This document shows, piece after piece, positions 1-64,000 of a DNA stretch of 64,000 nucleotides (positions are counted from its first letter, which is position 1; each line of letters opens with the position of its first letter). Below the pieces are notes generated by a model. It was not told the origin of the DNA, made no database searches, and saw only the letters and a program-made list of their open reading frames with translations. The stretch covers positions 49,414,001 to 49,478,000 of the forward strand of contig CM068745.1 in the NCBI GenBank assembly GCA_035084275.1, read 5' to 3'. This DNA is from Hydrolagus colliei. Lineage: Eukaryota. The translations under genes were made by a program, and so were the position numbers.

Positions 1-658
1 ATTTGTTATCACATTTTCTTCAAATCCAGTTGGCTAAGATGTTATATTCATTGAAGCATGTGAATTAATTTCTTGTCAGAATCTCAAAAACAAAATGTGA
101 CAATGCGGCTCCTTTAGAATTTAGGCAACAAGGAATTTGATTTAGAAATAACTTGGACATTTATGCAGAACTAGCTGATGATTTCCACTGTCATATTTTG
201 GGGCAAGATTATTGCACAGGTCCAATGTCTGGGTGTAATCTGTTTAGGATTATATGGTGCTGGTTGTCTTCCAAAACTCCAGTGTAGACTTTGTGAAATG
301 TTTCCAGGATTTTCAATGAATATGATATGGACAACACTTTCAATGACTGATTGATTCTCGAAAAACAGGCCTAAGAACCTGCCCTGGAGACAAAACTACA
401 CATCTTAATTGATGTTGAAATTCTCTTTCTACCCATTCTACTATAAAAACACACTTCTTTGGGGACTAATTTGTGCTGTCTCCTCTCGCAGAAGGCAATA
501 TAGCCTTCTAGCCTTTGTTCAAGATCGTCAATGTGGTTTTCCAGCTCCTTGGGACTTGCTCCAGACATAAAAGACACTGTACAAGTGTAACTTTGTTGTT
601 GTTTGCACTGAACACTACAATTGCTTAAAATATCAATAACGTTGATAACGTTGATATT

Positions 659-720
659 TCAGCACCTTGGGATGTCCTCCCGACGTGAAAGGCGCTCTAT
701 AAATGTAATTTGTTGTTGTT
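659..720 (+). mobile_element. Tail-only L2 insertion (~60 bp) with apparent 9-bp TSD
   Basis: cagcaccttgggatgtcctcccgacgtgaaaggcgctctataaatgtaatttgttgttgtt flanked by gttgatatt (650-658 and 718-726). Similar micro-copies at ~543-603, 4342-4405, 6430-6491, 9798-9849, 45270-45325(-), 48410-48460(-) and 55650-55710(-). Confidence 0.8.
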
Positions 721-1009
721 GATATTGAATGCTAGTCGGTCAGATTATTAAGCATAAAATTTGCTGTATGCAGAAAAACATAGAATCTTACTGCACAAAA
801 GAAGGCCATTCGGCGCATCAAGTCTGTCCACTAGAAATATCATCTTGCTGAATAGCTTTCAATATGTTATTTTCACGTAAGGAATTTCACCCAAATTGTG
901 TTAAGCTATTACAATGGATACATTTGTCTATAAAGGATTTTGTAAATTGAGGAGGATAAGATTTTTTTTCCTAAAACATCAAATGTAGTCTGGATGGAGC
1001 CCCACCCCC

Positions 1010-1720
1010 ACTTGTTATCTGCTTCCACCATCTCCTTCGACTCACTGAAATAATCTTTCTGCAGATTTCTTCTGAAATTACCCCCCTATGAGCCATATCC
1101 ATTGGATCTACTGTTCAGCACACGATAAAATAGCTTATCATGGTCTACATTATCTACTCCCTACAAAATCTTCAAGACTATATTATATCACACCCTCAAC
1201 CTTCTCTTCTCATGCTCAGTTCATCAGTTTAACTAATTGTTCCTCATAGTCCAGCCTCTCCATTCCCTGAATCATTATGGTTGCCCACTTTTGTATCCAC
1301 TCAATCGTTGCAATATAATTTGTTTATATTGCAGTGACCAGAACTGCACACAGTATTCTAAGTGTGGTCACACCAGTGATTTGTAAAGAGGCAGGATTAT
1401 CCCCACTAATTTCAGCTCCATATTATCCTTTAATACTGCCCAGAATCTGGTTTGCCTCATGCACTGCTACCGAGCCCTGTTAGAATAGCTTCAATTTATT
1501 ATCAATCAGGATCCCCAGGTCCTTTTCATTTTCCATGCAGATTATTTTCTAACCATTTAAATATTAGTCCCTTCCTGGATTTTTCTTCCTATGTGATGCA
1601 CTTTGCATTATTCTACACTAAATTTAATCTGCTATCAATCTACCAAATTCCTAAGAATGGTCAAGTCCCCCTGTAAACTATCCTGTTATTCTGTGCAGTT
1701 TATAGTGTCCTCTACTTTTC
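1010..1720 (-). mobile_element. Old CR1 3' fragment
   Basis: Colinear similarity to 52180-52910 (e.g. gtgaccagaactgcacacagtattc); a separate CR1 tail piece lies at 779-828. Confidence 0.75.
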
Positions 1721-1729
1721 CAAACTCCG

Positions 1730-1976
1730 TGACCCCATCTCCCCCATCCTCGCCCAACTCCTTTCACTCCCCATCATCCAAAGGATTGAATTCAAGATCC
1801 TGGTCCTCACATTTAAAGCCCTCCACAACCTTGCCCCACCCTAAAACTCCTAATCCCCCCCCCCCCCGCCCCCACCACCACCGTCCTCAGCTCGGGTCTG
1901 GAGGAGTAACTGTCCAGTGCCTTGGGATGTCCTCCTGACGTGAAGGCGCTATACAAGTGTCATTTTGTTGTTGTTA
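1730..1976 (+). mobile_element. L2 LINE 3' fragment
   Basis: ggattgaattcaagatcctggtcctcacatttaaagcc (RIEFKILVLTFKA-like) plus L2 tail cttgggatgtcctcctgacgtgaaggcgct...gttgtt. Confidence 0.8.
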
Positions 1977-1983
1977 TATCTTG

Positions 1984-2318
1984 GAGATGTATGAAAGTGC
2001 TTCAGAGAATATACTGTAATGACTATATATTTTATGAGCGAAACACTGTAGCCAATTGCATACAGTGGTGTCCCTCAAACTGCCATGGATTGATGGCAAA
2101 ATTATTATTATCTTTTAAATCTTTTTTTTCTCCAAGGGATTATTACCACCAGAAAAGTGATCTGCCAATCGATTAACAATCAAGTTCCTATTATTTCTAG
2201 GTAAACAGAGGTGTGTGGAACAAGGACATTTTCCAAATGTTATGCTCTACTCGGGAATCAAACCCATGTCCTTTTGTTTGGGAGGCAAGTGTTCTAACCA
2301 GTAAGCTACAAGACTCCA
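1984..2318 (-). mobile_element. tRNA-derived SINE, long variant
   Basis: Reverse complement of the family consensus; head ends ...agctacaagactcca. A separate 3' fragment lies at 2338-2450. Confidence 0.75.
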
Positions 2319-4624
2319 TAGCATAACATGAAGTTTTCAATAATAATGATCCTTGCATTTGATATAGCACTTTTCAGGTCTTCCAGATGTCTCAAAGCGC
2401 ATCACAGAATATACTCTAAGGTCAATTGACTGTACACTTGTGGGCGAATACAGACTTTATATTCAGCTCTTATATATAGCAATTTGACAGACTCAATACA
2501 TTACCAAGTAATTATATAGACAGATGTATAATATGCAATTCTCTTGGTGTCAGTCACTAAGTTCCTTCACAAAGTTACAACTTGTGTTACTTGTCCAATC
2601 TTCTGCTCAACAGTAATAGGATTTCCAACTGGCAGTCAGCTGGGCCTCCCAAGTAGAACTCAGTCATGATAATCACAGTTTATCATTTGTGTAAAGAGAA
2701 AAAGATCCCTTTGCCTGTTTCGATCAACCAGGTTGTCAGTTACTCAGCTGTGCCAGTTGGAAATTAGAAACAGAATAACACAAGGGAAAAGATCCAGGAG
2801 GTTCACAATTTCACAAGGTGCCAGCTTAGCTCAGTCTGTGGCACTCTCATCTCTGAGTTAGGATGCTGCAGATTTATAGTTGTAGAAAGACTTTGACATC
2901 TTGTAACTTAGCCTAACTCTCCAATACAGTGGTGAGATGCCCTGCATTGTAATATAATAGCAAAATGTATGAATCAGTACCTTATTTTTGTTTGGAACAT
3001 GTTGATGCTAGCACAAAGGACTCTGGAGATTTAAAGAATATCTTGAATGGAAAGATGGTAGGTTTACACAAAAGGATATCTTTCATCCGAACTCTATATT
3101 ATTATGAATAATAATAACAATAATACTTTAATATATTATTAATGAATAATATCACTATTAATAATAATCATCATATTTGATATAGCACCTTATGCATCAG
3201 GAAGATATATCAAAGTGCTTTAAGAATTTGCACGCAACATTATGCCACAAAATAGTAACAAAGTGAATTACCAATTTTATCGGGTCAGTGTGACAAAACG
3301 TTTTGGGAGGGCAACAAAATAAATGTTCTCGATTGAATATTTATTACTTTATGCCAAACACATTGTCAACCTCCATGATTGGGAGCAACAAATGAACATA
3401 GCATTCTTTGGGAATAATCTTTGATCTAGCATTATGCTGTCAGGTGCTAATTGTTCACTCCATATCTTCCTTGACATATCCTTACTCCGACAATGGGCCT
3501 TTTCTTAATCATCTGGTTGACTGACACATGCCATGCTTAAGAGTATCCAAACTATCCATGAATCGCACCTAGACATGGAAATCCCAGAGATAGGTTATTG
3601 GAATGGAAGGCACATTCTCTCACTCTTTATAAAGAAGGAAAGGGTGTGCATGCATGATGTGTGGGCCAAACGGTTCTGTTTTGTTAACTTGCATGAGACA
3701 CGAATGGAAAACAGGATAGATTAAATGCAAATTAACTGAAAAAAAACTAAGCAATTTAAACCATGTACAGTACTTTGTTTGATCTGTCATCAAATTTTCT
3801 CCTCTTTATTGTCTCCTTTTTAAAACTGCGATCATTATTTGGGGGGAATCCTGGTTATGTACACAATTGTATAATTGCTTCCACAATAACACACATGTGT
3901 TTGCATTGCAAACTTGTTGAGGAGTTAGTGAGTGATCTCTTGTAATATAATAAGCCTCTGAGGAGCAAAATGAACTGAGGAGCAGCTGGTTTCTTAGTTG
4001 ATAATAAATCCCCCTGCACTAGCAATTCTCTAATACCTTGACATTCTTTAAAATAGCTAATCCAGCAGGTTGTTGCCTTTGGAATCTTTCACTCCAGGAC
4101 CTCTCTTTATAAAGCATTCTTCATGCATGTAAGCGTTTTTTTTCCATCACATTGCAGTTTGAGCAATAGATCAGATGTATGTTCAATTGATCTATGAAGA
4201 ATATTGACCATTATTATTATATTATTGTATTACGATATTATTATTATTATCAGCTATGAAGTATATTGACTATTTCTGGATTCTTGATATAATCAAAGTC
4301 TGAACTGTTTTGCTTCTTAATATGAGTTGGATACCAACAGTGTTCAGTGCCTTGGGACGTCCTCCCGACATGAAAGGAGCTCTAATGTAATTTTGTTGTT
4401 GTTGTCCAGAGTTGCTAAACCCACATTTGTACTGAGCATTACTTGTGGCTCATCAACAACAGTGTGGGTCATATCAGTCAAAAAGTTTTACATCAGAAAT
4501 GCATGTGTGAATTTCCAATTACATATGATCAAAGACATTTTCAGCAGTTGTCTAGTCATAGTGGAAACACTGCAACAAAGAGTTAGGACTGTATCCATAA
4601 CTCTCTTATCCAACTGAAATCTGC

Positions 4625-5121
4625 TACCACATCACTCCCACCCTCGCCCGTCTCCAATAGCTCCCCATCCCCCAGAGGATCGAATTAAAGATCCTCATCT
4701 TCACCTTCAAGGCCATTCACGGCCTTGCCCCACCCATCTGTCTGACTTGTTGTATCCCTATCTTCCTGCCAGCCCCTTCCGTTCAGCAGACTCAGGCCTG
4801 CTCCACGTCCACTGCCCTAACTGCCCAACCATCGGTGGCTGGGCTTTCAGCCTCTCTGCTCCCACACTGTGGAACTCCATCCCACAGCCCCTCCACCTTG
4901 CTTCCTCCCTTTCCTCCTTCAAGGCCGGTCTCAAGACCTTGCTCTTCAACCGCGCCTTCTGCTCTCCCACTAACTCTTCCCCCTCTCCTTCCCCCTACCC
5001 CGACCCTCCACCCCCACCCAACCCCCCACGAGGGACCCGACCTGACTGTTCAGTGCTTTGGGATGTCCTCCCGAGGTGAAAGGCGCTTTATAAATGCAAT
5101 TTTGTTGTTGTTGTTGTTGTT
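4625..5121 (+). mobile_element. L2 LINE 3' fragment
   Basis: GGWAFSLSAPTLWNSIP...SFKAGLKTLLF, then stem-loop tail and (GTT)n. Confidence 0.9.
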
Positions 5122-5154
5122 GAAAGCCCTGATACTGTTAACATTCCAGATATT

Positions 5155-5520
5155 TAGTCTTGTAGTTCATTGGTTAGAGCACTTGCCTCGCAAGCAGGAG
5201 ACCTGGGGTTTATTCCCGGCAAGGTGAAATATTGGTCTAGTTTTCTTACTCCGCACACCTCTGTTTACCTAGCAGTAAGTAGTAACTCGGTTGTTTGTCA
5301 ATTAGCAGTTCGCTTTTCAGTGGATAATAATTCTTTAATAAATAATATTAATTTGGTCACTCAACCCATGACTGTTTGTGGGATACTGCTGTGTGATATT
5401 GGTTTCCACATTTCACCCACAAATATATAGTCAATTGACAGTTTATTTTATGAAGTGCTTTGAGACATCTCGAGGATGTGGTAAATGCTATATCAAATGG
5501 AGGGATTATTATTATTATTA
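5155..5520 (+). mobile_element. tRNA-derived SINE, long variant (tRNA head + CORE-like + Deu-type 3' + L2-type tail)
   Basis: A/B-box head gtagttcattggttagagc..ggtttattccc; cctctgtttacctagcagtaagtag segment; tgtttgtgggatactgctgtgtg; (TTA)n tail. Confidence 0.85.
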
Positions 5521-6602
5521 AATATATTGCATATGTAAATTGAGAATTCTAGGTGTTTTAGAATATTCCACACTCAATTGAAACTTGTAGTGATTTTGCA
5601 ATAATTTGTTAATTTTCTAATGCAATTTTGTAAACAACCATTGATACTTGCACATGCAATTTTCTTGGATTTAACTGTTGTGTATTTACATACAAAAAGA
5701 TTAGTGAAATCAAGAGGTGTAAGTTCATTTGAAAACATAGAAAACAGGTTGTGTGAATTGTGTGTTTAATACACAAATCTATGCCATTACATTCTCATCA
5801 AACACATGTATCAATTGAATATACAGTTTTACTTGATGATTCAAATGAATATGGTAATAGATAACTATTTCAATTGAATATTCAAAAAGCCTGTCTGGAA
5901 ACATTCTTACCACATCAATATAAAATGATTCAATACACACGTCTTTATAAGTAAGTTATCAGGAGGATTATTTGAAACACATGTTTCTGTTGAAGCTGAA
6001 GTGGCTGTGAGCTGCACTGACAGCCTACATGAATCGAATGCAACTCACACCTCTATGGTTAGCCATCACTGCCAACTATGTCATACACAAAGATACAAAG
6101 AGAAGAAGGAACAATAAAAGAGGCCTGCAGTCCCATCAAATTCACTAACAGGAGAAACATCACTCCACCAATCTGAATATATACCTGTACATTTCTCTTT
6201 ATGCTGGTCACTCCAAGGAAAGGTGAGCAAACAAAAAAAACACAAGAAAACGTTTTGCAGGAATTTATTTCTCACAGAAATAAAAACAAAAAAAGTTCTG
6301 CAGGAATTTATTTCACGCAAAAATTTAGTGTGAATTTTGAAACTCACTGCCCGAAGCTCAGTCAACCGACAGAGAAAACCTGTAAGAGCAAACTCGCTGT
6401 AGAGCAATAGCAGCTTGCATTTATATAGTGTCGTTGGGACGTCCTCTCGATGTGAAAAGAGTTATAAAAATGGAATTATGTTGTTGTTGTTTGTGTGTAC
6501 ATGTACATAGCAACTACTTGTGAAGTACTTTAAGATGTATAGACACTATCAAATGCAAGGATGATATTATTATAAATAATAATGATACTATGAATGACTA
6601 TT

Positions 6603-6945
6603 AATATTATTATTATTCCTTGCATTTGATACAGCGCCTTATCACATCGTTGAGATATCTCAAAGTGCTTCACAGAATATACTGTAAAGTGAATTCACTG
6701 TATATTTGTGAGCGAAACATGGCAGCTAATTGTAAATAGCAGTGTCTCACCAATAGTTGTGGATTAAATTGTTATTTAAAAAATGTTGGAGACATTTTAT
6801 CCCGGGAAAGCAATCTACCAATCTACCCGGGGTCCTACTTGCCCTTAGGTTAAAAATAGGCATGTGGAGTAAAGAAATTTGCCTGTGATTGTGCCTCATA
6901 CCGCCCTGGAATTGAATCAAACCTAATTTGTCTCACTAACCACAA
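6603..6945 (-). mobile_element. tRNA-derived SINE (degenerate head)
   Basis: ccttgcatttgatacagcgcc..ctcaaagtgcttcacagaatatactgtaaag..tggagtaaagaaatttgcc. Confidence 0.7.
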
Positions 6946-7399
6946 TAGGGGGTCTGAACCTCAATAATCAGTAGCTGCCTGGAGATCCCAACCATGGGGA
7001 GGGGTGCGAGGAAAAGGGGGAAACTACCCCACAAATCGAGAAGTTCCTCAATGTAAAGAGAAAGAGTGAGTGAGCAAATGGACTGGGAAAGTTAAGCCTG
7101 TCAGTAAGTTTGTGGTTGTTGCCTGGACAGAAGCAGAGGTTTTCCGACTTTGACAGATGGGCCGGGAATACTGACCAGGATTGTGAAGAATGTCGATCTC
7201 TCCAAAGGTAATGCTGTCTCCGTGTAGCTCAGTGTTACACACCCACACTGCCCGCTCTATGCTGGGCTGTCTCACAATCACCAACCAGTATGTGTGTAGC
7301 GTTGTGAGATACTAAACTTGCAATCAAATGCCCAAAAGAGTAATGTAATCCTCACTGGACAAGCAGTGGGAAGTTTGCTGGCAGTGCTTTCAATGTTAA

Positions 7400-7890
7400 C
7401 AACAACAAAAAAATTACATTTATAGACCACCCTTCACGTCGTGAGGTCATCCCAAGGTGCTGAAAATTTTGGGTCGGAACCCGAGCAAGAGGAAGTGGCA
7501 GGGCAGGTGGGAGGGGCTGATGCTGCCAGCACCCGAGGTGCTTAGCTGTTGACACAAGCCGATCAGCAGGACCTCAGTCTTGTGGACGTTCAACTGGAGA
7601 AAATTGTTTCTTGTCCAGGATGCGATGTCAGACAGGCAAGCAATCAGGACACTGGTAGTCCTGGAGTTGAAGGTAGAAGCAGAGAGGTAGAGTTGGGAGT
7701 CATCCACATCTCCTGACCATTTGTGACCTTGATCAGAGCAGTTTCCCTGCTATGGGCAGCACAGAAGCTCAATTGGAGGGGCTCATGGAGAGAGTTGGAT
7801 GAGAGGAAGAAGCCAAGCTGGAAGGCAACGACTATTTCAAGGATCTTAGACAGAAAATAGAAGTTGGAGTTGGGCCATTAGCTTGAAAGT
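7400..7890 (-). mobile_element. L2 LINE fragment with internal deletions
   Basis: Minus ORF DDSQLYLS...CLSDIASW..NNFLQLNVHKTEVLLIG joined directly to the L2 tail; an upstream piece encodes an FLSKILE-like RT motif. Confidence 0.85.
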
Positions 7891-9354
7891 GGCGACACAT
7901 CAAGTTAAGCAGTTTTAGCAGGTTCTCTTTTGCTGCAGTACAAAATAAATAGGTTGTTATCCAGCTCAAATTCAGTGGTATTCTGTCTCTGGAAAAGTGT
8001 AAGTTTTACCCTCTGAAGTGTTAAGCACCAATGTGATTTGCACCCAAATGACTGAGCTTCTGAGTTAAGATGCAATAACTGAAGAGGATGGCACAAGTGG
8101 GCAAAGATGACCAAAAGTGCAGTCAAAGTCTAAAGGTTTCATGTTTCTACTCAACACACTTGTAGAATTAATTAATAATATATTGTTGTGATCTTAAATG
8201 ACCTTCCTTCAAAATTATTCCCTTTGGTTGCATCTAGTACTGCAAGAAGGGAAGCTAAATTTAACGGATGGCGATACTCTGGCATCTCCTTCGCTGTTAA
8301 TCCCATCTGCTGATAAAAAATAGTAAATTTTAGTTTTCAGTGAAACTAATGATAAGTGATAATATCTTGGTGGGAGCGTGGGTGGAGGGCGCAATGCCAG
8401 AAAGTCATTTAGTTTATGAAAATACCTTGCCTTTTAAATGGTAGGGGTTCTTGGACATTTCAAACTCCCTGAGCTGGCTGACCTACCTGAGTTTTTAGCT
8501 TTCATGCATTTTGAACATTGGAACATGAAGACATTGGTACTCGGTATTTCCTCTCAATGTGAAAGGTGCTGTACAAATGTAATTCCATTGTTGTTGTACT
8601 TGTCGTTGATACACAGTAGAAGACTTTGTTATCTATAAACCCATGCATTGTTGCATGCTAAGTGTCAGTAAATGTGTGATTATTTCACAATCATTTATCC
8701 TTACTTCAGACACAGTAAAACACAACACAAGAACTGGATGGATTACTAACATCTGCCATACCAGCTGCTAGTGTGAAAGAGAATGCAACCATCTCCATGA
8801 ATTCCATAGTTGTTATAACAAGTAATACCTCTGAGTGATTTACGGCTAATTTTATCTAAGGGTTTGCAATGATGCCTACAAAAGACATTGAGGCCGGAGA
8901 CAGGCAGTCCCTGCATCTGTGATATTATCTGGTCCCCTCTGCGAAGTCACAACCTTGTATTAACTTCCAGCTCTTCATTACCTTTTAAAATTAATTAAAA
9001 AATCAATTGAACATTAATAATTGAAAAATAAAATGTACAATTTATAAGCGTCTATTCAAATAGTCCGTCAAGCTGTTACTCTCAAGACAAAAAACATATA
9101 TTTGCACCTCTTTTGATTTAGTATGTTCCATTTGACAAATCAATTCTTATGTTAAAAAAGTTTAAAGTTTAAGAAGTTTTAGTTCCAGACACTCATGTAA
9201 TAAACTACCTGTACCCATTGCAGCTAATCTTGCAATCAAAGGATCCAATAATGAATGTAAATTGACCCAAAGAGACATACTAACTTATCCTTGAAAGATT
9301 TGATTTTTGCTCTACAAATATAATTTTGTTGCTGTTGTTCGCTTAGGCAAAGCG

Positions 9355-9570
9355 CTTTAAAAAGAGCAATTTAATACCACTCCCCAGGTCTCCCCCATAA
9401 CCTTGCAAACCTGTTCTCCCCAAATAAATGTCTACCTCTCTTTTAAAAGTTGTTATCAAATTCGCCTCCACCACCTTTCAGGCAATGCATTCCAGATTCA
9501 AACAACTTGCTGGATAAAAAACTTTCGCCTCATCTCCCCTCTCCTTCTTTTTGAAATTATTTTAAATCTA
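9355..9570 (-). mobile_element. CR1 3' fragment
   Basis: High similarity to 52081-52295 (ttttaaaagttgttatc..gcctccaccacc.tttcaggcaatgcattccagatt). Confidence 0.85.
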
Positions 9571-10044
9571 TTTTAAATCAGCTGAATTATAAAATATAAA
9601 TATGTAATTTATAATCACTGGGACATCCTCCCAAAGTGAAACGTGCATTAAAATATAATTTTGTTTTTGTTGCCACGGTTTAGCTTTGTCTGTTTATTTT
9701 TTGTTTTTTACTTTGATCCTGCCAATACTGCCTAAGTGAGTGCATTGTGATGCAGGTTGCCACAGCGCCACGGTCAGCTGATGTAGCCACCAGGTGTAAC
9801 GTCCTCCTGATGTGAAAGGCACTCTATAAATGTAATTTTGTTGTTGTTGCATATAACAACAGCCATCCTAAATTATTTAACTCATTGCATTGGATAAAAA
9901 CATGTTACAGCTTAAAAATAACAGGAGGAAGTTGAATTCAAGTAATGAAATCATTATTCACAAAAATAAGTTTTCACTGTATAAGTATATTTAATTTAAA
10001 CGTATTGATAGAAAATTTACAACAGTAAGCTTTTGCTCTGTTAA

Positions 10045-10360
10045 ATAAGTTTAACTTAGAGAGGAGAGCTGGTGGAGTAGGATAAAGTGGTCAACAGGCA
10101 GCAGAGAGGTCAAGGAGGACGAGGAGACAGAGGGAGCCCTGGTCAAAGAGGGACAAAATATTATTTGTCACCTTGACAAGGACTGTTTCTGTGATGTGGG
10201 CAGTACAGATATCCCATTGGAGGAGTTTGTAGAGGGTGTGATGGGAACAGAAGGACAAAGCTAAGAATCAACGGCTCATTCCAGAACCTTGGAAAGAGAG
10301 GTGAGAGATGAGTGTTAATTGGAGAGCAGGAATGGGTCCAGGGAAGATTTTTTGAGGATA
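10045..10360 (-). mobile_element. Old L2 RT fragment
   Basis: Antisense similarity to 59400-59720 (acagaaacagtccttgtcaaggtgacaaataatatt; ctcgtcctccttgacctctctgctgcc). Confidence 0.7.
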
Positions 10361-11345
10361 GGGTCCCTATTGAGTAGGCCTGAATTAGTTAGTGGGTATG
10401 TTGTTCAGTTCACCAAGAAAGCTGCTTTCAATGTAACCACTCCCATTGTTAACACGCATTGATCAGCGATTAAGCAGCTTCCTGGCAGGTGGAATGGGTG
10501 ATGAGGGGAAGAAACATGAGTTGGCTCTGTTGCACCACTCTTACTCGTTTATTGGTGATTGAACAAAACTGGCAGAATGATGCCTTTGGAGTTAGCAGGA
10601 GATGCACTGGATCAGCCTGACTAGCAAAGAATGGCAAGTAATGTATATTTGTAGATAAACGGGCAAAAAATAAGCCAAAAAAGAGAGTGGTCCAGTTACC
10701 AACAGTGTTGATATAGAAATCTATTACAATATTAACTGAAACAAAGATATTTTTTGTCACATTTGGTTATGGGTGTTGGCTGTGATTCCAGCAGAGTCAC
10801 TTTGAATTCCCAAATGGATTGCACAATCACCCACAGCAGGGGAGGTAGCAGAATATTTTTACTGAGATCAAGTTCGGTTTGTGGAACTCCAAGTCAACAT
10901 AAAATAATTCTTATATATAAAAAAAATACTGGAGGCTTTCATTGTAGTGTCCCCTTGTCTGCACTAAAATTACTATGTTGCAACAAGTTTAATACAAAAA
11001 ACAAACATTATTAAAGAAGCACTTTCTTTTAGGCAGTGTACAACAGTATCACTGCTTTGGATTAGATTAGTTCAGGGAGAAGGCCAAATTGGAAGATAAT
11101 GGCTGGATTCAGCCTGGCTGGATTGTCTTGTGAGTCTTGCCTCTGAGTTGGACAGTTAGGGGTTTGAGCCTCGTTGAAACTTAAACTCACGTAGTCTAGG
11201 CTGACACTCCAGTGCAGTGGTGAAGATGTGCTGCATTGTTGGAGGTGCTGCCCTTGATAATGATAAAAATAATAATAATAATCCTTGCAATATTATGTCT
11301 GAAAAGCACTTTGTAGGATTTACTGTGAAATTAATTGACTATGTA

Positions 11346-12058
11346 CAGTAGAAGCCCATTTATCCGGCACCGGCAGAACCTGCCGGTTAAAGCGCCTGCC
11401 GGATATTCGGGATGTCCACAGCTGAAAACCCACCACAAAAAAATTAAAGTTCTTTTAACATGTAACATACACACCAGATTAAATAATGGTAGATAGTGAC
11501 AGAATGTTGTGTTGGTGCTTGCTGTTGGGGCTGCTCTCTTGTGCTTCTCACCTTTGCTTGTTGGGTTTTGCAATTTTTTTTGAATGGGGGCGCCAGGCGG
11601 GTGAAAAAAACAGCAGCGCGATTTTAAAGTCGCGCGACATTACTAGCTGCAAGTCGACGCTCTAGACTCTACTAGTGGCAAACCAAAATACTGCACCTGA
11701 GCGACAATGTGCGTTATTGGCTAGCATTGTCGGCTTGTTCCTCGTCTGACTTTAAAGTTTTTTTCGCCCGCTTGGCGTGCTCCATTTTGGGGGGAGTCGC
11801 TGGACTGTAAACCTCAACCGCAGCATCATGGATTCAAGCGCAGCATGTACCAACGGGGGTGGGGAGTGTGGGAGAGTGGTTTTGACAGTGAGTGCCAATA
11901 CAATATTCTGTTTATGTTATTATTTATACATTTACAAATGCTCCACCGGTATTGTTCCGGATAAGTTCCAGTTTATCGAATGGGAAACTATTTTTGGGCG
12001 TGTCCTGGTTACACAGAAGTGCCGGTGCATCGAGTCATGGATACACGGGCTTCTACTG
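11346..12058. mobile_element. Tc1/mariner (pogo/Tigger-type) MITE
   Basis: TIR cagtagaagcccatttatcc vs reverse complement cagtagaagcccgtgtatcc (18/20); TA on both sides; inserted in a SINE 3' part. Confidence 0.88.
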
Positions 12059-12135
12059 TATATGTAATTAAATGCGGCAGCACAAAAACACACAGCGATT
12101 TCCCTCAAACAGCTATTAAATGAGTGAACAATTTA

Positions 12136-12265
12136 NNNNNNNNNNNNNNNNNNNNNNNNNNNNNNNNNNNNNNNNNNNNNNNNNNNNNNNNNNNNNNNNN
12201 NNNNNNNNNNNNNNNNNNNNNNNNNNNNNNNNNNNNNNNNNNNNNNNNNNNNNNNNNNNNNNNNN
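12136..12265. other. Assembly gap (130 N)
   Basis: N run. Confidence 1.
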
Positions 12266-13342
12266 GAATAGTGCCATGGGATCTTTAATGTTCACCTGAA
12301 CAGGCAGAAGGGTCTCAGACCAATGTCAAATGCAAAGGAAGGCAGCTCCGACAATGCAACACATTACAGTGCTGCACTTCAGTGTCATCTTACACTATTA
12401 AACCAAAGTCCAGTCTACCTGTTCAGGTGGATGTATCCCATTGCATTACTCAAAAAGAGCAAAATAGTTGCCCTGATGCCTTTGAAGCATTATAAGAGAG
12501 TTGTTCCTACATAAGAATATTGCATGTTACTAAACTTTGCCAGCTTGACACATATATTTATAATCACATTCATACTGAAGTTTGGTGAAATCCTATTCTG
12601 TTGTCTAGTCTACATTGTATTACCATGCATTTTGCCTATAATGTAATATCACTGAACACTTAAAATCAGTGAAATCTTGTGGATAATTATACTTGTGTAA
12701 CTTTTCTAACCTCATTAAAAATGAAACATTGTCTTTTCTTTATCTAATGTCCATGCTCTGCTTGGTACACTAATGAGGGAGAAGGAATGTGCAAACAGTT
12801 CCCTTATTTAATGATCTTGTTTTTACTGATGTGATCAAGCAGTCAAGGAATATTTTAATCAGATAGTTTTGTTTGGTGAACAGTAAAGGCAAATGGAAAG
12901 CGGAATAAACTAGACTTCAAGGAAAAACAAAGTAAATGTAGCTGTGGTAGCTGCTACTCTTCAGAATAGACCCAGCGGAATGAAATAAGGTATGACTTAA
13001 AGAAGGAAAGAAATGAAGTATAAGAAGAAACGACAAAAAAAATCCTACAACTACTTCTATTCTATGAAATGGTAACTAAATATTTCTGTAATCCATACAG
13101 CAATTAAACATTTGCAACTCACGCAAACTCTCTGTGAGCATGAGAGGCATCATAGCAAATGCAATATTTACAGTGATATCCTATTAAATGAATACTCAAT
13201 TTGACAGTGAAAAATATTCAAGAAATCAAACTATTCATATAACTGGATGAAACCACTGGAAATGCTCTCAATAAGAATAATAACAATAACTGTTTCGCCT
13301 GTGGAACATACAAGTGAAAGGAGCACGGACAGAGCAAATTGT

Positions 13343-14070
13343 GAAGTCCTGTAGCTCAGAGGTTTGAGCATTCGCCTTGCATGTAAGAGACCTGGGTTTG
13401 ATTCAAGACAGGGCAAAACATTGGGGAAGGGAAGTTTCCTTACTCCACATGGCCGATCATAATCCCTAAAAAAAAAAGGGTAATTTCTAGTATCCGGCGA
13501 TATATCGATATATCGGTTATATCAGTATAATTTTTCATATCGATATGCCAATATTAGAAATTTTAATATATCGGTATATCGAAAAATTCGGTATACAAAA
13601 AAATATCGGTATAGCGCAAAATATTGGTATATCGTGTCCGGCGATATATTGATATATCGGTTATATCGGTACAATATAAAACTTTTTCAACTTACCTAGC
13701 CGCCGGCATTGCAAACCTCCTGGGCCTAGAGCGCGCACATCGGTATGCGCACGCACCTCCGAATGCGCGTGCACCTCCGAATGCATGCACATACACAGGA
13801 TTAAAAAAAACGGCGATATCGATATATCAGTATGTATCGATATGAGCCCACCGATATATCGATATCGGAAAATTTCCATATTGACGAACCCTAGTAATTT
13901 CAATTCAACACTGTTTGTGGGACACAGCCATGCGCAATTGGCTGTGGCATTTCACCCACACAATATACAGTCAGTTCACTTTACAATATATTCTGTGAAG
14001 TGCTTTGAGATGTCTAGAAGACATGAAGAGCGCTAAATCAAATGCAAGAATTATTATTACTATTATTATT
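13343..14070 (+). mobile_element. tRNA-derived SINE (short variant) split by hAT MITE
   Basis: Head at 13343-13487; body and tail resume at 13894-14070. Confidence 0.9.
13488..13893 (+). mobile_element. Non-autonomous hAT-type MITE, copy 1
   Basis: Ends tagtatccggcgatat...atattgacgaacccta; perfect 8-bp TSD gtaatttc (13480-13487, 13894-13901); many cgatat/atatcg subterminal motifs. Confidence 0.9.
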
Positions 14071-15829
14071 AATGCATTAACATGCTGCATTGCAGAGGTA
14101 TAATGTGGGTTCCTAGTCTCACATTTGCTGACAAGGGAAGCACCCAGAGGACTGGGAGAGTTAAATGAGAACCCAGAGAGTGATGTTTGTGTGCAGTTGC
14201 TACCTAATGCTTATCGAGAGTTTAGCTGTAACAGAGATGTCTTGCAGTAACTTGCCTGCACACATTCCTAGATGTAATTGTATAAGTTACAAACAATCCT
14301 CCTAGAAGGGAATGTAAATTAATGTAAATATATATTTTATATAATGTATTTATCAATAAAAAGAGAAGCAACATTTCCAAATGATGTTATTGTAACTGTC
14401 TAATATGCTGTCATCAATTAACTGTCCAAATTGTCTCAATGTTCAAGCTATAAGACAATTTTAAAAAAATGTAAGCCTGTGCTGAGGTTTGGACACTTCT
14501 TAGATCAATGCTCAATTTAGAAGCATTTTCCTGCAATTCTTTAACCAAAAATCAGTTTCTGAAATAAGAGGAGGGTAAAAATAAACGCATGAAAGTTTTC
14601 CACATTCTTGTGGATTTGCCAGGGAATGACTGGAGTAGGAGATGGAGTCATTTGGGCTTATAAGAAGGAACAGACACCTGTAAAACAAGTTATCAGGGTC
14701 TTGAAGTAATATAAAAGGATGTATATCAGAGTACCTCCACAAAGATCATTATTATTATAAAATAGAAGATGAAAAGAATGCTTACAATGGAGTGATAGGG
14801 ATTTGCAGATCAGACATGATAAAGGGTACCTACCTATTAAACAGCAAGTTTTTATTTGTATTCTGTTCAGAAGGTGAGAGGAAATTTGGAAGACCTTCGT
14901 TATATGTGCAAGCAGTACTGCAAATTTTGTATACACTAAAGGAACAAACATTCTCTTTCTTGTAAAATCTTTGATGGTGCATTATTCTAATTGGAAAATC
15001 CTAATAGAAGCAAACATAATCAGTATTGCTACACAGACAATTTGAACACTATGGACTTCATAGAGTGAATATTTATTGGACAGAAGAGAGGTGTTTCCTC
15101 TTAAAAACAAGGCTGAGCTTCTGGAGTCAGTCTTAGCAGTGGATACCTATAGGATAGTGAGCTGCAGATTTTCAACAAGATCAAGAAAGTTCAAAGGTGA
15201 AGCCATTTATGCTTGGTTTATGCTGCACATGTAATAAATCATGAGAGCCAGTCAGCTTTCAGACAGAAAGCTGAATGGTTTTGCACAGGCTCTCGTGATT
15301 TGAAAGGTACTCTTCCTAACTTGAAGGGATGATTTTTTCAATGTTATTAAAGAGTCAGTCACATAATCTTGACAAACAGTCAGTTTAAAATTCCCATTGT
15401 GTCAGAAGAGAAGCTGCCTGAAGTCTCTTCAATAATGTGTTGTCGGTGAAATATCACTGTTTACCTCAATGTCCTTCAGTACTAAATGGCCAAATGGGCA
15501 GATGAAGACATTATTTGTTGCATTTTTTTAAGCTGAAATGGTCTCTGAAATTATTTATTTGGTATTCAGTTTCAGAAGAGTCTCAAAACCTGTAGAAGCT
15601 GCACCTTTTTTTTGATTAAAGACATATTTGCTGAATTATGGTCAGAAATGCACCAATTTCAGGCTTTTTAACTGTGAATTAGAACTTGCTGTTCTCCTTA
15701 TTTTATCCTGCTGTCATTCAATCAGGTGACTCTTGTATCAGTAACAGATTGTTACAATCAAATTCAACTTCTTAACCGATCGAATTATTAAATGATAAGA
15801 TTCTCGCTAATATATGAATGGACTAGATT

Positions 15830-16025
15830 GATAACAATAATCCTTACATTTGATATAGTGTTTTATGACATTGTTGAAACGTCTCAAAGTGTTTCACAGA
15901 ATATACTGTAAAGATGGATCGACTGTGTATTTTGTGGGTTAAATGTGGCAGCCAATTGCACACAGCAATTGCACACAGCCAATTGCACAGCCAATTGCAC
16001 ACACAACAACTAATGTTTATGGAAT
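15830..16025 (-). mobile_element. SINE 3' half with internal tandem duplication
   Basis: Family tail and core; caattgcac-containing unit repeated 4x at ~15950-16002. Confidence 0.8.
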
Positions 16026-17200
16026 TATCAAAGATCACACAGAATTTTTAAAGTAAATTGCCTTTGATCCCATTTCAGTTAATTCTGTCTTATGTTAAAA
16101 ATTGTCATTTTTGTTTTTATATTACTCATGCAGCACTTAAACTCAAAGTATAAAATCATTATAGATGACAAACCACATTCAGAGTTAAACAAATTACTTG
16201 GGTGTGTGGGTTTTACCCTAAGGGAATATAAATATATATGATTCCACCTGCATTCCAACAATTAAATATTTATTGTGGCTGATTTCAGGTGCAACATCGG
16301 CAAACATAAGAGGTAATAAATTTGAGAATAACTGAACTGCCAGATCGTTCTGAGATTTGTTGTTTCTGGATAAAGCAAGAAGAATTCTGAAGACTGAACG
16401 GTGGAGGCTTAATGCAACCAAATTCTAATATCTACAGTGTGATGAATAGATATCATTTTAATAACTAATGAAGTTTTGGCTTTCTTCACCTCTCCACTCT
16501 GGGAATATGCTAAGGAATGTGTAGTGGAATTATTTACATATTCTTCGAGAAATTAACTTCAATTTAATTGTTTTCTGCTAAATTGAAACAGATTTCTGGA
16601 AAAGATGCAGTCAATATTATTCAGTGTAAGGATGGCATATTCAGATTTTCTCCAGGGAATGCTTAAATTATATGTCTTGCTCTTACTTGAAAAGAGTTTT
16701 AACTGACAAAATTAGGAGAGAAACCTTTCCATGCATTTTGAAATTAGACATAAGTAGGTCTAATTTGAGTTATTTATTAATAAAGTTCCTGAAAAAATAG
16801 ATCTAAATCACATAAATGGAACTCCTTCTGATAACTGGAGATTTGTGACGTTCCGAAGGGGACTTCTTACAGTTAGATAGGAATTCTAGAAGTACCTGAA
16901 GTGAGATTTCAAAGATAGCAAATGAATAGTTAACAAGATTGTGAAATGGGAAAGCTGAGTTACAATTGCCCCTTCAGACTGTTCAACTAAGGAAAATTAC
17001 AGTCTTGACAGTCAAAACTTGTGGTCCTCATCTTATACTCTGATGTTCACAATGCCAACAGCTAAATTATAAACCGCAAACAATTGTGAAAATGACTTAT
17101 CTAAATTATGCGGAGAGGGCAGCTGGTCCAAACAAACCAATCAAGCTGGATGCATTTCAAAAACTTTCTCTGTGGGAACTGGAATCTCTCCAATGCAGAT

Positions 17201-17342
17201 TTCTAACATAAAATCTAAAAAATGATGAAAATCCACAGCAACTTCATCAGCTGCAAAAAGAAACACCAATTCATGTTTTAGATATGACCCTTCATCAATT
17301 TTATTTCAGATTTTGAACATTTTAATTTTTTCTTTTATTCTC
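17201..17342 (-). mobile_element. Third, more degenerate Penelope-like pLTR remnant
   Basis: gacccttcatcaa (minus ttgatgaagggtc) and inverted end ttatttcagatttt; flanked by TGCAGAT at 17194-17200 and 17343-17349. Confidence 0.45.
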
Positions 17343-18204
17343 TGCAGATGGGGTGGGCATTTTGCTAAGCTCCATGTAATGTTTTTGGCAAGTCATTCTG
17401 TTCCACTAGTACAAGCTGTACTGTATTCTTTGTTAACTGGCAGAAATCCAGACATCTATAGTGAGGCATTCATTGACAGTTGAAAAAGATAAACAACCTT
17501 GGGTACTTGCAACAATCTTCCAGTTCATTGCTAAATATGCTTTGCAAAATTCTTGAGGAAATTCCAGCTCACGCTGATTAATGAATAACTCAATCTCATC
17601 ACAAGTATGCTGCAGCCATGCATCCTATTTGCCTAATTCCGAAAAGTATTAGGTGCAGGTTGGACAGCGCCAATGCTTTGGCACCCTAGAGTTTGCATTG
17701 GGGTACTGCTAAAACTGCATAGCTTGGCATTGTCTGCAAGCTTTCCAATTACTTGTCCAGAAAGGATCACCCTACGTGTTAGGAATTGGGCTTTGAAGAT
17801 TAACAGGGGTAAGTGGGAAGAGTTCCTGCCACCATTGACTGGTCTATCCTTCCAGGTGCTGCCAATAAGGCAGCCCACCAATGCACTCCACAAACAACAA
17901 TGGTGCGTGGGATAAGGAGAATTGTTTGTACACAGATCTTCTATGCAACAAACTTTAACTGCATTGGAACAAGGGGTATCTGTCCGAATTGTTGAATCTT
18001 ATCAGTAGCTGGGGGTTGTTGTTAACATTAACTTTTTTCTGGACATTTTTTTTGAAGCACTGTGCAGAGAATAGATGAAGGGCACTCTGGGCTTGACCTT
18101 CCCTTCATAAATTGCTAGAAGTCAGTGATTTTCTTTTTTCAAGGGCATACCTTCCTCTAAGGATTTTAGTTTTAAAACATTTTTTCAAGCACTGAGGTGA
18201 ATCA

Positions 18205-18583
18205 AAGCCCTACATGTCCTCGCCCCACCCTATCTCTGAGACCTCCTAACCCCCTACCAACCTGCCGCCTCCTCCACTCAGGAGGCTCCGGCCTGCTCCA
18301 TGTTCCCCGACCCACCATTGGCAGACAAGCCTTCAGCTGTTCTGCCACTAACCTGAAGAACTCCATCCCACAATCCCTTCACCTCGTCCCCTCCTTAGCC
18401 TCCTTCAAGCCCCATCTCAAGACGCTCCTCTTCGATGGTCCCATCGGTCACCCTGAATCCCCCCTTTCCCTCCACCCTGCCTGTCCCTGACCCCAGCTTG
18501 GGTCTGAAACAATGACTGTCCAGTGCCTTGGGACGTCCTCCTTACATGAAAGGTACTATACGAGTATATTTTTGTTGCTGTTG
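18205..18583 (+). mobile_element. L2 LINE 3' fragment
   Basis: TIGRQAFSCSATNLKNSIP...SFKPHLKTLLF plus L2 tail; a further L2 3' relic follows at ~18650-18870. Confidence 0.85.
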
Positions 18584-19663
18584 AATGGGATAAACATATT
18601 CTAGGGAATTTTATAATTAATTTAATTTGTACATATATAAAATTCCCACCCTCTGCAACTCAGTCCCTCCGCCTTACCCCATCCCATGCCTCCATCAATT
18701 TTCATCTCAAAACTCTCCTCTTCAACCATGCACTTGATCGCTTTCCATCCCCCACTGCCCCCCACAACTGCCCTCCACCCTATCCAATCCCAATCCTCAT
18801 CTTGGGTCGAAAATACTGATGTTCCAGCACATTGAAATGTCCTCTCAACGTGAAGGGAAGTATACAAATATAATTTTAATCTTGATGGTTCAATAGTTTA
18901 AAAGCCCCCAAAGAATACCCTGACCCACCTCTCATTTCCCATTCTAATGCAACACTGTAGACAGTTGAATAAATCAAACCCATTTGTTCCGACTCAAGAA
19001 AATAATACAATGGGTTCCACACACAGCATTAAATAATTAAATAATGGAACTCAGATTTTAAAAACACATTAAAGATGCTTCAACTATTAGAATCAAACAC
19101 TGACCATAGGAAATGGTTGAGGGAACACTACAAATTTTGATTGTCCCACTTCTTAGTTTACACAGGTGGAACCCCAGTTCCCTCCATGCTACCATTGGTG
19201 GGCACGCCTTCAGCCACTATGCTTCTACTGCTCTGTGCTCCCTGTATCAATCTCTCTGCCTGGCCTCCTTTCTATTCATCTTGGAATCCCACCACTTCAA
19301 CCATATCTTTGGTCACCAAACACTTCAACTTCCCCCTTCTCCAATCCCTTCTCCGCTGTGCAGCACTCCGAGATGCTGTCCGATATAAATGCAAACTGTT
19401 ATTGTTATTCAGCAAGTGAAACAAGGTAAATATTTTCCTTACAGCTGTCACATTGCAGTGAGTAGACATAATGTCTAATAGTGTAAATTTTGTAAAAATC
19501 TAATTTAATGGTGTTTACACCTGTTAGCAATCATTATTAAATTATATTGTACAGAACAAATCCATCCCAGGTTAAAGTTTCATTAAAACTGTTTTAATAT
19601 GTTCAGAATTTCATAGATTTCCTTTGCAAATCTTCTGTTTGTGATAGGGTTAAAACTACAGTA

Positions 19664-20547
19664 CAGGTAGACCCCGCTTACCGAACGCCCGGTTACTGAA
19701 ACTTCACTATAACGAGGGTTTCTATTTGTACTTCTCCGCTTAACAAAGGCTGCTTTCGCTATAACAAATGTTTACACACACTTTAAATCTCGCAGGCTTC
19801 TCATGCGCAGCTTCTCGTGCGCAGTTTCTCTCTGGTTGCCCCAGCAACACACACTCAGTCTTTAGCGTGCCACAGTTAAGCAGTGCAGCCCCTCCCATAT
19901 GGGACGAGCTTAAGCGGCAGGATGCTTTGTGGCTTCAATAATAGTAAGTTGAGATGGGGGTGGGAGATAGAGAAATGTGGTGGGATAGGGACGGGAGGGG
20001 GGATAGAGAGGAGATGGGATAGAGTGGGGAGAGAGACTTAGAGAGGAGAGGGAGATAGAGAGATGGGGTGGGGATAGAGGGGAGGGGTTTTAGAGAGGGA
20101 GGGGGGATAGAGAGATAGAGAGGAGGGGGGCGGTAGAGAGAAAGAAAGGGAGGGTAGGGAGAAAGAGGGGGGCGGGGTGGGTGTGGAAGAGAGGAGGGGG
20201 AGGAAGAAAGAAGCGCATCACATATCTGAAAATGCCAGGGCCCAGGTTGCGATATTTCAGTGCGGTGACTGTGAAGACCTGGCCTGGAGCAGGTAGGATT
20301 GTCGTTTTTATTCCTGCAATGTTTGTCACATTCTGGAATCCGGAGCTCCGGACTTTTGGCTACTCAACCTATGCAACGAAAATGTTAGCGCTAGGAACTA
20401 AACTGATTTTAGCGGAGAGGCTCGGGTCGGTGTGGCGTTTTGGCTGCGGCCAAATACAGTAATACAATTAAACTCTCGCTTAACAAAACTTTCACTTAAC
20501 AAAGGGTTTTAAAGTCCTTAACCCCTTCGTTAAGCGGGGTCTACCTG
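19664..20547. mobile_element. Tc1/mariner (pogo/Tigger-type) MITE
   Basis: Perfect 17-bp TIR caggtagaccccgctta (extends to ~22 bp); TA TSD; subterminal cgcttaac/cactataac repeats; internal G/A-rich tract at ~19950-20210. Confidence 0.9.
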
Positions 20548-20954
20548 TATTCCTAAAGGCATGGATTTTATCCTTAATTAAGCAACAACAACAAAAAATG
20601 TGCTTTGAATTCACACTCCTCACTTCAATGTTTTAATAATACAGCATTGTATTAGAGCCCAAATCTGATTGATAATCTTATCAACTGCCAAATTAGATGT
20701 TTCCTTACTGAGGCTGCATTTTTGCTAAATGGGAGGGCCTTTTAAATGTTGCTTTATAAGATATTGATTTAGTTATATCGTAAATGTGCAAAATTGAGTG
20801 TCCACAGACTAAACTAAAAAATGTAAGAATGAGCTGGCCAGCGTGGTCCATAGCCAACATCTCTGTATTCCTCTTTTACAAGTCAACAATTTCTACAAGC
20901 CTTACTCCATGCCCACATACAATACTGGCCTGACTATTGATAGTCTGTACAAAG

Positions 20955-21265
20955 TAGTGTCCGGCGATATACAGTATTGATATATTGTTTATATCGGTAT
21001 AATTTTTCATATCGATATGCCGATATTGGAAATTCAAATATATAAATATATCGAAAAACTCGATTTGAAAAAAAAATCGATAGATCGCAATATCGTGTCT
21101 GGCAAACTTTTTCAACTTACCTTGTCGCCGGCGTTGCAAACCTCCTGGGCCTAGAGCACGGAATGCGCGTGCATATCGGAATGCGCGCGCGATACATACC
21201 AATATATATCAATATAAGCCCACCGATATATCGATATCGGAAAATTTCCATATCGATGGACCCTA
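20955..21265 (+). mobile_element. hAT-type MITE, copy 2
   Basis: tagtgtccggcgatat...atatcgatggacccta; flanks gtacaaag/ataccaag (6/8). Confidence 0.87.
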
Positions 21266-21864
21266 ATACCAAGGTAAGCTTGCAATTGAAACAGCAAGAC
21301 AGCAAATTAGGGACTGAGTGGCAAGGACACCAGTGAGTTTGTGGCACACTAATGGGAGAGCAGGAGCTGATTAATGAATTTGCAGTTACAGCAATGCAGA
21401 ACACCACAGAGGTGTTGATAGAGAAGTCAGCAAAGAGCACAAAACAAAACAGGTCACCTGTAAGTGAAAGAAAGGGCCCTTTGGAACAATGTGTTACAAA
21501 TCATGTTGATTCAATGATGCAATCATTAGAACAAATCTTCACGGATCAGAGGCAGTTCTTTCTTATTGAACAAGTAAAATATATTGACATTTTTATTTCT
21601 GTACATGTTTTTTTCACCATAGAGGTCAAAGAGTCCTATTGATATTTTATATTGATCATCCGTGTAATTATTTCTGATCCACATAACATGGAAATATAAA
21701 CTATAATATAACAGAGATCATGACAAGAAATGCTCATTAGAAAACTACTGAACATGTAATTCATCCCCTGAGAGAAGAAGGATCAAATAATATACAAGCC
21801 TCATACTTAATCAACAAAATAACATTAATGGCTTCAAATGAAATAGAAACAAAGAGCCATGGAT

Positions 21865-21912
21865 ACATATATATTATATATATATATATATATTATATAT
21901 ATTATATATATA
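21865..21912. repeat. Imperfect (TA)n microsatellite
   Basis: Directly visible. Confidence 0.9.
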
Positions 21913-24011
21913 GCACGGTAAGAGACCATTTGGTCCATTGTTTCATGCTGGTGTTTGCTCCTCGAAGAAGCTATCCATCCTAATGCCAACTCCCTGCTTT
22001 TTCTCCTGTACCCACATTTGCATGTGTTGGTCCACCTTTTTCCAAATGCCTCCAACAGCTCTGCTATAACACCATGGCCAGAATAGTTTTTTTTTACCTG
22101 AGACTTAAATGTCATTCCAATAACACATACAATCTTGCGCTCTCCCCAAATTGGTGGAGACATTGACCCTTGTAATTGATATTTAACCAAGGACAACTAA
22201 CTGTATTTCAGAGATGTGGATCCTAACAGCAAATCAAAACAAACCAGAAAAGGCAGAGAGTATATGAACAATTAATATGTTGAAAGCAAAAAAAACACAA
22301 ATTAGTTAAAATAGAAACGAATACAAATGGAAGAAGAAACAAACAGGAAAGAAGTGATATTTAAAAATGGCTTATTCAAAATTATTTAAAGGACTTTTGC
22401 ATTCAAATTGCTAACTAACGTAGCAGGATTAATATTATAGATTGTACTTCAGCATTATGACATGTGAATTCCAATCTCAAAGACTGATTCAGGAGGGATA
22501 GAGAATTCTTGCCAGGATAGTTCATCCATCTATCCTCTTTCTTTCAGGCAGCAGAATTGGGAGAATTGACAAAGAAGCTTGTCCACATATTATCATTCAC
22601 CGCACAGAGCAGTGACTCCACACTACATCAGATCAAAAGTCCAACATTGTACAGCAGTGTGAATAATTTATACTTCTTGTCTCAGGAGCTTGTTTGATTT
22701 CTCTGAGTTAGGTTAAGAAGTTAAGTTAAGAAGATAAGTTGAAATGGCTTTTACACAATGGTGAATAGACTTACACAATAAGTTCCAGGGATAGCAAGTG
22801 AAGTGGATAGTATGAAAGGTTTCAAGAGTTATTGCATTTCTAGAGAGAGGGATTGAATATAGATGCCTTCTTATTTGAACAGTTGAGTGTCTGAGACATG
22901 CAAAACCCCAACACCATGTTTAAAAGTATCTAAACCATACTGAGATTTTCACAGATATATGCTTCCTCCACATGGCCTGTATAGAATGAAATGAATGCTT
23001 CCCCTTTGGCAGGATGCACTTCCTTCTCTACGTTTGGATATTATTAAGCACAGGTCAACAGGAGCCAAGGCTTCATGACCCCAAAGTGTGCACTGTATGT
23101 GGGAGAGGTAAGGTTACTGGTAGAAATTAAACATCAAAACCACAAAGCTTACCATTGAGAACAGTGTTTCCCCACTGCTTTTCCAGCTAGGACCCCCCAT
23201 CCCAAAATATATGCCAGGTAGATGGTACTGATTTACCACAAAAGGTGAGCCTGATAAGCCTAGTGGCCTTTTTACATTCTTGGGAATTCTATTGCTCCTC
23301 CAGTAAAGGTGGAACAGGAGAAAAGGACGATTATTATATCAAATATAGTTGAAAATAAGAAGTGCCCTTCATTCATTTTCAAGATAACTATGCACTATAT
23401 CTGATTTTCCAAGGATTAAATAAGAAATGAATTGCAATTGAAATAGCAATACTCTATTAACGATGAACTGGGGAAGTATTGGAGCCAGACTGCATCATCA
23501 AATTCAAGAGGCAATTAGATAACGTTGTGGCCACAAAATTGATTGAGGGAATGAAAAGTATAGTAATGTATAATTTCTATTTATTTAAATTTGTTCCTAA
23601 AGTATTACAAAGCAAATTGTAATATTGTGCAGGACTAAATCATGGTGACACGCATCTTAAATATCAATGAATTTAAGAGGGAACTTGATGCGTACATGAA
23701 GGAGAAGACAGTAGAGAAACATAGTTCAATATGGCCAAGATTCCTTCACTTCTGTCAGTATCATCATCTCTGGCTCTAACCTCCTCAGCCTTCTTAGGTT
23801 TCAAAATCACTGGACCTGTGCATAATCTCATCACCTGGATTGATACCCAGTTATGGATCTGACCCCAATTTTTTTCTATAACAAGAACTGCTTTTCTCCA
23901 TCTCCACTGTATTGATGTTGATGACTGTGCTGACTTTATTAATGCATTGTAATATGTCACCCGGGCTCAGTTGGTAGCAATCCTGCTGCTGAGTCAGAGG
24001 CTTGTGGCTTT

Positions 24012-24380
24012 AACAACAACAACTTTGATTTATATAGTGCCTTTCACACTGGACAGCATCTCAAAGCACTTCACAACAACAGGGCCCGAGCCAGGGGGAG
24101 GGGGAGAAAGGTGACCGAAGGCGCAGTCGAACTGAAAGGTCTTTAGCCGAGACCTGAAACTAGGAAGAGAGGGAGCGAGGCAAATGGAGTAAGGAAGGGA
24201 ATTCCAGAGCTTTGGGGCATAGTGGCTGAAGGCATGGCCGCCGAAGGTGGAGCGGAGGATTCGAGGGACAAGGAGGAGACCAGAACCAGAGGAGCGAAGG
24301 CAATGGGTGCTGTTTTGGGGAGAGAGGAGGTCGGAGAGGTAGGGCGGTGCAGAGGAGTGGAGAGAATTGAAGAATATTTA
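24012..24380 (-). mobile_element. L2 LINE 3' fragment
   Basis: Antisense of ggcggccatgccttcagccactatgccccaaagctctggaattccct, with an aacaacaac tail at 24012. Confidence 0.8.
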
Positions 24381-26419
24381 ATCCCAATATCAGGACTTGG
24401 AACCCACATTGTCCATGGTGACCCTGCAATGCAGCCCAAGCTTTATAAGAGCAACTGTAATATAATCAGGTATAACAATCTGCCAGTTGATGCATGTACC
24501 AAGTAACACAACTTATCTGTATATACAGTGAGATTCCCCAAATAATTCTATCATGTTACCTGTTTCAATTGACAATGCACCATGGAAATACTGTACATCA
24601 CAAGTTGGAATCTGGCCAAGGTCAGTAAATTTAACGACAAGCACAGAATAATATGTGCACAATGCCACAGTTGGCAATATAACTGACAAAAAAAGAATAA
24701 TCCCCTCATGTTTCAATTCTTGGATAACATGAGAACCTTACCAGATGGCAAAAGCCAAAGATTGAATAATCTAATTTTTGAACAGTCAGAGATTTAAACA
24801 ATATAATAAAAGCTGCTGAGTTTTCAAGACCATAAACGCCTCCCATATGCTGAATAAGTTACAATGTCACAGGGCATATTTTTATGAGCTTGGGGGAGCC
24901 ATTTATTGCATCAGAATCTCGGTAGCTCTGGAGTATATTTCTTTTATGCTGGCTGATTTTATTTTGCAGGTTCTGAGGTATAATTCTGAAGTCAATGGGA
25001 AATATATATCTGCTTAGGTTTTGTGTTATGTGAAGCAAAGTGTTGTTTTATCACCCTTTGAAAATTGATAAAATAATGGGTGAGACACACAATATTTTTG
25101 AACTGATTAATAAATGCCACAATTAAGGTTTTCGCAGTGATTCACTGTGGCAAAATTTCTACCCTATCACGGCCATCAGATAAACTATTCATACCTGGAA
25201 CATTTCTTTAATTATTCCCTGAAACGCTGAAGCCAATTATGTGGTGATTTGAAACAGAATTTTTGAATGTAGAAATTAGAAATACATCACGATGATAAGA
25301 GATGTCTGCTCTGATGCCACTAGGTTTGGAGAGGCGTTTGCAGAGGTTGATGTAACACACTTGACATATTGCTGGATGAAGTCTCTATTCACATTTCTTG
25401 TTAATCAATCCAGCTGGAAATACTGTGACTTAGACTGCAATGACGAAACATCAATTATAGATTTACACTTGGTTCATTCTTTTCTCAAAGGAGTATTTCA
25501 TCGAGATTACCAATTTTTAAACATCAAGACAGTTTATTTGGAATATGCAATGATTCAATGCTGTACAGCTTTTGCATTTGTGTGTGTTTGGAACAATCTT
25601 GACCTTGTTTAGCTTTTAAAATTAAATTCCTTTAAGTTGAGCAATCACTCACAATCGAGTGGCTGTGACTGTCAGTCCCAAGGCTGGTTAATGCTTGTAT
25701 TTGCTTTCTGTGGTTGTGTTCAGTTTTATCAGTTCTCAATCATGTCACTGTATGGAGTGAGTGACTTGCAGTAAAAAAAAATGTCATGTCTTGCAAAAAA
25801 GGAGGAAAGAACTTCGCCAAAACTGACATTTTAATCCATTTCCACTTAATTATAGGTAGATCATATACCATTGCTGAAGATGAGAACATTTCACTTCCAA
25901 GCCTGATGTTCCTGACCACATAACAACAAATGACCAACATTGGGAAACAACATGGTCCATAAACCTATATTAGTTTTAGCACAGGAACTCAGTCAGGAAC
26001 TCAGTCAGCACCAGAATCCAGTGACATTGCCTTCTTATTGGACCATACCAGCCTTCTTATTGGACATACCACCGTACCAGATTCCTGTAAATAAGGAATC
26101 ACTATAATGGGGAAAAATTATACAGTAATAGGTTTCCTTGCACTGTGGTTCTTTATGTGTCTAAAACATATATAAGCTTAAAATTCAACCTTCTCTTAAT
26201 CAGTAGGAATGTTTCCTTAAAATTAAAAAAAAGTATTCACAGAATTGTGAACATTACTTCAATTCTGTTTTAATTTAAGTTTATTTCCCAGAGTTGGAGT
26301 GCCAACTTAGAGTGTGAGTTCAAATTCTTCACCTGGGGTCAATAACCTACCTGAAAACCTTCCTCTTCAGCCGCTATCTCCTTCCCACACCCCAGTTTTT
26401 AGTCCACCTCTGTTAAGTG

Positions 26420-26760
26420 CTCCTGCCCACTGTGAGTGTTCTATATAGTGCAAATTGTTGTTGTGGTAGACATTTCCAAAATAGAAATGTTGCCCAGGGA
26501 GGTTGAGGAGTTTAGAATCACAGAAGTGAAGACATTGTTGGGAGAGAAGGAATATGGCTTCTCTCTTGTCCATGTTCAGCTGCAGGAAGTTTACGCTCAT
26601 CCAGGCCTTACTGTCTGCCAGAGAAGCCAATAGAATATCTGGAGTTGCTACTGGAGGGGGCAAAGTGGATTTGTGGGTCAGCGGTTTACCCTGGGTCAGC
26701 GGATGACATCACCCAGAGAGAGCATATAGACAAGGAAAAGCAGAGGTCAAGGAGGAAGCC
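26420..26760 (-). mobile_element. L2 RT fragment
   Basis: Minus ORF LADSKAWMSVNFLQLNMDKREAI; L2 tail remnant near 26440-26465. Confidence 0.7.
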
Positions 26761-27894
26761 ATGCAGTACAAACCTTGAACTATTTGATTGATCCAACCTA
26801 TTGATGAAAACAAACCAAGTCATACTGACACATAAGTTTTCAGGCAGGCATTTACAATCTGTTGCTGAGCTTCCATTCTAACAGATGCCCAAAAGAATAA
26901 CACATTGAAATATTTAAACATATCAATTTAACTCTGATGCAAGTTTCAGACATGTATTGTAAAAATAATGTTTTTCCCATCAACTGATAAATAAATTGTG
27001 TATATTTGAATGTGCCATTATATGCATACATTTAGAAAAATATACATTACTGTGAAAAAAAAGCCTCTGATAAAAACATTGTTTGTTCTCTCGATGTTGT
27101 TTGCTGTATTGAATTTGCTGTGTTACCAGCTAATATAACAAAACAAATGAATAGCTATCTTGAAACATGGTACACAGTTATTTCAAGATTAGAAATGTTC
27201 AAATGATACTGTAAATCATGAGAGCAATGCCCTTGGTTATTATCAATCATATAAACATTAAATTCTAAATTCAAGGCAACATTTCTATTCTGGAAGTGAC
27301 TAGCGTTATTAAGTTGTATACACTATAACGATATTTCGAGGGTCAAAGTTAATGTCAAAACATAACCGATATACATCAAAGAAACATTAATGGATGAGGT
27401 GATCAAGTGGATCCTAACAATTTGATACATTTAAATTTCACTTAAAGATACACTCAAATAGAATGAACATGTTAGTTACATTTATAAATGTATTGTTCCA
27501 AAGAGTGTTTGATATCACACACATCACTTTCCTGGGACAAAATGTAATCAGTCCTCAAAAGTACAAACAAAAGCCACATACAGCCTTTGATAATGATTAG
27601 TAAATTATCATTTTTGTATCATTTCAGTCACAAAGCACAAACAATACTGCCCTCATGCTTACAACACATTTTGGACCCAATTATCAGATCAATTATCATA
27701 ATGAGACAATAATTTAAATCCTAGACCTGCAAAGGGCATAGATGCAACACTGGTGATTGAGATTTTTAATAAAAGTCAAAGTGGATGTGTAATGTATCCA
27801 GATAATTGTTAATCAGAACATAGGGTGAAATTCATTTTTCCTTATGAATAATCTCATGATTTTCGAAGCATGAACTGATAGACAGGACCTCAGT

Positions 27895-28248
27895 GATAAT
27901 AATCCTTGAATTTGATATAGTGCTTTTCACATCTCCTAGACATCTCAAAGCGCTTCACAGAATATACTGTACGGTAAATTGAATTGACTGGAAATTTGTG
28001 GGCGAATCGCGGCATACAATTGCGTACAGCAGTGTCCCACAAACAGTCGTTCATTGAAATGACCAATTTATCATTGTTTTTTTGGAGAGGTATTATTATT
28101 AGACGTGTGGTGTAAGGAAACTTGCCCAAGGTTTCACCCTGTCTGGAATTGAACCCAAGTCTCTTGCTCGCTAAACAAATGTAATTTTGTTGTTGTTGTT
28201 GTTGTTGTTGTAGGGCAAGTGCTCTAACTACTCAACTAAGGACTCCAC
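27895..28248 (-). mobile_element. Full-length SINE (short variant) with a ~40 bp L2 tail inserted in its tRNA head
   Basis: Matches consensus; cgctaaacaaatgtaattttg(ttg)n at 28169-28208 interrupts ctcttgct|tgtagggcaag. Confidence 0.88.
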
Positions 28249-28445
28249 ATAACTTGCGTTACCAGATAAGTGCCATTTTCAGACTACAAGCATTGCTCCT
28301 GGAGTACTGCACTAGAGTGTAATCATGGAATATAACCTCAAATCCAGGCATGGCTTTTAACTCCTAATTTTCTGAGGGAGAGGTGCTACCAACTGACAAA
28401 CATGTAAATTCTCTTTTTTGTTCTTTTTAATGATATCAGTATCCA

Positions 28446-28850
28446 TGTGGCTCAGTTGGGAACCTCTCACCTATGAGTTAGTAGATAGTGGATTCAATTC
28501 CATATTGAAATTAGGCTGATATCCAATGCAGCATTGAGGGACTGTTACATTGTTATAGTTGCTGTCATTTGAATGAGACATACTGATATCCCATCTCTGT
28601 TTAGGTAGCCGGTTCCATGGCACTGTTGAAAAAGAGAAGAGAGATTCTCTCAGTGTCGTGGCCAATAAACCCTCTGAAAATATTGATCATTCTCTTATTG
28701 GTTGTGGAAGGTACTGCTGTGGGTAAATTGGCTGTCATGCTTGCTCATAAATGCGCAATCATTATACTTCAGAGTAAAATGCTGTGAAGTGCTTTGAGAT
28801 GTCTCAACAATTTGATGAGGCACTATATCAAATGCACGGATTATTTATAC
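28446..28850 (+). mobile_element. Older Deu-domain SINE (AmnSINE/SacSINE-like) relic
   Basis: gtggctcagttggg..aggctgatatccaatgcagcattgaggga..ccatggcactgttgaaaaagag..ctgctgtgggtaaattggctg plus tail. Related relics at 2820-2950(+), 11130-11255(+), 12266-12388(-), 12398-12480(+) and 28265-28395(-). Confidence 0.65.
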
Positions 28851-29915
28851 AAAGCACTTATTCTGGAACAGAGCAGTAATGTTTCCCTTGATGGATGCAT
28901 TACATATGTATTGATATTACAATTGCTCAGTGTATTTTTTTTATGTTTTTCAGCAGTATTTAGTTATGTTGCTCTGTGAAGATTGTGCCGATAGAATTAT
29001 ACCGATTAAAATGTACTTCTTCACTCCAGACAGAAACAATTGCCATCATTTTTGCCATTGGAAGATTGATAAATTGGCCTTGAAAGCTGAATTCTTCTGG
29101 AGTCAAACTAAGTGTGTGTGAGTGATAATAATCCTTGCATTTGATATAGCGCCTTACCACATTTTGAGACATTTCAAAGCACTTCACAGGATACACTGTA
29201 CAGAGAATTGACCATACATTTTGTGGGTAATGAGCTCATTACCACCAGTTCCAACTATTATTGATAAATGCAATTGAGTCAGTAGTTAACCAGTAGTTAA
29301 AGCGCTCTGAGATGTCGACCAGTCGCCCGTTATGGAGGGTGCTATATAAATGCAAGTTGTTGTTGTTGTTGCTATTAATCAAAATCGGGAAGAATACCTA
29401 CTTGCACCACTTTATGCAGGATGCCGTCTCAAAGCACTTTCCAATGACGTAACAGACACCGAGCAAGGGAGAAGGACAAAGGGGACATAAAAAAACATTA
29501 CGTGTCTGTTGTAATGCTGCAACATGAAGCTTCCTAATGTGGCCATCTGCAATGTAGATCAAATAAATAGTCAATCAATCAATGATACTTTACTTTTACT
29601 TTTGCCTCAAAAGAATTCACAACATTTACTGTGAAATCATTTGAATTCTGGTCAACAGGATATCGACAATATTGAACTAAAAACAATTTCCTCCTAACAT
29701 GAATGGTGGTATATAAACACAATTTATTGTTATTGTTCACATGATCCTGCGCTCTCATGTGCTATCCACATATGTGAAAATCCTTTAGCTGTTGTGGTGT
29801 TGTTACACCCTTCCATTTTCACCAATTTGGGAAGATGGAAAACCCCAGCCAGTGTTTATTCATTGACTGCCTCAACCACATTTGTCGACAATCTGATTGT
29901 ATGATGGGTGATAAG

Positions 29916-30345
29916 TAGGGTCCATCGATATGGAAATTTTCCGACATCGATATATCGGTTGGCTCATATCGATATATACCGATATATCAATATCGCTGGG
30001 GGGCTTTATCCTGCGCATGCGCGCGCATTCCGATGTGCGCGCGCATTCCGATGTGCGCGCGCATTCCGATGTGCGCGGGCATTCCGATGTGCGCGTGCAT
30101 TCTGTACTCTAGGCCCAGGAGGTTTGCAATGCCGGCGACAAGGTAAGTTGAAAAAGTTTGCATTATACCGATATAACCGATATATTGATATATCATCGGA
30201 CACAATATGCCGATATTTGCGATATATCAATTTTTTTCATACCAAATTTTTTGATATACTGATATATTCAAGTTTCCTATATCGGCATATCTTTATGAAA
30301 AATTATACTGATTTAACCGATATAATGATATATCGCCGGACACTA
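29916..30345 (-). mobile_element. hAT-type MITE, copy 3
   Basis: tagggtccatcgatat...atatcgccggacacta; flanks gtgataag/gggataag (7/8). Confidence 0.9.
30019..30102. repeat. 18-bp minisatellite (gcgcgcgcattccgatgt) x4 + partial inside MITE
   Basis: Directly visible; produces the spurious ARAFRC repeats in the ORF track. Confidence 0.95.
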
Positions 30346-33300
30346 GGGATAAGTAACAAATCTCAATTTACCCCCAACTATTGCATTTATATTTGATTTC
30401 AGAGGTATAACCTGGATGTTGAGAAGAAGGACACAGCTAAATAGTAAATTAGAACATTTAACAGAACATTTAACAGGAAACTGAAGACGTGCACAAATCT
30501 GTGGATCTAATATTGAAGCAGCTCTCTTTCTTTGCAAGTTGAACTTGACTGCAATGAATTCACTATGGAGAATAATTTATTCAGTGTATCAGCTTTGTAT
30601 GATTCACAGAGTGAAGGCCGTGTAATAACTTAAAATAGTTGGAAGATTCGCAGACAAGAATTTGGAGTCACACCATTGACTAAAGTTTGGGAAATCACAG
30701 GTAGGACAAGAGTTCAGAACCCAACTAAACAGAGTTGTAAACTTGATAAATTTAATTAACATAGTATCTTGTGAGTTCTGGGAAATGTCTTCCTCACCAC
30801 CTCCCACACCCTGCCCACACCCCACATCCCCTCCTACCTCACACACACCCAATATGTTCTTTATCTTTGAATTTGGTTTAGTACCAGACTAACGTGCAAT
30901 GCATTTGTCTACAAAATATGAATAATTGATAGCAAAATACTTTATAGTAAATCATGTGAAGCATGTTGAAACTTCTCACCAATATAATAAACCACTATAT
31001 CAAATGCAAGGATTATTTTAATATAAGATTATACTGTACACACCAAATATTCTATTTTCTTCTCCAGGGTTATCAAGACATTTTCAAATGTATTGCAGAT
31101 CTTTGGTACGCAATACATTTAATAAGTAACCTGTGAATTTAATGTGAGGGAATTGTGCTCAATCTTACAGTTTCAATTTATGAATTCATGGCTTTATACT
31201 GGTGTCCCGATCCATGGTTTTAGCACTTACATTTGGGTGCTCAGCAGCCATCCCTGCAGCCAGTTATCTTGTTTAGAATTACTGGTACATGTAAATTAGA
31301 AAGAATTGTGTGGAAAAAATAATTTAGGTGGAAATCTGAATAATTAAGTTATTTACATCACAGACAAATGGCATGTTAATAGTCTTTTTGACTGATGTTC
31401 ATCACAGGATTTCGGAGTGAGACCTATATATCAACATTTGTGAGTTATTTCATTCCTCAAACACAAATAAAGAATGTTGAATGCAATCTCTGTGCAATAG
31501 CAGAGTCTCTGTACATCAGTATATAATTTGACATTGTGCAGTGCCGGTATAATCTTCCCAGAACTCCCTGGCAAATAAATAATTCAGGACTGCTGGAACT
31601 TTCATTGTTTAAACGAACAATCCTTGAATCTTTAGGAACCTAAGCACATAGCTCTGATAACCTCATACTTCATTCAAACCTATGCTGTTCCTCAAATCCA
31701 CCAGGAAAATTCATCTTTGGTCTTTAAATATTTTGAGTTGGATAATTTCCCCCTCATAGCCACTTCCTTTTCCATGCTCTGACCTATTGCTCCTCATGCC
31801 ATACCTCAAAGATCATTGACTGCAGCCTTTCCAATCAAATGCTCTTATCTTGTTACTCCTAATGGTGCTAAATATGACAGCTGGAGTGAAAAATGTATTG
31901 TTTTTATAACAAATTAAATGTGACAATTATTACATTGAATCTGTTAAGTCACCGCACAATTATCGAATGATTTTCGGTGTGATTCATTCCTCACCACCAC
32001 CTTCTGCACATAATCCACTTTGTTACAATTCATCCAAAGAGACTGTTCAAAATGATTTTACTCTCATGTTAGATACCGGTTGAAATGAAAATAGACAAAT
32101 ACGTTGGTCCCAACCATTGTACTAAAGACTGAGGAGTGTTGGCCACCCTCCCAGTTAGACTAGGCTACAGTTTAAAAGATAGTTCAAATATAAACAGGCA
32201 AACACAGTATAACGAAATGGAGTCCAGTTCAGGCAAACACTGGCTGGTTTACTTTCCTATTATTCACAAGTCCACAGGGCCTCCCAATGTCAGTGGCATA
32301 GCCAGCAACCATTGAAAATACTATGAGAGCAATTACAGTTGACTGGCCAGCCAACTTACTGCATGCACTGCACATACTGTTTGATGACATCAGCAACCCA
32401 AGACAACCCAGAAATGCTAATCAGCCCCACACGATAACCAGACCCATTACAACACACAGTCTCATTATCTGGACCCACAAATCCCATGTTTTAACAGAGT
32501 CAGAGTGTATTGACTAGTTTTACTGACTGCAATTCATCACAAAGTGATAATTATCATCGGGGATAATTACTGCCTGACAATCCTTTCACCCCCGTGTCTT
32601 TATAGGGTGGTTTCAGAAATAACATATGCCACATTAACAGCACCATGTGGATATTGTTTTCTGCTCTATAGTTGATAGCATTAATCATTCATTCAATCAT
32701 GCCACAAATACCTCAAACTACAATAGCCTATTTCCAAAAAGAGAGAATAAAATGTTGTGTTGTCCTCCACTGATCATCTAGAGTTTTCCTTATGAGGTGA
32801 CCACTTGTCAGCTGTTTAAAACACATTATCTTTAATTGCTGATCTCATTTGGAAAGGTTATGCTTCATGAAAGCAAGTTGACTCAGAACAATGGTTTCAC
32901 TCTGCCCTCAGTTTTTGTCTGACTCCTGATTGCAGAAATACACTTCTCTCAATAAAATCATTTCCCCAAAAGAATTAAAGGTTTATTGGGAAGTTCAATT
33001 TTTGTTTTTTTTCGAGAGCAAGGTTATACATGAATGGTTGATTTTGTATTTAAATCTCCATAGTTGTTTTTCCCCTGTAAATGTGCGAATGTCACACAGC
33101 TCTGAAAATGCACCGAGGAGCATTTTATATGCTAAGCATTGTCATAACACTTTTCACAATTTAATGGTCTTCCAAATTATTACATCATAAAACTTGGAAG
33201 TAATACTTTTATAACCTAAAAAATGTCCTTCTCTCTGTAAAGGTCTACAAAACCCCAACAAGTTCATAAATCATGCTACTGAGGTGATCCATTAGATTGC

Positions 33301-35400
33301 TTTATTTTATTACGTCCATTCTTCTGAATATACTTTAGGCATTTGTGTATACATTTCAATGTTAATGAACTGTCACAAACAAATTGAAGTCCTAGGGCTG
33401 TATCCACTGCAGAATTTGTGCCACATTTTGTGTTGCAATTTGAGGTCATAAGGGCCATCTAAATCATTGCCATTACAATTGACTAAAGTACTGTCAAAAG
33501 CAATTTATGCCAACGCAAGTGGCCCTAAAGTTAAAAGTAATTTATTGTTCATCCATAATCGTCACTTTTTTCTGAGTTCAGAGGGCTATTTGGTTACTCA
33601 GACTACATTCTAGTAATCCTGATAAATAAAAATGTATTCAGTGCATATATAAATCTATATGCATTTATTCTCCCACCATCCCAGAGCACTCTGCCATTGT
33701 CAAACTATTATGAATTAGAATTATTTTCTGTAAAGCATTGTCCGTAATAAAAATGTTAACTAACAAAAGGTAAGGAAACTTAGTAAAAATGAAACAGACA
33801 ATGTAATGGATTCAAAATCAAAATTACATTTATATAGCACCTTTCACATCGGGAGGACTTCCCAAGGCGCTGAACAGGCAGGTAGGGATCAGAAGAGTGG
33901 GGGAATGGTCGAGGTAGGGAGACGGAGAGTAGAAAATTGACTGTATATTTGTGGGTGAAACGCAGCGACCAAATTGCGCACAACAGTGTCCCACAAACAG
34001 TTGCGGAAGTGGGGCCAGGGGAGAAAGGGGGAAAAGAGGGTAAAATAAAGATTACATGTGATAACAATAAATAACCATTTTGTGTAGCACTTTTCACATT
34101 GGGAGCACTTCTCAAATTGTGTCATTATAGAAGCCGAGTATTTGAACCCACAAACCACTGACCGAGGGACAAACATGCTGCTAGCTGAACCAAACTGACA
34201 CTGCTGAATTAACATTGATGCTGATATGCAAGTTGTACACTGTTTCTTTGCAAATAATCGAACAGTCATCCGACTGCTGCAACTGTCCTGAGATTCCAGA
34301 CAAATGAATACCATTTCCTGCATCATCAGATTATCCTTTCATAAGTCAGTCTCTACTCCTGTGGTGGGCATATGAGATACAACTCCTAGAAACGAGAACT
34401 AACAATGAAATACACATGAGCTATTCAGCTCCATATGTGATTCATGAGATTCCTGTTGTTATATTTTGTAGTGGTAGGTAAACAAGCATTAATTCATTAG
34501 TGCATTTTTTAAATCATTTTAAAACTAGCCAATTATTTCTCAATTCGGTGATAGTTCTTTTTCTTGTCAGTTTATATTTTGTTCATGTCGTCCCAGTTTG
34601 TCCAACTTAATTACTTTTTAAAAAAGGTTAATGTACTTCATTGCTGTTGTCAAGGACGTCTCTCTCCATTTAGCAATCTAGGTTTCCATGTTTGCATTAC
34701 TTTGACATTACTGAATCTTCTCAGAGTTACCCATTTATACTCTATGCTTCGAATGTCATGGTATTCTCTTACCCACTGGAAATTACATGGTATTGTTAAC
34801 ATCTAATTATAATTCTATTGCATGTACCTTACTCTATGTGACTTTACTTGAAGTAGAGCAAGATACTTGCAATAATATTATAATTAAATAAGTTGACAAC
34901 CATAACTCATTTTGTACAGGTGCAAGTGAAAAAAGTGCTAACCAATACACTAAAGGATTTCACTTCTTATATGTTTAATAACCTTCAACCGACAGCTTGA
35001 TCCTGGCGCTCTTCATGAATACCTTCCAACCATCAGCAAACATACTTGCATTGTATTCGCTGATCCTCCACAATGAGAAACATCTTCAACTAACTGCTCA
35101 TTCTTTCTGAGCATTCATGGAAGCAATTTCAAAATTAACTCTTTGCAGAACTAATACTAAATATGTACAGAGAGGGTTTAGATTGCTAAAATAACAGTGC
35201 TTGATTGTGATTCTTTCGGAACATATGTCTGCTGTGTGTATGTTGTCTTCTCTTACGCTATCCCTTTGTATCTTCCCGCACCATGAAATTCTCTATTTCT
35301 CATTTCTTTTTGTTATCCTTTGTGGATCCTAATCCTGTTTCTGATTGTCATTTCTATTTGGGTAGTTCACTTATGTCAAAGAGTGGGATCAAAGGTGTTA

Positions 35401-35491
35401 CCTAATGCAGATATATTATGAACCACTGTGGTTATTCTTCAACATATTTTAGATTAACAACCACAGTGGTTCATAATATACCTGCATTAGG
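35401..35491. repeat. Near-perfect 33-bp inverted repeat (hairpin, 25-nt loop)
   Basis: 35401-35433 cctaatgcagatatattatgaaccactgtggtt vs reverse complement of 35459-35491 (32/33). Confidence 0.95.
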
Positions 35492-36539
35492 GAATGCAGA
35501 AACCACTGAAACTATGGTTCAGTGGAAATCATTGGAGATAAAGCAATGATATAAAGAAATAAGTAGCATTTTTACAGTGCCTTATCAAAGTCAAGTAGCT
35601 GAGCATCCTTCTTAGTAATTACTGATAGTGTAATAACTATGATTAATACATTTATTTTTGGTCACCTAAGTGACACAGAAGCAGAGACCAATCACCACGC
35701 TTAAGTGTATCCAACTGAAACTAGAGTTCCACATATGCATGGGAATTTCTCACATCTCCATACTCACTCTTTCATGAATAACATCCATTGAGCAAGGTAT
35801 CAGAGGTTACCCAGCATTATACCACAATAGAAGAAATAAATAGTTAACCATCTGGAGGAGGGTAGGAGAAACAATTGTAGAAAAAATCACTGAAAGAAAG
35901 TATGTTAAAGAATAATAATTTTCCTTAGGAAGACTCAAGAATGCCCTGGAAAATACAATTATTCAATAAATTCCTGATTTGGGATAAAACAGATACTGTA
36001 TGTAAAATTGGGTAAAAATCATTTTTGAAAGCATGCAAAATTTATTATTTAAAAATGTGTAAGAAACTTCATCAACTGCGAGTCAGAGCTCTGAAAAATC
36101 CATATATAATCTTTCTGCTATTATTTAATATATCTCACATGTATACTCCAATTACCACCTGCAGCTCAGATGTTAAATGAATCTTGTCAACTCAGGAAAA
36201 GCAGGGAAAAAAACGCTGAATCGGCAATGTACTATATCTGGCAATTGACTTCATGCAATACGCTGGTAATGGGCAGTTTTGCAAAGCTTGTCATTGCCTT
36301 CATTTGTACAGTGAATATTTTATAAATAAAGGTAATAAACCAAGTTGAAACAAATATCTTTAATGTGTCCAGCACATTTACAATTCATTCGGGCTGTAGT
36401 TTAAGCTTGTCAGCTTTTAACTGTGGTTACAAATGTTGGAACATTATGTAATGTGACTCAATATATTACAGGAGCTACAAATTACAGGCATTTGTTCATC
36501 ACACATAAAACAACCGCACAATGCAATAATAATAATGCT

Positions 36540-36777
36540 AATAACAATAATAATAATCCTTGCATTTGATGTAGTGCTTTTCATTCACATGACATCTTCT
36601 AAACATCTCGAAGTGCTTCACGGAATATACTGTAAAGTGAATTGACTGTATATTTGTGGGCGAAACACGGCAGCTGATTGTGCAAGCAGTGTCACACAAA
36701 CAGTTGTGGATTGAAATGAACAAATTATTATTGTTTGTTTTGAGGGATTATTATTGGGCAGGTGGAGTAAGGAAACA
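36540..36777 (-). mobile_element. SINE (5'-truncated)
   Basis: Family tail, core and ggagtaaggaaac. Confidence 0.85.
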
Positions 36778-37224
36778 TAAAATATAGTCATATAGAAATA
36801 TAGTAGAGTTAGCCACTAGAATTTACTGGACGTTGGCAAAGCAAAAAAGGCTGTTCATAGTGTTATGTACTTCATCATTATACTGTAGTATGCTAACTAC
36901 AAAATATGTAGACTGAAATTTTGCAAGTGACACCTTTCAAGGCTAGTTATATAAAAATTAACATTGTAGTTAAAATGTAGCACAATCTTCAGAAGTTAGA
37001 TTTCTCCTTACAGATTTATTTTGTTTAATTGAAGTTGTCAAAGAGGCAGAGGAGGAGGAACTTCTGATGTTAAATCTTTCAAACCAGTCTAATAGTTACA
37101 AGAGATTGTATGGCATGCAATGATTGCTGAGGTCATAGGATTGTTTGCAAATGGATTGTCAAGGGAGTTGGAAATGATTATGAAATTATTTTGTAATAAT
37201 TTTATATCATGTGGTTTAGGTCCA

Positions 37225-37780
37225 CATGTATGCTGATTACATCCACCACCACCCTCAAATCTAGTTCTGAACCAGTTCTGTCCTGAAAGATTGTCTGTTT
37301 GACATCAAGCTAACTTTCTCCAGTTGGAGATTGACAAAACAGAGGCCCTCCTTCTTTTCTCCTGTCAGCTTACTCACCATTGCATCATTATTCACGGATG
37401 CACTCCACCTCACAGAGCCAGCACATGTGTTCTATTGATGTCCTAGTTGGCCATCAATTACCCTTTAACCTCACATCAATGCCATAACCCATTCTGCCTT
37501 CTCCCACTTTGTCATCGTTGCTTCATTCCCCACTGTCTGCCAAAACAGTCATTCGTGCATTCATGATGTCCAGACTGAACTACACTAACTCTCTGCTTGC
37601 CGGACTTCTTCTGTCCAAGCTGCAGATTATTCAGAACTCTCCAGCCCATTTTGTCTCCTGTACCAGTCAGCCCCATCCTTGTTCAACACCACTGGTTCCC
37701 CTTCCCTCAGAGGATCGAGTTTAAATTCCTCATCCTCACATTTAAAACCCTTCATGGCCATGCTTCTCCCTACCTCTGTG
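37225..37780 (+). mobile_element. L2 RT/C-terminal fragment
   Basis: atgtatgctgat (MYAD), AKTVIRAFMMSRLNY.NSLLAG, KLQIIQNS and RIEFKFLILTFKTLHG. Confidence 0.85.
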
Positions 37781-38336
37781 ATAATAATAATAATCCTTGC
37801 ATTTGATATAGTGATCTGTTAATACTATACCAACTTCTCCGCTCCCTCTGCTTGGCATGCTTCATGTCCCCTGCTTTGCCCACTGTTGGTGGTTGGGCCT
37901 TCAGCTTTTCTGCCCGCAGCCTATTTTTAATACTACACCTATTGACCTTAATGTAATATACTCTTTGTATGATAATTATGTGCTGTGACTCACAGAATAG
38001 ACATACCATCATCTTATTAATTCTATGTTATCTTTGGAGAACCCAACACCACTCCAGCATGTTTTCATCAAAAATATACGAAACAAAATATATTTCTTCA
38101 TTCAAATTGTATCAAATTGTAAAGTATCAAATGATCTGACAGTTAATTAAATAATCAACATTTGAAATTTAGGAAGTAAAGATTTTGTGGTTGTCGGGTG
38201 GAGAAATGTTCAATACAAAAAGAACATCTAGTACCCAATTAAAGGCTCATGGGTTTAATCATTCACCTAAAGATATTTCAATAGGTTGTTTCACAAACTT
38301 TTTTTAATGTTCGCCCCCAACAGCCTTAATGTTATC

Positions 38337-38515
38337 AAAAACGAAAATACTGCAGACGCTGGAAATCTGAAACAAAAACACAGATTGCTGGGAACACTGA
38401 GCAGGTCAGGCACCATCTATGGAGAAAGGAAAAGTGAGTCAATGTTTTCGGGTCCACGACCCTTCTTCAGAACTAGCTGTTGGACCTGCTGTGTTCCCAG
38501 GGATCTCAGCTTTGA
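38337..38515 (-). mobile_element. Penelope-like pseudo-LTR remnant with partial inverted repeat
   Basis: aaatactgcagacgctggaaatctgaaac..gcaggtcaggcaccatc..; inverted arms 38388-38407 and 38483-38500; contains hammerhead core. Confidence 0.65.
38438..38473 (-). ncRNA. Minimal type I hammerhead ribozyme motif (probably decayed)
   Basis: Minus strand gtt-CTGAAGA-a-gggtc-gtg-gaccc-GAAA-acattgac: CUGAnGA box, 5-bp stem II and GAAA box. Confidence 0.6.
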
Positions 38516-39049
38516 TGTTGTGTTCCATAAAAATACAAATCATTTATACATACTTATCATTGTACCCCTGAGCTTTCTGGATCTGTTTGATGTGACCAAT
38601 GAGGCTAGCTCTTAAAAGAGTAGATGTCAGTCTATCGGGATTATTTGTCCAGATTAATTAGAGGATAATTGTCATTCCACTGGTGATTGTGAAAAGATAG
38701 ACGTTTCAACTAATTGATTAAAGCAGCCCAATCAGGCAGTTACACCACTGATTCAATGCAGTCATTATTTTTTAACCTATTGTTGAAATAGATCATTTAG
38801 GTGATCAGTTAATAGGTTCATCATCAGGATTTGAAGGCCTTATCAGTCACAAGGAGTTTCCTCTAATATCTTGTGAACTCCTCCAGTCAAAAACTAAATG
38901 GTTAGATCCTAGATGGCAAGCAGTGGGAACCTTGGCAGACAGCTCTCTCAAGGAGGCAATGCAGTTTTAGCTGGTAAAGTTGCAGCAATATCCCAATGCA
39001 CCCAATCTTTACGTATCAATACAGAATATATAATAATATATATTATTAT

Positions 39050-39332
39050 AGTAATATAATAATCCTTGCAGTTGATACCACGCTTTTCATGTCTTCTAGA
39101 TGTCTCAAAGCGCTTCACAGCATATACTGTAAAGTGAATTGACTGCATATGTGGATGAAACGCGACAGCAGTGTCCCACAAACAGTCATGGATTGAAGTG
39201 ACCTTTTTTTTAGGGATTATTATTAGGCATATGGAGTAAGGAAACTTGCCCAAGGTTTTGCCCTGTCTGGATTTGAACCCAGGTGACTCGCTTGTAAAGC
39301 GAGTGCTCTAATCACTGCGCTACAGGACTCCA
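39050..39332 (-). mobile_element. Full-length SINE (short variant)
   Basis: Reverse complement of consensus from tail to ...gctacaggactcca. Confidence 0.9.
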
Positions 39333-39467
39333 CAAGCAGATAAGTAGGGTGTGTTCCTCCAGGGAGGGAGAGTGACACAGCACAATTGATGTGTGTAGGT
39401 GGTATACATACATATGTGGTATCTCAGTCTGGTATGGATACTCTGGAGCAAGATGGTGTGTTTCTGC

Positions 39468-41910
39468 CAGGGCTGTAGGACTCGAGTCCTGGACTTTGAC
39501 TCGAGATTGGTCTCGAGTCCTCATTTCAAGGACACGGACTCAGACTCGGCTGTGCAGGACTTGGACTCGACACCAGGGACTCGAGGACTCGGGCTTCGAG
39601 ATTGCCGCAAGTCCGGATTGGTATGAGCCAATCTGCGGGATTTTCTGTAGTTTGTGCAAATACTACACTGGCCGACCTACCGGAAATCTCGTAGTGGAAG
39701 CTGCATGTCAATGAACTGTGACGTGGTATCCCACGTGGGATACTACTTCCTGTCTACACATGTAAATTTTCTACCAATGAAAAAAGCCCTTTAAAAAGTG
39801 ACACAATGCCCTGGATTGCCATGTGTTTCAATTCCATTGTGTGAGTAGTAACACTGATTTCTGAGACTCTGTGAGTATTTTTTGGTACATTGTCTTGTGT
39901 ACTAACTGTACAAGGGCTACCATACTATGCTTATATCGCGTGCTATGCACTGAAACCTCCCTGATTCTTACCTGCCCGGCGCGTACAAGCATCACCATGT
40001 CTGCCGTGTCCCGAGTGATTGGGTACAAGGAATTCACAACAACAGGGAGGAGCGAACATCATGCAAAATGTAAGTTTTGCAAATGTGTTGTAACTGAAAC
40101 GTGTGGCACCACCTCGAATTTCACATGCCATCTGCAACAACGTCATAAAGAAAAGTAAGTTTCGTACTCATTTACGATTAGACTATACAATAAATTAAGT
40201 GTGTGTGTGGACTTTTGTCATAACGCGTTACTCATGAATCATGATAAATTTTATCATGTGAATAGTCTTGAAGATTTCATCTAATAAAGACTATTTTCTG
40301 AGCTATGTTGGGTCTACAAAAACATCCATCTGGTTGGAGGAGTTGTCGCTCTCCTCCAGCACAGGTGGAAGTCTTACATATAATATACTGCTACGTGCTG
40401 AAATTGTCCTTACTAGGGGTAGATCTTAGGTCTATGTAGTAGAAATATATACGGAGACAAAAATCTAGCCCCATAGAGATACGCGTAAAAAGTAGAGCGT
40501 GAGCGCCACAAAGCATTCTACTATCTTTCAAATGAGGACTCGAGTCCTACAGCCCTGCAATTTTCTTCTTTGTGCGCAATGCACTGACTCATACTCGGAT
40601 CAGCAGCATTCACGAGCGCTCGGTCACAAACCAGTATATACAAGTACAAGCCTAGGCAAGCAATCTACAGCTAGACTTTATATTTGGAAAAAAACTTAAA
40701 ATCTCTCTCCTCGACACAAATGGGGGTTGGGGAAGAGAGAGACAGGGAGAGACTTATACATACATGTATACAAACGCACAAAAGCCAACCCATTCCTTCT
40801 GTCTTCAATTGGGATTCATACAGGGGCAGGAAAATTGTGCCAGACGGGCCTTTTCAAATACATTTGCCAAACAAGGTTTAGATTTATAAATCTAGATGGA
40901 TTTGGAGATCATAGAATTGTACAACACAGAAGGAGGCCATTCACACCATCGCGAGACATCTAGAAGATGTGAAAAGCGCTATATGAAATACAATGATTCT
41001 TATTATTATTATCATGCCTGTGCCATGTGAATCCTTGCTGCTCCAAATTAAAGGTTAGACTCAATTATTGCTTCTTAAAGTTTGCCCACAGTTGGATACC
41101 TTCTGGGTTGACTTTATAAATCTGCTTCAGACAGAGGAAGGGAGACAGATGAGAGTCAGTGGGAGAGATAAGACAGGGAGCAGAGTGACGGACAGAAAGG
41201 AAAGGAGAATGGAATTAGAAAACACACAAATTTAGGGGACTCGGAAGAGAAATTCACTGAATTCTCGTTGACCAGTTTGAATAAAAGCGTATACCACAAG
41301 CCAGCCAAGTTACTAGTTCCAAGTCAGCTTTAAACTGCAAAGTCTCTAAATTGCAGTCAGACATTTGAGCTAGAATTTTTTAGTAAGGCAAACTTATCAA
41401 TTTGAAGCACTTCAAAAGACAAATTTAATAAGGCACAGGTTACTGCGGATACTGCTTTGGAGAGGATTAACATCAACTTTCTAGACACTTGTTTTTCATG
41501 CCCAACCGCGTTACCTTCCTCAAATTAATGAACGCATATCACTGTCTTAGCATTTTGTGAATCTTCATTTCAGTGAATATCAGTGCAATGGCTTTATCAG
41601 ACAAGTGACTGATGACTTGAGAAGTCAATATTCCTTGTCCTTCAGGGACTAAAAATAGAATTTAATTTGTTCTTGAACCAAACCATTAAGCACTTGAACT
41701 TTGGGATAATGTGTCAATTTATTGCATAAAGCCATGGAATAAGAAACCAACCCTTGTAAACAAAGTGTAGCAAGCAATTTACATCAAAAAAAGGTATAAG
41801 ACTGAAATTCTAGTATGTATACGTTGGTGATGGGCGTGGAGGACTCGGACATTGAGGACTCGGACTCGGACATCAGAGACTCGGATGAGGAGGACTCGAT
41901 TACAGCCCCG
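39468..41910 (+). mobile_element. Rearranged/deleted hAT DNA transposon with BED-finger first exon
   Basis: Left end cagggctgtaggactcgagtcc with multiple ggactcg subterminal repeats; right end ggactcgg repeats ending tacagccccg; extra inverted left end at 40535-40557; no TSD found. Confidence 0.75.
39997..40154 (+). pseudogene. hAT transposase exon 1: BED zinc finger
   Basis: accATG start; AKCKFC...GTTSNFTCHLQQRH (C-x2-C...H-x4-H with the BED TSN motif), followed directly by donor gtaagt at 40155. No DDE core recognised downstream. Confidence 0.8.
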
Positions 41911-42399
41911 CATGTGTCAATTATGCAAGTGACCAAAATAAATCATACCAAGTAATTTGTAGAACATTCTGATGTTTATTTCTTCATCACTTATTGCCGG
42001 ATCAGGACAGCTTAAAGGTGCAATGATGAATTGTATACTGTGGGTAAAGCTGACTGCAGTTTGGGAATATTAATAGTTCTTTTGGCAATATATGAATTAT
42101 TCAAACTACGGTACAAATTGTTTTAAAATTAGTGTCAAATTGCATGACATTTTGGAGAACTTAAATTAACTTGTATCAGTAGTGTAGAGATTAACCTCTG
42201 AATTGCCATTGACAAGATAATATTTTATCTATGAGTAATCTCCACAACTTGCTGGGTTGACTTGGGTTATGAATACTTACCATAATTTTAATGCTTGTTC
42301 AGCTATTCCAATGATGTGTCTAGGTCTCTGAATTCCTCTAAAAATATCCAGGAAGAACAAGGTGTTAATCCAATCAAATTTACATGAAGTAATATAGGA

Positions 42400-43720
42400 C
42401 AGTACAGGGCCATTCTGCTCAACAACCATATCAGTATTTATACTCCACGTGAGCCTCTTCCCCTCCTATTCTCCTCTCCTGTACCCCACTGTTCCCTCTC
42501 TCTCATATATGTGTCGGATTTTCTCTTAAATATATGGTGCTATTTGCTTCAATTACAGCTACCAATATTAATTTTGATATTCTCACCATTCTCTTTGAGA
42601 AGATTTTCCACCTAAACACCCTAATATGTCTCCCAGCAGCTATCTAATATCGATGACCTCTAAACCCAGGGAAGCAGCCTATCAACATCCATTTTATCAA
42701 ATCCTTCCATAATCCTTTAAAAACCTCTATCAGATCCTTTCTTGATTGTTTCATCTGCAGAGAGAAAGGTTCTAGTCTGTCAAATCTTTCTTGGTACAGT
42801 AAAAGTTTGGTAATCTGGCACCCTTGGGACCTAACCAGTGCCTTTTAATCAAATATGTCGGATATTTGAGCAGCAACTTGCCGAAAATCCTGCACAAAAA
42901 ATTTACTTATTTTAAAACATACCATATTAATAATAGACTAAATTATAACAGAATATTGTATGGACACTTACCAATAAAGCATTCCAGCACATTCGATAAA
43001 ATGATCGGTAAAATAAAAATTCCAGGGTTCACTAAGTTCAATAAGTGTGCATGTGCACACATTGCACACATGCGCAAAGTGAGCATATGAGCGAGTATCC
43101 TGAATGGCTCCAGTATGAGATCCTTTTGCTGGAATGGTGAATTGTATTGGGAAATACCGGTTGGTTGAGTGTTCTGGCTGGTTGGGTGCCGGATAAACAA
43201 GCTTTTACTGTAGTTGTATCACTAGTGACACCCTTGTTAACCTATATAATCCTCTCTTCAATTCTACACGTAACTTTCCTGTAGGATGGTAATGAGAATT
43301 GCACACAGTCAAATGTGGAATAACAAATGTTGATATAAATATTGCATTTTATTCTTGACATAAAGCTAAGGGATCCATGGTTTCTTCCTGCTCCAGAGCA
43401 GCTAATTTAAGAGTCCTGTGAATCTGAATGCCTAGATCCCTTTATTCCTCTACCCAACTTAGACTTTTTACCATTCAAGTATTGTCACTCTCTTTATTCT
43501 GCCTACCAACGTGACTCATTTCACATTTCTAAATACCATCCGCCTCCTCTCCACACATTATGCAAGCCTATTTATCTCTTCTTGCATCTTTTTGCAATCC
43601 TCTTCATTATTCACTACTTCCAGTTTGATCTCATCTAGAACTTTGATACAAAACCTACTATATCTGAATCCAAATCATTTACATACACCACTTCTTACTT
43701 CTTGCCAATTAAAATATACA
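42400..43720 (-). mobile_element. Old CR1 fragment interrupted by a MITE
   Basis: ggccattc 3'UTR, aaaacctctatcagatcc and gagaattgcacacag motifs are colinear with the young CR1. Confidence 0.6.
42797..43210. mobile_element. Tc1/mariner (pogo/Tigger-type) MITE
   Basis: TIR cagtaaaagtttggtaatctggca vs reverse complement cagtaaaagcttgtttatccggca; TA TSD; sits inside a CR1 relic. Confidence 0.82.
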
Positions 43721-45689
43721 TAGGTCACAGGTTCTTGCCAAACTACAGAATGCATTTAAGTACAGATGTGAGCATTTATTTAATCTTAAAATAAATAGGT
43801 AAATAAATGTAAATGAATGTTATAAAGGTTTAGGCACTGGCATCAGAAAATGATTCAGCATGGGGATACATTGTTAAAATGTTGTTAAAATCTGTGGAGT
43901 CAAATCTATTCCATGGTCTGGCTTTTATTGGAGTTCTGTAACTCAGTGGTTATAGCGCTTATCTCGCAAGCAAAAGACCTGGGTTCAATTCCCAGCAGGG
44001 CAAAATGTGCTATGCAGTTTCCTCATAGAAAGCTCCCTCTTTCCCCAGTCAAACACTTCTCTACATCCTTCATTCCCTCCTTGTCACCCTACCTCAGCAA
44101 TCTCTCAACCTGACTAGAGAGAGCAATCTCTCTATTCCCTTCCCCCAGCAAATACCAGGTTGTTTCATGTCCCAATACCCCATTTGCCCCAGCAAACCCA
44201 CTTTGCGCCCATCCTCTTGAATTCCATTCCTAAAGTCCCTCTGGCTTACTCCATCTCTCTCCTCTTTTAGGGAGTGGAAAGATCTAAACCTTTGACCATG
44301 CTTTCAGTTTTTCTTTTCCCCACTTCATCCCATCTCTCTTGGCTCTCACCCCCAATTCTAATGCCAGTATTCAGTGTTTTGAGATGCCCTTCCAACATAG
44401 AAAGAGTTGTGATATAGATGTTATCTTTCTGGAAGGAAAACACAAAATATTGCTTATGCGGTCCACAAAACTTTCTGAAATAAGGTGCTTCTCAAATAGG
44501 AAATCTGCCCACAGCAGCCAAAAGATTTGTATCATACTGCATAGTATTGCGCTCTTATTTTTGCTTTAAGAGAAACATCTTAACTTGTGCTCCTATAAAC
44601 AACTAAATAAATCAGAAACCCATTATTATATTTTGCCACCACTTGCAGTATCTCCACTTGTATTCTATTGTAATATACGTTGTCAAATGAATTAACCATC
44701 ATTTAATAGTTCATAGTGTGGCATCATTTAATGAAGGCAATTAAGGCATTTGATGGTACTTCTCAGGCCTGGCCTATATATTTTCTTAAGAATCAAAACC
44801 TGGGATTTAAACATTTAAAAAAAATCATTGTTATCTTTATGACTGAATTGTTTGTTCAATTTCTTGGGTACTGTCTTTCTCGCTCTTCATAATTTTATAT
44901 TTATTTGGAATATTGGTCTAAAATGCATTATTTGTGAATCTGTTTTGAGTATCTAATCACACGGTTTGGGTGTATTAAATTGCCAGAGCCATAAAATGAT
45001 GATTCATAAATCTCAAGCCAGCAAAGTCTACATAAGCTTTGTCAAGGAATTTTCCAACTTGGGAATCATTATTTGTTTTGTGAATCTCATGTGATTCTCA
45101 AAATCACAAACCAAAGGTTACAATGAATAAACATTGAATTTTAGAACCCATTTCCATTTCAAGGGAATAATCACCTCTGGGCAATACCCCATTGAAAAAT
45201 ATGAGCTGTACACAGTTTGATGATCGTCCCTATGATTAACTGTATTTAAATATCAAACAGCAACACAACAATAACAAAATTACATTTACATCGCTAGTAC
45301 CTTTTCCGTTGGGATGACATCCCAATCTGTTAGAAGTTGCACTTCCAGTGTCAGGTATGTATTCTTCTTTGGTCCCATAAACCAGTCTGACCTCATCAAC
45401 CCCAATATCTCTGATTGGTTTCTTACTTGTGTTGAGCTGCAGATATTTAAGTAACATTAGATTATTTTAAAAGCAGCAATTTTGAGGTGGATAGGGAGTG
45501 TTGAAATAAGTAGAGGCATTGCGAGAAAATAATCAAGGTCAAAACACCAAATATAATTAATCAGAGTTGGTTAGAATCTAATTACAAATAGACAAGGAGG
45601 AATTGCTGATGACAAAATGTCAGACACTTGAACTTTGTGTATTGCGTCATGCCTTAAACATATCTGGGTAAAATAGTTTGAAGGTATAA

Positions 45690-46260
45690 AACAACAACAA
45701 CAACAATGGTGGCATCTCAGAGTGCTTGAAAGTGGTAGAGCCTGACTCCAAGCCAGGGTGAGGTTGAAGAGTAAGGTATTCAGGTGGGATTTGAATAGGG
45801 AGAGGGGGCAAAGTGGTGGGATTGATGGAGAGTGATCCAGAGTTTGGGGCATGGTGGCTGATAGCATAACCTCCGATGGTGGGGTGGAGGGTAAGAGGGA
45901 TGAGCAGGAAGCTGGAGTCAATCAAGCTGAGGCTTGGGGGTGGTTTGGGGAGTGAGGAGGTTGGAAAGGCAGGGAGATGCCAGGGAGTGAGTAGATTTGA
46001 ACACGAATGTGAGGAACTTGAAGTCAATCCATTTGGTGATGGGAGCCGGTGGAGCCTTGCCAGAACTGTTGAGATGTGGGTATGGAGATACCCATGGAGA
46101 TACCAGCTGATTTAGAACTCTGGGTCAGTTTGTGGGCCACAGAGTTCTGAATCAGCTGGATCTTTTGGATAGTGAAGCTGGGGAGACTGGTGAGGAAGAT
46201 GGCATGGTTGACTATGTCAAACTCAACAGAGTGTTCAGGGAGGACAAGGAGACAGAGAAA
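45690..46260 (-). mobile_element. L2 LINE 3' fragment
   Basis: Minus translation TIGGYAISHHAP..., LFKSHLNTLLF; aacaacaac tail at 45690. Confidence 0.75.
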
Positions 46261-48124
46261 TTCTGTAGAGAAAATGTCATTTGTGACAGACCTGTGAACT
46301 TAGCACAAGAGAGTTGAAGTGAGGCAAGTAGAGAAATGGGCAGGGTCAACTTGCTTCTCAGAGGAATCAGGTAATGCAGTTTTTTTCTATAAAGGTACCA
46401 CTTTAATCTTTGTGTAGGTTCACTTGGTATTTTTTGTCCAAATAAAATTGCTTGTTATTTTGATAGTCTCCTCGAAATTTCACTGATTTACAGCAGTAAA
46501 CCACTGTACTCTGTATACTGCATTTTTCCTCATTCATTCAGCAACCTCATCCAAGTAAATGTACAGGAAAATAAAACATATACAGGTAGATTAAAGGATA
46601 ACATCACCAAGAAATACCATCCATTAAAACAGCGATGCTTATTAAAGACTAGCAGAGTGTTCTATTTATTAGGCTTTCAGATTGCCTTGAGATAATAAAA
46701 TTGAGTCCTTACATTCGATATAGCACCTTATCATATCTTCAAGACATGTCAAAGCGCTTCACAGAATATACTGTATTTGTCGAATATTCAACTGTTCTCT
46801 TATAACACTTTCTTGACTTCAACTAATACATGTAAAATTCAGAATAAATGAGGAATAGATTCAACTAGTGAGTAGAATAAGGGCTAAAAATTAGGTGTCT
46901 GAAAGACAAAGTTGTACCTATGTGTACATTCACCCTCTGTCACATTTTAATCCTAAACCTTCTCTAAAGATATATAATTTTTTACATACTGGAGATCAAG
47001 TCAGTTATAAACATATACCTGTTGACAGAATGAATGCTGAATACTGTGGCACCTGGATATTTATGGAAATGAAAAATGGTCAGATAATACCAGAACTCTA
47101 TTCATTGTCAGTGCTGGGATCAGCACCTGAAACCAGTAATGATCAAAATGTCATTTTAATTTTTCAATTGTTACTGAGTAATTAAACATCATTAATAATA
47201 TAGCAAGTAAGACAACTTGTTCCACAATTCCACACTAAAATTAATTATTCACTTTGTGGCTCATTAAGAGACATTGCTCTGTGTAAATTGAGGCTGCATT
47301 CTGTTACACAAAATAGTCACTGCACTTTGTGGTACATTCTGTGAAATACTTTGAGTTGTCCTCTTGATGTTTAAGGCACTATATCAAACATAAGGAATGT
47401 TATTATTTTTTTTCCTCAGTAAAACAACAGTGACCTGGAAAATATATATTTGCCTTGCAAACTGGTGGATGCCTGCAGTGTTTCCAGCAAGGGATCTGAG
47501 ATGTGCTGTGTAACAGAAGGCGAGTTCTGCTGTCACTGGGAATGCATAACTGCTAACAGCCTGACACTCCATATCATCTTCTAACTCCTGGCTTAAATCA
47601 CACTGTATTTTGCTTTGACAAACCTAAAGTGCTCGAAGCAATATGACTTTACCCAGTCCGACAATATTAACTTACTATCTGTAAACTGTGAGCACCCACT
47701 CCTTTTCCCCTGTCTTCTGTACTTCCCAGAGAGGTCAGTTATGTTTTAACAAGTCAGTTGTAATTCTGAACCATGTGTAGTTTTGGAGCCTCTCTTCTCC
47801 TCAGCACGATGATACCATGTTGACTACTTAATGTGTGCCATTTACTCTACCTGAAAAATACTACTGCTGTGCAGAGCAAGTTTCTATGTTTTATTTCTAT
47901 TTATCATTTCTGTTATCCATTTTATTAATTCATTCAGCATTCAAACAGCACAAAATTCCACTATAACACCAGGAGCTGTGCAGTACACAATGAAGTAGTT
48001 TTCATTATTTGAAAAGTTAAGGAAATTTCTTTAACATAATCATTTGTGGGACATTGTGTGCAAAATGGTTCCTGAATTTGCCTACAAATACACATTTACT
48101 GCACTATTGCACTTTAATCCCTTC

Positions 48125-48297
48125 GCCTTACCCCCTCCATAGCCTCCTTCAACTTCAGCCTCACGACCCTTCTCTTTGACTGTGTCAACCCCCTTCCCCG
48201 ATCCCAACCCCATCTCGGGTCTGAACCATTCACTGTCCAGCACCTTGGGACATCCTCCGATATGAAAAGTGCATTACAAATGTAATTTTGTTGTGGT
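48125..48297 (+). mobile_element. L2 3'UTR/tail fragment
   Basis: ctcgggtctgaacc..ctgtccagcaccttgggacatcctccgatatgaaaagtgc..aaatgtaattttgttg. Confidence 0.75.
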
Positions 48298-49419
48298 TTT
48301 CTTTAAAATAAAGTTATTATGGCTCTTTTAGACATGAAGGCGATATAATACAAGGATTATCATTATTGTTGTTATGATCATAAACCAGAAGAGATTTAAA
48401 GACAGTAAAAACAAAATTAAACTTGTATAGCACCTTTCACATCAGGAGGACGTCCCAAGGCAGATCTTGTCCTAATATCTCTTACAAAGGACAGTGCCTC
48501 CATACTTTTGTGATTTTTACTCCATTCTTTCTTAAATCATATTGTAAAAACATGGCATAATGTTTATTAATTTACCTTGAATCTTTGAATGAAAAAAATT
48601 TAAGAATGAAAATAATAAGATGGAAAATGTTCCCAAACCTTTTAAATTAATGTGTTCCAAAGACCTTACTCATCAACTGCGCTTATGGTCAGCTTCTCCT
48701 TCCCCCTGACTTGGCCTCCGCTATTGATAAGCACTCTGAGATGATGCCTAGCATGGAGAGCACTGTATAAATGTAAATTGTTGATCTGTAATTTTACATT
48801 CATGAAAGTAAGAAGGAAAGGAGCAGGAATTTAACGTAATTGAACATTTAGAGAAAATCTCATCATTGAATAATGAATTGTTGAAAATAAATTGTTCTCT
48901 AGGGAATATGTTACACCGAAAAGCCAATTCCATAAAAGTAGTACAATATTATGCACTGTATGTTAGCTTTTAGTTTGTTGGGTCCTAATTTTTATATCTC
49001 AGTAGCCAGGAATTAATCTACATGTATCTCTTTATAATGCCAGTCTCTAATGTCTGTGTGACTCCCAACTTCAAAGTTCTCACCTCACCAAAAGTTTATT
49101 TCATACCCTTGTAATTACGTAGTCCGATGATTTTTATTTGCATCACTTCTGCACTCGACTGACTCTGGATTTCTGCATGTTCCCTATCCCTTCCATACAA
49201 CTATCGGTGGCCAACCTTCAGTTGCTGTGATGCAACCTCGGGAACTTCCTCCCATTACCCCTCTACCTTAACTCCTCTCTAAACTGTCTTGAAATACATT
49301 CTAAAAAGCCACCTTTTCAACCAGATCTTTTCACTTACCTCTTCTCCCTTGGCTCACCATTAGGCCTCATTTCCGTAAAGCATTCCAAGATATTATATGA
49401 AGTGTGTTCTACAAAAGAC

Positions 49420-49674
49420 GTGCCTTGCAAGCGAGAGACCTGAGTTCAATTTCTGGCAGGGTGAAATGTTGGGAAAGTTTCATGACTTTACAAGCCTCTG
49501 TTTACCTAGGAGTAAGTAGGAACCCGGTTGTTAGTCAATTAGTGAACCATTTTTCTGATGTTAATAACTCCTTTTTTTAAAAATTGGTCACGCAATCCAT
49601 GACTGTTTGTGGGACACTGCTGTGCATAATTGGCTGCTGTGTTTTGTCCACAAATACACAATCAATTCACTTTT
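49420..49674 (+). mobile_element. SINE long variant, truncated at both ends
   Basis: gccttgcaagcgagagacctgagttcaat..gcctctgtttacctaggagtaagtaggaacccgg..core. Confidence 0.85.
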
Positions 49675-49694
49675 CATCTGAATTCCATAGAAGT

Positions 49695-50014
49695 GGAGCT
49701 CCTGTAGCTCAGTGGTTAGAGTACTCGCCTTACAAGCATGAGACCTGTGTTCAAATCCAGGCAGGTAAGGGAGAAACCTTGGGCAAGTTTCCTTACTCCA
49801 CATGCCTAATAATAATCCCTCCAGAAAAACCATAATAATAAAATTGTCATTTTCAATCCACAACTGTTTGTGGGACACTGCTGTACACAATTGGCTGCCG
49901 TGGTTCGCCCACAAATATACAGTCAATTTATTTTACAGTATATTCTGTGAAGCACTTTGAGTCATTGAGAAGACATGAAAAGTGCTTTATCAAATTCAAG
50001 GATTATTATTATTA
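49695..50014 (+). mobile_element. Full-length SINE (short variant)
   Basis: tagctcagtggttagag (A box), gttcaaatcc (B box), ccttgggcaagtttccttactcc, core and (TTA)n. Confidence 0.92.
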
Positions 50015-50131
50015 CGATTCGGCCAGAAGTCACCATCATTGCACTTTTAGCCATCATAGAGGAGCAAACAGGGTGCTATTCATAGGATCCTGTGTAAACT
50101 CAGACTTTTTTCCACCTCCCCCTACCTTGCT

Positions 50132-50160
50132 CCCCCCCCCCCCCCCCCCCCCCCCCCCCC
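50132..50160. repeat. Poly-C homopolymer (poly-G on minus strand, G4-capable)
   Basis: Run of ~29 C. Confidence 0.9.
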
Positions 50161-51402
50161 ATCCCTGTCCTTTAGGTTTTCAACAACCTATCCAATGGGA
50201 TCTTCACTGGTCTTCAGTCTTCTGCTATTCAGTCACATATGTATGTATTTGCCGGCACTTACTAAAATCAAAGATTCTTCTTATCTTCTGTTTCTTCTTA
50301 GGTTATTAATCATTGGACTGTAAGAATTAATGAATCACAGTATATTGAAGAAAAGGTCAACTGTGTTCTCTTAAATGCCTTGATGAATTGTTGTTTCTAA
50401 GGACCTTGCAAGGTAAGCCTGAGGTCGATATGTCTTTGGATTCACAGTTATTTTGAGCACCTAAAAAATTTCAAACTTCTGCAAAAACAACAAAGTATAT
50501 GAAAACAATCATAGATATACTGCAAGATCTAAATTATACCTGCATCTAGGGAAATAAGAGGATGATGGAATACAATAACAAATTGTAGAAGTTTAGATGT
50601 TTCTCTGAAAATCTAAGTTACTTTCTTTGGTGGGAAAGGGAGAAACAATTGACCAATTTGCAATAAAGTAGAGATAACTTGGGATATTTAACTGTAAATA
50701 CTGTACATGAAAATGCTTTCACATTATCAAGAAATAATATGTATCAAGCCAGATATCATGAGTTTGTGCTTGTTTCTTTTGCTTGTAATGGGAAAAAAAA
50801 ATTGTATCAGCCCACTTGGTACTCTTCGAACTGGAAAACATTTGAATATCAACTACCTATATGTTGCTTAGACTGCACAATGAATTTGCTGATCATGTGT
50901 AGTTCCTTGTCTGATTAACAGGATTCACAATTGTAACGTTCAACTTAGTGATGCCTCATTAACTCTTTTTGAATGTTAATAATTTTATGAAACACAAATG
51001 TGGGAAAGGATTTTTGTTCATAGATTTAGGCAGTCACAGTAATGAAAAATAATAATGTCTGTGACACCAGCTCTTTGCAATGAAGATGGAACCATTCTGA
51101 AGCCAGTGATCTGCACAGAACTGTGACAGCGACAGTAATTACCTTGATCTTGCGGGATGTGTGATGAAGCTGTCATTTGTCTCCATTAATGCTGAATGTG
51201 AAAGCAGCCTTCCATTTTATTTATTGAAATCTTTTACATTCAAGTCTGTAATTTTAGATGATGCAAGGAACTAAAATGGCATCAGAACAGGAAAAGCATA
51301 TATTGGAGGAAATATCATGAAGGTCAATACACAGGTTATGAAAAATAATTTGAATTATCTTCAGAATTCTTTTGATTAGTTTTCATTATTAGTCAAATAT
51401 GT

Positions 51403-51700
51403 GGAGTCTTGTAGCTCAGTGGTTAGAGCACTTGCCCTGCAAACAAGAGACCTGGGTTTGATTCTAGGCAGGATGAAACCTTGGGCAAGTTTCCATACTC
51501 CACACGCCTGATAATAATCCCTCAAACAAAATTGGTAATTTCATTCCAGAACTGTCTGTGGGACACATCTGTATGCAATTGGCTGCTGCGTTCACCCAGA
51601 AACATACAGTCAATTCAGTTTGCAGTAAATTCCGTGAAGCGCTTTGAGATGTCTAGAAGACGTGAAAAGCGATGTATCAAAAGCAAGGATTATTATTTAT
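51403..51700 (+). mobile_element. Full-length SINE (short variant)
   Basis: Matches consensus; tail agcgctttgagatgtctagaagacgtgaaaagcg. Confidence 0.92.
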
Positions 51701-52005
51701 CAATATAAATCCTTATTTCTTATAATATATAATAATAATCTGTGCATTTTTTCTTGTGATTGTTATGATTATAAAATCTGTTACATATTGATGTCATCCT
51801 CTTTTCCCACCTTTAAATATCGCTTTAAAAGTTACCTTTTCAAAGGTGTTTTGATCTCCTGCTGGTGAATACAAATTGAAATGTCCTCTTAACATGAACA
51901 GTACTATATAATAATAATCCTTATATTTTCAATATATCACTTTATCACGTCATTGAGACGTATCAAAGCGCTTTACAGTATATAATGCCAAATAAATTGA
52001 GTGTA

Positions 52006-54527
52006 CATAGAATCATAGAATCATAGAATTTTACGGCACAAAAGGAGGCCATTCGGCCCATCTAGTCTGTGCCGGCTCTTTGAAAAGAGCGATTCAATCC
52101 CACTGCCCTGCCCGCTCCCCATAGCCTAATAGACCCGTTCTCCCTAAATAAAGATCTAATTCCCTTTTAAAAGTTGTTATCGAATCAGCCTCCACCACCT
52201 TTTCAGGCAATGCATTCCAGATTTGAACAACTCGCTGAGTGAAAAAATTTCTCCTCAGCTCCCCTCTACTGCGCCTTGAAACTATTTTAAATCTGTGACC
52301 ACGAGTCACAGATTCACCCACGAGTGGAAATATTTTTTCTCTATTTGCCCTGTCGAAACCCCTCATGATCTTATAAACCTCTATTAGGTCTCCCCTCAAT
52401 CTTCTCTGCTCCAGAGAGAATAACCCTAGCCTATCTAGCCTCTCCTCATAGCTGAAGTCCCTCAATCCTGGCACCATCCTAGTAAATCTTCTTTGTACCC
52501 TTTCCAATGCCTTCACATCCTTTCTGTAGTGTGGTGACCAGAATTGAACACAGTATTCCAGCTGAGGCCTCACCAAAGTCCTATAGAGGTTAGTCAGCAC
52601 TTCCTGACTTTTGTACTCTATACCCCTATTTATAAAGCCTAGTATCCCATATGCCTTCTTAACAGCCTTGTCTACCTGTCCTGCCACCTTCAACGAGTCA
52701 CTAACACAAATCCCCAGGTCTCTCTGTTCCTTTACACCATTTAAAATTGTACTATCTAGCCTATATTGCCTCCCTTCATTTCTTCTCCCAAAATGCATCA
52801 CCTCACACTTCTCTGCATTAAACTTCATCTGCCATGTGTCTGCCCACTTTACCAATTTGTCTATATCCTCTTGCAGATGGCTACTATCCTCCTCACTGTT
52901 TACTATTCTCCCTAACTTAGTGTCATCTGCAAACTTGGAAACTGTACTCCGTACACCCAAGTCCAGATCATTGATGTAGATTACAAACAGCAATGGTCCC
53001 AAAACCGATCCCTGTGGCACACCACTGCTCACTTCCCTCCAATCTGAAAAACAGCCGCTCACTACAACTCTCTGCTTTCTGTCTCGCAGCCAGTTGTGGA
53101 TCCACGCTGCCACTGTCCCTTTTACGCCATGGGCCTTTAATTTCATAATAAGTCTCTCATGTGGCACTTTGTCAAATGCCTTTTGAAAGTCCATGTAAAC
53201 TACATCAACTGCGCTACCATTATCCACCCATTCCGTTACCTCATCAAAAAATTCTATCAGATTTGTAAGGCAAGATTTGCCTTTAACAAATCCATGTTGA
53301 CTGTCCTTTATTAGCCTATATCTTTCTAAGTGAAGATCTACCTTGTCCCTGATTATGGACTCTAGAAGTTTGCCCACTACCGACGTTAGACTGACTGGTC
53401 TGTAGTTACCAGGCTTGTCCTTCTGCCCCTTTTTATACAAGGGAGTAACATTAGCTATCCTCCAGTCCTCTGGCACGACCCCTGTGTCCAAGGAAGATTG
53501 AAAGATCGTGGCCAGAGTCCCTGCTATTTGCTCCCGTGCCTCACTTAGTAACCTAGGGTGCATCCCATCCGGACCAGGTGACTTATCCACCTTGAGCGAC
53601 GTCAACCTTTTTAGCACTTCCTCTCTGGTTATAATTATTCTATCCATTTCTCCTACCCTCTCCTCTAATACCATGGCATTGGCTGTATCCTTTTCTTTTG
53701 TGAAGACAGAGGCGAAGTACTCATTCAGTACATCAGCCATGCCCTCTGCCTCCACAATGAGATTTCCTCCTAGGTCCCTAATTGGCCCCACCCTCTCCTT
53801 GACCAACCTTTTACTCTTAATATGTTGGTAAAAAACCTTAGGGTTCCCCTTAATCTTACTCGCTAATTGTTTTTCATGCAGTCTCTTTGCCCCTCTAACT
53901 TCCTTTTTTAGTTCTATCCTACACTTCCTATATTCTGCTTTGTTCCCTTCTGAATTTTGAGCCTGACACTTATCATAAGCCTCTTTTTTTTGTTTGATTT
54001 TGGCCCCGATTTCCTTAGTCATCCAGGGAGGTTTGGATGCCTTACATTTCACCTTTGTGGGGATGCTTTTGACCTGTGCCTGAACTATCTCCTCTTTGAA
54101 CGCTGCCCACTGCTCGTTAGTTGTCTTACCTGCCAATTTTTCTTTCCAATCCACCTTGGCTAGGTCCCACCTCAACTCATTGAAATTAGCCCTTTTCCAG
54201 TTGAGTGTCCTCACCTGTGATCGTTCCTTATCCCTTTCCATAATTATTCTGAATCTAACGATATTGTGGTCACTATTCCCTAGATGCTCACCTACAGAAA
54301 CCTGTTGAACTTGCCCTACCTCATTTCCCAAAACTAGATCCAGCAATGCTTCTTTCCTCGTTGGACTGGAAACATACTGATCAAGAAAGTTGTCCTGCAC
54401 ACACTTCAGGAATTCTTCTCCCTCCTTGCCCTTTACTCTACTATTCTGCCAGTCTATGTTGGGATAGTTGAAGTCACCCATTATCACTACTCTATTAGTT
54501 CTGCATTTCTCCGTGATACGCTTGCAA
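52006..54527 (-). mobile_element. Young 5'-truncated CR1 LINE with (ATTCTATG)3 tail, inserted in a SINE
   Basis: catagaat x3 at 52006-52029 is the CR1 octamer tail on the minus strand, followed by 3'UTR and ORF2. Flanks rejoin a SINE 3' part (aattgagtgtacat | gttttgggcgaaacac), with ACAT at both junctions. Confidence 0.93.
52094..54527 (-). CDS. CR1-clade LINE ORF2 (C-terminal APE endonuclease + complete reverse transcriptase), 5'-truncated, uninterrupted
   Basis: 835-aa ORF-track entry contains EN motifs VIMGDFNYP, LLDLVL and SDHN, and RT motifs KSPGPDG, NYRPVSLTS, YMDFQKAFDKV, PQGSVLGPLLF and KFADDTKL. C-terminus LFSLEQRRLRGDLIEVYK...FFTQRVVQIWNALP is CR1-typical. The first ~24 aa of the ORF come from flanking DNA. 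Confidence 0.95.
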
Positions 54528-56466
54528 ACATGTTTTGGGCGAAACACATATTCTATCCAATGTGATATCAACAATGATTTTGGTTGCAGGGTCTGATGCA
54601 TGTCATATAGTCACACAGAATTATTTTCATTGTTTGGTGTCATTTTATTTGATATTAAGCCTTTCACTAAAAGAAAAGCTTTGTTTTATTATCAACAGAA
54701 GAACATTGTAAAGTACAGTTCAGCATTTTCCCATATTTCCTTAATCAGTACATCTGCTTCTTGTTATCCCTTTCATTGATTAATGGTTTACATACATAAA
54801 ATGTAGCTGCCATTATTATACAACATGAGTCCAAATAGTATAGCTTTCTTAAAGTCTGTGGATAATATTGTGCTGATTTTCGGAACTTTAAATGCAAGAC
54901 GGGATGTTACTAAATCTAACAAACAACATTTTAATTCACAACAAGATAACAAGTTCAGAAAATATAGTTAGAAAATAGTTGAAAATAGTTCAAAGACATT
55001 TTACTTACTTTACACTAATGTATACTTACAATGTTAATGAATGCAACATCAAATACAATCACCAGCAAAGACACACATGGAATCCAGAGGTCTTGAGATG
55101 CTAATGGCTTTGTGATCTCCACATTATTCACTTTCTTTAACTAGCACACAAATTTAGATGCTATATAAATCAATTGGTACACAGACAGTGATAAATAATT
55201 CAGAGGAACAGTCTTGGGCTATGATTATGAAAGAAAACAAGTAAATGTTGAACATTTATTTCACTCTGCAGGGCTCCAGAAAATAACCAGAATGGTTGTA
55301 ACATATTTGCTTCAACATTGAACCATCCATAAAAAATCATGGAACCACAGTTCTACAGAAAAAAAAACCGTTATACTGATCAGTTAAAATATAAGCCTAT
55401 CTTTTCAAATTAGTTGCAGTTGTTGTACAGTTTCTAAGTATATTTTCCTTCTGCACAATTTTGAAGCAAGATGAAAACTCTTGGAAAGATTTGTGATGTA
55501 AAATATATCTTAAGCAAAAACCTTAAGCAAAAACCTACATGGTTTCTTTGCATGTCTTATTTTCTACCACTTCATCTGTGTATATCCAGAAATTCAGTTA
55601 ATTGCATATTCAATTTGCTAGTCAAAATTATTCAATGAACCAGGCTACAACCACAATAAAATTACATTTGTATAACTCTTTTCATGCCAAAAGGACATCC
55701 CAAGGTGCTAAATTATTGATACAACTCAACTTGTATTTATATTTCAGTGCCATATGATGTGTGCATGATTTTAAATACTACTTTATTTTCTATTTTCAAT
55801 AATAAGTGATATTCACTAATAAAACTCATTGCAATTCTTCTTCATTTCCTTTAAAGTCTATACAAGAACAAGACATCCTTCTGGTTCCACACAAAGCCAA
55901 CAACGTTAATGTCACAGATAACAGTAACCTGCTCACTTGTAATAACAACAACAAAATTACATTTGTATGGGAGGGAGGAGGCAAATTGGAGGGACTACGG
56001 AAACAACAAAAGAAGTGAGAACAACAAATTACATTTGTACAGTGATATAATTTCCTAGAAAATTCTAGAATTACTTTGCTACATAAAAATAATATGATAC
56101 TAATTGTACTCTTCATTGTAGAAGCCAGGTGCATCCTGTAGAAATTAATGGTGTGGGCTCAGATTAATTGGTTCTTTATAAATGGTCATGTGGAAAGTTT
56201 TGCAACAACTTGGGAGAAGAGTATGCAACCGGACAATACAATGATGACAGAGACTTAATGAGGCTGTGTAGTCTAGTAGCTCAGAGTTTGGAGCACCCAC
56301 TGCACAAGTGAGAGGACCTGAGTTTGATTTCCCGCAGAGCAAATCGGTGGGCATCCTACACACCTGTTTACCTACCAGTAAATAGGAACCCAGATGTTAG
56401 TTGATTGGCAGAATGTTTTTTCGGGGGTAATAATTCCTTAAAAATAAAAAATAAAAATTTGATAGT

Positions 56467-56799
56467 GAAATCCTGTAGCTCAGTGGTTAGAGCACTTGCC
56501 TTACAAGCCTGAGACATGTGTTCGAATCCCGGCAGGGTGAAACCTTAGGTAAGTCTCGTTACTCCACACACCTAATAATAATCCATCCAAAAAAAATTAT
56601 AATAAGTTGGTCATTTCAATCCATGACTGTTTGTGGGACACTGCTATGAGTAATTGGCCTCTGCTTTTCACCCACAAATATACAGTCAATTCACTATACT
56701 TGTACAGTATATTCTGTGACGCTCTTTGAAACATTTAAAAGATGTGAAAAGTGCTATATAAAATGCAAGGCTTATTATTATTGTTATTACTATTATTAC
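56467..56799 (+). mobile_element. Short-variant SINE nested inside a long-variant SINE (host 56266-56460 + 56800-56950)
   Basis: The long-variant head precedes, and its core and tail (tccacaattgtttgtgggacactgc...) follow, a complete short copy. Confidence 0.85.
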
Positions 56800-56964
56800 T
56801 CCACAATTGTTTGTGGGACACTGCAGTGTGCAATTGGCTGCTGCATTTTGCCCACAAAAGTCAATTCACTTTACAGTATATTTTGTGATATAATTTTGAG
56901 ACGTCTCAAAGATAAGATCAGTTGCTATATCAAATGGAACTATTATTATGATCTTTATGCAATT

Positions 56965-57410
56965 GACCTAAGCTGTTGGAGCAGTTGAGGTTTACTGTTT
57001 TGCTTGAGGGATACATCCTGCTTACCTAATTCTGTAAAGTATTAGGCACAGGTTTACAAGAGCCAAGATTTGGGGAGTGTGCGTTGTGATACTCCTGAGC
57101 CTTAACCAGCTAAAATCATTGATAGAACTGTCTCACAAGCCTTCTTTGGTAGATGTTAGGTACCTGTATCTGGAATTCCCTGCGGGCATCCCATGGACAA
57201 CACAACTGAGCATGAAATCTGTGAGAGCATTGCCACCATCTTCCTGTCTACAGCTCATGCACACGTCCCTTCCCGTTGAGCGATGGTTCTACCAGTTGGA
57301 GGTGCAGAGATTTGCAACAGCTATTTGCCTCTCTGCATGCCAATCAAAGTGGATTAAAGGAACTGGATGTACAAATCTGCTGAATGATGCTGACACCTTG
57401 GGGAGCCTGG
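56965..57410 (+). pseudogene. Possible Ngaro/DIRS retrotransposon RNase H relic
   Basis: Ordered, frameshifted motifs DLSCW, IWG, YLE, MDNTT, SSCLQLM and ICLSA..IKG...NLL.DADTL resemble DIRS-type RNase H. Confidence 0.35.
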
Positions 57411-57668
57411 TATTGGAATGCATATAGACTGTGGAGTTCTGCATCACATGAAATCTGCAAGTGACAGAAGCATTAATGAAGATTTCAGATTATCATATCC
57501 ACAGGTCCCTGAGTGCTACAGGCAAAATTTCCAATGCCCACCCCTCTCTCTCCCAACTATTCCCAATGCCCATATTAAGAAACCAGGCACACTCTACATC
57601 AAACTAACATCATGTTATTCACAGCATTGTACTCTGGTCAGTCCATATCTAGAGGCCTGCCTATAATT

Positions 57669-57945
57669 GAAGTCCTGTAGAGCAAGCAAGAGACCTGGTT
57701 TCAATTCCCACTTGGGCAAAATCTTGAACACATTTTCTTACTCCACACACCTGATAATAATCACTCAAGAAAAAAAAAGGTCAATTCAATCCACGACAGT
57801 TTGTGGGACACTGCTGTCCACAATTGGCTGCCACATTTCACCATAAACTTACAGTCAATTCACTTTTCAATATACTCTGTGAAGTGCTTTGAGACATCTA
57901 GAAGATGTAAAAAGTGCTATATCAAATGCAAGGATTATTATTGTT
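57669..57945 (+). mobile_element. SINE short variant with deletion in tRNA head
   Basis: gaagtcctgtag|agcaagcaagagacctgg, then full body and tail. Confidence 0.88.
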
Positions 57946-58316
57946 ATATATAATTGTAGTCCCATGGTATAATGGGGTACTGATACAGGTATGGGGGGAT
58001 TCATAGCAATGGAATCTGCATTCAATACCAAGCTATGCGGTTATATCTGGTTAGACTCCAGATGTACCCTAAAACACACTCTTCGGTCCCCAAACCTTGG
58101 CTGTGGCCAACATGTGCTTAATATTTTCCAGAACTAGGTACACAGGATGTGTATCTCAGGGAGAGAGTGCACATTTCATTACAATAAACATCTCTGGAAT
58201 TTCAATGTGCAGGTGGGATTCATGCATGGAACTCTCAGTTTGGTTTTGATACTCATATGCACAGTAATGGATTTCTAAAAGTATTAGTCACCTGGCAGAC
58301 CAAAAGGAAAAAAAAA

Positions 58317-58420
58317 GTTTTTCTGATGAAGGGTCATGGTCCCCAAACATTGACTCACTTGCTTTCTCCATGGATGCTACCTCACTCGCTGAGAGTTCCC
58401 AACGACTTCTGTTTTTTTGA
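58317..58420 (+). mobile_element. Second Penelope-like pLTR remnant with mutated hammerhead core
   Basis: CTGATGA-a-gggtc-atg-gtccc-cAAA-cattgactcactt..tttctccatggatg; reverse-complement match to 38375-38473. Confidence 0.6.
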
Positions 58421-58539
58421 AAATTTTATTCACATTTGTCAGCATGACAAATAAAGCCAATATTTCACTCTATTCTTACACAGAATTCTCCGGATATAAC
58501 ACGCACTGGACCCGATTACATTTAATTATTATTTTGCTT

Positions 58540-60685
58540 GACTACCCGGGTCAGAGAGGTCACCATCTCTGACCACCATTTCATCTCTTTCAACTCCTCT
58601 ATCCCTCTCCCCAATGCCTTTATTCTTACCACCATGTTTTACCACACATGGAAGAAGATCTCCCTACAATCGCTCTCCGCTGCCTTGGAGTGTTTTGAAT
58701 TCCTCCTCCTCTGGCACACCTCCTGCACTGACCTATCCTCCACACACACTCTCCTCCATAACGCCCTCTCCACTACACTCGATGCCCTAGCCCTGCTCAC
58801 CTCCCGAACCACGTCCTATTCTCAAACCTCACCCTGGTTCACCAGCCAACTCTGCTCGCTCATAGGCCAGTTGTTGGCTGCTGAGTGCACCTGGTTCAAA
58901 TCTGGCCTAACACTCCACCGGCATATCTGGCTGGACAACATTAAAAACTACCACTCCAATCTAGCCTCTGCCAAATCATCCTTTTACTCCAGGATAATCC
59001 TGGAGGCAAAGGATAACCCTAGGCTTCAGTTCTCCACAACAAACCGGCTCTTCAACCCTCCTCGCCATGCCTCGCAGATCCTTTTCCTCCAGTTCCCACT
59101 GTGAGGGAATGGTGGATTACCTCAAGTCCAAAATCTGGTCAACTTCCACCCCTTCTGCACCTCCCTCCCACACTCTAACTCCTACCCATCCCTCCTTCCA
59201 CACCTTCAAACATGTCTGCCCATCCTCTCTCATCACCACCATATCCTCCATGAAGCCCACCACCAGCTCCCTGTACCCCATCACAATCCCTCTCCTTTGT
59301 TCCCAGCTGTACCTCCTTGCCCCACTACTCGCCAACATAATAAACCTATCCCTTTCATTCCCACCACCTTCAAAATAGCCACTATCACTCCCATCCTTAA
59401 GAAACCTTCTCCTGATGCATCACTGCTTTCGAGCTGCCAGCCCATCTCCAACCTCCCTTTTCTGGCAAAAGACTTTGAAAGAGTCGTTGCCTCCCAGCTT
59501 CACTCCTTTCTCTCATCCCACTCCCTCCATGAGTCTTTGAATCAGGCTTCTATGCTGCCCACAGCACGGAAACTGCTCTGGTTAAGGTAAAAAATGATAT
59601 ACTGACCATAATGACAAGGGCTTCCTCTGCTCCTCATCCTCATTTTTCTATTTTACTGCCTCCGATACTGTGGACCACTCAATCCTCCTCCACTGTCTTT
59701 CCTCCCACCTCAACCTTCAAGGTTCTGTCCTCGACTGGTTCCGGTCCTATCTTACACAACCCCTCCATTTCATGTCTGCCAAACAGCTTTTCCTCCAGCC
59801 CCCGCATGGTCCCGTGCAGCATTCCTCAGTGCTCTGCCCTTGGTCCCCTCCTCTTCACCCTCAAAATTCTCCCCCTTGGTGACGTCATCCGCAGACATGG
59901 GGTGAATTTCTACATGTATGCGGACACCATTTCCGCTTCCACCCTCAACTCCAGGACTACTGATTACCTGTCTGACATTGAGTCCTGGATGAGATACAAC
60001 TTTCTCTAGTTGAATGTCCGCAAGACTGAGGCCCTCCCGATTGGCTCATGTCAATGCTACTGCAACTCAGGCGCTGGCAGCATCAGCATCCAAGGCTGCA
60101 CTCTCCACCTCTCAAAGCCAGTCAGGAAGCTGTGTGTCTTGTTTGACCCTGAACTGTCCTTACTCCCCCACATCCGCGCCATGACCTGTACTGCCTTCCA
60201 CCACCTTCGCAACATCGCCAGACTCCACCACTGCCTCACCCCTCAGGCTGCCAAAACCCTTGTCCATGCATTTGTCACATCAAGGCTCAACTTTGGAAAA
60301 TCCCGCTTCGTCGGCCTTCCTGGTTCTTCCCTTCACAAGCTGCAGATCATCCAGAACTCTGCAGCTCGTGTCCTCTCCCGCATCAAGCTCAACAACCACA
60401 TCGCTCCCATCCTTGTCCGGTTCCATTGGCTCACCATTCCCCAAAGCAGCAAATTCAAATCCTCGTCTTCAGTTGCCCCTCCTATCTCTCCCCCCCTCCG
60501 TTCAGTGGGTTCCAGTCTGCTCCATAAACCACGCATGTTCCACCATACCATTGGTGGATGGGCTTTCAGCCTCTCTGCCTCCCCCATAGTCGCTTCACCT
60601 TGTTTCCTTCCTTGCCTCATTCAAGGCTGGTCTTAAGACCCTTCTCTTCGATCATGCTCTAAAAATGTAATGTTGTTGTTGTTGT
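58540..60685 (+). mobile_element. Degenerate L2-clade LINE (ORF2 pseudogene) with (GTT)n tail
   Basis: Frameshifted pieces TISDHHFISF, PWFTSQL, ITPILKKPS..PISNLPFLAK.FERVVASQL, PQCSALGPLLF, MYADT and AKTLVHAFVTSRL..KLQIIQNSAARVL; ends aaatgtaatgttgttgttgttg. Confidence 0.9.
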
Positions 60686-61587
60686 AGTGGAGATAGGAAA
60701 AGTTAGTCATACGTTATCTTATTACTCAACATTGATATTTTAGTTCCCTTCTTTTGTAAATTCAGAAGTGTTAACTCTAAGTGTTCTCATGACATTAAAC
60801 TATCCAAGCTAATGATGTTTTGATGTGTGCCTGTTCCACCTGAATTACTTTTCTTCCCCTGCAGTTTCCTCCATTTCCAATGCATGTATTACGCACAGCG
60901 TAATGTGGTGCACCATTGTGGAGTGAAATCATTAATCTTATGCAGGATTACTCCATATATATCAAAGGAGAATACACACTCTTGCATTGGGCTGGTTATA
61001 ATAATCGACATGCATTAATTTTACTCCACCAGTAAATCAAACATTGGTCTGAGTGAGGCTAATAATTCTAATTGAGAATGCCTCACAACTATGGATAATT
61101 TCCAGTGTTACTTAAATTAATTGGCTTAGCCCTCTAATAATAGACGGTTTTAATCCAATGTCATAAAAGATTTACCGCCTTTTAAACCTTGAGCTGAAAA
61201 TTCAAACCAGTTTTAATAACACCCAAGTGCACTCTTACAGTTGATATGTCAGCATAAAAAGTACAGCCAGGTGGAAAATTACCGCCTATATAACTAATGT
61301 ACATAATTGCAATCATAATTGCAGATCTACCCTAATGATATTGGACTGCTTTCCAGCACAGCTAACAATCAAACCAACAAAGATTCCAAATATGAGTATA
61401 ATTTTACTCTTCAAGTTCCAATTCCTTACAGTGTATAATTTGCTACATTATATAACAATTTTAATGCAGCACATTAATTATTTTACAAAATATTCCTGCC
61501 CATTTATTGAACAACATCATCCCCCCAACCAGCCCCCACCCCACACCACCCCACACACAGTAACATCAATGTTACATCAATATATGT

Positions 61588-61865
61588 TAATAATAATCCT
61601 TGCATTTCACATCTTCTAGATATATCAAAGTGCTTCACAGAATATACTTTAAACTGACTGCATATAAATGGGCAAAACGCAGCGGTCAATTGCACACAAC
61701 AGTGTCCCACAAACAGTCATGGATTGAAATTACCTATTTTTTTAAAAGGATTATTATTAGGTGTGTGAAGTAAGGAAACTTGCCCAAGATTTCACCACAC
61801 CGGGAGTCAAACCCAGGTCTCTCGTTTGTAAGGCAAGTGCTCTAAACACTGAACTACAGGATTCC
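61588..61865 (-). mobile_element. Full-length SINE (short variant)
   Basis: Reverse complement of consensus, ending ...aactacaggattcc. Confidence 0.9.
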
Positions 61866-63812
61866 AATTGCAACTAATATTCAGAAAGGTACAAGATTTT
61901 ATTACCTCATACCGATTATGACTGGAACACAAAATGATCTGACTTCTTGTATAACTTTAAAGTTAATAATGTAAATCTAGTATTTCCCAGGTGGTGCGGC
62001 AACAAAGCCTGATAAACATGAAACAGGTGGAGATTTGGGCATTCGAGTTGACAGAAAAACTACAGTCTTTGACTCGCAACTACAATTGAATTTCAGCAGT
62101 TATCCTGCAGTGTCGATAGGGCCACAGGATTAATGTGTCTCATCTGATAATATTTCAATGGTGAGAGAACAGGTGTCATCTTTGCAACAAATAATCTAAC
62201 TGAATTCTGTTAAGTGAGGGTGTAAAAGTGTGCAGCAAAGTCACAAAGAAAAATGAAAATACTAAAATAGTTCAAATAAGCACCAAGTCATCATCCTTTA
62301 CACAGAATAAAACTAACAGAGTAAAGATCATTGGAGCTATTGAATGATTAAACAGTGCACATTTGATAATTAAATATTTGCGCATATAATTTAACATTTA
62401 GCATTTTGTTCATAATAATCTAATATTAATCCTTGTTTATTAATTATTGTATTTGTTAAAGTGCCTTTCATGTCAGTACAATATCTCAATGTGCTACCCA
62501 GGCCTTTTATTGTAAGGCGATCTGCTCTATTTTGTTGGCAAATTAAGCAGTCAAATAAGCTCACAGCAATGTCCGATTTATGATTGATAAGAATCAAACA
62601 ATCTTTCATCACTGAAGTGCAATTACAAGTGACATTATTCACTTATCTCTAGCTGTAACACACTTGTCGCAACATTCTGTGATATTTTACATGGCTTAAT
62701 CATCAGGCATTAAAACCAGTTAGTGTTCGAACTGTTTTGCTAATATGAATCTTTGTTTCAAACCTTCAACTCATTTATGTGCTATGTAATCCATTTCCTG
62801 AAGGTCCACAGTATTCCAAGCACTGCTGATGGCGCTACAGCCAACCTGGCTCATCGACAAGACCTAGAAGGGTTGACTAGTCACTGTTTGTAGGGAGTCA
62901 TCCCATTCAGCTCCTGTTAACTCTGCAAGCTAACATCCTAATAACTGGGTTGATCCTAGTTGGATAATGGCAAGCTGTTGGAATATGGAGGTCAAAGCTA
63001 GAACAACAACTTGGATTTATACAGTGCTCTCCATGCCAAATGGCATCTCAGAGTGCTTCACAAAACACTAAGCTTTAGTATTAGTTTGCAGTTTTAGCTG
63101 CATAGACTCAAGTAGCACTATACTCTGGCATTCCCAAGCCTTGGCTCTTGCCAACCTGTGTCTAATACTTTCCGGAAAAAGTTAATCTATATCTGGGATT
63201 TCCATGTGTAGTTGTCAAATCTCATCTTTGTTTAGATACACTTATGCAAGATGATGGTTTTCTACATGTGTCAAACACCCAGCTGACCAAAAAACAAATG
63301 TGCTAGGAGACAAAAGTGGTGGAATTGTACAGATTTACATAAAAATAAATGATCTGCAAAATAATAGAGTCCTTAGTTTGTAGCTCCTCTTAGGATATGC
63401 CTCTCTCCCTTATTGTTTATATACAGTGATTCGTGGTTTGCTGAAAATAATTTTGCACAATAAATTTCAACTGATCATCATAAAATAGAAACATGCTACA
63501 TTGTGTTAAATCAGTTTAAACGATAGACAGTTGAAAAAAAATGTTTGAAATATCTAAGGGTAAAAAGTGTTTCTTTTTAATCTTGTAACCAAAGTTGGAC
63601 TGCATCTTTCCTGCTCTCATACATACAGGGTAGACAAGACAGTAATATAAATCCAATCCAGGTTCTTAGATTTTTAGGACATCTGAACTAGGGGAGAAGT
63701 TTACTCAATCACAGTTATTGCACCAGTGAGATGACAAAAAGATGATTTTGTGTGTGCACTGGCACTTGGCTTGCTGCACATTCACTTGTGTTTTTGAGGG
63801 TTGTCTCATGAC

Positions 63813-63991
63813 CTTTCTAAATATGGTTGAAATCTTTCAGCTGTTACTGAAAATTCCTGGAGGACGTGGAGAAGGTGACTCATTTTGGCAATTGTTCCTG
63901 TGCTCAAAGCATATGACAAGGCTTCATGGTCAAAAGCTGGTAATCGACCCAATCGTTCCTGTCTTGGATTTGGAGTCAAGGGATGCATTAC
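63813..63991 (-). CDS. Candidate internal exon of an unidentified host gene
   Basis: ttgctag acceptor, open frame VMHPLTPNPRQERLGRLPAFDHEALSYALSTGTIAKMSHLLHVLQEFSVTAERFQPYLE, weak donor AG|gtcatg. Confidence 0.3.
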
Positions 63992-64000
63992 CTAGCAAGC

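Follow-up and report, generated by a model that had tools for sequence, protein, structure and literature searches.

The stretch of DNA analysed here (the window, 64,000 nucleotides of the Hydrolagus colliei assembly GCA_035084275.1) contains an insert that is very probably the short, decayed and 5'-truncated end of a Neptune-type Penelope-like element (PLE), carrying a minimal hammerhead ribozyme that is likely inactive. By itself this copy is unremarkable: the genome has some 25,000 such dead PLE fragments, the ribozyme is of a described type, and the odd cleavage site once ascribed to it does not exist. The useful part is at the level of the family, where the breakpoints bear on the formation of pseudo-LTRs (pLTRs) and partial tandems and on the role of the hammerhead (PMC11167929; this and all other published work is cited for the sections covered). 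These breakpoints would predict RNA whose 5' end lies at the stem I edge, uncut templates and template jumps from that end.

The insert spans 170 bases, 38337-38506, between decayed target duplications (Table 1; positions given with a sign are relative to core base C3, which is window position 38470 on the minus strand). It fits the layout found across the family, with a tailed arm (38337-38474), an untailed inverted arm (38483-38506) and a flanking duplication. A first-pass annotation, made from the letters alone, had described an element of about 180 bp with a partial inverted repeat. The repeat is real, 38483-38506 pairing against 38407-38382, and the bounds of 38337-38515 had to be corrected to 38337-38506 by the target duplication, whose best 13-mer (11 of 13 identical) lies exactly at the score threshold. 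A genome search with the window element gave 1601 candidates, and the 40 that were scored were 88-93% identical over 38474-38337 only, that is, over query positions 42-179, the main arm. The family profile, built from 22 of 30 loci selected by their GIY-YIG sequence (the other eight had no anchor), extends the 5' end of the main arm weakly to -15, with a 3-nt gap and low posterior. No remnant of a reverse transcriptase (RT) or GIY-YIG open reading frame was found in the 64-kb window. Elsewhere in it there are eight tRNA-like matches (at 5156, 13345, 39258, 43932, 49701, 51405, 56469 and 61792), probably the heads of a tRNA-derived SINE, two long hairpin-like stretches with sub-threshold matches to miRNA families (48243-48460 and 35398-35492), probably fragments of inverted repeats, and a run of 130 N at 12136-12265.

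Table 1 Features of the window related to the Penelope-like element
Feature	Position	Strand	Basis or remark
Left target-site duplication, decayed	38321-38336	.	12/16 identical to 38507-38522
Right target-site duplication, decayed	38507-38522	.	12/16 identical to 38321-38336
Main arm, 5'-truncated pLTR, from 4 nt before C3 to about +130	38337-38474	-	Family profile E 2.8e-36
PLE tail of about 33 nt, bounded by the two favoured 3'-end clusters (+94 to +103; +126 to +134)	38337-38371	-	Two 3'-end clusters, 169 copies
Untailed partner arm in inverse orientation, 5'-truncated, covering about +62 to +87 of unit	38483-38506	+	blastn 22/26
Minimal type I hammerhead	38437-38474	-	Sequence; profile alignment
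Stem I 5' arm	38474-38471	-	
Core CUGAAGA	38470-38464	-	
Stem II GGGUC/GACCC, 5 bp, after bulged A	38462-38450	-	
GAAA	38449-38446	-	One extra A follows
Triplet AUU	38443-38441	-	Predicted cut between 38441 and 38440
Stem I 3' arm	38440-38437	-	
Second family stub, -2 to +98, without tail	58321-58419	+	Family profile E 9e-20
Possible remnant of an inverted pair, very old, from the family or a relative; hammerhead not readable	17201-17335	.	Marginal pairwise scores

Read on the minus strand, the ribozyme of the window copy consists of an AGUU stem I arm, CUGAAGA, a bulged A, GGGUC-GUG-GACCC, GAAA, A-C-A-U-U and GACU. The core, the 5-bp stem II and the GAAA noticed in the first pass are thus all present at 38470-38446, and their assignment to the minimal type I hammerheads of PLE pseudo-LTRs is borne out by the features of the motif and by its position in the pLTR. 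The search proposed at that stage gave a divided answer: a strict hammerhead descriptor had this single match in the window, with shuffled sequences averaging 0.05 matches (n=100), and the Rfam scan of the window at E<=10 reported no hammerhead family. We infer that the Rfam models pass over the minimal form. In the profile alignment the window copy shows a 1-nt insertion in stem III and a change of G16.2 to A. Its stem III, AACAU, lacks the palindrome for dimer pairing, and the predicted stem III self-duplex has +3.4 kcal/mol compared with -1.7 in the intact copy L005. Since the extra A and the CpG decay destroy the palindrome, this ribozyme is likely dead and would not be expected to cut, as had been proposed from the CpG decay (here G16.2 to A, to which the additional stem III A is now joined) and a supposed NUG site.

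The supposed non-cleavable NUG site, or atypical triplet, came from a misread register. After GAAA the family consensus reads C-G-U-U-G, and among the 85 copies that reach -3 the triplet is GUU in 62, followed by G, and AUU in 13. Position 17 is U and the next G is 1.1, pairing with U2.1, because the ACGU palindrome fixes U16.1; the 4-bp stem I agrees with this register. In 9 of 37 subfamily-B copies position 2.1 is C, which makes a C-G pair with 1.1. GUU sites are slower than GUC. They are among the active NUH sites (PMC3138052). The change of G16.2 to A is as frequent as that of other CpG sites (13/85), so the CAUUG common to both window copies is decay, and the shared 'cattgactcac' does not point to an atypical consensus triplet as had been suggested. 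The palindromic stem III postulated for the family does exist, as ACGU, with core and palindrome together intact in 29 of the 85 copies.

The majority bases of these 85 copies give the CUGANGA and GAAA core, stems I and II and G10.1-C11.1. An apparent excess of conservation in the core (95% vs 86%) vanished on like-for-like comparison, where no excess over the flank was found among copies (A/T positions 97.1% vs 96.0%; CpG positions 77.6% vs 76.7%). Conservation above flanking levels, put forward earlier as a check, is therefore uninformative here, neutral decay being what is expected in dead copies. A search for two-sided changes at pair 10.2:11.2 returned 10 matches, nine of them from the family, of which five were paired and four of those five were plain transitions, with no covariation signal and no second hammerhead family of this shape. 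Between subfamilies two one-sided changes keep the stem pairing, and the subfamily differences spare the hammerhead core, a pattern that alone is not significant. Subfamily B has a U-G in place of the C-G at the top of stem II; it has lost fewer CpG than subfamily A and looks younger.

Given that dead copies are not expected to show conservation or covariation, the identity of the ribozyme rests on its match to the published motif and on its position. Mere chance resemblance would account for the missing Rfam match and for the lack of conservation excess or covariation among copies, but it is extremely improbable: the core, the bulge before stem II, G10.1-C11.1, the palindromic 15.2-16.2 and the short stem I are all there, as in the list of PMC4209133, the motif sits in the expected place of the pLTR and shuffling predicts 0.05 occurrences per window. 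Judged by sequence, the family motif passes as a minimal hammerhead and the window copy fails on stem III. The predicted active dimer fold (-15.7 kcal/mol) is less stable than two misfolded monomers (2 x -11.4), a preference that agrees with the low, protein-assisted activity described in PMC4209133 and PMC11167929.

Two further copies had been announced in the window. The one given at 58317 was confirmed as 58321-58419 on the plus strand, with a hammerhead broken by G12 to C, a mismatch in stem II and G16.2 to A. The more decayed third copy at 17201 fared worse, as the family profile finds nothing there at E<=5 and its pairwise scores of 35 and 33 lie inside the background tail (41, 38, 35, 34 and so on). 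Their sum of 68 is the highest among the 250-nt tiles clear of the two real copies, the next being 63, and 17201 is plausibly a very old copy.

Exact matches to the intact core number 478 genome-wide, and those to two patterns of the 3' part 1689 and 2926, with no match to any of the controls. Sampling eight large contigs at 40 fixed stretches of 10 kb gave 10 insertions, about 25 per Mb, which corresponds roughly, and with a wide error, to 25,000 dispersed insertions. Breakpoints were read in 169 well-preserved copies (93 of subfamily A and 76 of B) from 160 loci, picked solely for matching a pattern that lies downstream of the cut site; they were the first listed on contig C1, after dropping duplicates and matches with less than 300 nt upstream. 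Only 6 of these 169 have a same-strand neighbour within 600 nt. The family is thus dispersed, as first proposed, and is not a tandem retrozyme; the tandem copies that were to be looked for amount to those six.

The same end continues into the coding part of a PLE in longer copies. Ten of the first 30 loci continue upstream, some of them into a GIY-YIG region with a C-x4-C-x2-C linker, and longer copies reach an RT with DKG and YIDD motifs, an RT fragment of the family being 48-55% identical to full-length protein homologues. The Pfam scan of six such homologues, with identities to the fragment of 52-55%, gave GIY-YIG in 6/6 and RVT_1 in 5/6, some below the curated cut-offs, and the three homologues examined have the DKG and a C-x4/5-C-x2-C linker, both of which are present in the family copies too. 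In the broken family fragments themselves the Pfam matches are weak (RVT_1 E 0.022, GIY-YIG E 0.0035) and seven of nine fragments have none. RT and C-terminal GIY-YIG are collinear on one strand in genomic copies, with broken frames. Among 20 loci selected by RT and compared with one of these homologues, the hammerhead region lies downstream on the same strand in 14, only its 3' part is found in one and nothing in five, so that a pLTR follows the ORF in 15/20, counting the one with the 3' part only. A pLTR directly precedes the ORF start, forming a partial tandem, in 12 of 30 loci chosen by ORF start, and in L363 it is followed by the whole broken ORF, whose ATG is 168 nt after C3, past the tail. 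The RT loci, the ORF-start loci and L363 together exclude in practice that the long copies are chance juxtapositions. In L333-L342 a pyrimidine tract ending in TAG stands directly before the ORF ATG, possibly a splice acceptor of a 5' UTR intron.

The linked GIY-YIG and RT frames that had been proposed as a check were therefore found, in longer copies of the same end, and the DKG and CX2-5CxxC linker mark the family as apparently Neptune-like, a placement by motifs and not by a tree. None of the 150 copies scored out of 578 RT candidates has an intact ORF, the longest frame being 517 aa, for which reason the family looks extinct in this genome. The stubs are truncated insertion products of an autonomous PLE. 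An independent non-autonomous family, as in the first-pass annotation, is at odds with an end that runs into GIY-YIG and RT and also precedes the ORF start.

Most of the 169 copies are 100-140 nt long with similar boundaries, and their 3' ends fall into two groups, +94 to +103 and +126 to +134. In 94 of them an inverted partner is found within 250 nt upstream, and in these pairs the tail is on exactly one arm in 80, on neither in 14 and on both in none. Target duplications, mostly of 13-16 bp, exceed the threshold in 75 of 150 loci, while shuffled pairs of flanks give a mean of 4.65 and a maximum of 11. Nine of the 30 GIY-YIG-selected loci, on seven contigs (L031/L005, L033, L035, L037, L044, L047, L049, L053 and L059), do not end at the tail: a GTCG-like repeat follows, and then a segment of about 2.5 kb that these loci have in common and that looks like host DNA carried along by a single master copy in a 3' transduction. 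Older repeats are nested inside this segment, its far end is the same in the four loci where it was read (L061, L063, L065 and L071) and it is inverted at the 5' side in L005 and L010.

The similar boundaries of so many copies of 100-140 nt could also be expected if the family were a short, retrozyme-like element of its own, non-autonomous and cut at an atypical site, the more so as trans-mobilisation of solo pLTRs occurs in rotifers (PMC3846280) and some stubs might have been recopied. This is now largely refuted and very improbable. Its cleavage site is GUU, tandem arrays are absent (the six neighbours above), stubs and ORF-bearing copies have common subfamily markers, the boundaries of the stubs coincide with those inside ORF-bearing insertions, and ends do not accumulate at the cut site, where an element that cuts and circularises should break.

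The 5' ends have a strong preference of their own. Of the 102 copies that reach the core, 65 end in -8..0, with the mode at -3 and a background of about 9%, and 37 pass the edge; the hazard of ending is 0.106 per nt in this interval compared with 0.011 (binomial p 2e-41). The cut-site window holds 7 of 153 ends, with 11 expected, and there is no excess at the 3' base of stem II either. The same edge ends 16 of 30 copies of a separately chosen set. Public contigs of run X5, which may be related to the sample of the assembly and is not fully independent of the breakpoint set, have loose ends without shared upstream sequence at -4 (207) and -3 (246), and also at +94. Among the pLTRs that precede an ORF and reach C3, 4 of 6 start at -2 to -6, and of 17 ORF-to-pLTR junctions 8 fall at -8 to -4 and sit at unrelated positions of the ORF (from 430 pLTR hits, at loci enriched for ORF starts, which biases the rate). 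Chimeric insertions were seen in L360 and L364-L367 (also L264, L336 and L348), in which a pLTR beginning at the stem I edge is followed by the first 80-980 nt of the ORF and by a second pLTR that begins again at the edge; their junctions lie at unrelated ORF positions, some with short microhomology.

The pile-up at the edge together with the lack of excess at the cut site indicates that the templates were likely uncut and likely began at the edge. Bases -6..0 read CCAGTTC, which fits the initiator pattern YYANWYY. Internal promoters with initiators are known in other PLEs (PMC2377424, PMC3846280). We consider it somewhat more probable than the contrary that the edge is the 5' end of the RNA, set by the initiator-like CCAGTTC. 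An extra G derived from a cap is not evident at the 5' junctions (G in 18/65). In reads from another organism the two strands of the family are covered to about the same extent and ends do not pile up at the cut site or the edge, but the library, fragmented poly(A) single-cell, is of a kind that cannot show ends.

We tentatively read the stubs, with rather less than even confidence, as fossils of a strong-stop step in the transposition of PLEs. The RNA would start on the 5' arm of stem I, and the RT, primed 100-135 nt downstream, would run off this end; the product may then integrate as a stub, jump by homology to the downstream pLTR to give a full copy, or mis-jump into the ORF to give partial tandems, the hammerhead being uncut in the templates. 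For the insert itself, and with more confidence than for this cycle, we infer that the element protein nicked the target with a stagger of about 14 bp and that reverse transcription was primed inside the RNA at two positions some 33 nt from each other, one for each strand, yielding the tailed arm and the untailed inverted arm. The RT would have copied through the uncut hammerhead and stopped 4 nt before C3. In an active element the two hammerheads of the unit would form a dimer via ACGU, with slow cleavage after GUU that is probably assisted by protein; in the window copy, whose palindrome was lost by the 1-nt insertion and CpG decay, no cutting would be expected.

The same element could have left the same pile-up if the RT stalled or switched at a roadblock on the outer edge of stem I, either a bound protein or a fold that was not predicted. 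Such a block, which we regard as possible though doubtful, would yield stubs and ORF-to-pLTR jumps (the 8/17 junctions) just as the start-site reading does, and the 37 of 102 copies passing the point would suit it. But the RT would come to the 3' arm of stem I before the 5' arm and should have opened the stem by the time it reaches -4, the 40 nt upstream are predicted to be largely unpaired in L005, and the 3' base of stem II is without an excess of ends. A second alternative takes the edge for a 3' splice site and spliced RNAs for the source of the stubs. It draws on a context that resembles an acceptor (a pyrimidine tract and a CAG ending at -3) and on Penelope of D. virilis, where the intron ends at the 5' end of helix I (PMC4209133, PMC2377424). 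It is improbable, as no upstream exon is shared among the 21 edge-ending copies that carry no other element sequence upstream, agreement with the genomic sequence at -5 to -7 is still above background, and none of five inspected ORF-to-edge junctions is at a GT donor. An RNA that begins at the edge, copied to its end, remains the reading we prefer. No paper on this 5' pile-up was found in the literature searched, with most subscription journals and Repbase outside it.

Minimal hammerheads are known in the Xena, Poseidon and Neptune elements of fish (Cervera and de la Pena 2014, PMC4209133). Those and the present family are both of type I, with the full core, the bulged base before stem II, G10.1-C11.1, a palindromic minimal stem III and a 4-bp stem I, and both exist mostly as single, dispersed, truncated copies. 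The family differs by its stem II of 5 bp, and the window copy by its stem III, which has the insertion and the CpG change. The text and supplements of that paper that were searched contain no cartilaginous fish, and a search for hammerhead ribozymes with elephant shark, again with most subscription journals and Repbase outside, found no paper. With the Neptune clade (Craig et al., 10.1101/2021.04.23.441226) the family has in common the single frame of RT and C-terminal GIY-YIG, the DKG, the CX2-5CxxC linker, 5' truncation, the inverted partner, a tail of 30-40 bp on one end and partial tandems; here, in contrast, there is no intact ORF among the scored copies, and Nematis has the same linker. 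The insertion layout is also that of the PLEs in PMC3846280. The animal non-LTR retrozymes (10.64898/2026.07.22.740005), present in one chondrichthyan sampled, likewise have a type I hammerhead derived from a pLTR, but they are tandem repeats with a hammerhead in each unit, whereas the family consists of single copies or inverted pairs, and by this tandem definition the window element is not a retrozyme. A parallel for the breakpoints is the Poseidon of Anolis (Frangieh et al. 2024, PMC11167929), in which two internal start sites of the RT define the tail and match the two 3' ends of the family. A 5' pile-up at stem I is not described for it in the text covered, and its ORF starts inside the hammerhead, unlike here, where the ATG lies beyond the tail. 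In Poseidon cutting by the hammerhead is not needed and uncut RNA is the main template, in agreement with the uncut templates suggested by the breakpoints of this family.
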